Source: Nautiliaceae bacterium (GTDB taxonomy: Bacteria; Campylobacterota; Campylobacteria; Campylobacterales; Nautiliaceae). From it: DNA of 45,014 nucleotides. The notes under the pieces were generated by a model. That model searched no databases and was not told the origin of the DNA. It saw only the letters and a program-made list of their open reading frames with translations. How positions within the stretch are numbered: the stretch's first letter is position 1; the number at the start of each line of letters is the position of its first letter. The DNA is taken from positions 1 to 45,014 of the forward strand of contig JBDONT010000010.1 of the NCBI GenBank assembly GCA_039831155.1, given 5' to 3'. Position numbers and translations under genes: made by a program. Below, one piece after another: positions 1 through 45,014 of the stretch.

Positions 1-78
1 AACCCTTTAATCAAATCTAAAAGATATGAATTAAACCAAATGTTCGTTATGAAATTTGGACTTGGAGTTGACGAATGA
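1..78 (+). CDS. 3' end of a CDS entering from the left (NPLIKSKRYELNQMFVMKFGLGVDE*), product unknown
   Basis: Frame +1 is open from base 1 to TGA at 76-78. Confidence 0.45.
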   Translation, partial: NPLIKSKRYELNQMFVMKFGLGVDE

Positions 79-98
79 AAATTTTTTGCTATAATATC

Positions 99-317
99 TC
101 AGACACAAAATTTTGGGTATGTCTCTTCTGTTCCGTGAGCAGTTGTAAGTTTATCTACTTTTAAAAATCTCATAACAAGCTTGCCACCGCTATAAATATC
201 AACAACTCCATTAACTCCCGTTATATTTTGGATTGAGCGTCCAAATTTATTTTGTTGTTCTTGCGTACATCCTGTAAATAATAAAATTAATGTTACAAAA
301 ATAAAAAGTTTTTTCAT
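99..317 (-). CDS. Small lipoprotein, probably C-terminally truncated
   Basis: Lipobox LFTGC after a hydrophobic signal; AAAGGA RBS; ends abruptly at 72 aa. Confidence 0.6.
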   Translation of the reverse strand: MKKLFIFVTLILLFTGCTQEQQNKFGRSIQNITGVNGVVDIYSGGKLVMRFLKVDKLTTAHGTEETYPKFCV

Positions 318-380
318 TTTTTTCCTTTGTTTATGTTTAGTTTAACTTTAAATGGTTTAAGTATATCAAAAAGGAAAGAT

Positions 381-1052
381 ATGGTCTTATTGGAAGATGT
401 ACATAAGAGCTATAAAAGTGGAGAAGTTGAGGTAAAAGTATTGGAAGGGCTTAATCTTTATATTGAACCGGGAGAGTTTGTGGCTTTGATAGGTCCAAGC
501 GGTAGCGGTAAAACCACAATACTTAATATAATAGGGGCACTTGATAGGGCTGATAGCGGTAAAGTTGAGGTTGCTGGTGTTGACATTACCGATAAAACCG
601 AACAGGAACTGACAAAATTCAGAGCGGACCATTTAGGGTACGTTTTTCAGGATTTTAACTTGATAGAAGTGTTCAGTGTGTTTGAAAATGTTAATTTTCC
701 TCTTAAAGTCATTCATAAGAAAAGAGACGACGAAAAAGTGAAAAACCTCCTAAAAGATATAGGAATGAGCGACCAGATAAACAAATTCCCCGACCAGCTA
801 TCCGGCGGACAGAAACAAAGGGTTGCGGTGGCAAGGGCACTTGTAACCGACCCGCTTATAGTTTTAGCCGACGAGCCTACTGCAAACCTTGACAGTGTGA
901 CAAGTCATAAAGTGATTGAGCTTATGCGTAAAATGCAGCGTGAATTCAATACGACTTTTATATTTTCCACACACGATACGCATCTGATTGATGAGGTTGA
1001 CAGGGTGCTTTACTTGCAGGACGGAAAAATTATAAAAGACGAAAGGAAGTAA
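381..1052 (+). CDS. ABC transporter ATP-binding protein, LolD/MacB-like
   Basis: [36 protein letters not shown] at 381 follows AAGGA. Confidence 0.93.
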
Positions 1053-1053
1053 A

Positions 1054-2262
1054 ATGGAAAGTTTTAAAATTGCGTTTCGTAACCTCATCAGGATGGGAAG
1101 AAGAACGTTTCTTACCGGGTCGCTTATAGCGATAGGCGTCGTATTTGTAGTGCTATACATTACATACGCAGAGAGTTTTAAAAATTCAATGATAGCACAG
1201 ATTACTGACAGCGTAATGGGCGAACTTCAAATTCACAAAAAGGGATACGTATCAAGCCTCGATGCATTACCTCTTGATAAAAACATGGGACCGAAAGTCG
1301 TTAAAAAAATAGAAAAGAAGCTAAATTCGATGCCCGAAGTGTATTCATACAGCGAAAGGTTGAAATTCGGAGGAATGATAAGCAACTATACCGATTCCAC
1401 GAATATAAGGCTTAACGGAATAGACCCTGAAATGGAAGCGAAAACTCTGCCTCTTCTTAAAGAGCGTTTAACCGGACATCTTCCTAGAGTTGGTGAAATC
1501 GTAATTCCCGAACTTATTTCAAAAGGGCTTCATCTTAAAATCGGAGACGTCGTGGTGCTTGTGGCTACGAACAAAAACGGAAGTATGAACGCAAAAACGC
1601 TGAAAATCAGTGGAATTGTAGGTATTGTTTCAGGTCCCGGAGGAAGAGACGGGTATATTAACCTAAAAGATGCCAGAAAACTTTTAAGAATTAAAAAGGC
1701 TGAAGTTAACGAAATAGTTATAAAACTTAAAAACCCGGATATGCTTCAAAAAGCAAACAAAGAACTTGTTAAATTTGTAAAAAGCGTGCAAAAACCTAAA
1801 CTTGAAGTGCATACGTGGGTAAAACTTTCGCCTTTTTCAAATATTGTTAAAATGCTTGATTTAATGACGTTCAGTATTGAAATTATTCTTATATCAATTG
1901 TGCTCGTATCTATTCTAAATGTAATGATTATGAGCGTATATGAGAGAATTAAACAGATAGGGACTATGAAAGCGATGGGTACTCCTAAAAGTTTTATAGT
2001 GTCTATGTTTGTAAACGAAGGTATGCTTTTAGGAGTTTTCGGATTTATTATAGGAGTTGTTTTAAGTGTTGTTTTAGTTTTTGTAATCGGAGATATTCAT
2101 TACAGCTTCGGAAGACAAAGCAATTTGGTGTTGGTCCCGGTAATCGACTGGGGGAGTGTCGTGAGTGTCGGAATTATGGTTATGATTATTTCAATACTCG
2201 CAAGTCTTTATCCTGCCGTTAAGGCGGCGAGTCTTAAACCTATTGACGCTTTAAGAAGTTAA
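1054..2262 (+). CDS. FtsX/LolE-like ABC permease with large periplasmic domain
   Basis: N-terminal TM; SVYERIKQIGTMKAMG; C-terminal YPAVKAASLKPIDALR. Confidence 0.92.
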   Translation: MESFKIAFRNLIRMGRRTFLTGSLIAIGVVFVVLYITYAESFKNSMIAQITDSVMGELQIHKKGYVSSLDALPLDKNMGPKVVKKIEKKLNSMPEVYSYSERLKFGGMISNYTDSTNIRLNGIDPEMEAKTLPLLKERLTGHLPRVGEIVIPELISKGLHLKIGDVVVLVATNKNGSMNAKTLKISGIVGIVSGPGGRDGYINLKDARKLLRIKKAEVNEIVIKLKNPDMLQKANKELVKFVKSVQKPKLEVHTWVKLSPFSNIVKMLDLMTFSIEIILISIVLVSILNVMIMSVYERIKQIGTMKAMGTPKSFIVSMFVNEGMLLGVFGFIIGVVLSVVLVFVIGDIHYSFGRQSNLVLVPVIDWGSVVSVGIMVMIISILASLYPAVKAASLKPIDALRS

Positions 2263-2291
2263 AAATGAAAATTAAAAATTAAGGATGGAAG

Positions 2292-2990
2292 ATGAAAAAA
2301 CTATTGTTAGCGGTATTAATTCCCGTGTTTTTATTGGCGGGAAACATACTTGAAGAAATTGACAAAAACTTAAATCCTACGAGTTTTGAGGCGTATAAAA
2401 AACTTATAAACATCGAACCCGACGGCAGCAAGAAAGAGTTTTTAATGTGGATGATTAAGAAAAACAAGGACAAAATCGCAACTCTCTTTTTAAAACCTGC
2501 AACCGACAACGGAAGGGTGATGTTAAGGCTGGGGGATAATATGTGGCTTTATATTCCGGGAATTGCGAAACCTTTAAGAATAGCCTCCGCTCAAAGCGTA
2601 ACGGGGGGAGTGTTTAACAACAGCGATATAATGAGGGTTGATTATGCCGTTGAATATAAAGTGAAAAAACAAGAAGGGGATTTGCTTTATCTTAAAGCCA
2701 GAAACGAAGACGTGGCGTATGAAAAAATTATTATGAAAATAGATTTAAAAAGAAAACTTCCTCTTAAACTTGACTGTTACGCCGGAGGGATTTTAATTAA
2801 AACGATTGAATACGGGAAAATCACCGATTTCGGAAACGGAATAGTAAGACCGGCTGTAATGATGACGACATCGCCGCTTCAAAAGGGATATAAAAGTATT
2901 ATGGTTTGGGCGAAAATTAAACCGAGAAAGCTTAAAGACGAATATTTTACGCTTGAATTTATGCCGCATCTTAATGAAATAAGAAAATAA
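2292..2990 (+). CDS. Outer-membrane lipoprotein-sorting (LolA-like) periplasmic protein
   Basis: Signal peptide; F..PA.DNGRVML...DNMWLYIP, F.NSDI pattern; follows ABC genes. Confidence 0.8.
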   Translation: MKKLLLAVLIPVFLLAGNILEEIDKNLNPTSFEAYKKLINIEPDGSKKEFLMWMIKKNKDKIATLFLKPATDNGRVMLRLGDNMWLYIPGIAKPLRIASAQSVTGGVFNNSDIMRVDYAVEYKVKKQEGDLLYLKARNEDVAYEKIIMKIDLKRKLPLKLDCYAGGILIKTIEYGKITDFGNGIVRPAVMMTTSPLQKGYKSIMVWAKIKPRKLKDEYFTLEFMPHLNEIRK

Positions 2991-3001
2991 ACGGAAAGGA
3001 A

Positions 3002-4033
3002 ATGAGCGTGCAAAAAACAATTGTTTCGTTTTTTTTAATCAGCTTCATTTTTATGTCTCCTTCAAATGCGGGGGAGTTGGATAACATTGACATATCACTT
3101 GATTTGGGTGACGTTGACAAACCTTACAGTTACAAGGGGTATTTCAAGCTGGAATTTTATTACATTGACGATAAGGAAAAATATACGATAATTAAAGGCG
3201 AGCTGAATTTTGAGGGTGATTACAAAAAGGATAAGTGGTATTTTAAAGGAAACTGGAGCGGATATTACACGCACGACAAATACGACACTTCAAAATACGG
3301 CATAGTTAATGAACTGTATGTAAAATACGGAGACGTAAACAAAAATATAACTGTCGGTAAAGAACTTTTAAAATGGGGAAAAGGGTATGCGTATTCAGCG
3401 GTTAGTTTCTTTACTCGTGCGAAAAACCCTCTATATCCCGAAGATTTGAAACAGGGGTATGAATTAGTGCATTTTAAAACGATAGATACGCTGAATTTGA
3501 CGATAAAAAACTATTCGCTGGATTTCATATATATGCCTTCAAACAATTCAATAAACTCAGACTTGCAAAAATCCCAAAACTGGGGAGCTAAACTCTATAT
3601 GCTTTACGAAAACACCGATATAGATTTTATGTTTGAAAAAAGCAACTTCTATCCCGACAAATACGGGGCGGATTTTTCGTTTAACATTTTAACCGAACTT
3701 GAAGTGCACGGGGAGTATGCGTTTGACGAAGATGGAAAAAATTCTTATCTTTTGGGGTGTAAATACGCAAGCAAGTATGATTTTACCCTCACGGGCGAAT
3801 GGTACAAAGACTGGAATGAAAATAAATTTATTTACGCCAAAATATCTCAAAAAGATTTTTATATCGATTATCTGACGGCTTATGTTACGGGTATTAGAAA
3901 TTATACGCAAAATGTAAATTCACTGCTTTTAGGACTCAGTTACGATTTCAAAAACAATTTCGTGCTTACTTCCGAATATCTGACATCTACAAAACAAAAT
4001 CAGGCAAAACTCTCACTTATTTATTACTTCTGA
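3002..4033 (+). CDS. Probable outer-membrane beta-barrel protein
   Basis: Signal peptide, aromatic alternating strands, NELYV...VGKELLKWG, C-terminal YYF. Confidence 0.65.
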   Translation: MSVQKTIVSFFLISFIFMSPSNAGELDNIDISLDLGDVDKPYSYKGYFKLEFYYIDDKEKYTIIKGELNFEGDYKKDKWYFKGNWSGYYTHDKYDTSKYGIVNELYVKYGDVNKNITVGKELLKWGKGYAYSAVSFFTRAKNPLYPEDLKQGYELVHFKTIDTLNLTIKNYSLDFIYMPSNNSINSDLQKSQNWGAKLYMLYENTDIDFMFEKSNFYPDKYGADFSFNILTELEVHGEYAFDEDGKNSYLLGCKYASKYDFTLTGEWYKDWNENKFIYAKISQKDFYIDYLTAYVTGIRNYTQNVNSLLLGLSYDFKNNFVLTSEYLTSTKQNQAKLSLIYYF

Positions 4034-6037
<2,004 letters not shown>

Positions 6038-6086
6038 TTTTTAAATGTTATAAAATTTTGTTATAATAAATAAAAAAAGGCTTTAA

Positions 6087-6294
6087 ATACAAGCTGTATT
6101 TGATATGCGAGTAGAAGAGTTTGATGATAAGTTTTTTGAAATGTTAAAAACTAAATTTAAAAACGCTAAAATCAAAATTATTATTAAAGAAGATGAAACC
6201 GAGTATCTATTAAAAAATAAAGCGAATAGAGAATTTTTAATGAAATCTATAGCTGGACTTAAAAAAATGAAATTGTGAAGTTAAAAGATATTTG
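6087..6294 (+). pseudogene. Degraded YefM-like antitoxin
   Basis: DETEYLLKNKANREFLMKSI resembles the YefM C-terminus. ATA at 6087 sits where the start is expected after AAAGG (in-frame ATG at 6105). TGA at 6276 follows an A7 run; one more A would extend the frame to TGA adjoining the toxin start. Confidence 0.65.
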
Positions 6295-6546
6295 ATGATA
6301 GTTTTTACCAAATCGTGTTTTGAAGATTATTTTTAGTGGGAACAGAATGATAAAGGAATCTTTAAAAAGATAAACGCTTTGATTAAAGAATGTCTTAGAA
6401 ATCCTTTTTCGGGACGTGGGAAACCCGAACCTTTAAAAAACGAGCTTTCAGGATTTTGGTCAAGGCGTATAGATAGTGAACATAGATTGGTTTATAAATA
6501 CGAAAATGAAAAATTATATATAATTTCTGTGAGATACTATGTATAA
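6295..6546 (+). pseudogene. yoeB: Txe/YoeB toxin with premature stop
   Basis: MIVFTKSCFEDYF*WEQND...GRGKPEPLKNELSGFWSRRIDSEHRLVY; in-frame TAG at 6334-6336. Confidence 0.9.
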
Positions 6547-6558
6547 AAAAGGATAAAA

Positions 6559-6852
6559 ATGCCGACTAAAACGGTTGTGGAAAATGATGTAGAGATAATA
6601 ATGCCTAAACTTTATAAAGTGATGCTTTTGAATGATGATTATACGACGTTTGATTTCGTAATAGAGATTTTAAAAAAAGTTTTTCATAAAAGCGAGGAGG
6701 AGGCTATTAATCTCACTTTAAAAGTGGATAGAGAAGGGAGTGCGATTGTCGGGGTTTACCCTTACGAAATAGCTCAAATGAAAGTGGAAAGAACCCACGC
6801 ACTTGCACGTGAAGCCGGATATCCATTAAGAGCAGTATTAGAGGAGGAATAA
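6559..6852 (+). CDS. clpS: Clp protease adaptor ClpS
   Basis: YKVMLLNDDYTTFDFV, GYPL; precedes clpA. Confidence 0.96.
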   Translation: MPTKTVVENDVEIIMPKLYKVMLLNDDYTTFDFVIEILKKVFHKSEEEAINLTLKVDREGSAIVGVYPYEIAQMKVERTHALAREAGYPLRAVLEEE

Positions 6853-9015
6853 GTGGAGATAACTAGGAATTTAAGGAATATTTTAAACGAAATTGTAAAT
6901 GAAGCGAAAAGAAGACAAAACGAATATATTACCGTCGACCACGCTTTTTATGTGTTGTTAAAAGATGAAAATATTAAAAAAATTTTAGAAGATGTCGGGG
7001 TTGATGTGGATTATATAAGAATGGGGCTTGATTATTATCTTGACAGATATATAGAAAAAGTGCCCGTTAAAGTAACTCCGACAGAAACTCTTGCTTTTCA
7101 TAAAGCAACGGAGAGAATGATAAACCATATTCAAGGAATTCGTAAAAACGTAGCAGATGAGATAGACTTTTTTATAGCTCTTTTAGAAGATGAGACGAGT
7201 TATACTCATCAGCTTTTAAGAGAGTTTGGAATTCACAGGGTAGAAATAGTTGAGTATATTACGGAAAGTGAAGTTGAAACGAAAGAGAATAAAAAAGAGT
7301 CTCCTTTAAAAGAATTTACAACCGAGCTTACCTCTATTGCAAAAAAATTTGACGACGTAATAGGCAGGGAAAAAGAGATAGAAAGAGTTATGCATGTTCT
7401 TGCAAGACGTAAAAAAAACAATCCTATCTTAGTAGGAGAACCGGGAGTTGGGAAAACGGCTATTGTTGAAGGACTTGCGAAAAAAATAGCTTTAAATGAA
7501 GTTCCAAAAGCCTTAAAAAACAAAAAAATATACTCTTTGGATTTGGGAGCTTTAATAGCCGGTACAAAATACAGAGGCGAATTTGAAAAAAGAATGAAAC
7601 TTATTTTGGATGAACTTAAAAAAGAAAAAGAGCCTATTTTGTTTATTGATGAAATTCATATGATTGTAGGAGCCGGGGTTGCCGGGAATGGGAGTATGGA
7701 TGTGGCGAATCTGCTAAAACCAGCACTTGCCAGGGGTGAGATTAGATGTATAGGTGCTACGACTTATGAAGAGTATAAAAACCATTTTGAAAAAGATAGA
7801 GCCTTAAACAGAAGATTTCAAAAAATAGATATAAAAGAACCAAGCATTGAAGATACTGTTAAGATTTTAAAAGGATTAAAATCTAAATACGAAGAGTTTC
7901 ACGGTGTGAGATATTCCGAAGAGGCTATTAAAAATGCGGCTGTTTTGGCTAAAAAGTATCTTAGAGAGAAATTTTTACCCGATAGTGCGATTGATTTGAT
8001 AGATGAAGCCGGAGCTAAATTTAAACTAAAAGGTAAAAAGCTGATAACAAAAAGCGATATAGAAGGAGTTGTTGCAAAACTTGCGAATATTCCTAAAGAA
8101 AGCACTTCGAATAACGAAATAGAAAAATTAAGACATCTTGAAAATAATTTAAAAGCTAGGGTTTTTGGACAGGATGAAGCTATAAAAGAGCTTGTAAAAG
8201 TGATAAAAAGAAAAAAAGCAGGACTAACTCGTGAAGATAAGCCTATAGGAAGTTTTCTTTTTGTAGGACCTACGGGTGTGGGTAAAACTGAAATTGCAAA
8301 ACAGCTTGCAGATATATTGGGGATTAACTTTTTAAGATTCGATATGAGCGAATATCAGGAAAAACATTCTGTCGCAAAACTTATAGGCTCGCCTCCCGGG
8401 TATATAGGATATGAAAAAGGAGGGCTTTTAACGGAAGCCATAAGAAAAAATCCTCATACCGTGCTTTTACTTGATGAAATAGAAAAAGCACATCCGGATA
8501 TCGTTCAAATTTTACTTCAGGTTATGGATAATGCGACGTTGACCGATAATGACGGAAGAATAGCTGATTTTAGAAATGTAGTATTGATTATGACAAGTAA
8601 TTTAGGAGTAGGAGAAGGTAATAATCCGGGATTTTTGCAAGAATTTAGCGAATTTAAAGAAGAGGCGATTGATAGGTTTTTCGCACCGGAATTTTTAAAT
8701 AGGCTTGATGCGATTGTGAGGTTTAAACCTTTAAGTCGCGAGAGTGTAATGCTTGTAGTTGATAAGTTTATAAACGAATTGCAGGATAAGTTGAATTCAA
8801 AAAAAGTTAAATTAACGCTAACTAAAAGAGCGAAAGAGGCTTTGGCTAAAAAAGGGTATTCTCCAAAACTAGGAGCCCGTCCACTTGCTAGAGTGATCGA
8901 AGAGAATATTGTTGAGCCTTTGAGTGATGAAATACTTTTTGGGGATTTGAAAGGGGGAGGAGAAGTGAGAGTCGATTATGTAAAAGATAAATTCAATCTA
9001 AAAGTAAAAAAATGA
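6853..9015 (+). CDS. clpA: ATP-dependent Clp protease ATPase ClpA
   Basis: Two AAA modules (GEPGVGKT, GPTGVGKT), no middle domain, GF loop; GTG start. Confidence 0.95.
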   Translation: MEITRNLRNILNEIVNEAKRRQNEYITVDHAFYVLLKDENIKKILEDVGVDVDYIRMGLDYYLDRYIEKVPVKVTPTETLAFHKATERMINHIQGIRKNVADEIDFFIALLEDETSYTHQLLREFGIHRVEIVEYITESEVETKENKKESPLKEFTTELTSIAKKFDDVIGREKEIERVMHVLARRKKNNPILVGEPGVGKTAIVEGLAKKIALNEVPKALKNKKIYSLDLGALIAGTKYRGEFEKRMKLILDELKKEKEPILFIDEIHMIVGAGVAGNGSMDVANLLKPALARGEIRCIGATTYEEYKNHFEKDRALNRRFQKIDIKEPSIEDTVKILKGLKSKYEEFHGVRYSEEAIKNAAVLAKKYLREKFLPDSAIDLIDEAGAKFKLKGKKLITKSDIEGVVAKLANIPKESTSNNEIEKLRHLENNLKARVFGQDEAIKELVKVIKRKKAGLTREDKPIGSFLFVGPTGVGKTEIAKQLADILGINFLRFDMSEYQEKHSVAKLIGSPPGYIGYEKGGLLTEAIRKNPHTVLLLDEIEKAHPDIVQILLQVMDNATLTDNDGRIADFRNVVLIMTSNLGVGEGNNPGFLQEFSEFKEEAIDRFFAPEFLNRLDAIVRFKPLSRESVMLVVDKFINELQDKLNSKKVKLTLTKRAKEALAKKGYSPKLGARPLARVIEENIVEPLSDEILFGDLKGGGEVRVDYVKDKFNLKVKK

Positions 9016-9719
9016 TAAAAGTAAACGAAAATCCACCTTTGTATCTTTTGGACGATTTTACTTTTCCAAACCCTTTTGAGAGATTTGAAGACGGATTTGT
9101 AGGGGCTAGTTACGATTTGCATCCTAAAAGGCTTCTTGCCGGATATTCGCAGGGTTTTTTCCCCTGGTATCAGGATGACGAGGGGCTTTTTCACTGGTTT
9201 GTATTGGATGAGAGAATGCTTTTAAAAACGGATGAGGTTAAAAAAACGAAAAAACTTCTTCAAAAACTAAGAAGTCCTAAGTGGGACTTTAGAATAAATA
9301 CAAGATTTAAAGACGTAATAAGACATTGTGCCAATGTTAAAAGAAAACACGAAGACGGAACATGGATTAACGACGCTTTTATAGACGCTTATACGAAACT
9401 TTATGAGCTTGGGTTTGTAATTTCGGTTGAGAGTTATTATGAAGGGGAGTTGGTAGGTGGATTTTATGGGGTTGCGATAAATAAATATTTCAGTGGTGAG
9501 AGTATGTTTCATTTAAAGTCCGATGCCAGTAAACTTGCACTTATTTATTTTTGTGATGTTTTAAAACAGCACGGAGTTGAGTTTATAGACTGTCAGGTAC
9601 CTAGTGAGCATTTGGGTTCTATGGGTGGGAAAGTGTATAAAAAAGAGGAGTTTATTCCGATGATTTGGAAAGCAAGTGGATTTAACGAAAACGGAGATAT
9701 GAGGGATTTGGGTGAATAG
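9012..9719 (+). CDS. aat: Leucyl/phenylalanyl-tRNA--protein transferase
   Basis: GFFPWY, GTWI, LVGGFYG, FSGESMF, SKLAL, IDCQ. Confidence 0.96.
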
Positions 9720-11589
9720 ACTAAAAAACAGCGATTCTCCTTATCTTTTGGCTAACGCTACAAATCCGGTTGCTTGGTATCCTTGGTGTGAAGAAGCGTT
9801 TGAGAAGGCAAAAAAGGAAAATAAACTTATATTTCTTTCGATAGGATATTCAACTTGCCACTGGTGTCACGTAATGGAAAAAGAGAGTTTTAAAAATAAA
9901 GAGATAGCCGAAATTTTAAATAGATATTTCGTAAGCATCAAAGTAGATAAAGAAGAGTATCCGGATATAGATAAAAAGTATCAAAAAATTTATCATATAA
10001 TGCATAATCGTCCGGGAGGGTGGCCTCTTACTGTGATAATGACTCCTCAAGGGGATGTTTTTTACTCTGCAATCTATATTCCTCCCCATTTTTCGCAGTT
10101 TGGTTCCGGGTTAAAAGAGATTCTTTTGGATATTGTAAACGATTGGCAGATAGAACCTTCTAAAATATTAAAAATAGCTCAAAATCTGAAACGTTATTTG
10201 GTTTCAAAGCCTTCAAAAAAAGTTGAAATTTCAAAAGATGTAGAAAATGATATAAAAAGTTTCGTAAAAAATTTGGATTTTAAATACGGAGGGATAAAGG
10301 GAACTCCTAAGTTCCCTATGGAGAGTATGCTTAATTTATTAATTGATGTTTATCAGTTGAGTGAAGATGAAGAGATTTTGGAGTTTTTAAACGTGACTTT
10401 TTTAAATATGGCAAAAGGTGGGATTTTTGACCAGGTAGAGGGAGGGTTTTTTAGGTATTCGACCGATTCAAAATGGGAAATTCCACACTTTGAAAAGATG
10501 CTTTATAATAACGCTAATTTACCTTTTGAATTTTTAAGAATGTATGAAGTTACTCAAAATTTGTTTTATAAGGATGTGGCTTTTAGAAGTTTGGATGAGA
10601 TGTTAAAAAAATATAGAGACAATAATTTTCTTTTTTTCAGTGCTAGTGATGCCGATATCGACTCAAAAGAGGGGGCTTATTTTGTTTATGATTATGAAGA
10701 GGCGATTGAGGCGTTTGAAGAGTTTGATAATAAAGACGAGCTTTTGGAGTTTTTCGGCGTTAAGAAGTACGGTAATTTTAACGGAAAAAATCATTTAACT
10801 ATAAAAAGCGATAAATTTCCTAAAAATTATAAAAAAGCTTTGGAAAAATTACAAGAGATTAGAGAAAAAAGAAATTTCCCTTTTATAGACACTAAAAAAA
10901 TAGTCTCTTGGAATTCTATGATAATTAGCACTCTTTTTAAAGCCGGATGTTTTAAAAAGGAGTATAAACAAGAAGCTCTAAAGAGTTTAAACACTTTACT
11001 TGAAATTATGTACGATGATACTTTGTATCACTCTTATAATAAAGATTTAAGCAAAAAAACTCCTTCTTTATTGGAAGATTACGCTTATTTGATAAGGGCT
11101 TTGATAGATGCTTACGAAACTACTTTTGAAAAGGATTATTTACAAAAGGCTAAGTTGTTTTTAAAAGAGGTTGAGAAGTTTTATAAAAAGAAGTGGTATA
11201 TGAATAAAACCTTTACGGTTGAAGCCGATTTTAGCGACAGTGCCTATGCGTCTTCTTTGAGTGTTTTGGCTGCTGATTATTTAAGAATAGGTACTATTTT
11301 ATATGATTTGGATTTATATTCAAAAGGAGAGGAGATAGTTAAAGAAGGAAGCTTTTATATTCAAAATTACGCTCCTTATTATCCGAGTCTCACTAAGGCT
11401 TATTTAATGCAAAAATACGGGGTTTTTGTAGTGAATATGCCAAAAATTGAGTGTTTGGGGTTTTATCCTTATTTGGAGAGAAAAGAGTCTGATGAGTATG
11501 AATTATGTTCCGTTAGAGGATGTTTTTGTAGGGGGAGTTTGAAAGATGTAAAAAAAACTATAAAAACCATAAAAGAACTAAACTTATAA
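9712..11589 (+). CDS. Thioredoxin-domain protein, YyaL/DUF255 (SSP411) family
   Basis: [42 protein letters not shown]. Confidence 0.93.
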
Positions 11590-12633
11590 CATACGAAAAA
11601 AGAAAATAGGAGATTGAATATTTGTGAAATTCTAAAACGGAGTTTTTTGCGAATCTTATGGCTATGATATTTGCTAAAGAAGCTATAAAAAAGTCGTTTG
11701 CGGCTATATTTACCCCGTAGGCTACAGGTAGATAATCGTGTGTAAATTTGGTTATAAAAATTGCAGCCGGGACGTTGGAGAAGAGTTAAGATAAAAAGAC
11801 GCTTAAATTAAAGATGTTTAAATAGTTATAAGAAAAGCCTTTCATGAAATTTTGGAATGTTTCTAAACGGCTTAACAAATTAAAATCTATAAACATTAAA
11901 GCAAAAGTTAAAATTAAAAAATAATCAAACTCCTTAAAAACCCTTTGGCAGATAAAAAAATAAACACTTATAGTGTATCTTAAAATCGAAAATTCAAGAG
12001 AAACTATAAAAATAAAAAACATAACCAAAGAGATAAAGAAGAGTTTTTTATCGAAATTTTCTTTTTTTACGGGGTTTAAAAAAATCTGCTTTTTAGGAAA
12101 CAAAGCATAACTATACGTCACTAATAATAGAAAAAAAGGTAAAAAAACAATTCCCATTCCCATTTTTGAAATAAAATCAATTACGCTTATATCTATTTGT
12201 CTAAAAAGATAGATGTTTTGAGGATTTCCACAGAGTGTAAGCATACTTCCTACATTTACTGCCATAGCTTCAAAAACTATAAGTTTTGTTAAGTTGTTTT
12301 TTTATTTGGGATGATATGCTTAAGGTAAGTGGTACTATTATAAAAAGAGTTATGTCGTTTGTTAAAAACATTGACAAAAATGTACTTATAATAACTAAAA
12401 TAAGTGCTAGATTCCTTTCATCGGATAATTTTTTTGCTATTTGAGTTGAAAAATATTCAAACATTCCGGATATTTTAATGGCAGTGGTTATGAAAAGTAA
12501 AGCTGTAAGTGCTCTTATGGTTTTAAAGTCTATCGCAAAATAGAGGTCTTTAAAAGAGGGCTTTAGTTTAAAGCTTAAAATAAAAAAAGAGATAAAAAGC
12601 TAAAAAAAGCCACTCTTTTTTTAGAAGTTTCAT
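11558..12633 (-). pseudogene. YbiR-like (ArsB/NhaD/CitMHS superfamily) anion permease, disrupted
   Basis: Fragments FLTNDITLFIIVPLT, NVGSMLT..GNPQN, SNVPAAI, SLANIIAIRF lie in different frames. Frameshifts near 12590 and 12300, TAA at 11786. ATG overlaps the luxS stop. Confidence 0.85.
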
Positions 12634-13163
12634 TTACCTAAAATTTTTACTTTCGAAGTGTCGATATTGCATTCGTTCGGGATTTTTTTAAGGTTTAAAG
12701 CAAGTTTGTCGTTATCCATAATTACAATTTCATTATTTAAAATGTGCTTTGCCACTTTTTTCGCACCTTCAAGAGAGTGCATATAGCAGCTTCCACACTG
12801 GTATACGTTGGCTTCCGGGATGGTGTCTGTATTTAGGATGTTTTCCATAGATTTTTTCCAAGTTTCGATTATTTCCTCATCTTTTGGTTCTCCTATTACG
12901 CTCATATAAAATCCCGTTCTGCACCCCATAGGAGAGATGTCTATTATTTCGTAATTAGGCAGATTGTCTCTCATAAATCCGGCAAAAAGATGTTCAAGAG
13001 TATGCATTGCCTTTTCGTCTATTATTTCAACGTTCGGTTTTGCGAATCTTACGTCATATACGGTAATTATATCCCCTTTTGGAGTTTTTACCTTTTTTGC
13101 TACTCTAAGGGCCGGAGATGGCATTTTTATATGGTCCACTAAAAAACTGTCAAGCATTGGCAT
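12630..13163 (-). CDS. luxS: S-ribosylhomocysteine lyase
   Basis: HTLEHLFAGFMR, ISPMGCRTGFY. Confidence 0.98.
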   Translation of the reverse strand: MPMLDSFLVDHIKMPSPALRVAKKVKTPKGDIITVYDVRFAKPNVEIIDEKAMHTLEHLFAGFMRDNLPNYEIIDISPMGCRTGFYMSVIGEPKDEEIIETWKKSMENILNTDTIPEANVYQCGSCYMHSLEGAKKVAKHILNNEIVIMDNDKLALNLKKIPNECNIDTSKVKILGK

Positions 13164-13199
13164 ATTAATCCTTTTTTATTTGCAATTATACACCATTTT

Positions 13200-13290
13200 T
13201 GATAAAATTCCGTTTCTAGTTCTCACCTCTTTATTCCTTGGTAGGGTTGCACCAAAAGGTGTTAAAGAAGAGGGAGGCTAAACCCGAACC
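13200..13290 (+). promoter_or_regulatory. rpsB promoter and structured S2 leader
   Basis: Extended -10 TGATAAAAT 13200-13208. Hairpin TTGGT/ACCAA with loop GGGTT (13244-13248) complementary to AACCC (13281-13285). Confidence 0.7.
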
Positions 13291-13319
13291 AAAAAAAACA
13301 AATAATTCAAGGAGAAATA

Positions 13320-14156
13320 ATGCCGTGTAATGTAACAATGAAAGACTTATTAGAGTGTGGTGTACATTTTGGTCATCAAAAGAGAAGATGGAATCCGAAA
13401 ATGAAAAAATATATTTTCGGTGTAAGAAAAAATATTTATATTATCGACCTTCAAAAAACATTAAGACACATTAAATATGCTTACAATGTAGTTAAAAACG
13501 CTGCAGAAGAAGGAAAAACTATTCTATTTGTAGGTACTAAAAAACAAGCGGTAGACGCTATTAAAGAACACGCTACAAGATGTGGAATGCCATATGTAAA
13601 CCACAGATGGCTTGGTGGAATGGTTACAAACTTCAAAACTATTCAAAAATCAATTAGAAAACTTGAAATCATTGAAAAAATGGAAGAAACCGGACAAATT
13701 AATCTTTTAACTAAAAAAGAAAGATTAATTTTAGCTAGAAGAAAAGCTAAACTTGAAAAATTCATCGGTGGTATTAGACATATGAAAAAAATTCCTGATA
13801 TGCTTTTCATTATCGATACTGTAAAAGAAAAAATCGCAGTTGGTGAAGCAAATAAACTTGGTCTTCCGATTGTCGCACCTGTAGATACAAACTGCGACCC
13901 TGATTTAATCGACTATCCAATCCCAGGAAACGACGATGCGATTAGAAGTGTTAATCTATTCTGTAAAACAATTGCCGATGCGATTATCGAAGGAAAAGAA
14001 TTAGCGGCAAAAGAGGAAGAAGGTGGAGTAGAGCCTATTTCTCAAGAAGAAATCGCAGAGGAAGTAAAAGAGATTAAAGAAGAAGCAAAAGCTGAAGAAA
14101 AAACTGAAGAAGAAATTAAAGCTGAAACTGAAGAAATTAAAGCTGAGGAGGCGTAA
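13320..14156 (+). CDS. rpsB: 30S ribosomal protein S2
   Basis: [25 protein letters not shown]; acidic tail. Confidence 0.99.
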
Positions 14157-14157
14157 T

Positions 14158-15081
14158 ATGGCAAATATAACTGCTGCAATGGTAAAGGCGCTTAGGGAAA
14201 AAACAGGCGCCGGAATGATGGATTGTAAAAAAGCTCTTGTAGAAGCTGAAGGTAACGAAGAAAAAGCTATTGAAATCTTAAGAAAAAAAGGTCTTGCAAA
14301 AGCAGCTAAAAAAGCAGATAGAAACGCTGCTGAAGGTAGAGTTGAAATTTATATCAGTGACGATTACAAAAAAGGAAGTATTGCAGAAGTTAACTGTGAA
14401 ACCGACTTCGTTGCTAAAACTGACGAATTTATCGAATTTGTTAGCGAAACTGTAAAAATTATCAATGTAAACGACATTGCAGATGTTGAAAGCTTAAATA
14501 AAGCTCCTTTTGGTGAGGGAACTTTTGAAGAAGAGCTTAAAGTTAAAATCGCAAAAATTGGTGAAAATATCGTAGTTAGAAGAATTGCGACAATTAAAGC
14601 TCCGGAAAACGGAATCGTAAACGGATACATTCACGCCGGTGGAAAAGTTGGTGTACTTGTAGCAGCTGTGTGTGACAGTGAAAAAACTTGCGAAGCAATT
14701 AAAGGCACTTTAAGAGACATAGCAATGCATATTGCTGCAATGAAACCTCAATACTTAAACCCAGAAAGCGTACCGGCTGATGTGATTGAAAAAGAAAAAG
14801 AAATTGCAAAAGCTCAACTTCTAAAAGAAGGTAAACCGGAAAACGTAATTGAAAAAATTATCCCTGGTAAAATTAAAAGATTCTTTAGTGATGTATGTGT
14901 AACAGAACAAGAATACGTAAAAGCAGAGAAAAAAGAAACAGTTGCCCAGGCTTTAAGCAAAGCGGCAAAAGCTGTAGGTGGAGAAGCTAAACTTGTTGAC
15001 TTTATTAGATTTGAAGTTGGCGAAGGTTTAGTTAAAAACGCTTGCAATATGGCGGATGAAGTAGCAGCGGCTCTATCTTAA
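14158..15081 (+). CDS. tsf: Elongation factor Ts
   Basis: LREKTGAGMMDCKKAL, EVNCETDFVA. Confidence 0.99.
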   Translation: MANITAAMVKALREKTGAGMMDCKKALVEAEGNEEKAIEILRKKGLAKAAKKADRNAAEGRVEIYISDDYKKGSIAEVNCETDFVAKTDEFIEFVSETVKIINVNDIADVESLNKAPFGEGTFEEELKVKIAKIGENIVVRRIATIKAPENGIVNGYIHAGGKVGVLVAAVCDSEKTCEAIKGTLRDIAMHIAAMKPQYLNPESVPADVIEKEKEIAKAQLLKEGKPENVIEKIIPGKIKRFFSDVCVTEQEYVKAEKKETVAQALSKAAKAVGGEAKLVDFIRFEVGEGLVKNACNMADEVAAALS

Positions 15082-15095
15082 GCCTCTGCTTTTTT
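15063..15095 (+). terminator. Intrinsic terminator after tsf
   Basis: AGCAGCGGCT...AGCCTCTGCT stem (one mismatch) followed by a T run. Confidence 0.6.
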
Positions 15096-15191
15096 ATTTC
15101 TATTGCATTTAGTGCCAGGTGATTTTTTTAAATCCTTTAAAGGTTTTTTTATGTTTTAAATATTTTGTTATAATTTCTTAAAAAGGCCGTT

Positions 15192-15836
15192 ATGTTAAAA
15201 GTTAGAAATCTTACCCATTCTTTTGATTATCTTTTATTTGAAAACGTTAATTTAGAAATTAAACCGAAAGAAAAAATAGCTATCGTTGGAAGCAGTGGGA
15301 GTGGAAAATCGACTCTTCTTCATATTTTATCTTCGTTTTTAAAGCCAAATGCTGGGGAAGTTGTTATAAACGATAAAAATATTTACTCTTTAAAAGAAAA
15401 AGATTTAATTGAAATGAGAAAAAAAGAGATAGGGATTATCTTTCAGTTCCATTATCTTTTTAATACCTTTACGGCTCTTGAGAATTTAAAGGTTGCCGCT
15501 ATTTTAAGTAAAGAGAGTGTGGAGTTTGAACTTTTGGAGAGATTAAAAATAAAAGATGTTATAAATCAAAACATCCAAACCTTAAGCGGAGGTCAGCAGC
15601 AAAGAGTAAGTATAGCAAGAGTGCTTACTAAAAAACCTAAAATTATTTTTGCAGACGAACCTACCGGAAATTTGGATAAAGAAAATGCATATGAGGTTAT
15701 TGAAATTTTAAAAGAGTATTGTGATGAAAACGAGGCTTCTTTAATTACCGTAACTCACGATATGGATATCGCTAAAAAATTTGATAAAGTGTATGAATTA
15801 AAAAATAAAAAGCTGGTTTTAAATGGAGATAATTAA
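15192..15836 (+). CDS. ABC transporter ATP-binding protein (LolD-like)
   Basis: GSSGSGKST, LSGGQQQRV, ADEPTGNLD. Confidence 0.9.
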   Translation: MLKVRNLTHSFDYLLFENVNLEIKPKEKIAIVGSSGSGKSTLLHILSSFLKPNAGEVVINDKNIYSLKEKDLIEMRKKEIGIIFQFHYLFNTFTALENLKVAAILSKESVEFELLERLKIKDVINQNIQTLSGGQQQRVSIARVLTKKPKIIFADEPTGNLDKENAYEVIEILKEYCDENEASLITVTHDMDIAKKFDKVYELKNKKLVLNGDN

Positions 15837-16587
15837 CTATTTAACGCCCGTTAACGTAGTTACTTATTTACTTTTATTTGTGAGGATTAGTTCTTTTTTG
15901 TCTTTTTTGCCTTTTTTTAATTATACTACTATTCCTATGAGTGCGAAGGCTGCTTTTGCTTTTTGGCTTAGTATAGTGCTTTTTCCTTTGACTCCTAAAT
16001 TTTCTTATGAGATTAATTTTATTAATATTGTATTGAGTGTTTTAAATGAAGTTGCGTTTGCTTTTTTTGTAGGGACGGCTTTAGGGCTTATTTTTGATAT
16101 TTTAAGATATGCGGGAGAACAGATAAGTTTTGTCATGGGGTTTACTATGGCAAACGTCCTTGACCCGAATGCCGGAGTACAAACCACTATAGTTTCGCAG
16201 TTTCTTATTTGGGTTGCTGTTTTGGTGTTTTTGAGTTTCGGTGGGGATAGGCTTGAGATTATGTTTTTGGCAAAAAGTTTAACGATGTTGCCTTTTGGGG
16301 AGTTTTTTAATTATAAAAATGTTTATGAATATTTTATCATTTATATGGGCAAATATTTTTTGATAGGAATTGCTATGGCTTTTCCTATTATTGCGATTTC
16401 TTTAATGGGGGATATAATTTTTGGAATGATAATGAAAACTATGCCTCAATTTAACTTGCTTGTTATAGGATTTCCTATAAAAATTACGTTGGCGTTTTTG
16501 GTTTTAACGGCTATTTTAGCATCTATGATGCAGGTTTTTTCTATAAATATAAAAGAAGCCTTTGATGTGGTTTTAGGCTTTATCTAG
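15823..16587 (+). CDS. fliR: Flagellar export protein FliR
   Basis: Very hydrophobic; AGEQISFVMGF, PQFNLLVIGFPIKI. Confidence 0.95.
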   Translation: MEIINYLTPVNVVTYLLLFVRISSFLSFLPFFNYTTIPMSAKAAFAFWLSIVLFPLTPKFSYEINFINIVLSVLNEVAFAFFVGTALGLIFDILRYAGEQISFVMGFTMANVLDPNAGVQTTIVSQFLIWVAVLVFLSFGGDRLEIMFLAKSLTMLPFGEFFNYKNVYEYFIIYMGKYFLIGIAMAFPIIAISLMGDIIFGMIMKTMPQFNLLVIGFPIKITLAFLVLTAILASMMQVFSINIKEAFDVVLGFI

Positions 16588-17098
16588 CTAATCTGTAATC
16601 TGTTGATAAGATTCTTAAATGATTAAAAAACGAATTAAAATTGGCTATTAAAAATCTATCTTCGCTTATCATTAGATATTCGAAGTTTTTGTAAAAGGCC
16701 GAATAAGAGTAATTCGCACTTCCGGTAATTAAATACGTATTGTCTATAATAGTCGATTTTACGTGCATTTTTGCTTTTTCTCCGTTTTTGTAACTTTTTC
16801 CGGATAAAAGATATACGTGGATATTTTGGATGGTTGCTAGTGATGGAATAACGGAATATTTATATCTGGCTTCTTTTTTATCGGCTATTATGGTTATTTT
16901 TACTCCGTGGGCTGCTGCTATTTTAAGGGCTTTTGCTATTTTTTTATTTGTGAACGTATAAATAGTCATTTTTATGTTGTTTTTTGCGTGAGAGAGGAGA
17001 TAACATACTCTTTTTTCTGCGACTTTTCCGTCTTGTGGCATAAAAAAGACATCACTTGCAAATAAAAAAACACTAAAAAATATGAGTAATTTTTTCAA
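16580..17098 (-). CDS. Secreted PLD-family nuclease (Nuc/NucT-like)
   Basis: Signal peptide; single HxKxxxxD (HVKSTIID) plus GSANYS; TTG start after AAGGAG. Confidence 0.85.
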   Translation of the reverse strand: MKKLLIFFSVFLFASDVFFMPQDGKVAEKRVCYLLSHAKNNIKMTIYTFTNKKIAKALKIAAAHGVKITIIADKKEARYKYSVIPSLATIQNIHVYLLSGKSYKNGEKAKMHVKSTIIDNTYLITGSANYSYSAFYKNFEYLMISEDRFLIANFNSFFNHLRILSTDYRLAR

Positions 17099-17145
17099 AA
17101 TTTCTCCTTTTTTAATATAATTATAATAAAAAAATGAGGTTTGCT

Positions 17146-18423
17146 ATGAAAATTCTTCTGATTACGTCAAATTCAACTATAGAAAAACTTTTTATTTTAA
17201 GTGCTGAGAAAAAAGGCGACGAAGTTGTTGTGTGTACGTCCGATAATTTAATAGAAGATGAGTTTAAAGCTGTTTTTATTGATAAAGACTCTTATTCTCA
17301 AGAACTTTATGAAAAATTGAAATCTTTATCTCCGGAAGCTAAATTTGTGCTTATCGTATCTAAAAAAGATGAAAAGCTTGACGGGTTTGATGATTATTTA
17401 ACTAAACCTTTTTTACCTACGGATTTGATTGAGATGTTGGAAAAACTTCCTCAAAAAGGTGGAAGTATATCTTCTAATAACGAAGATATGGATATAGAGA
17501 GCTTCGATGAATTTAAAGATTTGGAGCATAATGATTTTGATGATGAATTTGATTTTGAAGAGTTTTCTTTAGAAGATGAAAAAGAACATTTTGATAATGA
17601 ATTGATGGAAGATGAAATTGTAGGTGATGACGGTTTTGAAATAAGTGAAGACGAACTTGAAAAAGAAGCACCTGATAGTGATATTGAAGAAGAATTTGAG
17701 ATAGATGAAAATGAGTTAAAAGATGAACCTTTATCAGAAAATGGCAAGGTTGATGAAATGGAAGTTGATTTGGAAGCTTTGGAAGATAATAAAAATTTGG
17801 ATATTTTAGAAGATGAAGTAATGCTTGATGATGAAAAGGTAAAAGAGTTTGCCGACTCTTTACAAGAGATTGATAATTCTTTAGAAGAAATTGAGGAAGT
17901 TGAAGAGATAAATGACGATAAAGCTATGCAAGATGATTTGAAGTTGGAAGAATCTAATAGTGAAAATCAGGAAGATGAAACGGTTGGAGATATTTCACAA
18001 GATATTGTAGAAAATAGTGATGATAGTACGCTTGAAGATGAAATGTTAAAAGAAGATGTAGAAAATGAGGATATTAAAGAAGATTTTGAGGATGAAATTA
18101 GTATTGAGAATGAAGATGTTGAAAAGATAAAGAGCGAAGAAAATATCGAAGATGAAAAAGAAGACGAATTTAGTGATATTGATGAATATGAACTGGCCAG
18201 TGCTTTGGGAGAAGAGATGGAAATTGATGAAAAACCTCAAGAGAGTGTTGAGAATGAAGAAGAGACTCAACAAAATGTAAAAGAAATTGAAAAAGAAGAT
18301 TTTGTAGAAGAACCTAAGATGGGTTTGGAAGAAAAGACTCTTGGAAATATCTTAAATATTAACTGGGAAGAGCTTAAAAAAGCAAAAGCAAAAGTAACTA
18401 TAACAATAGATTTTGGAGATTAA
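17146..18423 (+). CDS. Highly acidic protein with degenerate receiver-like N-terminus
   Basis: KILLI...DDYLTKPFLPTD, long D/E-rich region; lies between fliR and gmk as in Campylobacter. Confidence 0.8.
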   Translation: MKILLITSNSTIEKLFILSAEKKGDEVVVCTSDNLIEDEFKAVFIDKDSYSQELYEKLKSLSPEAKFVLIVSKKDEKLDGFDDYLTKPFLPTDLIEMLEKLPQKGGSISSNNEDMDIESFDEFKDLEHNDFDDEFDFEEFSLEDEKEHFDNELMEDEIVGDDGFEISEDELEKEAPDSDIEEEFEIDENELKDEPLSENGKVDEMEVDLEALEDNKNLDILEDEVMLDDEKVKEFADSLQEIDNSLEEIEEVEEINDDKAMQDDLKLEESNSENQEDETVGDISQDIVENSDDSTLEDEMLKEDVENEDIKEDFEDEISIENEDVEKIKSEENIEDEKEDEFSDIDEYELASALGEEMEIDEKPQESVENEEETQQNVKEIEKEDFVEEPKMGLEEKTLGNILNINWEELKKAKAKVTITIDFGD

Positions 18424-18424
18424 A

Positions 18425-19051
18425 ATGAATGGGAAAAACGGAAGTATTTTAGTAGTTTCAGGTCCTAGTGGAAGTGGTAAAACATCGCTTGCCAGAAAAG
18501 TTTGTGAAGAGTTTGGAGATAGGGCGTATTTTAGTATCTCAAGTACTACGCGTCCTAAAAGAGAAGGCGAAGAAGAAGGAGTTGATTACTATTTTTTAAC
18601 TAAAGAGGAGTTTATAAAAGATATTGAAGACGGATATTTTCTTGAATGGGCAGAAGTTCACGGGAATTTTTACGGAACCAGCAAAAGACAGATAGATAAG
18701 GCTTTAGGTGAAGGTAAGATAGTATTTTTAGATATTGACGTACAAGGGTATGAACTTGTTAAAAAGGCTTATCCGGATATTACTACCGGTATTTTTGTAA
18801 CTACTCCTAATGAAGAGATATTAAAACAAAGACTCTTAAATAGAGGTACGGAGACTGAAGAGAGTTTAAAGGTTAGAATGTTTAACGCGTTACAAGAGAT
18901 GAAAAAAATCCCGGAATATGATTATTTGCTTATAAATGATGATTTTGATGAGGCTAAAGAGTTTTTAAAAAGTGTTGCAATTGCTAGTTTGATTAAAGTG
19001 AGCAAATATGATATCGATAAATTTATAAACGAATGGAAAGGAAATAAATGA
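18425..19051 (+). CDS. gmk: Guanylate kinase
   Basis: [33 protein letters not shown]. Confidence 0.97.
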
Positions 19052-20670
19052 AAAAAAGAGTAAGTAATATTTTAAGAGAACATCTAAACGAGCATCCTCC
19101 GATTCAAAAACCAAGAGAGAAAAAGTTCGGTCATTTTGCAGTACCGGTTTTTAAATATGCAAAAATAAACAAACAAAATCCCGTTGAGTTTGCTAAAAAT
19201 TTATGTGAAAAGCTTAAAGGTTGCGAAGAATTTGAGAGTGCGGAGCCTTTGAGCGGGTTTGTAAATATTAAGCTTAGCGATAAATTTTTAGATGAATTTG
19301 CAAATAGAGTAATTGAAGAGAAAGATACTTTTGCTAAAGGTAGCGGAAAAGAAAAAATACTTCTTGAATACATTTCAGCCAATCCTACGGGACCACTTCA
19401 TATAGGACACGCAAGAGGAGCGGTGTTTGGAGATGCCTTAGCACGTATAGGAAGACACGTAGGGTATGATATAGTGACTGAATATTATGTAAATGATGCC
19501 GGGCGTCAGATTAATCTTCTTGGACTTTCCGTATATCTTAGTGCAAGAGAAATTTTAGGACTTAGCGTTGAGTGGCCGGATGAATATTATAGAGGTGAAT
19601 ATATAAAAGATTTAGCAAAAGAGGCTATAAGTGAATTTGGAGAAGAGTATTTTAAAAAACCTGTAGAAATTATAGAAATTGATGGAAAAAAAGAAGCTAA
19701 ATTTGAAGATGAGAGACTAAGTCTATGGGCAAAAGACAAGATGCTTGAAGAGATTAAAAAAGATATAAAAGCCCTAAACGTTACACTGTTTGATAATTGG
19801 GTTAGTGAGAGAAGTCTTTATAAATATTGGGATGAGGTTAGAAAAATTCTTGAAGAGCACAATGCTTTATATGAAAAAGACGGGAAAATCTGGCTAAAAA
19901 GTAGTGAGTTTAAAGATGAAAAAGATAGAGTTGTAGTTAGAGAAGACGGGCGTCCAACTTACTTAGCAGGGGATATTATTTATCATTGGGATAAATTCAA
20001 AAGAGGCTATGATAGATACATAAATATCTGGGGAGCGGACCATCACGGATATATTGCAAGGGTAAAGGCTGCTATTAAGTTCCTTGGATTTGAGCCTCAA
20101 AAACTTGAAATACTTCTCTCTCAAATGGTTAGACTCCTAAAAGGTGGAGAGCCTTATAAAATGAGCAAAAGGGCTGGGAATTTTATATTAGTTAGAGATG
20201 TAGTTGAAGATGTTGGGGCTGATGCACTTAGATTTGTGTTTTTAACAAAAAAAGCCGATACTCATCTTGAATTTGACGTTGATGATTTAAATAAAGAGGA
20301 TGCAAGTAACCCAAACTATTATGTAAACTACGCTCATGCAAGAATTAGAAGTATTTTTAGAAACAAAGGAATTGAATATGACGATGTTAAGGGAGTTGAG
20401 TTAAAAAATCTTACAGAAGATGAGAAGGATTTATTGTTTTTAGCTCTTCAGCTTCCATATGTACTTGAAGATGCGTTTAATGCAAGAGAGCCACATAGAC
20501 TTACAAACTTTTTAATTGAACTGGCAAGTGAATTTCATAGGTTTTATAATAAAAACAAAGTGATTGGAAGTGAAAGAGAAGATATTAGACTAAAAATTTT
20601 AGCAGTTGCTGGAAACATTATTAAACTTGGTCTTAGTCTTCTTGGAATTAAGGCTAAGGAGAGAATGTAG
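19048..20670 (+). CDS. argS: Arginine--tRNA ligase
   Basis: [29 protein letters not shown]. Confidence 0.98.
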
Positions 20671-21092
20671 TGAAGGCGTTAATTAGTGAGTGTATGCTAG
20701 GAGTTGCGTGTAGGTATGATGGAAAATCTAAGCCTTTGAGTGATGAGATTTTAAATAAACTAAGAGAAAAATATGAGCTTGTTCCTTTTTGCCCGGAAGC
20801 CTTTTCTCTTCCAACGCCTCGCCCTCCTGCAAGGTTTGTTGGTGATAGGATAATTGATATAAACGGAGTTGATAAAACCAAAGAGTTTTTAGCTGGGGCA
20901 AAAGAAGCCCTTAGGATTTGCAAAGAAAAGAGGATAAAGATATTTATCGGAAAAGAGAAATCTCCAAGCTGTGGAGTTAAAAAAACAAGTGCTTATGTTA
21001 ATGGGTGTGAATGTAAGTGCGATGCACCTGGACTTACAAGCAAAATTTTAAAAGAAAACGGAATTGAGCTTATAAGTGAATGGGATTTGTAA
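20670..21092 (+). CDS. DUF523 / 2-thiouracil desulfurase-family protein
   Basis: SEC.LG..CRYDG, CPE, KSPSCG. Confidence 0.85.
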   Translation: MKALISECMLGVACRYDGKSKPLSDEILNKLREKYELVPFCPEAFSLPTPRPPARFVGDRIIDINGVDKTKEFLAGAKEALRICKEKRIKIFIGKEKSPSCGVKKTSAYVNGCECKCDAPGLTSKILKENGIELISEWDL

Positions 21093-21102
21093 AGGAGAAG
21101 GG

Positions 21103-21906
21103 ATGAAAAAGTTATTGTTTTTTTTTGTATTGGTGTTTTTAGTGGGGTGTGCTAGTCATATTTATCCGGCAAAAGTTGAGAAAAAAAGTGCTACTTTAGA
21201 AAAAGTTAATAATATTGATAATTTGCCTCAACAGCCTTTCACCGATAAAGTAATAGCCATAGTGGCACCGGAAATTCATTTTATAAAAGATGAAGATAAA
21301 AGTACTTTTGATATTGATGATATTTTTACGAAGACTTTAAAGTCCAAACTTTCCGTTTATATGATATCGGATATAGAGGAGCTTTTGTTGAAAAAAGGTT
21401 TTAAGATTAAAGGTCCTTATGATTCTTTTGATGAAATTACTTATGAAGATAAGAAAAAGACTTATTTGGCGTTTGTTCCAAAAGTTTATTTATATATCAA
21501 AAAAGAGACAAAAGACAGATACTGTGCTATGAATTATTGTTTTGAGAGGGGAGTTTTAAAAATAAGTGGAAATGTGAAAATTATTTTGGAAGAGCCTTTA
21601 ACAAAGCAGATTTTTATGGTTAAAAATATTAAAATACAATCTTTTTCTCAAGAGTATGAGTATGGCAGTCCTTTTGTTTTTAATTTGAATTCTCAAAACT
21701 CTTTAAATCAAATCGGTCTTTTAAATCAAAGAAATATTCCTCTTCAAAAAAGAGTTGTAATTGATAATACCCAAAAAGTTTTAGCCGACCTTTTAAATAA
21801 GTTTTATCACTCTTTTGTTTCTCAAATGATAAAATATATAGATAAAGAAGAAATTTTAAGCTACGCAAAAGATATTAAACATTTAAAAGCTCAAAAGAGA
21901 TATTAA
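21103..21906 (+). CDS. Lipoprotein, HpaA-like family
   Basis: Lipobox LVGC; KGFKIKGPYDSFDEITY.DKK segment recalled from HpaA-family proteins. Confidence 0.6.
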   Translation: MKKLLFFFVLVFLVGCASHIYPAKVEKKSATLEKVNNIDNLPQQPFTDKVIAIVAPEIHFIKDEDKSTFDIDDIFTKTLKSKLSVYMISDIEELLLKKGFKIKGPYDSFDEITYEDKKKTYLAFVPKVYLYIKKETKDRYCAMNYCFERGVLKISGNVKIILEEPLTKQIFMVKNIKIQSFSQEYEYGSPFVFNLNSQNSLNQIGLLNQRNIPLQKRVVIDNTQKVLADLLNKFYHSFVSQMIKYIDKEEILSYAKDIKHLKAQKRY

Positions 21907-21909
21907 AGA

Positions 21910-22578
21910 CTAGGAAAGCTCGTAAAGCTCTCCTTTTTCTAAATGTATTTGTCTGTATTTTATATTGAATGTTTGAGGTAGAGAGTGAGAAGCTATAAGG
22001 ATTGTTATGTTTTTTTCTCTGTTTGCCATAATAAATAAATCCATTACTAAACTTGCCGAATATTCATCGAGTCCCGAAATGGGTTCGTCTGCCAAAATCA
22101 TAACCGGGTCGTGAATTATGGCTCTTGCAATTGCCGCTCTTTGCTGTTCACCTCCGCTAAGTTCGGCCGGATATTTATCAAGTTTATGAGCTAGATTAAC
22201 TTTATCTAAAAGTTGTATTGCTTTATTTTGGGCATTTTTTTTATCTATACCTATTATTAGCAAAGGGAGCATAACATTTTTTAATATAGTCCATTCCGGT
22301 ATTAATTTATAATCTTGAAATACTACTCCTAGATATTTTCTCAAATAAGTGAGCTTTGATTTTTTTATTTTATAAAGTTCTATTCCACCTACGTTTAAAG
22401 AACCTTTAATTATCGGAATTTCTCCGTATAAAGATTTAATAATTGTAGTTTTTCCGCTTCCGCTGACTCCGGTTAAAAATACAAAATCTTGTGTATTAAT
22501 TTTGAAATTAGCATTTTTTATAACCGGGATTTTATTATATCCGGTGTATAAATTTTTTGCTTCTACAAGGATTCTCAT
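21910..22578 (-). CDS. ftsE: Cell division ATP-binding protein FtsE-like
   Basis: FVFLTGVSGSGKTT, GVVFQDYKLI, LSGGEQQR; follows trmB as in Campylobacter. Confidence 0.85.
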   Translation of the reverse strand: MRILVEAKNLYTGYNKIPVIKNANFKINTQDFVFLTGVSGSGKTTIIKSLYGEIPIIKGSLNVGGIELYKIKKSKLTYLRKYLGVVFQDYKLIPEWTILKNVMLPLLIIGIDKKNAQNKAIQLLDKVNLAHKLDKYPAELSGGEQQRAAIARAIIHDPVMILADEPISGLDEYSASLVMDLFIMANREKNITILIASHSLPQTFNIKYRQIHLEKGELYELS

Positions 22579-23675
22579 TTAAACAACCTTTTTAATTCCA
22601 GATGAGCTAAATAATTTTCTTTTATAGGAGCCGGTTTTTTGAAATATTGAGGCTTCTCTTTATTTAGGATGTAGATGTGTTCCGGTCTATTGAAATTACC
22701 GATAGTAGCTCTTATAAGCTCTTTTTCATCGTCTATTTTAAACACTTTTTCTATATGTATTACGAAGTTGTCGTATATTTTAGGTTTAAAATCCAGATTT
22801 ATAAGTTTTCTTTCAAAGCTGAAATCAAAATTTTCTTCTAGTTTAGGAGATATTTCGTGATTTATCATATAAATATCGTAGATGTTTTTATTCATTTTTC
22901 TCCATCTGTCTTCGTATTTGCTTGATATCTCATAAGGGATGTTTTTTTTTACTTTTAAATCTATCTCTTTAAAACTTAAAAACTCCTTTAAAGAATATTC
23001 GAAGTAGTTTTCACTATCTGTCCTTAGGTGTAAAAACCCATCTTTTTGTAGAGTTCTTATCGATTCTTTGATGAAGTCTTTGTTTATTACTCTTCTGTGA
23101 GGTTTTTTATCCCACGGTACCGGGAAATGTACATAAATGGAGTGAAGATTGTTTGAAGGGATTTTACTTAAAATAATTCTTGCGTCGTGATTTATTATTC
23201 TTATGTTTTCTATTTTTTCGTGAATACATCTTTTTAAGACCTGTTCGATTGAAGGTTTATGGATTTCTATTCCTAATATTGTTTTATCGGGATATTTTTT
23301 TGCCAAATGAATTAAGTGTCTACCGCTTCCAAACCCCACTTCCACTATATCTATATCACTTAGGTCGTCTTCTATCGAAAGTAGGTTTTGATTTGGAATT
23401 TTCTCTTTTATTCCGTTTATGTTTTCAAATAAAACATTAGCTTCGTTTAATTTTACAAAAGCTAAGTATGCTTTTTTTATTTCACTTATAAGTGGTCTTG
23501 TAATTTTGTCGTATTTAACTAAATAGCCGTTATCTTTTTTTAACACTTTTATTAAAAAAGTGGCTTTTTTAGTTTTTACGCCTATTAACTCTTCTGCTTT
23601 GAATAAAAATTCAACATCGTCTACTTTTATAGGAAAATCTGTTTTTTTAAGTTTGTCTATTACTATATGCGGCAT
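22575..23675 (-). CDS. trmB: tRNA (guanine-N7)-methyltransferase
   Basis: EVGFGSGRHL, HFPVPWDKKPHRRV, RTD, SKYE. Confidence 0.95.
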   Translation of the reverse strand: MPHIVIDKLKKTDFPIKVDDVEFLFKAEELIGVKTKKATFLIKVLKKDNGYLVKYDKITRPLISEIKKAYLAFVKLNEANVLFENINGIKEKIPNQNLLSIEDDLSDIDIVEVGFGSGRHLIHLAKKYPDKTILGIEIHKPSIEQVLKRCIHEKIENIRIINHDARIILSKIPSNNLHSIYVHFPVPWDKKPHRRVINKDFIKESIRTLQKDGFLHLRTDSENYFEYSLKEFLSFKEIDLKVKKNIPYEISSKYEDRWRKMNKNIYDIYMINHEISPKLEENFDFSFERKLINLDFKPKIYDNFVIHIEKVFKIDDEKELIRATIGNFNRPEHIYILNKEKPQYFKKPAPIKENYLAHLELKRLFK

Positions 23676-24841
23676 TAGTAACTAACCTTTACTTCTATTG
23701 GATTTGAGATAAGTCCGTATTTGTCTACGGAGTATATTTTGTATTGGTATGTTTTTTTGTGCTGAATGTTCGTATCTGTGAAAACGTTTGATTTAGTAAT
23801 ATATTTTTGCTTTCCTTTTATAATCAAATATTTTACCGCACGGTTATCCGGAGATGATAGGAGAAGTTCTATTTTGTTGTTTAAAATATTTGTAGAAACT
23901 AGAGGTTTTGCCGGTATTGGCAGACTCTCTCCTAAAACTTCCGGAGATTTATCAAGTAATGATTCCGTATCGTGAATACTTACGGCGGTTATTTTGTAGT
24001 ATTTTTTTGCTCCGTCTTTATTTACTTTATCTATAAAAAAGGTTGAAGTTGTTTTGGCTATGGGTTTGAATCCGAAAAGCTCTTTTTCATATATTTTATA
24101 ATATTTGGCATTTTTTACTTTTTTCCATGTAAGTTGTATTTTTTTCGGTAGGTTGTGTGAGGCTTTTACATCTTGAACGATTGGTGGTTTAGGATAGGTT
24201 GAAACTTTTAAAATATTGGAAGGTAAAGATTTTAGTCCGTCAAAACTGTAAGCGATAATTCTATATTTGTATGTTTTCCCGTCTTTTAGATTTTTGTCTA
24301 TATATTCTACGTTGTATCTTGGTGTAAGGTTTGCTATGTTTTCCCATTTGGTGGATTTGTCGTTAAATTTTTGGATTATATATCCTTTTACTCTTTCATT
24401 TTTATGAGGTCTGAAGATTATTTTCACCATTCCTTTATTTAGGGGTTTTATCTCAAGTGGAATTACTTGAGAAATTGTAGGAAGGGTTGTTTGGGATGTT
24501 ACTATGGCAAGTGAGGGGATACCTTTTTTATCGAATGTTGCTATTCTGTATTTATAAAAAGTAGTCGGTTTTAAGTCGGTATCGACGTAAAGAGATTTAA
24601 AAGGATCTTTTATGGTTTTTAGCATTTGCCATTTTTTTGTTTTGAAGTTATATCTTTGTATGTAGTATCCGGAAATATTTTTTACTACACTCCATTTTAA
24701 TGCCATTGCGTTTCTGTCCGGATAAGCTTTGAAGTCGGTCACTTTAGGTAGATTCGGATTGGATTTCGGTGCCGGTTTATTGTTTATTGCACAGCCGGTT
24801 ATAATTATTAAACTTGTCAGATAAATTATCAATCTCTTCAT
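23675..24841 (-). CDS. Fibronectin type III repeat lipoprotein (FlpA-like)
   Basis: Lipobox ITGC; repeated FN3 motifs (L.W, Y.D..L, YKYRI.A). Confidence 0.85.
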   Translation of the reverse strand: MKRLIIYLTSLIIITGCAINNKPAPKSNPNLPKVTDFKAYPDRNAMALKWSVVKNISGYYIQRYNFKTKKWQMLKTIKDPFKSLYVDTDLKPTTFYKYRIATFDKKGIPSLAIVTSQTTLPTISQVIPLEIKPLNKGMVKIIFRPHKNERVKGYIIQKFNDKSTKWENIANLTPRYNVEYIDKNLKDGKTYKYRIIAYSFDGLKSLPSNILKVSTYPKPPIVQDVKASHNLPKKIQLTWKKVKNAKYYKIYEKELFGFKPIAKTTSTFFIDKVNKDGAKKYYKITAVSIHDTESLLDKSPEVLGESLPIPAKPLVSTNILNNKIELLLSSPDNRAVKYLIIKGKQKYITKSNVFTDTNIQHKKTYQYKIYSVDKYGLISNPIEVKVSY

Positions 24842-25706
24842 TTTGAATTCCTTTTGGTAAATTTTGTATAAAATCATCAAATAACGGTGCAATTATACTA
24901 AGTTTTTTCCCTCTTGGATGAATAAAATATATTTCCCTTGCGTGAAGCATTACGCGAGGAGTTTTTTGGTCTTTTTTTCCATAAGTCGTATCTCCTAGGA
25001 TATATCTTCCAAGTTTTGTCAAATGTACTCTTATCTGATGAGTCCGGCCGCTAAATAGTTTTGCTGCCGTTAGGTTTTCAAATATTGGAATAAAAAGGGT
25101 TTTTGCTTCTTTTCCGTTGGGAACTATAGCCATTTTAAGTCTGTTTTTAGGGTTTCTGGCAATTGGGGCGTTTATGCATTTAGCTTCTTTTAAAGGTTCG
25201 TTTAAAAGCATTAAATAGTATCTTCCCATCGATTTGTCTTTTAGTTGGTTGCTTAAAAATTCGTGGGTTTTGTTGTTTTTGGCAATTACCAAAGCCCCGC
25301 TTGTCTCTTTATCTATTCTATGGACTATTCCGAATCTCTCATCTCCTGCTATTGTAGAGAGTGAAAAGCCTTTTTCTTTTAGCCAGTCAACCAGTGTCGC
25401 TTCTTTGTAGCTTGGAGCCGGATGAACTACAATACCCGGTGGTTTATTGATAACCAGCAAATCTTCGTCTTCATATAATATAGGTATTTCAAAATCGGCT
25501 TTTTTAGGGGTAAATTCTTCTTTTTGAGGGAAGTTTATTTCAATTACGTCGTTTTCTTTTAATTTAATGCCGCCTTTTTTTATTTTTTTACCGTTGATTA
25601 GTACGGCTTCTTTTTTTATTAGCTGTTCTATTTGGTTTCTTGAAATGTTTAACTCTTTTGATAAAAATTTATCTATCCTTTGAGCTTCTTTACTTATTAA
25701 TTTCAA
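24777..25706 (-). CDS. rluD: RluA/RluD-family pseudouridine synthase
   Basis: S4 domain, NKPPGIVVHP, GIVHRIDKETSG, GRTHQIRVH. Confidence 0.9.
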   Translation of the reverse strand: MKLISKEAQRIDKFLSKELNISRNQIEQLIKKEAVLINGKKIKKGGIKLKENDVIEINFPQKEEFTPKKADFEIPILYEDEDLLVINKPPGIVVHPAPSYKEATLVDWLKEKGFSLSTIAGDERFGIVHRIDKETSGALVIAKNNKTHEFLSNQLKDKSMGRYYLMLLNEPLKEAKCINAPIARNPKNRLKMAIVPNGKEAKTLFIPIFENLTAAKLFSGRTHQIRVHLTKLGRYILGDTTYGKKDQKTPRVMLHAREIYFIHPRGKKLSIIAPLFDDFIQNLPKGIQNEEIDNLSDKFNNYNRLCNKQ

Positions 25707-25758
25707 TAAATAACCTTTTTTGTTACAATTTTATCAAAATTTAATTTTAAACGTAGGG

Positions 25759-25787
25759 TTGACAAAACCGAACATTTTAACTAAAAT
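25759..25787 (+). promoter_or_regulatory. Sigma70 promoter of rho
   Basis: TTGACA-N17-TAAAAT. Confidence 0.7.
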
Positions 25788-25836
25788 CGCAAAATTAAAA
25801 ACTACAATTAACTACAAAACTCTTACAAGGATATTT

Positions 25837-27138
25837 ATGGAACAAGAAACTACCACTAAAAAACAGAGAACTCATATACCGGTTGAAGGGTATACTATAG
25901 AGGATTTAAGAAGTAAAACTACCGAAGAACTTATTAAAATAGCTACCGAACTTAGCGTTGAAAATCCGCAGGAATATAAAAGACAAGATTTGATGTTTGA
26001 GATACTTAAGGCTCAAGTTCAACAGGGAGGATATCTGTTATTTACCGGAATTCTGGAAATAATGCCCGACGGTTACGGTTTTTTAAGAAGTATAGGGGGA
26101 AATTTTGAAAACTCTTTAAATGATGTTTACGTATCTCAAACTCAAATCAGACGTTTTGCACTTCGTACGGGGGATATTGTAACAGGTCAGGTTAGACCTC
26201 CAAAAGACCAGGAAAAATATTACGCTTTACTTAAAATAGAGGCAATTAACTACCTTCCACCGGAAGAAGCGAAACAAAGACCTCTTTTTGATAACTTAAC
26301 TCCTCTTTACCCTCAAGATAAAATAAAACTTGAATACGAACCTACAAAATTAACCGGTAGGGTTCTTGATTTGTTCGCACCTATTGGAAAAGGTCAAAGA
26401 GGGCTTATAGTTGCTCCTCCAAGAAGTGGTAAGACGGTATTTTTAAAAGAGATAGCACACGGAATTACAAAAAATCATCCGGAAGTTGATTTAATGGTTT
26501 TATTAATAGACGAAAGACCGGAAGAAGTTACCGATATGCAAAGAAGCGTAAAAGGTGAGGTTTACTCTTCAACTTTTGACAAACCGGCTCAAAACCACGT
26601 AAGAGTTGCAGAACTTGTAATAGAAAAAGCGAAAAGAATGGTTGAAATGGGTAAAGATGTTGTAATTTTACTTGATTCAATTACCCGTCTTGCCAGAGCT
26701 TATAATACCGTAACACCGGCAAGTGGAAAAGTACTTAGTGGTGGAGTTGACGCAAACGCTCTTCATAAGCCTAAAAGATTTTTCGGGGCTGCAAGAAACA
26801 TAGAAGAGGGTGGAAGTTTAACGATTATTGCAACTGCCTTAATTGAAACCGGTTCTAAAATGGATGAGGTTATTTTTGAAGAGTTTAAAGGTACGGGTAA
26901 TATGGAAGCGGTGCTTAGCCGTAGAATTGCAGATAGAAGAATTTATCCGGCAATTGATATTTTAAAATCAGGTACCAGAAAAGAGGAGTTACTGCTGACT
27001 CCGGAAGAACTTGCCAAGGTTTGGGCTATTAGGAATATTATTAGTGAAATGGATGAGGTTGAAGCACTTAAACTTATGTACTCAAAAATGCTAAAAACCA
27101 AAAACAATCAGGAGTTTTTAAGTATTATAAATGAATAG
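25837..27138 (+). CDS. rho: Transcription termination factor Rho
   Basis: [41 protein letters not shown] 25837 after AAGGA. Confidence 0.99.
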
Positions 27139-27871
27139 ATGCGGGATTTTTGATAGTGGAGTAGGAGGCTTAAGCGTAGCCTCCGAAATTTTAAAATCTA
27201 AACTTTTTGATGAAATTATCTATTATGGAGATACTGCCAGAGTCCCTTACGGAAACAAAAACGAATCTACAATCATCAGATATTCTCTTGAAGCTTTGGA
27301 ATTTCTTAAAAATTTTGACATTAACTTTTTAATAGTCGCTTGTAATTCGGCAAGCTCTGTTGCTTTGGAAGAACTTAAGAAAGAGGCTTCTTTTCCGGTT
27401 GTAGGGGTTATTGAAGCCGGAGTTAAAGCAGTAGAAAAAGAAAAAAAAGATTCTAATATTCTTCTAATAGGTACAAAAAGAACAATATCCTCAAATAAAT
27501 ATCAGGAGATGTTAAAAAAAAGAGGATTTAAAAATATTATAGCAAAACCTACACCTCTTTTAGTGCCGTTAGTGGAAGAGGGGATAGTTGAGGGAAAAAT
27601 AGTTGATGAGGTTTTTGATTTTTATTTTTCGGATATAAAAAAAGAAGAGATAGATATTGTGATTTTGGGGTGTACTCATTATCCTTTTTTATCTAAAAGT
27701 ATAGGAAATTATTTTTATAACGCAAAGCTGATTCATTCCGGTCAGGCTATAGTTGAAATGTTGGAGAATGAGTATGGATTAGAAAAAAAAGAAAAAACAA
27801 CTATTGAATGTTTTGCGAGTGATAATGTCGAAGAGCTTAGAAAAAAAGCGAAAGAGTGGCTTGAAGGTTAG
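27131..27871 (+). CDS. murI: Glutamate racemase
   Basis: [23 protein letters not shown]. Confidence 0.97.
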
Positions 27872-28503
27872 TTTTTTTCAAGTTTAAATATTTGAGGTTT
27901 TAATACGATTTCTTGCACTACCAGATGTTTTGGAGCATTTATTATATATTTTACTATTTGGGCTATGTCTTTTGGTTTTATGTGAGCCATTTCTTCGGAT
28001 GAGGGTTTGAAGTAGGTATTGTTGTGAAAATTTGTAAGTGTCAAATCGGGAATAATAGTGCAAACCTTGACTCCGGATTTTCTTACCTCTTCAAAAAGAG
28101 AGTTTCCAAAGTGTCTAAGGGCGGCTTTTGTAGCAGCGTATACAACTCCTTGACGTGCCGGATAGGTTGCCGAAGTTGAAGAGATATTTATAATAAAGCC
28201 TCTGTTTTTTTTAATTTCTTTTAAATGGTTTTTGGTTAAAATCATAGGGGCTAAAAAATTTACGTTTATCATCTCTTTTATTTGTTCTATTTTAATATCT
28301 TCAAATTGACCGAAATAGCCGACCCCGGCATTATGAATAATACCTATTATATTTTTGAATTTTAATTTTTCCACTTCTTTTATATTGTTTAAATCGGTAG
28401 AATAAGAGCAGTTTCTGCAAATATCTATAATTTCAAATTCTTTTAACTCCTCTTTTATCGCTTTTCCTATGCCACTGCTAGCACCGGTTAGAATAATTTT
28501 CAT
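27868..28503 (-). CDS. Short-chain dehydrogenase/reductase
   Basis: TGASSGIG, NAG, YAATK. Confidence 0.92.
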   Translation of the reverse strand: MKIILTGASSGIGKAIKEELKEFEIIDICRNCSYSTDLNNIKEVEKLKFKNIIGIIHNAGVGYFGQFEDIKIEQIKEMINVNFLAPMILTKNHLKEIKKNRGFIINISSTSATYPARQGVVYAATKAALRHFGNSLFEEVRKSGVKVCTIIPDLTLTNFHNNTYFKPSSEEMAHIKPKDIAQIVKYIINAPKHLVVQEIVLKPQIFKLEKN

Positions 28504-29138
28504 TTTTCTTCTTTTAAGAGAGATTTTAGCTTTTCTTTATTGGTAACTTTTATCGATTTTTCACAGTAGCAGATAATTTCTTGTGCTTTTAGTTTACTTA
28601 AAATTCTGCTTAAGGTTTCGGCACTCATTCCAAGCTCTTTTGCTAAAAGATATTTTTTCTTTTTGACAAATTTTTGAGGGAAATTTAAAAGCGTATAAAT
28701 AACTCTTTTTGTTGCGTCGTATTTTTGGAGTTTATTAAATTCAATCTCTTGCATAATCTGGTTGCTTAGCATTTTTATGATTCTGTCACTAAAAGGAGGG
28801 TTTGAAATAAGAGGTTTAAATTTTGTAAAGTCTATTTTTACTATTTCGCACTCACTTTCGGTTTTTGCGTTTAAACAGTAAGGTCTGTTTTGAATTTGAG
28901 AGATAAGACCGAAGATGTCTCCACATCCGAATTGGCTTTTTGGGATAATGTTTCCTTTTAAATCCACATCGTACATTAGTACGTTGCCGTGAATAATACC
29001 ATAGAAATAGTTGTCTTTTTCACCTTCGTAAAATATTATCTCTTCTTTTTGGTATCTTTTAAAAGAGGCGTAAGAGGAAATCTCCTCAAGTAAAGAGTCT
29101 TCTATATTGAAAAAAAGGGAGAGTTTTTTGAGTTTCAC
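28500..29138 (-). CDS. Crp/Fnr-family transcriptional regulator
   Basis: cNMP-like domain (IFYEGE), HTH LAKELGMSAETLSRIL. Confidence 0.9.
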   Translation of the reverse strand: MKLKKLSLFFNIEDSLLEEISSYASFKRYQKEEIIFYEGEKDNYFYGIIHGNVLMYDVDLKGNIIPKSQFGCGDIFGLISQIQNRPYCLNAKTESECEIVKIDFTKFKPLISNPPFSDRIIKMLSNQIMQEIEFNKLQKYDATKRVIYTLLNFPQKFVKKKKYLLAKELGMSAETLSRILSKLKAQEIICYCEKSIKVTNKEKLKSLLKEEK

Positions 29139-30391
29139 GACTCTTCTATTCTTATGAAGTTAATAGGTTTTATCACAAAATCAAGAGTTTCAATCTCTTT
29201 TATCGCTTTTTTGATATCTTTTTCTATAGATTTGTGAGTTGCAAAAAGTAATTTTACGTAACCGTTTTTAGGTTTTTGTAAAAAGCTTTCGATTGAAATA
29301 TTGTTTTTAGCTAAGATATTTGCTATTTTTTCAAGAACTCCTAATCTGTCGTTTACGGCTATTCTTAAGTAGTATTTTGTTTTTATCTCTTCTATCGGTT
29401 TTAGGGAGAGTTTTTGTTCTTCAAGAGGCTTTTTGTATCCTAGCATGGGATTTACATTTCCTCTTGCAATTTCAATTATATCGCTTATAACTGCACTTGC
29501 TGTCGCATCTCCCCCGGCTCCCGGACCGTAATACATCGTCTCGCCTACTACATCGCCAATTACGCTTACTGCATTCGTAACGCCGTCAACTTTTGCTATC
29601 ATTTGAGAGTTTTTAATAAGAGTCGGATGAACTCTTAATTCTACTTTATTATCTGTTTTTTTAGCAATTCCTAAGAGTTTTATTTCATATCCGAATTCTT
29701 TTGCAAACTCAATATCCGTTAAATTTATATTTTCTATACCTTCAATTAAAATATCTTCCGGTTTAGCGTCTATATTGTAAGCAATACTTGCTAAAATCAA
29801 CAGTTTATGAGCTGCGTCATATCCTCCTACGTCAAATGTAGGGTCTGCTTCTGCGTAACCTAATTCTTGAGCTTCTTTTAAAACTTCTTTATAGTTTCTT
29901 CCTTTTTTCATTTCGGTTAGAATGTAGTTGCAAGTTCCGTTTATGATACCTTTTATCTCTTCTATATGGTTTGCACTAAGCCCGTCACGCAGTGCTTTAA
30001 TAATAGGAATTCCACCGGCTACACTAGCTTCGTATTCAAAAGGGGTTGAAGCCAGTTTTTGAAGTTCGAATCTATGGTATGCCAAAAGTGCTTTATTTGC
30101 AGTTACTACTGCTTTTTTGTTTTTTAGAGCGTCTTTTACAACTTCGTAAGCCTCTTCAACTCCACCCATAAGCTCAACTACTATATCGATATCCGGGTCT
30201 TGAGTAACTTTTTTATAATCGGTTACAAGTTCTATGTTTACGTCTCTTTTTTTGTTTAGATTTCTTACAACTCCTCTTTTTACTACTATCTCCTGACCGG
30301 CTCTTGCACTTATTACGTCTTGATTTTTCTGAATATTTTTAACTACACTCTCTCCAACCGTTCCAACTCCTACTATTCCTATCTTAACCAT
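29135..30391 (-). CDS. hom: Homoserine dehydrogenase
   Basis: [23 protein letters not shown]-terminal ACT domain. Confidence 0.97.
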
Positions 30392-31595
30392 TATTTTCCT
30401 TTAACTCTTTTAAAAAATGCTTTATATTTTTTGCGGCTTGACGAATTCTTTTTTCGTTTTCAATTAAAGCAATTCTTACATAATCATCCCCATATGCTCC
30501 AAATCCGATACCAGGGGATACTGCTATATGAGCTTCTGTGAGTAATCTTTTTGAAAACTCTAGACTTCCTAGATGTCTTGCGACTTTAGGAATTTTAGCC
30601 CATACGAACATACTAGCTTTTGGTTTTTCAATCTCCCATCCGGCATTTGCGAAACTTTCTATTAATACGTCACGTCTGTGTTTATATGTGTCTACTATAT
30701 CTTTTACTAAGTGTTGGTAATCTCTAAGGGCTACTGTAGCTGCTACTTGAATAGGCGTAAACATTCCGTAATCAATCCACGATTTATATTTTTGAAGTGC
30801 ACCTACTAAAACCGGGTTTCCTACTATAAATCCTACTCTCCATCCAGCCATATTGTAGCTTTTAGAAAGGGTAAAGCTCTCAACTGCTACTTCTTTGGCT
30901 CCTTTTGCTTCAAAAATACTAGGAGTTTTGTATCCGTCAAACGTAATATCTGCATAAGCTATATCGCTTATTATAAATAAACCTTCTTCTTTTGCAAAAT
31001 CAACGGCACGTTGATAAAATTCTTTACTTACAGTTACGGTAGTAGGATTGTGAGGGAAGTTTAATACTAAAAATTTAGGTTTTGGTACGGCTTCAATCAT
31101 AGCATGTTTTAGCTGTTCGAAGAATTCATCTTCTTTTAGTTCGTATTTTTCGTTATAGGTTAATTTTACTTTTCTAACACTAGCTCCGGCTAACATAAAA
31201 GCGTATGAATGAATAGGATATGTCGGGTCTGGAACTATTGCCACATCACCTACGTTTGTAATAGCCTGGGTTAAATGAACGTATCCTTCCTTGCTTCCCA
31301 TTGTTACAACCGCTTCGGTTTCCGGGTCGAATGTGACGTTGTAGCGTCTTGCGTACCAGTTACAAATAGCTTCTCTTAGTTTATAAATTCCTTTGCTTAC
31401 CGAATATCTGTGGTTTTTAGGTTTTTGAGCCGCTTCTATTAATTTATCTACAATAGGTTTTGGGGTAGGACCATCCGGGTTTCCCATAGAAAAGTCTATA
31501 ATATCTTCTCCCGCACGTCTTGCTTGGAGTTTTAGTTCGTTTATTACTGCAAATATATAATTTGGGAGTCTTTCTATTCTTTCAAAATGGTTCAT
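30384..31595 (-). CDS. Class I PLP aminotransferase (AlaC / LL-diaminopimelate aminotransferase-like)
   Basis: [23 protein letters not shown]. Confidence 0.9.
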
Positions 31596-32362
31596 TGTAT
31601 TCCTTTTACATATATTCCACGCTTAAAATTGACTTTTGAAAAATTGTCTTTTACTTTAATATATTTACATTCCTGCGGTATATTCAAATTTATATTTTGT
31701 TGAGAAATTTCTTTTGCAATTATATTTAAAATATTTAAATTTTTATCATAAAAAACTATATAAGGGTACCAATTATCATATTTTGATGTAGTAATTGATA
31801 TTTGTTTAAAACCGTTCGGATTTAACCAGTAAAGACCTTTGGCGTTAATTAATTTTATTTTATCCGAAACTATTCGGATAGCTTCTTTTTTTTCATCTTT
31901 GCAATCTAAGTAATAAGTGTAGTTTTTGTTTTTTATAATTGATTTTACTTTGCATCCTTTTTGAGATATCGTTTGCAAAAATAATAAAGGGTCTATATAA
32001 TGAGCCGATTTCATTTCAATCGTTATTTTAAAAGAGTTTGTTTTTGAAATTGTTGTCGGATAAAAGTAGTAGTAGCCTAAAGTGTTTAAAGTATCATATA
32101 AAGTTTTTGTATTAAAAATAGGATTGTTATTTAAAAATATGAAAGTCGGATGAATGTATTTGGGTTTTTCAAAAAAAATATCTAAAAGACCGTTATTTTG
32201 TAAATAGGAAATTATTTTTTCTAAAGAGGTTTTTTTGTTTAAAATAGGAATTAAAAGAGTTTGATAAGTGTTGAATTTTTCTTTCCCTATTAAGTTTTTA
32301 ATTGCAATCGTATTATTTGCAAAAAGAAAAGAAGCTAAAAAACTTATTAAAAGTTTTTTCAT
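31592..32362 (-). CDS. Exported hypothetical protein
   Basis: Signal peptide; stop/start overlaps within the operon. Confidence 0.75.
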
Positions 32363-33129
32363 CTCTCAAACCTGTTCGGTTTTTTCATTATAGTTATATT
32401 ACCGTCTTTTAAAAGAACTCGTATGATTTTTTTCGTATCGGGAAAAAGGGTTTTATTTCCATATGAAATAGTTATATTTCCATGTCCGAATTTAATATAC
32501 CAATTACTTCCCTTTAAAATTTGTTCGTGAGAAGTTAATTTTTCCGTAGATTGATTCGTGTCTATATTTAAAGCTTTAAACCATACTTTTTCATTAGGGA
32601 CTATAATTACCTCTTTAGGATAAGATTTTGATTTACGGATAGTTTTTGATATGTTGGTTTCTTGTTTGTAGATTAATGTTTCGCTTTTATTAGTATCGTT
32701 TATTTCAAAGGATTTTTTCGTAAAGGAAAAAGAAGAGTTATTTTCTTGCTTGTTTAGATTATGTTTTATGATTTTGTCTTTTGGAGAACCGTTATTTTTA
32801 GAATAGGTTTTATATAATAAAAATCCTCCTATAGATAGCAATATAAAAGCTAGGAAAAATAAAAAATAGGTATTATTTTCTTCTTTTATAATTTCTTGGG
32901 TATATTTATTTTCTTTGGAAACTTTAAAAAAGTCGTTATATTCTTGTATTAAGTCGCTTAGGTCGGTTTTAAATTCTTTTTCTATTATTTTAATAAATCC
33001 TAAAAACTTAACACGCGGAATTTTCTCAAACTCTTTATTTTTTATGTACCTTAGAGAAATAGGGGAAATTTTTGTTTTTTTACTTATTTCTTCTATTTCA
33101 TATTTATCAAAAAATTCTTTAGCATTCAT
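32359..33129 (-). CDS. RodZ-like HTH / single-TM protein
   Basis: IEEISKKTKIS HTH, GFIKIIE, one TM, C-terminal VWF domain. Confidence 0.7.
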   Translation of the reverse strand: MNAKEFFDKYEIEEISKKTKISPISLRYIKNKEFEKIPRVKFLGFIKIIEKEFKTDLSDLIQEYNDFFKVSKENKYTQEIIKEENNTYFLFFLAFILLSIGGFLLYKTYSKNNGSPKDKIIKHNLNKQENNSSFSFTKKSFEINDTNKSETLIYKQETNISKTIRKSKSYPKEVIIVPNEKVWFKALNIDTNQSTEKLTSHEQILKGSNWYIKFGHGNITISYGNKTLFPDTKKIIRVLLKDGNITIMKKPNRFER

Positions 33130-33781
33130 TTACAATCCTATCAATTAATATTCCGGCAGCTACCGATACGTTTAGAGAGTCGAAGTTGTTTTTCATATTT
33201 ATGGTTAATATTTTATCAAGTTTTTCTTTTACTTTTTTTCTTAAACCTTCACCTTCATTTCCCATAATAAGAGCTACTTTTTCGGCTTTTACTTTACACT
33301 CTCCACCAAAATCGGCACCGACTATCAAGTAACCTTTTGTTTTTAGGATATTTATAAGTTCTAATATATTGTGAAAAACAACTATCTTCATATCTAAAGC
33401 CGCTCCGGAGCTTGTTCTTATAACTTGAGGCCATTTTAGTTCTTTTATGCTGGTAATTATAAGCAAATCTATTCCTAAAGCATAAGCACTTCTTGTAATA
33501 GCTCCGATATTTCCCATATCGGTTACGTTATCCAGGATTAGTATTTTTGAGCCGTTAATTTCCCACTCTTGAGGTTTGAAATCTATGCTTGCAAAATAAC
33601 CTTGATGGTTTTGATTTTTACTTAATTTTTGAGCCGTTTTATTATCGATAAATTTAATATTAAATTTTTTTAGGTTATTTCGTTCTTTTTTATCAAGTTT
33701 TTTTGAAATTAATAGCTCTTTAACAATGTCGGGGTGATTTTTTATTATGTATTCTACTATTCTTTTTCCATATACTATCAT
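33119..33781 (-). CDS. rlmB: 23S rRNA 2'-O-methyltransferase (TrmH/RlmB family)
   Basis: NHQG, TDMGNIGAITRSA, GNEGEG, SLNVSVA. Confidence 0.88.
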   Translation of the reverse strand: MIVYGKRIVEYIIKNHPDIVKELLISKKLDKKERNNLKKFNIKFIDNKTAQKLSKNQNHQGYFASIDFKPQEWEINGSKILILDNVTDMGNIGAITRSAYALGIDLLIITSIKELKWPQVIRTSSGAALDMKIVVFHNILELINILKTKGYLIVGADFGGECKVKAEKVALIMGNEGEGLRKKVKEKLDKILTINMKNNFDSLNVSVAAGILIDRIVNEC

Positions 33782-33810
33782 AGTTGATATTTTACCATAA
33801 AAAAGTTGAA

Positions 33811-34602
33811 TTATTTTTCGCTATTTAGCAGTTTATATATTTCTTTTGCACTTTTGTCTGAAATTTTGGCTAAAAGTTTTGATTTTTCTTTAAGAGGCAG
33901 TGGAAGGTTTAAAATATCATCATAAGATAAGATTAATTGTTTTTTTGCTTTTTCTTTGTCAATTACCACTACCCATTCGCCTTTTGTATTTGAAAGTTTT
34001 ATATCTTTTACTTTTGCTTTGATGTATGTTTCGTGTATCTTTGTTAGTTCTTTAGCTAAAAATATTTCTCTATCGGGAATTAATTCTTTAAGTTCTTTTA
34101 TTAATTTTTCTATTCTATGTGGGGATTCGTAAAGGATGGCTATTTTTTCAGAATTAATAATCTCTTTTAGCTTATCCGTGCGTTCTTTTCCTTTGTGAGG
34201 TAAAAACATCCAAAAACAAAACTCCCCCTCAAACCCACTTGCAACATATGCGGTAAGTGCGGCGTTGGCTCCCGGGATTATGGTGTATGGAATATCGTTT
34301 TGTTGGCAAAACCGCACCAGTTTACTTCCCGGGTCGCTAATTCCCGGCATTCCGGCATCACTTACATATACGCAGTTTTTTGTTTTTAGAGTTTGGGGAT
34401 TTAGTTTTGAGATGATTTCATTTTCATTGTGAGAGTGCATTGATATGAAATCTTTATTTAAAGGAATTTCTAGGAGATTTAGAAGTTTTTTAGTAACTCT
34501 TGTGTCTTCACACAAGATAATTTGAGCCTCTTTTAGAGCTTCTGTAGCTCTAAAAGAGATGTCTTTAAGATTGCCTATTGGAGTAGGAACTAGACTTAGC
34601 AA
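33811..34602 (-). CDS. rsmI: 16S rRNA C1402 2'-O-methyltransferase
   Basis: PTPIGNL.DIS, CEDTR, SDAGMPGISDPG, ELTKIHE. Confidence 0.96.
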   Translation of the reverse strand: MLSLVPTPIGNLKDISFRATEALKEAQIILCEDTRVTKKLLNLLEIPLNKDFISMHSHNENEIISKLNPQTLKTKNCVYVSDAGMPGISDPGSKLVRFCQQNDIPYTIIPGANAALTAYVASGFEGEFCFWMFLPHKGKERTDKLKEIINSEKIAILYESPHRIEKLIKELKELIPDREIFLAKELTKIHETYIKAKVKDIKLSNTKGEWVVVIDKEKAKKQLILSYDDILNLPLPLKEKSKLLAKISDKSAKEIYKLLNSEK

Positions 34603-34803
34603 TTATGCAAGACCGTATTTTTTCTTAAATTTATCTACTTTACCACCTCTGTCGATGTTTCTTTCTTGTCCTGTAAAGAATGGATGACATTTATCACAAA
34701 CTTCAATTCTTAATGTGTCTTTAGTTGATAAAATTTCAAATTGATGTCCACAAGTACAAGTAACTTGACATTTTACGTATTCAGGATGGATACCTTTTTT
34801 CAT
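34603..34803 (-). CDS. rpmE: 50S ribosomal protein L31 (zinc-binding type)
   Basis: [23 protein letters not shown]. Confidence 0.98.
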
Positions 34804-34907
34804 TCATTATCCTTTTTATTGTTTTAATAGAAAATTAGTTCGAAATTCTACTTTGTTTTCCTTAAGTTATCCTTAAATTAAGTAATCTTTAAGAAAAGGA
34901 GAGGGGC

Positions 34908-36743
34908 TTAGTTTTTAGTTTTAAGATACCTTTTGTTTTCTATTTTTTCTATATCTCCCATTTGGTCTAAATAATCCAGATATGCTACAATATATTTTCT
35001 GCTCATTGGCATATGTTCTTTAAATTTTTTGATATCGATATAACCTTCTTTTTCTATAATTTCCCTCATTTTTTTAAGGGCTATGTTTATGTTTTTATCG
35101 GTTACGAAAAGGTTATGGGCAAGTCTTATTACTTTTTTGGATGTTGTGAGTTTTTTCATAGCGTTATCGCCCACTTTTCTGTCGATATTTAATTTTTCGT
35201 AGATGTTATAAGGAGCATCGGGGGTGAGTCCTGAATTATCAAGCAGCTGGTAGAGTCTGTGTTCTACCGATTTTGTGATATCCACTTCTCCTAAATCTTT
35301 TCTTTTATATATGTTGTCTTCTTTTATTAAATAACCCTCTTTTACAAGCTCATCAAGTACGCTTTTTATAAGTTCCGTACTTGCCCATTTTAGTCTTAGT
35401 TTAAGTGATGCCGGGGAGAGGAATGCCAATCTGTTTTTTTCGTAGGTTTCTTTTATCACTTTTTCAATCTCTTCTTTTACTTCAATTGAGAAGATATTAT
35501 AGTTTTCCTCATCTATGAATACGTTATCAAGCTGTTTTGCAATTTCCAAAGCTTCTTTTGGAGAGAGGTTAAATCTTTGATAGCTTTGAAGTAGCCCAAA
35601 TCCCCTTTTGTGATTTTGAATGAGTATTTCAAATGACGTTTTAAAATCTTTTTTGTTTAGGGCTTTAAGTAAAGAGAGTTTTTTCTTTTTCTTAATAGGG
35701 TCGCTTATAGGGTTTAATACTTCTCCACCTCCGACAACGCGACCGTTATGAAGAATTACAAAAGGGTCTTCAAATACTAAAAAGGCCTTTTCTTCAAGTT
35801 TTATAGTTGCGTATCCTTTTTTTTCTTCCGGGTTAAACATTAATAATTTCCCTGGAATTCTTTTTGCACCACTTATAAATAAAACTTCCATATTGTGAAA
35901 AAGCTCTTTTCCTTCTACAGGCTTTACGAATACGTCGATTAATTTAAATCCTCTTAAATATCCTTTGGTTGAGAGGAGATACCCTTTTTTGAATTCTTTA
36001 TGGTTGATGTTCAAATTTATAGCAACCCTTTGGTGAGTATAAGCTTCTTCTACGTCTTTTCCGTGGACTTGGAGGTTTTTAACGGTTGTTAGAGTTTTTG
36101 TTTCGTTGATATAAATTTTGTCTTTAAGTTTTACTTTTCCACTTAGAACCGTTCCCGTAACAACCGTACCGATACCTTTTAGTGAAAACACTCTGTCGAT
36201 ATAGTATCTGAAAAATTTAGAGTGGGTTATGTTTCTTGGAGGCAGGTTAAACAGGTAGTCTTTCAGTTTTTCTATACTTTCTTTATCGTAAATAGAAGTT
36301 TCGAAAATTTCAAGCAAATGCAGGTTTTTATATTTTGCAATTAAATCTCTGATTTCGTTTTTTCTTTTTTCGATTGTATCTTTGTCGGCCAAGTCGCATT
36401 TTGTAAGGGCCACTATTATGTTTTTGACTTTTAGAATGTTCAGTACTTCCAAATGTTCTATCGTCTGCGGCATTACGCCCTCATTTGCGTCTATTGCAAA
36501 AAGAGAAGCGTCAAATCCGAATGCTCCGCTAATCATATTTTTAACAAGTTTTTCGTGACCCGGGACGTCAATGAATGCGATGTTTACGTCGCCTCTTTTC
36601 ATATTCGTAAAGCTTAAATCAATGGTAATTCCTTTTTCTTTTTCTTCTTTCAGTTCGTCCCCGTTATAGCCTGTCATGGCTTCAATAAGGGATGTTTTAC
36701 CGTGGTCTACGTGACCGGCTGTACCTATAATAATATTACGCAT
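34908..36743 (-). CDS. selB: Selenocysteine-specific elongation factor
   Basis: GTAGHVDHGKT, GITIDL, DVPGHE, C-terminal SRKY winged helix. Confidence 0.97.
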   Translation of the reverse strand: MRNIIIGTAGHVDHGKTSLIEAMTGYNGDELKEEKEKGITIDLSFTNMKRGDVNIAFIDVPGHEKLVKNMISGAFGFDASLFAIDANEGVMPQTIEHLEVLNILKVKNIIVALTKCDLADKDTIEKRKNEIRDLIAKYKNLHLLEIFETSIYDKESIEKLKDYLFNLPPRNITHSKFFRYYIDRVFSLKGIGTVVTGTVLSGKVKLKDKIYINETKTLTTVKNLQVHGKDVEEAYTHQRVAINLNINHKEFKKGYLLSTKGYLRGFKLIDVFVKPVEGKELFHNMEVLFISGAKRIPGKLLMFNPEEKKGYATIKLEEKAFLVFEDPFVILHNGRVVGGGEVLNPISDPIKKKKKLSLLKALNKKDFKTSFEILIQNHKRGFGLLQSYQRFNLSPKEALEIAKQLDNVFIDEENYNIFSIEVKEEIEKVIKETYEKNRLAFLSPASLKLRLKWASTELIKSVLDELVKEGYLIKEDNIYKRKDLGEVDITKSVEHRLYQLLDNSGLTPDAPYNIYEKLNIDRKVGDNAMKKLTTSKKVIRLAHNLFVTDKNINIALKKMREIIEKEGYIDIKKFKEHMPMSRKYIVAYLDYLDQMGDIEKIENKRYLKTKN

Positions 36744-38082
36744 TTTTAATCCTGCATGAGATTATCGAATTAATAATTTTTGCAAGTTTTTCTATTTCGT
36801 CATCTAAAATACTTCTCATATCAAGTACGAATTTTTCGTTTTCTATTCTACCTATTACTAAATTTTTTCTCATAATTTCTTCCCACGTTTTCGCATTACC
36901 CTCAACTTCTACTATAATAGTGGGAATTTTTTGATTAGGCATAGTACCTCCACCTATATAAGTATAAGATTCTTTTATATGAGCTTTAAAGTTAAAAGTA
37001 AGAGAGAGTAATTTTTTAGCTTTTTTTCGTAAATGGTCCTGAGTTTGAAATATGGATTTTAAAGTCGGAATTTTATCGTATTCTTCTTTAATATAGGCAA
37101 GTGCGGTGGCTTCTATTAAAGATAGCGTAATTTTATCGACTCTAAACATTCTTAGAATTTGGTTTTTTTTAAGTTGGTCGATTAATTCTTTTTTTCCTAA
37201 AATTATTCCGGCTTGTACACTACCGAATAATTTATCTCCGCTAAAACTTATAAGAGCGGGATTTAATTTTATAATTTCCGAAATAGGAGGTTCGTTTGCA
37301 CTTAAATTATAAGGAAGTTCTGGAATATAAGCACTTCCTATATCGTAATAGTCTAAAATATTATATTTGGAGGCTAAATTTATTATATCTTTTAAAGAAG
37401 CTTCTTCACTGAAACCTTCTATGGAGTAATTTGATTTGTGAACTTTCATAAGTATCGAAGTGTTTTGTGTAATTGCTTCTTCATAGTCTTTAATTTTAGT
37501 TTTATTCGTTGTACCTACTTCTATTAATTTAGCTCCGCTTGCTTTCATAACTTCCGGTATTCTGAAGCTCCCCCCGATTTCTACAAGTTCTCCTCTTGAA
37601 ACTATTACTTCTTTATCTTTTGCAAACGTGTTTAAAATTAAAAATACGGCTGCCGCATTATTATTTACTATTAACGCACTTTCCGTTCCGAAAAGAGCAC
37701 TTAAAAGTTTTTCGCTATGGTGGTATCTGTCTCCTCGCTTCCCTTTTTCTATATCATATTCTAAATTGCAGTAACGAGTGGAACGTTTTTTTGCATAGTC
37801 GAATATTTCAGGATTTATTAAACTTCTGCCTAAATTAGTATGAACTGTAATTCCGGTTGCGTTTATTACGTTTACTATTGAAGGTAAAAGAAGTTCGTTC
37901 GCTTTAAGCTCTATTTCTTTAATAATCGCTTCTTCGTTTATCTTTTTTATTTTTTTATTTTTTATATCTTCTCTAAGTTTGTTTAAGGTTGTATTGATTA
38001 TAGGTTTTAGGATTTTTTTTGGAATGTGAGATAGCTTTTGTTCGATTTTATCCACTTTGGGAATTTTTCTAAAAAGATTCAT
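36736..38082 (-). CDS. selA: L-seryl-tRNA(Sec) selenium transferase
   Basis: INATG..VHTNLGR, SRGELVEIGGSFRIP, FSGDKL. Confidence 0.98.
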   Translation of the reverse strand: MNLFRKIPKVDKIEQKLSHIPKKILKPIINTTLNKLREDIKNKKIKKINEEAIIKEIELKANELLLPSIVNVINATGITVHTNLGRSLINPEIFDYAKKRSTRYCNLEYDIEKGKRGDRYHHSEKLLSALFGTESALIVNNNAAAVFLILNTFAKDKEVIVSRGELVEIGGSFRIPEVMKASGAKLIEVGTTNKTKIKDYEEAITQNTSILMKVHKSNYSIEGFSEEASLKDIINLASKYNILDYYDIGSAYIPELPYNLSANEPPISEIIKLNPALISFSGDKLFGSVQAGIILGKKELIDQLKKNQILRMFRVDKITLSLIEATALAYIKEEYDKIPTLKSIFQTQDHLRKKAKKLLSLTFNFKAHIKESYTYIGGGTMPNQKIPTIIVEVEGNAKTWEEIMRKNLVIGRIENEKFVLDMRSILDDEIEKLAKIINSIISCRIKNA

Positions 38083-38164
38083 TTTTTGCCTTTGTGTAAT
38101 GCCGCCGGCATTTTTGAGAATTATAGCAAATTATTCGAATAAAAAAAAAAGAAGAAAAAAAGGT

Positions 38165-39031
38165 TTATTTATGGATAATATTAATCGCTTTTTCTTTAAA
38201 TTCTTTTAATTTAGCAATTAAATCGCTAAAAATAGAATTTGTATTATGACCTTTTCTTATTTCACTTTCAAGTTTGGAAATTTCTTCTTTTAGCATTTTG
38301 TAAGTTGTTGTACTTGTACTTGTATAACCTAGTGCTTCAGCTATTACTAATTGATGTTTAGCTTCTTCTAGGTATTTTAAAGCTTGTTTTTTGTCTTTAG
38401 AGATAATTTTGCTTGCTTCTTGAGTTAGAGCCTGAGCTTTGATTAATGGAATAGGGATAATTGTGTCAACTTCAACTAATGTTGAAAGTGCCATAGCAAG
38501 TACGTCTTTTGCTTCTTTAATTTTTCCTTCATTAATATATTTAATCGCAAGATTTAAAGCTGCCGGATATGTAGCTAAAGGCAAGTTGATAGTTTTAATG
38601 TCAATTTCACTTCTTAAAGAGTTTAATACTTCTCTTGCTTGAGGAAGTTTGTTTTCTTCTACTAATATTTTAGATTCTTTAACTAAATCTTTGATTTTTT
38701 TTACGTCTCCTACAAATTGATATGCGTTTATTTGTGTGTCAACAGGTAATAAGTAAGGTGCGTTAGGAGCGTTTAATACTACACTCAATTCTCCTACGGC
38801 TTTTTTTAAAGACTCAATAGCCTTTTTTGTGTTTTTACCGTTTAAGTATATAATAGCGTCTTGTGTGTATTGAATCGCTTTTATAGCTTCTTTTATTAAT
38901 TGAGTGTTTTGAGCTTTTTGTTCGGCTTTAATTACGGCATTTTTTGAAACCGCATTAGTTTTTGCATCCGTTGCTAAAGCATTAGTTAGTAATAAACCGC
39001 TTAATGCTACTGAAACTAGTAATTTATTCAT
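38165..39031 (-). CDS. YfdX-family periplasmic protein
   Basis: Signal peptide; LLPVD, NLPLATYP, AEALGY helical pattern. Confidence 0.8.
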   Translation of the reverse strand: MNKLLVSVALSGLLLTNALATDAKTNAVSKNAVIKAEQKAQNTQLIKEAIKAIQYTQDAIIYLNGKNTKKAIESLKKAVGELSVVLNAPNAPYLLPVDTQINAYQFVGDVKKIKDLVKESKILVEENKLPQAREVLNSLRSEIDIKTINLPLATYPAALNLAIKYINEGKIKEAKDVLAMALSTLVEVDTIIPIPLIKAQALTQEASKIISKDKKQALKYLEEAKHQLVIAEALGYTSTSTTTYKMLKEEISKLESEIRKGHNTNSIFSDLIAKLKEFKEKAINIIHK

Positions 39032-39061
39032 TTTTCCCTCCTTAAATGTTTTAGTAATGCT

Positions 39062-39091
39062 ATTATAATAATTAAGTCGATTAATGTCAAG
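39062..39091 (-). promoter_or_regulatory. Consensus sigma70 promoter of the YfdX gene overlapped by a HAIR-like (HspR) inverted repeat
   Basis: Minus strand TTGACA-N17-TATAAT; CTTGACA-N7-ACTTAAT versus HAIR CTTGAGT-N7-ACTCAAG. Confidence 0.6.
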
Positions 39092-39254
39092 TATTATGAA
39101 TTGAATTAGCTCAAAATTAATTTTTATTTAAAGTTTTTTCATTAAAGATATAAGAAAAAGTTATTTTAAGAGAATCTTAAGTTTTTTTATATAAGATATT
39201 GAAAGAAAATCCTTGATTTCGGATTTTCTTTTTATTAATTCAAAAGGAGAAATT

Positions 39255-39605
39255 ATGAGACGCTTTGCAAAAATGTTGGTAGCAGGGTTGCTACTTGCAA
39301 GTGTCAGTGCCAGTGTAGCAATGGCGGACTACAATAAAGGGCTTAAGTATTTTCAAAGATACATTAAAAAAGCCCATAAAATTAAATCTCCGGATTTATT
39401 AAAAAAAATCGGAGTTAAAACATTGGATGATTTAAATGCACTTTTTAAAGATAATGCAAAGTCTTTAATTGAAAAGTTAAAAGCGGCAGGTCTTAAAGAT
39501 GAAGCTAAAGGTGTTGAGAAAATTGCTAAAAAGCATAAATTGAAAGATTTAAAAGATTTCTTTATCGGAGTATTAAACGGTAAACTTCCGGCTGGCTGAA
39601 GCTAA
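39255..39605 (+). CDS. Small secreted Lys-rich protein; candidate selenoprotein ending ...KLPAG-U-S (ends at 39599 if TGA is a stop)
   Basis: AAGGAG RBS, signal peptide ...VAMA/D, GGC TGA AGC TAA followed by a SECIS-like hairpin. Confidence 0.7.
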
Positions 39606-39608
39606 TAT

Positions 39609-39630
39609 TAAGGGCACAGGTTGTGCCTTA
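39609..39630 (+). promoter_or_regulatory. Candidate bacterial SECIS element
   Basis: TAAGGGCACA-GGT-TGTGCCTTA stem with one bulged G; loop GGT at +20 to +22 after TGA 39597-39599. Confidence 0.6.
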
Positions 39631-39683
39631 CGTTTTAATTTGATTTTTTTTTACATATAAAGTAAAATTTTAATCCTTCAAAA

Positions 39684-39782
39684 GGAGGGGATGTGACCCT
39701 GGTGGGCACCCCGGGCTTCAAACCCGGTGGGGCGGCAGGTGTCTGTCTGCCCGGAAGGTTCGATTCCTTCCCCCTTCCGCCA
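39684..39782 (+). tRNA. selC: tRNA-Sec (anticodon TCA)
   Basis: CCGGG-CTTCAAA-CCCGG anticodon arm, long variable arm, GGTTCGATTCC T arm, GCCA end; near selAB. Confidence 0.97.
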
Positions 39783-39832
39783 AACTTCAAAAATACCGCT
39801 ATTTCGCATTTTTTAAAAATCAAACTAAGCAT

Positions 39833-39908
39833 TGTCAGCTGTTTTCACACGTTTTTGACTGACAGTATAACTGACAGTTCATATATTAATAAATTTTATT
39901 ATGTCAGT
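39833..39908. repeat. CTGACA-core repeats, possible integrase arm-type sites
   Basis: ACTGACAGT at 39858-39866 and 39870-39878; inverted TGTCAG at 39833 and TGTCAGT at 39902. Confidence 0.55.
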
Positions 39909-39913
39909 AATTT

Positions 39914-40978
39914 TCAAAAGGTATATTTGTGATAAATTTTTACAATATTTACATTGAATCCTTTTGATGTTAAGTCATCTTTTCTTTTAACAAGTGAATC
40001 CAAATCTCCATGGACAAGAAATATTTTGGAGTTTTTGTTGTTTGAAAGCCAGCAGTCTATATCTTTTGCATCTCCGTGAGCTGAAAATATATGAAAAGTT
40101 TTGTATTTTAAGTTGACGGTGTGATTTTTATCATTTATATTTATAGGGTTTTCACCGCATTGTATTTTACCGCCGAAGCTTAGAGGACTCTGATACCCTA
40201 CAAACAGCAGTAAAACATCTTTTCTTGACACCAGTCTCGGAAGGAGTCTGAGAGAATTCGCCGTATTTATCATCCCGCTGGTTGAGAGGATAATAACGGG
40301 AGGTTTGAGGCTTTTTATATATCTGTTTTTTAAAAATTCACTGCTTCTGAAATATGTGTTTTCAAGTGTCGGAATTGCTTTTTTATTGTCAATCCAGTTT
40401 GGGTTGTTTATGTATAAATTCGTAATTTTACTTGCAGTGGGTGAGAGCAGATAGATTTTTGTGTTTTGAGGGATAAGCCCTTTTTGAAACAGCAGACCGA
40501 TTTCATAAAGTATTTTTTGAGCTCTGTCCAGGGCAAAAACCGGTATCCAGATTATTTTGGTGTTTATGTTTTTGATTTTTGTTTTTTTGTAAAATGGGAC
40601 AGTTTTAAATAATTTGGTTACATAATTTACTGAACTTAATGTTTTTGAATGTTTGTTTTGCATTTCAAGCATAATTTTACTGAGTTTTGCCGTAGGGGAG
40701 GTCATATATATTTTCCCACGGAAACCTTTTTTGTAAAGTTTTAGCAGTCTTCCTATGTGGTCCGTATGGGCGTGGGTGATTATTACCGCGTCAATATTTT
40801 TAACACTGAAAGGTATATCGTTTTTTCCGTTTATATGAGCTCCTGCATCGATTAAAATTTTGGTGTTTTTGTATTGCACCAAAGCCATGGTGCCGTCAAC
40901 TTCCCCGGCACCGCCGTAGTACGTTACGCTTACGGCAAAAAGATTTACCCAAAAAAGTATTAATATTAAAAATCTCAT
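39914..40978 (-). CDS. MBL-fold beta-CASP nuclease-like protein with signal peptide; apparent internal in-frame deletion
   Basis: GGAGEV, LIDAG, THAHTDHIG, IPVFALDRAQ, SGMI, FVGYQ, FSAHGD, LVHGD present; GH..G, SGD and ESTYG segments absent. Confidence 0.8.
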   Translation of the reverse strand: MRFLILILFWVNLFAVSVTYYGGAGEVDGTMALVQYKNTKILIDAGAHINGKNDIPFSVKNIDAVIITHAHTDHIGRLLKLYKKGFRGKIYMTSPTAKLSKIMLEMQNKHSKTLSSVNYVTKLFKTVPFYKKTKIKNINTKIIWIPVFALDRAQKILYEIGLLFQKGLIPQNTKIYLLSPTASKITNLYINNPNWIDNKKAIPTLENTYFRSSEFLKNRYIKSLKPPVIILSTSGMINTANSLRLLPRLVSRKDVLLLFVGYQSPLSFGGKIQCGENPININDKNHTVNLKYKTFHIFSAHGDAKDIDCWLSNNKNSKIFLVHGDLDSLVKRKDDLTSKGFNVNIVKIYHKYTF

Positions 40979-41306
40979 TTGATTTTAATCTGCTTTTGGG
41001 TTTTAATAAACATCTCAACCCTTCCTTTGTATTCTTTAATCACACCTTTGGCACATATGGTTTTGCCGTTGAAATTAAGATTGTTAAAATTATCCTTGTA
41101 TCTGCTCCATATAATAAAAGTCATTTTCTGATTCGGATAATTTCCGTCGAGGTTTATAAAAATATGCCCCTTTTTGTGATGATAAATTTCGTAAACCTTT
41201 CCGCATACTTCTCCGCATATTCACCAATATGGCTTTTTGCTTCAGTAGTAGTGTATGTCGCAAAAGCAAAATAAAAAATCCCCAGCAGTAAAATAATCTT
41301 TTTCAT
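40975..41306 (-). pseudogene. Secreted OB-fold nucleic-acid-binding protein, frameshifted
   Basis: MKKIILLLGIFYFAFATYTTTEAKSHIGEYA, shift near 41211, then EVCGKVYE...FINLDGNYPNQKMTFIIW...GKTICAKGVIKEYKGRVEM...; TGA overlaps the MBL ATG. Confidence 0.75.
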
Positions 41307-41315
41307 CCTTTTCCT

Positions 41316-41417
41316 TTATTTTAATTTTTTGATGTCGTTTTTAAATTCTAAAAAATTTGCCTTTATTTTTGGATAAAACAGCAAAAATATCAATCCTACA
41401 ATTAACAATTCTACCAT
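41316..41417 (-). CDS. 33-aa single-TM small protein (MVELLIVGLIFLLFYPKIKANFLEFKNDIKKLK)
   Basis: AAGGAGG RBS at 41424-41430; fills the gap between neighbouring genes; below the ORF-track cutoff. Confidence 0.7.
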   Translation of the reverse strand: MVELLIVGLIFLLFYPKIKANFLEFKNDIKKLK

Positions 41418-41420
41418 AAT

Positions 41421-41774
41421 TTACCTCCTTTGATATTTTTCTATGATATAGTCAGCTTTGCTTTTTAGGTTTTCTTTTTCCAGTATCTTTGTTTGAATTT
41501 CATTTGGTTCAAATTGTGTTTTTTCTTCCGGTTTGTTTTCATTTTCCTTTCTTTTATTTTTATATTTGATTATTAAATACACGGCGACTAAACTTATAAA
41601 AAACACTCCCCATTTCATAAGAAAAAGCAAAAATTTATTTTCAATTAAACTTCTCAAATCTTCAATAAAAAACCAAAATACAACATCAAAAAACAAAATA
41701 AATCCGATTAAAAACAGTTTTTTTCTGACTTTATAGAAGTAATAAACTAACAGTGTTTCTTTGATTATTCTCAT
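41421..41774 (-). CDS. Two-TM hypothetical protein
   Basis: Two hydrophobic segments, charged tail; start overlaps upstream stop. Confidence 0.75.
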   Translation of the reverse strand: MRIIKETLLVYYFYKVRKKLFLIGFILFFDVVFWFFIEDLRSLIENKFLLFLMKWGVFFISLVAVYLIIKYKNKRKENENKPEEKTQFEPNEIQTKILEKENLKSKADYIIEKYQRR

Positions 41775-42001
41775 CAGAAGCTCCCGATTCCTAATGCAAC
41801 AAGCAGTGCCATAATGGTTTTGTTTTTATATTCGCCTATGAGTCTGTCTTCTTCGTCTTTAATTATTGTTTCAAGTTCTTCTTTGGTTAGGTCGTTTATA
41901 TCGATACCTTTTTCGGCCAGTCTTGCTTTTGTTCTAAGCAATGCTTTTGTTCTTATGTGAGTTTTGATTTTTGTTTGAAGGTTTTTAATTTTGAGTTTCA
42001 T
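41774..42001 (-). CDS. 75-aa hypothetical protein with hydrophobic C-terminus
   Basis: AAAGG RBS; first gene after a WYL-box promoter. Confidence 0.75.
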   Translation of the reverse strand: MKLKIKNLQTKIKTHIRTKALLRTKARLAEKGIDINDLTKEELETIIKDEEDRLIGEYKNKTIMALLVALGIGSF

Positions 42002-42027
42002 AACTGCCTTTCATTTGGATTTATGCA

Positions 42028-42058
42028 ATTATAAAACTCAAGAGTGACAAAAAATGTC
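42028..42058 (-). promoter_or_regulatory. Putative WYL-regulator box 1 plus -10
   Basis: Minus strand GACATTTTTTGTC-ACTCTTGAGTTT-TATAAT. Confidence 0.7.
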
Positions 42059-42080
42059 TGATTAAATCAATTTTATTAAT

Positions 42081-43052
42081 TTACATTTCTTTTAATATAG
42101 CTTCTAAATCTTTTTTAAATTCATTTTTTAATTCTTCAGATTCTAATATTATTATATTAGGTATCCATTTTTTTATAAAAGGCAGAATTTCCATAGGTTG
42201 GGTGTAGGTCAGTTCAAAAATAACTCCTTCGTCGTTTTCTTCGATAAATTTTTGGGATGAGAGGAATTTTTTCATATCTTTTCTAAAATAATGAGCCACT
42301 TCTTTTTTTGCAAGCAATCTTGCTTTTTTAGGCTCCACTCCGTATAGAGTTAGTGAATTTTGTATATTTTGCAGGTATTTTTCATATTTTTCGACTGAAT
42401 TTTTTTGAAATTTTTTTTCTTTAAGTTTACCGTTTTCTTTGATGAAAACAGGCTTGACGTCTTTTATAAAAGATATTCTTAAAAATCTGAATTTTTCGTT
42501 TTCATCTTCACACGCAAGATACCAGTTGTTATCGATAAATACCAATTTTATAGCTTTTACTGTCAGCGTTTCTTCATCTTTGATTATTTTCAGGTATTTG
42601 TGTTCTTTTACGGCATTTTTTATTTTGGAAAAAAGTTTTTCTTTTGTTTTCAAATCCTCCATAATAGAGTTTTTGAAAATAAAGATGTTTTTTTCTGATT
42701 TAATGAGTTTTTTGGCTTTTTTTCTTGTTTCATCTTCAAGGTTTTTTAAATATTCCGGGTTTGTTTGGGATAAATCTTGTAAAATAAAACTTATATCATC
42801 GCTTTTTGTCAGAATTTCGAATATTATATCGGCGGTATCGTTTATTTTGTAGCATGTTTTTTTGTTTTTGAAATCTTTTTGTATGACATCTTCGCCAAAA
42901 TATTCTGCAAGTCCGTCGAGAATATCCTTAACTCTTCTTTCTACCTGGTCGAGATTTAAAATCTCTTTGATTTCCAAAGGGGTAAAACACTGTTTTGCAG
43001 ACATTAGCAGTTTCAAAACATCAAAAGCCTCTTTTGCTTTTTTATGAATCAT
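42081..43052 (-). CDS. HTH-WYL-WCX transcriptional regulator
   Basis: N-terminal wHTH (ERRVKDIL), LVFIDNNWYLAC, FRFLRISFI, C-terminal EILPFIKKWIPNI. Confidence 0.92.
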   Translation of the reverse strand: MIHKKAKEAFDVLKLLMSAKQCFTPLEIKEILNLDQVERRVKDILDGLAEYFGEDVIQKDFKNKKTCYKINDTADIIFEILTKSDDISFILQDLSQTNPEYLKNLEDETRKKAKKLIKSEKNIFIFKNSIMEDLKTKEKLFSKIKNAVKEHKYLKIIKDEETLTVKAIKLVFIDNNWYLACEDENEKFRFLRISFIKDVKPVFIKENGKLKEKKFQKNSVEKYEKYLQNIQNSLTLYGVEPKKARLLAKKEVAHYFRKDMKKFLSSQKFIEENDEGVIFELTYTQPMEILPFIKKWIPNIIILESEELKNEFKKDLEAILKEM

Positions 43053-43078
43053 ATTAATTCCTTAAATAAATTTATTTT

Positions 43079-43109
43079 GCCATTTTTTGTCATCATAAAT
43101 GATTACAAT
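43079..43109 (+). promoter_or_regulatory. Putative WYL-regulator box 2 plus -10 (darT promoter)
   Basis: GCCATTTTTTGTC-ATCATAAATGAT-TACAAT. Confidence 0.7.
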
Positions 43110-43139
43110 TTTATCATAAATTATTGAGAAAGGATGGTC

Positions 43140-43661
43140 ATGGGAAAAATTACTGAATTATTTGTAAAAGAACATTTAGAAAAAAACGGTATCAAAAGTT
43201 TATGGCATTTTACAGATCTCTCAAATTGGGAATCAATTAAAAAATATGGGATTCAGTCATTATTTAGAATAATCAAAGATGATATTAAGGTTTCTCGTTT
43301 CGGTGCAAATGCTTTATCTCATGATTTGGATTATTATAAAGGATTAGACAGATATGTTCATTTGAGTTTTACAGATGACCATCCTATGTATCATATTGCA
43401 AAAAAGGAAAAAAGAATAATAAATCCGATTTGGATAGAAATTGATATAAATGTTTTATTTGATAAAAAAGTATTGGTTTGTAAAGGTGTCGCAAACAAAA
43501 CAAACAGTGTTTTATTAAATTTAGCCGGTGTGTTGAACTTTGATTTTGATAAAATGTTTCATGATGATTTTGAAATAAGAAAAGAAGCAAGAAAAGCGGA
43601 AATACTTATATACGATTGTATTGAGACTAAATATATAAAAGGAGCTTATTATGGCAAGTAG
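43140..43661 (+). CDS. darT: DarT-family (DUF4433) DNA ADP-ribosyltransferase toxin
   Basis: LWHFT..SN..SI..YGI.S, YVHLSF..DHPM, catalytic-type AEILI; ATG 43140 better spaced from AAGGA than 43134. Confidence 0.8.
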   Translation: MGKITELFVKEHLEKNGIKSLWHFTDLSNWESIKKYGIQSLFRIIKDDIKVSRFGANALSHDLDYYKGLDRYVHLSFTDDHPMYHIAKKEKRIINPIWIEIDINVLFDKKVLVCKGVANKTNSVLLNLAGVLNFDFDKMFHDDFEIRKEARKAEILIYDCIETKYIKGAYYGK

Positions 43662-44325
43662 ACCGGCATTTATAGCAACTAAAAATGATAAACTTGTAGA
43701 AATTATAAATGTGGAATTTGAATATTTTACCGGATTTGCCGCTGTTCAAAAAGCAAAAACGAGAGATTCTTTTCATAATGCCATCAGAGAACATGGATAT
43801 GAAAAAATACTTGAAGTTTCTACTAATTCCGATAACGAATTAGGCTGGCAATTAAGCGCTTTTAATTTAATGACGGATTATGATGGAGAGAAAATTCCGC
43901 TTGAATGTGCTTTTCAGGGCAGTAAGGTATTTGAATACGGAGGGCCATATACGGATATATTCAAAAAAACAAACATAGAAGCCAAAAAAGACAAAAGACT
44001 CAAAAATTCCGGTAAAGTTATTAAATTTAGATATGAAGGAAACGAGTGGGAAACCGAACCTCAGACCGCATTTTACGACTGGTTGTATATTTCAACGGTA
44101 TATAAAAATTACCCGCACTTGATAGAAGAACTTGCAAATTATGAAGTTTTTACCGATATAGCCTTTAATCCGAAAAAATCAGTCAACTGCCAGGCAAAGA
44201 GCTGTGCTATTTTGGTATCATTGTATCATATAGGCAAACTTGAAGAGGCTTTGTCTTCAAAAGATAATTTTTTGAGAATTGTTTATGGATATAAAGAAAA
44301 ACCAAAACAGGGGAGTTTGTTTTAA
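43651..44325 (+). CDS. DarT1-associated NADAR-type antitoxin
   Basis: MASRPAFI, ILEVST.S, LSAFNL, ECAFQGSKVF, FYDWLY, FTDI.FNPKKS.NCQA; overlaps darT stop. Confidence 0.8.
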   Translation: MASRPAFIATKNDKLVEIINVEFEYFTGFAAVQKAKTRDSFHNAIREHGYEKILEVSTNSDNELGWQLSAFNLMTDYDGEKIPLECAFQGSKVFEYGGPYTDIFKKTNIEAKKDKRLKNSGKVIKFRYEGNEWETEPQTAFYDWLYISTVYKNYPHLIEELANYEVFTDIAFNPKKSVNCQAKSCAILVSLYHIGKLEEALSSKDNFLRIVYGYKEKPKQGSLF

Positions 44326-44339
44326 AATTCATATAAATT

Positions 44340-44370
44340 GACATTTTTTGTCCTTGGTAACTAATATAAT
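44340..44370 (+). promoter_or_regulatory. Putative WYL-regulator box 3 plus -10
   Basis: GACATTTTTTGTC-CTTGGTAACTAA-TATAAT. Confidence 0.7.
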
Positions 44371-44400
44371 TTTAATATAACAACTTCCAAAGGAGGTCTT

Positions 44401-44739
44401 ATGGGATATTGGTTTGGAGAATTTAGCAATTGCACTTCTTGGAGAAAAACACCTGTTAAGATTGGCAATACCTGGTATACTCCAAGCGGAGAGAGGATAA
44501 GAAATCCTAAAGCTTATTTTACCAAAGTTAGAAGAAACGGCAGATATTGGGAAAATAATACGGGCTGGAAAAAATCCAATAAATTCTGTGAGCGTGAATA
44601 TGATGATTTTGATTATAATTTTGAAAACTATGATAATGAAGATTATGATTACAATGATAATTCATACGAAGAAGAACGCTGGGATTTGCGTGATATTTAC
44701 GGGGATTTTTATGATGATGAGTTTGATGATTATGAGTAA
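44401..44739 (+). CDS. Hypothetical protein: basic Trp-rich N-half, D/E/Y-rich C-half
   Basis: AAGGAGG RBS; 112-aa ORF. Confidence 0.75.
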   Translation: MGYWFGEFSNCTSWRKTPVKIGNTWYTPSGERIRNPKAYFTKVRRNGRYWENNTGWKKSNKFCEREYDDFDYNFENYDNEDYDYNDNSYEEERWDLRDIYGDFYDDEFDDYE

Positions 44740-44809
44740 TACTAAATATGCTGTTTTTAATATTGTGAAAAAAGGAAAAATTTTTATAGATGTTTGATAT
44801 AATTATATA

Positions 44810-44953
44810 AGCCTAGATATTGATGTCTGTGCTGTAATCGGCACAGGTCTATAAAAGTTAACACTTGTCTTCGCAATTTTAAAAGTGAAAGTAAAAAGTG
44901 AAATAGAGTAAGTAAATCTATCATTGCTTCGAATCCTAATGAATATCTAGGCT
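44810..44953 (+). ncRNA. Putative structured ncRNA closed by a 12-bp inverted repeat (retron msr-msd-like)
   Basis: AGCCTAGATATT (44810-44821) / AATATCTAGGCT (44942-44953); internal hairpin CTGTGCTG-TAAT-CGGCACAG; TGaTATAAT at 44795-44803. Confidence 0.55.
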
Positions 44954-44971
44954 GTTTGAAAAAGGGAATAA

Positions 44972-45014
44972 GTGGAAAAGTTATTTAAATATATAAATCT
45001 TTATATTATAAAAA
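44972..45014 (+). CDS. Possible 5' end of a CDS leaving the window (MEKLFKYINLYIIK...)
   Basis: AAAGGG RBS, GTG at 44972, open to the window end. Confidence 0.45.
   Translation, partial: MEKLFKYINLYIIK

Follow-up and report, generated by a model that had tools for sequence, protein, structure and literature searches.

Does the TGA codon that closes a small gene between selA/selB and the gene for tRNA-Sec act as a stop, or does it specify selenocysteine (Sec)? The question is raised by a locus in the genome of a Nautiliaceae bacterium (Campylobacterota), in a window, i.e., the whole stretch of DNA that was analyzed, of 45,014 nucleotides (positions 1 to 45,014 of the forward strand of contig JBDONT010000010.1, GenBank assembly GCA_039831155.1). 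The ORF concerned starts at position 39,255, and annotation pipelines currently describe its product as a hypothetical protein of 114 residues. An initial annotation, made from the letters of the sequence, had proposed that it encodes a secreted protein with a penultimate Sec residue that gene callers truncate, and the 114-residue call is indeed what truncation at the TGA would give. Judged by comparative sequence analysis, it is very probable that the 39255 protein is a selenoprotein whose Sec115 is encoded by the UGA at 39597.

An ORF ending in TGA between selA and selC

The genes for the Sec machinery lie on both sides of the ORF. Upstream, selB (34908–36743) and selA (36736–38082) are both found on the complementary strand. 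SelB, the Sec-specific elongation factor with its SECIS-binding winged helix, matches Pfam PF00009 and PF09107 and scores 319.9 bits against TIGR00475, above the cut-off, and selA, the gene for selenocysteine synthase, is recognized by PF03841 with an E-value of 4.4e-133. A YfdX-family gene, also on the complementary strand (38165–39031), is located between selA and the ORF. Downstream, selC, which encodes a tRNA-Sec with the anticodon TCA (39684–39778, forward strand), was identified by ARAGORN and by Rfam (RF01852, 67.7 bits); it lies 79 nt downstream of the ORF, on the same strand. Pfam, ARAGORN and Rfam thus agree with the placement of the ORF between selA/selB and selC that had been read from the sequence, and selA, selB, selC and selD were all found in the genome of the window.

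The ORF is preceded by AAGGAG, a Shine-Dalgarno-like motif read from the sequence at 39244–39249 of the forward strand, 5 nt ahead of the ATG at 39255. Read plainly up to the TGA it covers 39255–39596, and its 3' end is GGT AAA CTT CCG GCT GGC TGA AGC TAA. The proposed Sec codon (39597–39599, forward strand) is followed two codons later by TAA, the presumed true stop (39603–39605, forward strand), and these coordinates bear out the earlier description of a second stop right behind the first. The candidate selenoprotein coding sequence would then span 39255–39605 on the forward strand and encode a precursor of 116 residues, made up of 114 codons, UGA as Sec115 and Ser116 before TAA, which aligns over its full length with homologues that have Cys at position 115. 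The 114-residue translation itself has no Cys, as had been stated. Its N terminus, MRRFAKMLVAGLLLASVSASVAMA followed by Asp, looks by eye like a Sec-type signal peptide with the usual n-h-c pattern, and this pattern is common to all aligned homologues. The predicted signal peptide, judged by eye from the translation, comprises residues 1–24 (39255–39326, forward strand), with cleavage between AMA and DYNKG, in keeping with the signal peptide that had been claimed.

Behind the second stop lies a SECIS-like hairpin, TAAGGGCACA-GGT-TGTGCCTTA (39609–39630, forward strand), which is wholly 3' of that stop and has the GGT of its loop at 39619–39621. These positions agree with the earlier claim of a GGU loop at +20 to +22, counted from the A of the TGA, directly past the stop. 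In E. coli, the apex of the fdhF SECIS element is found at almost the same distance from the UGA. The conserved core of the hairpin, GGGCACA-GGT-TGTGCC, occupies 39612–39627, and RNAfold pairs 39611–39618 with 39622–39629 at −10.4 kcal/mol. Cravedi et al. (2015; PMC4607533) described the SECIS elements of epsilonproteobacteria as apical hairpins of 5–6 bp, located a few nt past the UGA and with an invariant G in the loop, and the hairpin at 39609–39630 matches that description.

In the proposed mechanism, SelB together with Sec-tRNA(Sec) would bind the GGU-loop hairpin, 12 nt past the UGA and entirely behind the real stop, and the ribosome would insert Sec115, add Ser116 and terminate at the TAA. 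The product would be exported through its Sec-type signal peptide to yield a mature protein of about 92 residues, predicted to be related to small class-I c-type cytochromes and to lack haem. Its sole chalcogen residue would be a selenol, carried on the conserved tail GK(L/I)PAG-U. The combination of Sec decoding by means of a hairpin placed after the stop, export, and kinship with cytochromes in a haem-less protein with a selenol tail is proposed with high confidence.

The same hairpin also lends itself to another explanation, in which the TGA acts as a normal stop codon for a protein that has lost its terminal Cys and finishes at Gly114, and the hairpin is nothing but a Rho-independent terminator. 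The hairpin is directly followed by CGTTTT, and a scan with a terminator consensus matches 39611–39629 plus ACGTTTTAAT, i.e., a GC-rich stem and then a T-run; the 114-residue hypothetical protein of the annotation pipelines is likewise what an ordinary stop would give. Because the hairpin fits this simple consensus for intrinsic terminators, it may have a terminator role, alone or in addition, in the subfamily of the 39255 protein. A search of the region with Rfam at E ≤10 returned tRNA-Sec only and no SECIS family, which for a hairpin as short as this one is not informative either way. What decides between the two explanations is the behavior of the codon and of the hairpin in relatives.

The terminal codon and the hairpin in relatives

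When 61 related genomes were searched in six frames, 37 turned out to encode the protein, including 26 of the 29 other Nautiliaceae genomes. The 3' ends were read for 33 copies at 28 loci, with a contig-end fragment (L028), a locus with no match at the threshold of the script (L030) and an apparent pseudogene (L065) left out of the counts. At the codon in question, 12 of the 33 copies have TGA, all of them in a single bacterial family and in genomes that are kin, so that the counts overstate independence, and the other 21 have Cys, which makes the UGA of the window the counterpart of an invariant C-terminal Cys in the family. No copy has another residue there, and none has the TAA or TAG after PAG that the initial annotation had set against the Cys forms it anticipated. 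The Cys copies end in C, CS, CG or CN. The TGA copies end in GK(L/I)PAG-TGA; next comes AGC-TAA in four genomes that belong to the genus of the window, or TAA without an intervening codon in eight TGA-form genomes from three genera.

In a protein collection at 90% identity, 17 of 31 matches either terminate at PAG or continue as 'PAGW', and 12 have Cys at the end; their names are 'hypothetical' wherever relevant, apart from one that is evidently unrelated. A search of genome contigs with a single peptide pattern yielded 21 loci, all of them in Nautiliaceae, Nautiliales or other Campylobacterota MAGs, and no new lineage. In a tree of 40 family copies, at least three changes between Sec and Cys map over well-supported branches.

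The distribution of the Sec machinery follows that of the TGA form. Matches to selB above the curated cut-off are found in 11 of the 12 TGA-form genomes; the twelfth, 55% complete, has no selB match but harbors a Sec-type selD as well as a tRNA-Sec beside the gene. Among the genomes in which only Cys forms were read, selB was found in 2 of 16, and the TGA form is absent from all 14 Cys-only genomes without selB above the cut-off.

The hairpin starts 12 nt past the TGA in each of the 12 TGA forms, which represent three genera, and the spacer sequence between TGA and hairpin varies between clades. All twelve conform to the consensus GGGC-NNN-GG(T/G)-NNN-GCC, with a stem of 6–7 bp, variable stem triplets that read ACA/TGT, TTC/GAA or TAC/GTA, and a loop that is GGU in eleven copies and GGG in one. 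Across 11 distinct sequences, the seven stem pairs are always paired (7/7), and compensatory changes on both sides affect three of them. The covariation score was reached by none of 500 shuffles, and sliding the registers of the alignment left at most 56% of the cells paired. Behind the Cys forms no such hairpin was found, the sequence running on into the next gene. Conservation of the TGA, an optional codon, a stop and a hairpin only in genomes with sel genes had been put forward as a mark of Sec decoding, and it is encountered here in three genera, with compensatory changes in the stem and with the Sec machinery present.

How often such an arrangement occurs by itself was gauged in the genome of the window with 1513 ATG-started ORFs of at least 100 residues, using as pattern a hairpin that starts 11–14 nt past the stop, whose stem has 5 bp or more and whose loop of 3–5 nt contains GG. 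The pattern follows 2 of 387 ORFs that end in TGA vs. none of 1126 that end in TAA or TAG. The two TGA-ended matches are the 39255 ORF and a second candidate for a C-terminal selenoprotein. A third match, from an initial hairpin scan, is on the forward strand of contig C20 and was rejected, as it seems to be the antisense strand of a real gene.

Further evidence comes from a paralogous subfamily, whose mature N terminus reads AI(S/N)PY..GYR.YIRY.KH and whose gene is located between an rluA-like gene and a gene for a DUF3373 protein. This paralogue ends in GC(N/M) before the stop in five genomes, and in four selB-positive genomes it ends in PPG or PLG followed by TGA, CTT or ATG, and a stop, with a G-loop hairpin 12 nt past the TGA. 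Here, the hairpin is inside an operon, ahead of the DUF3373 gene, between co-oriented genes and without a T-run, and this location argues against a reading of the element as a terminator only.

Transcription of the region is reflected in a metatranscriptome, represented by assembled contigs from two runs of one vent sample. Two contigs cover 39227–39786 and 39217–39736 with no differences from the window and span the 39255 ORF, the hairpin and tRNA-Sec, although strand, ends and membership in a single transcript are not readable from contigs. The intergenic stretch 39064–39186 is uncovered, and the neighboring contig ends in adapter sequence at 39037. These contigs fit a transcribed 39255 gene followed by an inefficient terminator.

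Taken as an ordinary stop, the TGA would require that, in 12 of 12 cases, the loss of an invariant Cys coincided with a TGA at that very codon, a second stop zero or one codon further on, a hairpin at 12 nt, a GG loop and the presence of Sec machinery. Hairpins with this spacing follow none of the 1126 ORFs ended by TAA or TAG, and the paralogue has its hairpin between co-oriented operon genes with no T-run. RNA contigs also cross the hairpin into tRNA-Sec, a weak argument since contigs do not prove one transcript. In spite of the match to the terminator consensus, an ordinary stop is thus very unlikely. The idea that the hairpin might be a mere terminator, also raised by the initial annotation, retains its resemblance to the consensus, CGTTTT included; its exclusive form is at odds with the intra-operon hairpin of the paralogue, which has no T-run, and with the control ORFs.

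The hairpin might also serve mainly in the regulation of the sel locus, as an element that binds SelB and tunes read-through or processing into tRNA-Sec, with Sec insertion incidental or absent. A model for such a function is provided by the SECIS-like element ahead of selAB in E. coli. The gene for tRNA-Sec is found about 70–610 nt from the gene in all 12 TGA-form loci and in none of the six Cys-form loci scanned, and this linkage to selC speaks for a regulatory element. In the window, 57 nt separate the hairpin from tRNA-Sec, which follows it on the same strand, and both are contained in one RNA contig. Nevertheless, the order of the two genes varies, tRNA-Sec being downstream of the TGA-form gene in two genera, upstream in the third and divergent in one genome, and a convergent paralogue is inserted between them in two genomes. 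The distance that stays constant is that from the UGA, not that from selC; moreover, a promoter-like site is located between the hairpin and tRNA-Sec, and the same design of UGA plus hairpin recurs in two further gene families that are located far away from selC. A mainly regulatory role is therefore barely probable, and decoding of the UGA as Sec remains by far the preferred reading.

Two further genes of the same genome are of interest with respect to this design. In selD, a bona fide Sec gene, an in-frame TGA is followed 12 nt later by GCUCC-GGA-GGAGC, and the same arrangement of TGA and 12-nt hairpin is shared by 13 more selD genes of the Sec type in relatives, where the elements are nearly invariant.

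An OsmC-like gene ends in GFGCVA-TGA-AGC-TAA and has a GGU-loop hairpin at the same distance. Among 20 of its relatives that were read, the TGA form, together with hairpins that covary, is present in 11, and the other nine end in GFGCACCN(S/T/A) before the stop. The OsmC-like case supports the view that this lineage routinely puts SECIS elements after the stop codon.

Ancestry and possible role of the protein

Searches of Pfam and NCBIfam with the 39255 protein and 35 family members gave no significant match (for NCBIfam, to E ≤10), and a sequence-profile search of the PDB returned matches at chance level only, the best with an E-value of 0.0047. In a profile search of 1.84 billion representatives, only 97 matches were obtained. 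A Cys is found in the last four residues of 72 of these 97, four stop just before the Cys position and eight harbor CxxCH. Distant matches, with E-values of 1e-5 to 1e-17, are exported Campylobacterota proteins of 107–115 residues that end in DSGNVPSC; the small Campylobacterota proteins ending in Cys that the initial annotation had mentioned do therefore exist.

These relatives point to an origin from cytochromes. Two that bear CxxCH pass the Pfam cut-offs for cytochrome c (PF00034 / PF13442). In a joint alignment of haem-bearing and haem-less proteins, a Gly, a Phe, a Gly-x-x-Pro motif and the terminal Cys are invariant, and the CxxCH of the haem-bearing relatives aligns with Y-I-K-K / K-A-H in the 39255 protein. 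The Nautiliaceae branch has neither CxxCH nor a conserved His or Met, from which it follows that it does not bind haem c. In addition, the feature and structure neighbors of the 114-residue ORF in the Atlas are Campylobacterota 'cytochrome C' clusters (score 0.93; TM 0.56–0.62, with stored models). From the alignment, the CxxCH-bearing relatives that pass the Pfam cut-offs and the Atlas neighbors, the 39255 protein is predicted to descend from a small c-type cytochrome and to lack haem, with the C-terminal Cys or Sec as its conserved functional residue. The small c-type cytochromes of Campylobacterota and the relatives ending in DSGNVPSC would thus be its homologues, of the same size, with a signal peptide and with a terminal Cys; some of them carry the CxxCH that the Nautiliaceae branch lacks.

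Clues to function come from the neighborhood of the Cys forms. Of 14 ORFs examined downstream of them, 9 encode a DUF3373 outer-membrane protein, 2 are short contig-end N-terminal fragments and 3 are unrelated. Where the stretches were read further, genes beyond DUF3373 encode a molybdopterin oxidoreductase with a TAT signal, a 4Fe-4S subunit and an NrfD-type membrane subunit. The best NCBIfam match of the molybdopterin oxidoreductase is PhsA, the thiosulfate reductase, below the cut-off, and in one relative the operon also contains a gene for an SQR-like flavoprotein. The genome of the window possesses this DUF3373-reductase operon with no gene of the 39255 family in front, and its single member of the family is the Sec form located at the sel locus. 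Indeed, in the subfamily of the 39255 protein, the Sec form is never in the DUF3373/reductase operon and always at the sel locus, and in the genome of the window it might have moved from the former to the latter. Nothing on the 39255 protein turned up in the literature searched for DUF3373 together with polysulfide reductase or for psrA1B1CDE.

Since the Cys-type orthologues are co-encoded with the DUF3373 and Psr/Phs-type genes, the terminal Sec or Cys is tentatively regarded as a reactive arm of a sulfur-reducing system, which may bind or transfer sulfane sulfur, or supply reducing equivalents, within the periplasm and in the service of DUF3373 and the Psr/Phs-type reductase; this role is suggested by the gene neighborhood of the orthologues, and a carrier of sulfane sulfur would be its simplest form. 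Periplasmic sulfur carriers co-encoded with sulfur enzymes are represented by SoxY, with its C-terminal GGCGG arm, and by Sud. By analogy, they resemble the 39255 protein as small periplasmic proteins in which one reactive Cys belongs to, or lies close to, a terminal arm, in the context of sulfur enzymes. Their folds are different, and no sequence or Pfam match links them to it, so that the resemblance is functional only.

In a more specific and rather doubtful version, the protein with its selenol or thiol tail could be the periplasmic sulfur shuttle of a porin-linked polysulfide or sulfur reductase in vent Nautiliaceae. It would acquire sulfane sulfur at or through DUF3373, hold it in the form of a persulfide or selenosulfide and pass it on to the Psr/Phs-type molybdoenzyme. 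If so, sulfur respiration in the Sec-using lineages would depend directly on selenium, and the haem-bearing relatives would indicate that the carrier arose from sulfur cytochromes with a Cys.

The constant linkage to sel genes suggests a different function, which is the main rival to the sulfur-carrier reading. The selenoprotein would then serve selenium handling rather than sulfur respiration, capturing periplasmic selenide or selenite and delivering it for the Sec pathway. The Sec form is always inside or beside the sel cluster, a placement that fits selenium handling equally well, and in one relative the operon of the family is directly adjacent to a sel cluster that includes TusA/DsrE-like and metal-binding genes. 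However, Cys orthologues are abundant where neither selB nor selD was found, and in those genomes they cannot serve the synthesis of Sec. The Cys orthologues are, furthermore, co-encoded with the DUF3373 and Psr/Phs-type reductase operon, and linkage to selC may just reflect the inheritance of one block. Selenium handling is thus considered distinctly unlikely.

Relation to known selenoproteins

A terminal Sec is found on the mobile redox arm of mammalian thioredoxin reductase, which ends in Gly-Cys-Sec-Gly, with Sec in the penultimate position and the SECIS element in the 3' UTR; the enzyme is also mentioned in PMC4607533. As an analogy, the 39255 protein would similarly carry a penultimate Sec on a C-terminal tail. 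The eukaryotic enzyme differs in the type of its SECIS element and in the factors involved, and its Sec is paired with a neighboring Cys. Because the 39255 protein has no such partner Cys, any selenosulfide would have to form with a substrate or with another protein.

Among bacteria, the closest parallel is provided by KCU-star, or DUF466 (NF033934), in Campylobacterales. Cravedi et al. (2015; PMC4607533) reported DUF466 as the first case of a terminal Sec with its SECIS element behind the stop, and predicted more families of this kind. The family shares with the 39255 protein the position of Sec as the last residue or nearly so before the stop, a SECIS element past that stop, Cys at the Sec position in homologues and a tendency to be missed by standard searches and by annotation. 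DUF466 is cytoplasmic by description and has a Cys-Sec pair, whereas the 39255 protein would be exported, has no Cys, appears to derive from the cytochrome c fold and has no NCBIfam match at E ≤10. The UXX-star and GUXX-star families (NF041114, NF041211, NF041212), as far as they are represented in Table 1 of PMC13188914, also have Sec in the last few residues, which places the SECIS element partly or wholly after the stop. Their models do not match the 39255 protein, and the families were otherwise compared through their rows in that table.

No family like that of the 39255 protein is found among the 119 families of Table 1 in this 2026 inventory (PMC13188914), a comparison that extends to the table itself, so that a prior listing in the BSepDB supplementary family lists is possible. 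A literature search for selenoproteins in Nautilia yielded nothing beyond a genome paper that mentions the tRNA-Sec. Within this scope, the 39255 family is a new one, which works like the star selenoproteins and is a member of none of their families.

If the assignment is correct, a selenoprotein family with two paralogous subfamilies will be added to the bacterial catalogue, with the OsmC-like candidate as a second one from the same genomes. Both would have been missed because Sec is their last or penultimate residue and the SECIS element follows the stop, and under-counting of this terminal class was predicted by Cravedi et al. (2015; PMC4607533). A conserved 'hypothetical protein' of sulfur-reducing Campylobacterota from hydrothermal vents would receive a corrected annotation. 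Selenium would also be tied to a Psr/Phs-type operon of sulfur respiration and to DUF3373, giving a testable handle on the supply of sulfur to the reductase. Finally, in a search that covered FdhA and SelD, SelD is the only selenoprotein of a known family identified in the genome of the window, and the 39255 protein would therefore help to explain why the Sec machinery has been retained. The window itself contains a member of another family with known Sec forms, the DUF523 gene at 20670–21092, in which the residue concerned, after a GTG start, is Cys, i.e., an ordinary Cys form.

Transcripts and 5' leader of the main ORF

The small exported protein gene for which a C-terminal Sec is proposed (main ORF, window 39255-39605, +) is preceded, in its putative 5' leader, by a 12-bp hairpin, GAAAGAAAATCC...GGATTTTCTTTT (window 39201-39232, +), with the ribosome-binding site lying immediately 3' of it. 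RNA contigs start within this hairpin, at 39217 and 39227. In the metatranscriptome of a single vent sample, whose contigs cover window 39217-39786, the main ORF, its SECIS-like hairpin and tRNA-Sec are united in one contig. The mRNA and tRNA-Sec may be co-transcribed, but overlapping transcripts are just as likely an explanation, given a promoter-like site at 39640-39668.

Terminal TGA codons in a paralogous subfamily and an OsmC-like gene

A paralogous subfamily of the main-ORF protein is encoded directly upstream of the gene for the outer-membrane protein DUF3373. In four selB-positive relatives its members (L063:3231-3569, -; L064:3188-3526, -; L066:1539-1880, +; L067:300-692, -) end in ...PPG/PLG-TGA-(CTT or ATG)-stop, and a hairpin devoid of a T-run follows 12 nt past the TGA. 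Cys forms, ending in ...GCN or ...GCM, are found at loci L011, L015, L018, L068 and L070.

The genome carrying the window also encodes, on contig C20 (120255-120743; L042:1256-1744, -), an OsmC-like protein of approximately 159 aa that is a candidate second terminal selenoprotein. The 3' end of the gene reads ...DDDGFGCVA-TGA-AGC-TAA, and its hairpin, GCTCCGA-GGT-TCGGAG, is located at the same distance as that of the main ORF. Among the 20 OsmC-like loci read, with relatives at L044-L062, 11 have TGA-(1-2 codons)-stop together with covarying G-loop hairpins, and the other nine end in ...GFGCACCN(S/T/A)-stop. Similarity to the NF041052 model, 'OsmC-related (seleno)protein', is weak (23.5 bits, for a cut-off of 95). 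While Sec is found within a UxxT motif in the already listed OsmC-like selenoprotein, in this candidate it would be in the C-terminal tail.

Known-family selenoproteins

The selD gene of the same genome (L034; contig C38:30067-30987) encodes a selenoprotein: an in-frame TGA occurs close to the N-terminus, and the SECIS is located within the coding sequence. The formate dehydrogenase-alpha model matched three molybdopterin-enzyme loci in this genome, none of which has an in-frame stop, and SelD is thus the sole known-family selenoprotein identified in it. Sec forms (SxSUG) are known in the DUF523 (2-thiouracil desulfurase) family; in contrast, the window gene (20670-21092, +, GTG start) has Cys at that position (...SECMLG...), and it was therefore ruled out as a selenoprotein and represents an ordinary Cys form.

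Gene neighborhoods of sel genes

In one Cys-form relative (L037:1-14250), a single 14-kb stretch holds several groups of genes, comprising an fdhA-like ORF, selA, selB, TusA-DsrE and TusA-MerT fusion genes, an HMA gene, a DsrE gene and selD, followed by the family gene with its DUF3373-Psr/Phs operon. The fdhA-like ORF has a stop at ...HCARL, likely a Sec site. Close to the sel locus of the window, genes for a WYL/WCX-domain regulator (42081-43052, -), a DarT-like ssDNA ADP-ribosyltransferase (43134-43661) and a DarT1-associated NADAR antitoxin (43651-44325) succeed one another and resemble a module for defence or a toxin-antitoxin system (42081-44322).

Follow-up and report, generated by a model that had tools for sequence, protein, structure and literature searches.

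A palindromic box, GAC-N7-G(T/A)C, was found 12 nt before the -10 element of promoters that precede defence genes and lie near WYL genes across the Campylobacterota. From the comparisons below, the box probably serves a DriD-type WYL activator as its operator, and activation of defence genes by the WYL protein through this fixed-distance box is the most likely mode of control. A preliminary description had proposed a WYL-read box at a set distance from the -10, likely activating defence genes; the spacing, the conservation and the proximity to WYL genes all supported this. Three copies of the box lie in an island within the window, that is, the whole 45,014-nt stretch of a Nautiliaceae genome that was analysed. 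The features of the island are as follows, where L numbers denote loci of the WYL-anchored set defined below.

39914..40978, minus strand: MBL/beta-CASP nuclease-like gene whose N-terminus is signal-like, internally some 80 aa short of its L145 counterpart
40979..41306, minus strand: small exported OB-fold-like gene, frameshifted here and intact (109 aa) in L145
41421..41774, minus strand: 117-aa probable membrane protein, unit 1
41774..42001, minus strand: 75-aa ORF that opens unit 1, without a family above the cut-off
42028..42033, minus strand: -10 of promoter 1, TATAAT, without TG extension (sequence reading)
42046..42058, minus strand: box 1, palindrome GACA-N5-TGTC (pattern match; identical copy in L145)
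42081..43052, minus strand: wyl, wHTH-helical linker-WYL-WCX protein of 323 aa with a DriD-like fold (Pfam and structure model)
43079..43091, plus strand: box 2, GCCA-N5-TGTC (GCC half-site kept in L065)
43104..43109, plus strand: -10 of promoter 2, TACAAT (sequence reading)
43108..43116, minus strand: TG-n-TAAAAT, an extended -10 from which wyl is probably transcribed (inferred); it lies back to back with the darT -10 and overlaps it
43134..43661, plus strand: darT, which opens unit 2 and encodes the ssDNA ADP-ribosyltransferase DarT (PF14487; Pfam)
43651..44325, plus strand: NADAR antitoxin (PF22397; Pfam)
44340..44352, plus strand: box 3, GACA-N5-TGTC (pattern match)
44365..44370, plus strand: -10 of promoter 3, TATAAT (sequence reading)
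44401..44739, plus strand: 112-aa ORF with a basic/aromatic N-terminus and an acidic tail, no family
44795..44950, plus strand: probable retron ncRNA under a promoter of its own (box-free extended -10 at 44795-44803, then an inverted repeat)

The three box promoters were confirmed in place at 42058-42028 (minus strand), 43079-43109 (plus) and 44340-44370 (plus), and the gene labels given earlier were borne out by Pfam (WYL+WCX, DarT, NADAR-DarT1). Within the window, the pattern of box, N12 and -10 matched three times against a shuffle mean of 0.03, with 0/100 shuffles reaching three. A genome-wide scan, proposed earlier as a check, returned three matches to the strict pattern in 1,530,382 bases, every one in the island, and a looser pattern gave five matches at spacer 12 but no more than one at any of the other spacers between 8 and 17. 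As had been claimed, the 12-nt spacers are unrelated, any two of the three agreeing at 4/12 positions, and 26 nt separate box 2 from the wyl ATG (43052). The three boxes are genuine and far above chance; an origin by chance or tandem duplication was rejected on the shuffles, the spacer peak and the unrelated spacers.

The TTGACA at 44338 had been dismissed as too far from its -10 to serve as a -35. It is indeed 21 nt from TATAAT, but only 18 nt from a TAATAT, which leaves that argument weak. Campylobacter sigma-70 promoters are described, in an excerpt of PMC3656092, as being without a clear -35 and carrying TGxTATAAT in its stead, so the distance of the TTGACA carries little. An ordinary -35 as the source of the box was rejected: TTGACA occurs in box 3 only, and 0/33 box promoters have it at 17/18 nt.

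Conservation of both the box and its distance to the -10 was found at related WYL loci, the comparison that had been suggested. In L145, whose wyl is 95% identical, all three boxes recur and one more lies behind the RT operon. In L065 (wyl 86% identical), darT-nadar is again preceded by box 2, with another spacer sequence, and the region of box 2 is absent from L146 (wyl 96% identical). The WYL-anchored set comprised 113 loci (L005-L033 and L065-L148; 823 kb, deduplicated on 40-mers), with 84 oriented perfect GACA-N5-TGTC sites. A strong -10 stood at spacer 12 in 31 of these and at any other spacer between 4 and 23 in no more than two, whereas the profiles of four control palindromes were flat, with no spacer peak. 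When only one half was used as the anchor, GAC was present upstream in 38/63 TGTC-anchored sites and G(T/A)C in 51/67 GACA-anchored sites, with 0-2 at shifted spacings. Across the 113 loci the centre of the box is AT-rich and the core is GAC-N7-G(T/A)C; the outer C/G is weak and not conserved. The box spans about -37 to -25 and covers the -35 position. A dimer over this span could also block polymerase.

The same spacing was seen beyond the WYL-anchored loci. For 101 genomes of the order, a loose pattern gave 114 matches at N12 (41 with TAHAAT), 40 at N11 (3) and 46 at N13 (13), and the reversed control gave 35. With the source genome left out, 51/112 N12 matches lay no more than 25 kb from a WYL match, compared with 2/40 for N11 and 8/46 for N13. 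The 13 N13 matches with a strong -10 were clustered in one family, so the 12-nt rule is not absolute. The stricter pattern, GAC-N7-G(T/A)C with N12 and a -10, gave 135 matches in 59/151 Campylobacterota genomes, and its reversed control 9. The loose-pattern, N13 and stricter-pattern tallies were counted by eye, and since the genomes are kin and not independent, these counts are descriptive. WYL genes themselves are patchy, being found in 58/101 genomes in up to four copies, and are borne on islands or plasmids. In 51/103 rows with an Arg-type WYL, no box was found in the flank covered, by a matrix trained on related loci; likewise, 2/3 plasmid loci had no box (both Arcobacteraceae, 25 kb). The plasmid pACLO of Arcobacter cloacae, a cultured host, carries three box promoters and a WYL gene, and the system is therefore directly testable there.

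For the target, flank and plasmid scans, a position matrix was trained on these WYL loci, for which it is hence circular. In the genome, six sites at spacer 12 scored at least 19, with 0-1 at spacers 9-11 and 13-15. The six were the three island sites and one each ahead of cas10/csm on C19, tmRNA on C9 and an ORF of 101 aa that lies at the end of contig C21. Weaker sites precede csx20-csx1, a CARF gene and cas6-wyl2 on other contigs; the weak sites on C12 (16.2), C25 (13.4) and C23 (11.5) fall inside the range of the shifted-spacer controls and are candidates only. The preliminary description had confined the regulon to three island promoters. The island sites stand, but this view was too narrow, as candidate sites reach CRISPR operons on other contigs. 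The site before tmRNA scored 19.9 and is unexplained.

A global DNA-repair regulon was considered and rejected: recA, ssb and uvrA have no box here, with a best matrix score of 0 or less in the 450 nt upstream, in this genome only. The LexA DNA-binding domain was not found in this genome, which is 96.7% complete. Among the relatives, an ORF that has a ribosome site lay downstream in 113/135 site rows, and in 76 of these the distance from the -10 was 20-39 nt (the loci overlap). After duplicates and WYL genes were dropped, 71 first genes were scanned. Pfam named 31/71, including DarT (5), Cas2 (4), Cas6, Csm2, MoxR, HD, MYG1 and PcfJ, and PADLOC added Csx1, Csx20, LeoA and PDC families; none of the 71 was a core repair gene. 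A further 12 first genes included two HIRAN genes. The regulon is thus apparently restricted to defence, with core repair genes scored in one genome. The many unnamed small ORFs behind boxes are candidate defence genes. For the 112-aa ORF of unit 3, an Atlas search gave no usable match; relatives of its N-terminus in L016 and L114 likewise lie downstream of a box.

The published systems below are described from excerpts of the papers cited. The closest is DriD of Caulobacter crescentus, a homodimeric, ssDNA-gated activator whose site, CGAC-N7-GTCG, lies over the -35 at one distance to the -10 and which contacts alpha-CTD and beta with almost no contact to sigma-4 (PMC13004042). A count by eye on the probes printed there puts the distance at 12 nt (PMC13004042): taking the hexamer that lies 17 nt downstream of the -35 engineered by the authors, 12 nt separate it from the GTC. 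In Caulobacter the -10 is a degenerate element, and a register of 10 nt can be fitted loosely as well. The palindrome, the AT-rich centre, the -35 overlap and the 12-nt distance are therefore common to both systems, as are the divergent gene pair and the wHTH-helical linker-WYL-WCX fold. The differences are that DriD drives the damage genes didA, bapE, recJ and dnaG, whereas the genes here are defence and island genes, and that the flanking C/G of the DriD site is weak here. The location of box 2 had earlier raised the idea of autoregulation; DriD leaves its own, divergently oriented gene unregulated (PMC13004042), and the wyl of L146, 96% identical, stands without the box 2 region.

A second relative is DdaA of Acinetobacter (Moraxellaceae), in a clade with a replaced SOS. 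Its box, CGWCA-N5-TGWCG, lies about 50 bp upstream of the start and it activates repair, RM and CRISPR genes (PMC12392091, PMC13010146). DdaA resembles the present system in its box and as an activator of RM and CRISPR-Cas, but it is a core regulator of recA, ssb and uvrA, whereas the WYL genes here are patchy and, in this genome, no box precedes those three. Because DdaA activates RM and CRISPR genes, the earlier statement that defence-linked WYL proteins are repressors is out of date. SiwR of M. smegmatis is a single-gene homodimeric WYL activator with a -26 element (PMC10693628); it is alike in activating an adjacent operon and in having a palindrome between -35 and -10, but it differs in its GGA at -26, its one DinB-like operon and its lack of defence targets.

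None of the three box promoters of the island has a TG extension, which is present on the probable wyl and retron promoters. A TG extended -10 was found on 2/73 box promoters versus 126/394 intergenic -10s of the genome (p 7e-9). Relative to non-box -10s of the same loci, the figures were 1/33 versus 23/216 for TG (p 0.22, not significant) and 3/33 versus 61/216 for G at -14 (p 0.018).

The structure model of the island WYL protein had a pLDDT of 87.9, with the helical linker at residues 73-120, and exhibited the wHTH, helical-bundle linker, WYL and WCX architecture of DriD-type activators. DriD was the best match by fold (Foldseek E 1.7e-12; Z 13.7, rmsd 4.1, 182 residues aligned), with PafBC second by Foldseek and close to it (9.5e-12). 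CapW and BrxR ranked lower (E 7e-6 or worse, Z 10.1-11.1), and the family profile missed both at E<=1. A single-sequence search of the protein against the PDB gave no match. From the 12-nt geometry, the DriD-like fold and the scarcity of extended -10 elements together, we infer that activation is favoured.

The box as a repressor operator is an unlikely alternative on this evidence. Following BrxR/CapW logic, a WYL dimer on -37 to -25 would block polymerase until released by ssDNA, as CapW and BrxR are (PMC11662680, bioRxiv 2025.11.13.688357). Repression is the classical role of island-borne WYL proteins beside defence genes, the footprint of polymerase and the box overlap, wyl itself is downstream of a box promoter in L009, L014 and L022, and in one vent sample RNA contigs cover the three units, which are therefore not silent in situ. 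However, a repressor has no need of a distance exact to 1 bp, DriD outranks CapW and BrxR in both fold and profile searches, the box sequence is that of two proven activators, and the box promoters are mostly without the TG extension of strong promoters in this genome. BrxR and CapW share with the present system the WYL regulation of defence islands and the ssDNA ligand, but they have arms of 10-11 bp and the BrxR site is downstream of its -10 (PMC9122601), whereas the arms here are 3-4 bp and upstream of the -10. The island protein also has NWYL at 176-179 and not the RWHVR motif of BrxR/CapW.

DriD-type activation leaves the question of which WYL protein reads the box. DriD reads DNA with both wHTHs via Arg37 and Arg41; R41A abolishes tight binding, E40K costs 83-fold, and mutation of Arg41, Glu40 or Tyr168 cripples the protein (PMC10853764). 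The island protein differs from DriD in having no equivalents of these last three residues. Its recognition helix is R39-R-V-K-D43, compared with R37-T-A-E-R41 in DriD, so that the Arg-x3-Arg pair is broken; helix 3 is still net basic (R39, R40, K42). In the column of Arg41, 95/118 homologues have Arg and 19/118 have Asp, and the nearest Asp-type proteins are also without the Tyr168 equivalent. In the ssDNA pocket, Y178, R189, R192 and Y237 are kept (Y192, R204, R207 and Y240 of DriD), and equivalents of DriD Y168, R176 and R178 are absent, in a loop where the alignment is weak. Decay of the island wyl as the cause of D43 was ruled out by purifying selection that includes the wHTH (dN 0.02, dS 0.36 relative to L145; dN 0.08, dS 1.6 relative to L065; dN/dS about 0.05). 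In a quick tree of 53 chosen rows with a midpoint root, the Asp state needs three changes. Boxes lie near all 4/4 Asp-type rows, and no pattern linking box variant to Asp or Arg type was seen among these four rows; most box loci have Arg/Lys-x3-Arg WYLs.

A second WYL gene, on contig C23 after cas6, has the Arg pair intact and belongs to a separate clade. The adjacent WYL gene as sole reader of the box, as first assumed, is therefore doubtful: a WYL-type reader is favoured, but the island protein has Asp in place of Arg41 and an Arg-intact paralogue is present, so the reader may be that paralogue or a heterodimer. If reading is DriD-type, the C23 paralogue could well be the reader, at slightly under even chances. 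A heterodimer of the C23 protein with the island protein is possible and more tentative, and it is rather doubtful that the island protein reads the box alone, perhaps via R39/R40/K42. The heterodimer fold of island and C23 proteins gave an ipSAE of 0.79 versus 0.00 for the best control, a pass that may reflect memory of solved WYL dimers. For this pass, runs share at least 60% of contacts and the partner pLDDT is at least 73; the mark was reached by 116/157 solved pairs and 2/215 mismatches.

The PafBC-type sigma adaptation that was the original model is as improbable as repression, or slightly more so. It would place one wHTH on the proximal half-site at -26 and the Asp-type island protein on sigma region 4. 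In mycobacterial PafBC, one HTH reads tGTCgg-N10-tAnnnT and the other sits on sigma-4 (PMC8635444), and the likeness lies in the GTC at -26, with the proximal TGTC 12 nt from the -10, exactly at the PafBC position. Helix 3 of PafC is acidic and does not read DNA (PMC8635444), the island Asp is kept at a dN/dS of about 0.05, and both checkable genomes with this Asp-type gene, the present one and G101, also hold an Arg-type WYL; the heterodimer score points the same way. Nevertheless, PafBC is a heterodimer on one non-palindromic half-site with PafC on sigma-4, whereas the box is a palindrome (GAC-N7-GTC) in which the distal half-site, dispensable for PafBC, shows no less conservation than the proximal one. 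Arg/Lys-x3-Arg WYLs predominate at box loci, island helix 3 is net basic, WYL dimers are already solved so that the fold pass may be memory, and the controls included no homodimer. The model was set aside because both half-sites are kept, the palindrome and distance are those of DriD, and DriD barely contacts sigma-4.

That the box is read by a non-WYL factor, or is a product of chance or duplication in an AT-rich island, is very improbable: about half of the WYL loci are without a box and 20/112 N12 matches sit in the 43 genomes without a WYL match, but 20 in 43 is close to what the control gave (35 in 101), the spacers are unrelated and diverge while the box stays, and the motif is a known WYL operator.

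For activation by a DriD-type WYL protein, the following sequence of events can be postulated by extension from DriD. Single-stranded DNA arising from phage replication, restriction or DNA damage would bind the WYL pocket, which would free the two wHTH domains and allow a dimer to occupy both half-sites. The dimer would then anchor sigma-70 RNA polymerase via alpha-CTD and beta, not by sigma adaptation. The box promoters would be weak alone, and the outcome would be co-induction of DarT-NADAR, the small island genes, and the CRISPR type III and ancillary operons. A broader joint reading, in our estimate unlikely, is that the Campylobacterota, LexA-less where checked, possess a phylum-wide, defence-only ssDNA alarm on one box into which any incoming island can plug. 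Its Asp-type WYLs, having arisen more than once, would be non-DNA-reading partners that pair with an unlinked Arg-type WYL and either adapt sigma-4 in the manner of PafC or tune the alarm.

In the openly readable literature, a search found no report of a WYL regulon or box for Campylobacterota; the DdaA supplements may list homologues or motifs from other phyla. The box and its geometry are already known from DriD and the activation of defence from DdaA, and the mechanism is not new if it is DriD-like. The novelty lies in the phylum, in regulators that are patchily distributed on islands and plasmids and share one box, in what appears to be a confinement to defence, and in an Asp-type subunit that is conserved. 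Little is known of how infection switches defence systems on, WYLs borne on islands have been regarded as repressors, and the known Campylobacterota pathogens are without LexA (PMC2912397). The promoter signature can be scanned for and predicts co-induced defence genes (DarT-NADAR, Cas1/2/6/10, Csx1 and Csx20), and its form suggests that different phyla have kept the promoter geometry of DriD.

RNA contigs from two runs of one vent sample in one study covered the three units, with fragments only for wyl. Their ends at 41995/42007 and 43161/43150 are near the predicted starts; strand, level and start are unreadable from them, and they were therefore given no weight as support. An Rfam scan found tRNA-Sec only, which the island follows. 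After the extended -10 of the retron, a 9-nt inverted repeat (44813-44821 and 44942-44950) is present and a retron-like RT follows. Because the retron has its own extended -10, its inclusion in unit 3 is disfavoured, and the retron ncRNA is probably outside the box regulon. Past the window end and an assembly gap, the retron-like RT is fused to HisKin-conflict and accompanied by iREC genes. Close relatives of the island WYL protein were found in Nautiliales-labelled bins and vent metagenomes.

Two kinds of small protein were found repeatedly as the first gene behind the box, the palindrome GAC-N7-G(T/A)C proposed as the operator of a DriD-type WYL activator. The loci are as follows.

Window 44401-44739; L016 2334-2525; L114 4667-4861: small MGYW-type protein, first gene behind the box
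L083 4693-4827; L115; L121; L176 5102-5233; L180 3821-3955: basic peptides of ~45 aa, first gene behind the box

The MGYW-type protein, for which neither family nor fold was identified, recurs in this position across unrelated genomes. In pACLO, the Arcobacter cloacae plasmid, the basic peptide lies upstream of RT-cas1-cas2. Some genes of a third type, encoding a WYL fusion, also sit immediately behind a box promoter.

P0010-P0012, P0043 and others; L125 1110-2684: WYL fused to an AAA_33/KTI12 kinase-like domain, ~500 aa

Box sequences were also present at the following places.

Source genome, contig C9, 1770, minus strand; L151: high-scoring box-like site ~130 nt upstream of the tmRNA gene
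L181-L183 (genome G200): one box promoter present in three identical, widely separated copies

The tmRNA gene seems to have its own promoter, and the nearby site may reflect either chance or a link to tmRNA. No downstream ORF with a ribosome site was found for the three G200 copies, which perhaps lie inside a repeated mobile element. In four genomes (G074, G043, G011 and G001), a 13-nt spacer occurs in place of, or alongside, the 12-nt spacer, providing a natural test of the box-to--10 geometry.

Within the window, the defence island appears to have been inserted downstream of tRNA-Sec, and its unit 1 (minus strand) is undergoing decay.

Window 34908-39778: selB, selA and tRNA-Sec, flanking the island
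Window 39914-41306: decaying genes of unit 1, a small OB-fold-like gene and a beta-CASP gene

The former carries a 2-nt frameshift and the latter has lost ~80 aa internally; both are intact in L145, the 95% identical wyl locus. A retron-like unit runs past the window end.

Window 44795-45014; L001 7200-10647: unit resembling a retron (extended -10, inverted repeat, RT fusion, two ORFs)
L001 7016-7116, directly beyond the window end: N run with ~130 nt duplicated on each side

The extended -10 is followed by a 9-nt inverted repeat around ~120 nt, then by the RT, whose best PADLOC profiles were retron XI/XII. This RT is fused to HisKin-conflict, with no single PADLOC model spanning the whole RT-histidine-kinase conflict fusion. 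Downstream of it come an ORF of 185 aa and a gene for an iREC protein. The N run with its flanking duplication is an assembly artefact; in L145 the RT gene is unbroken.
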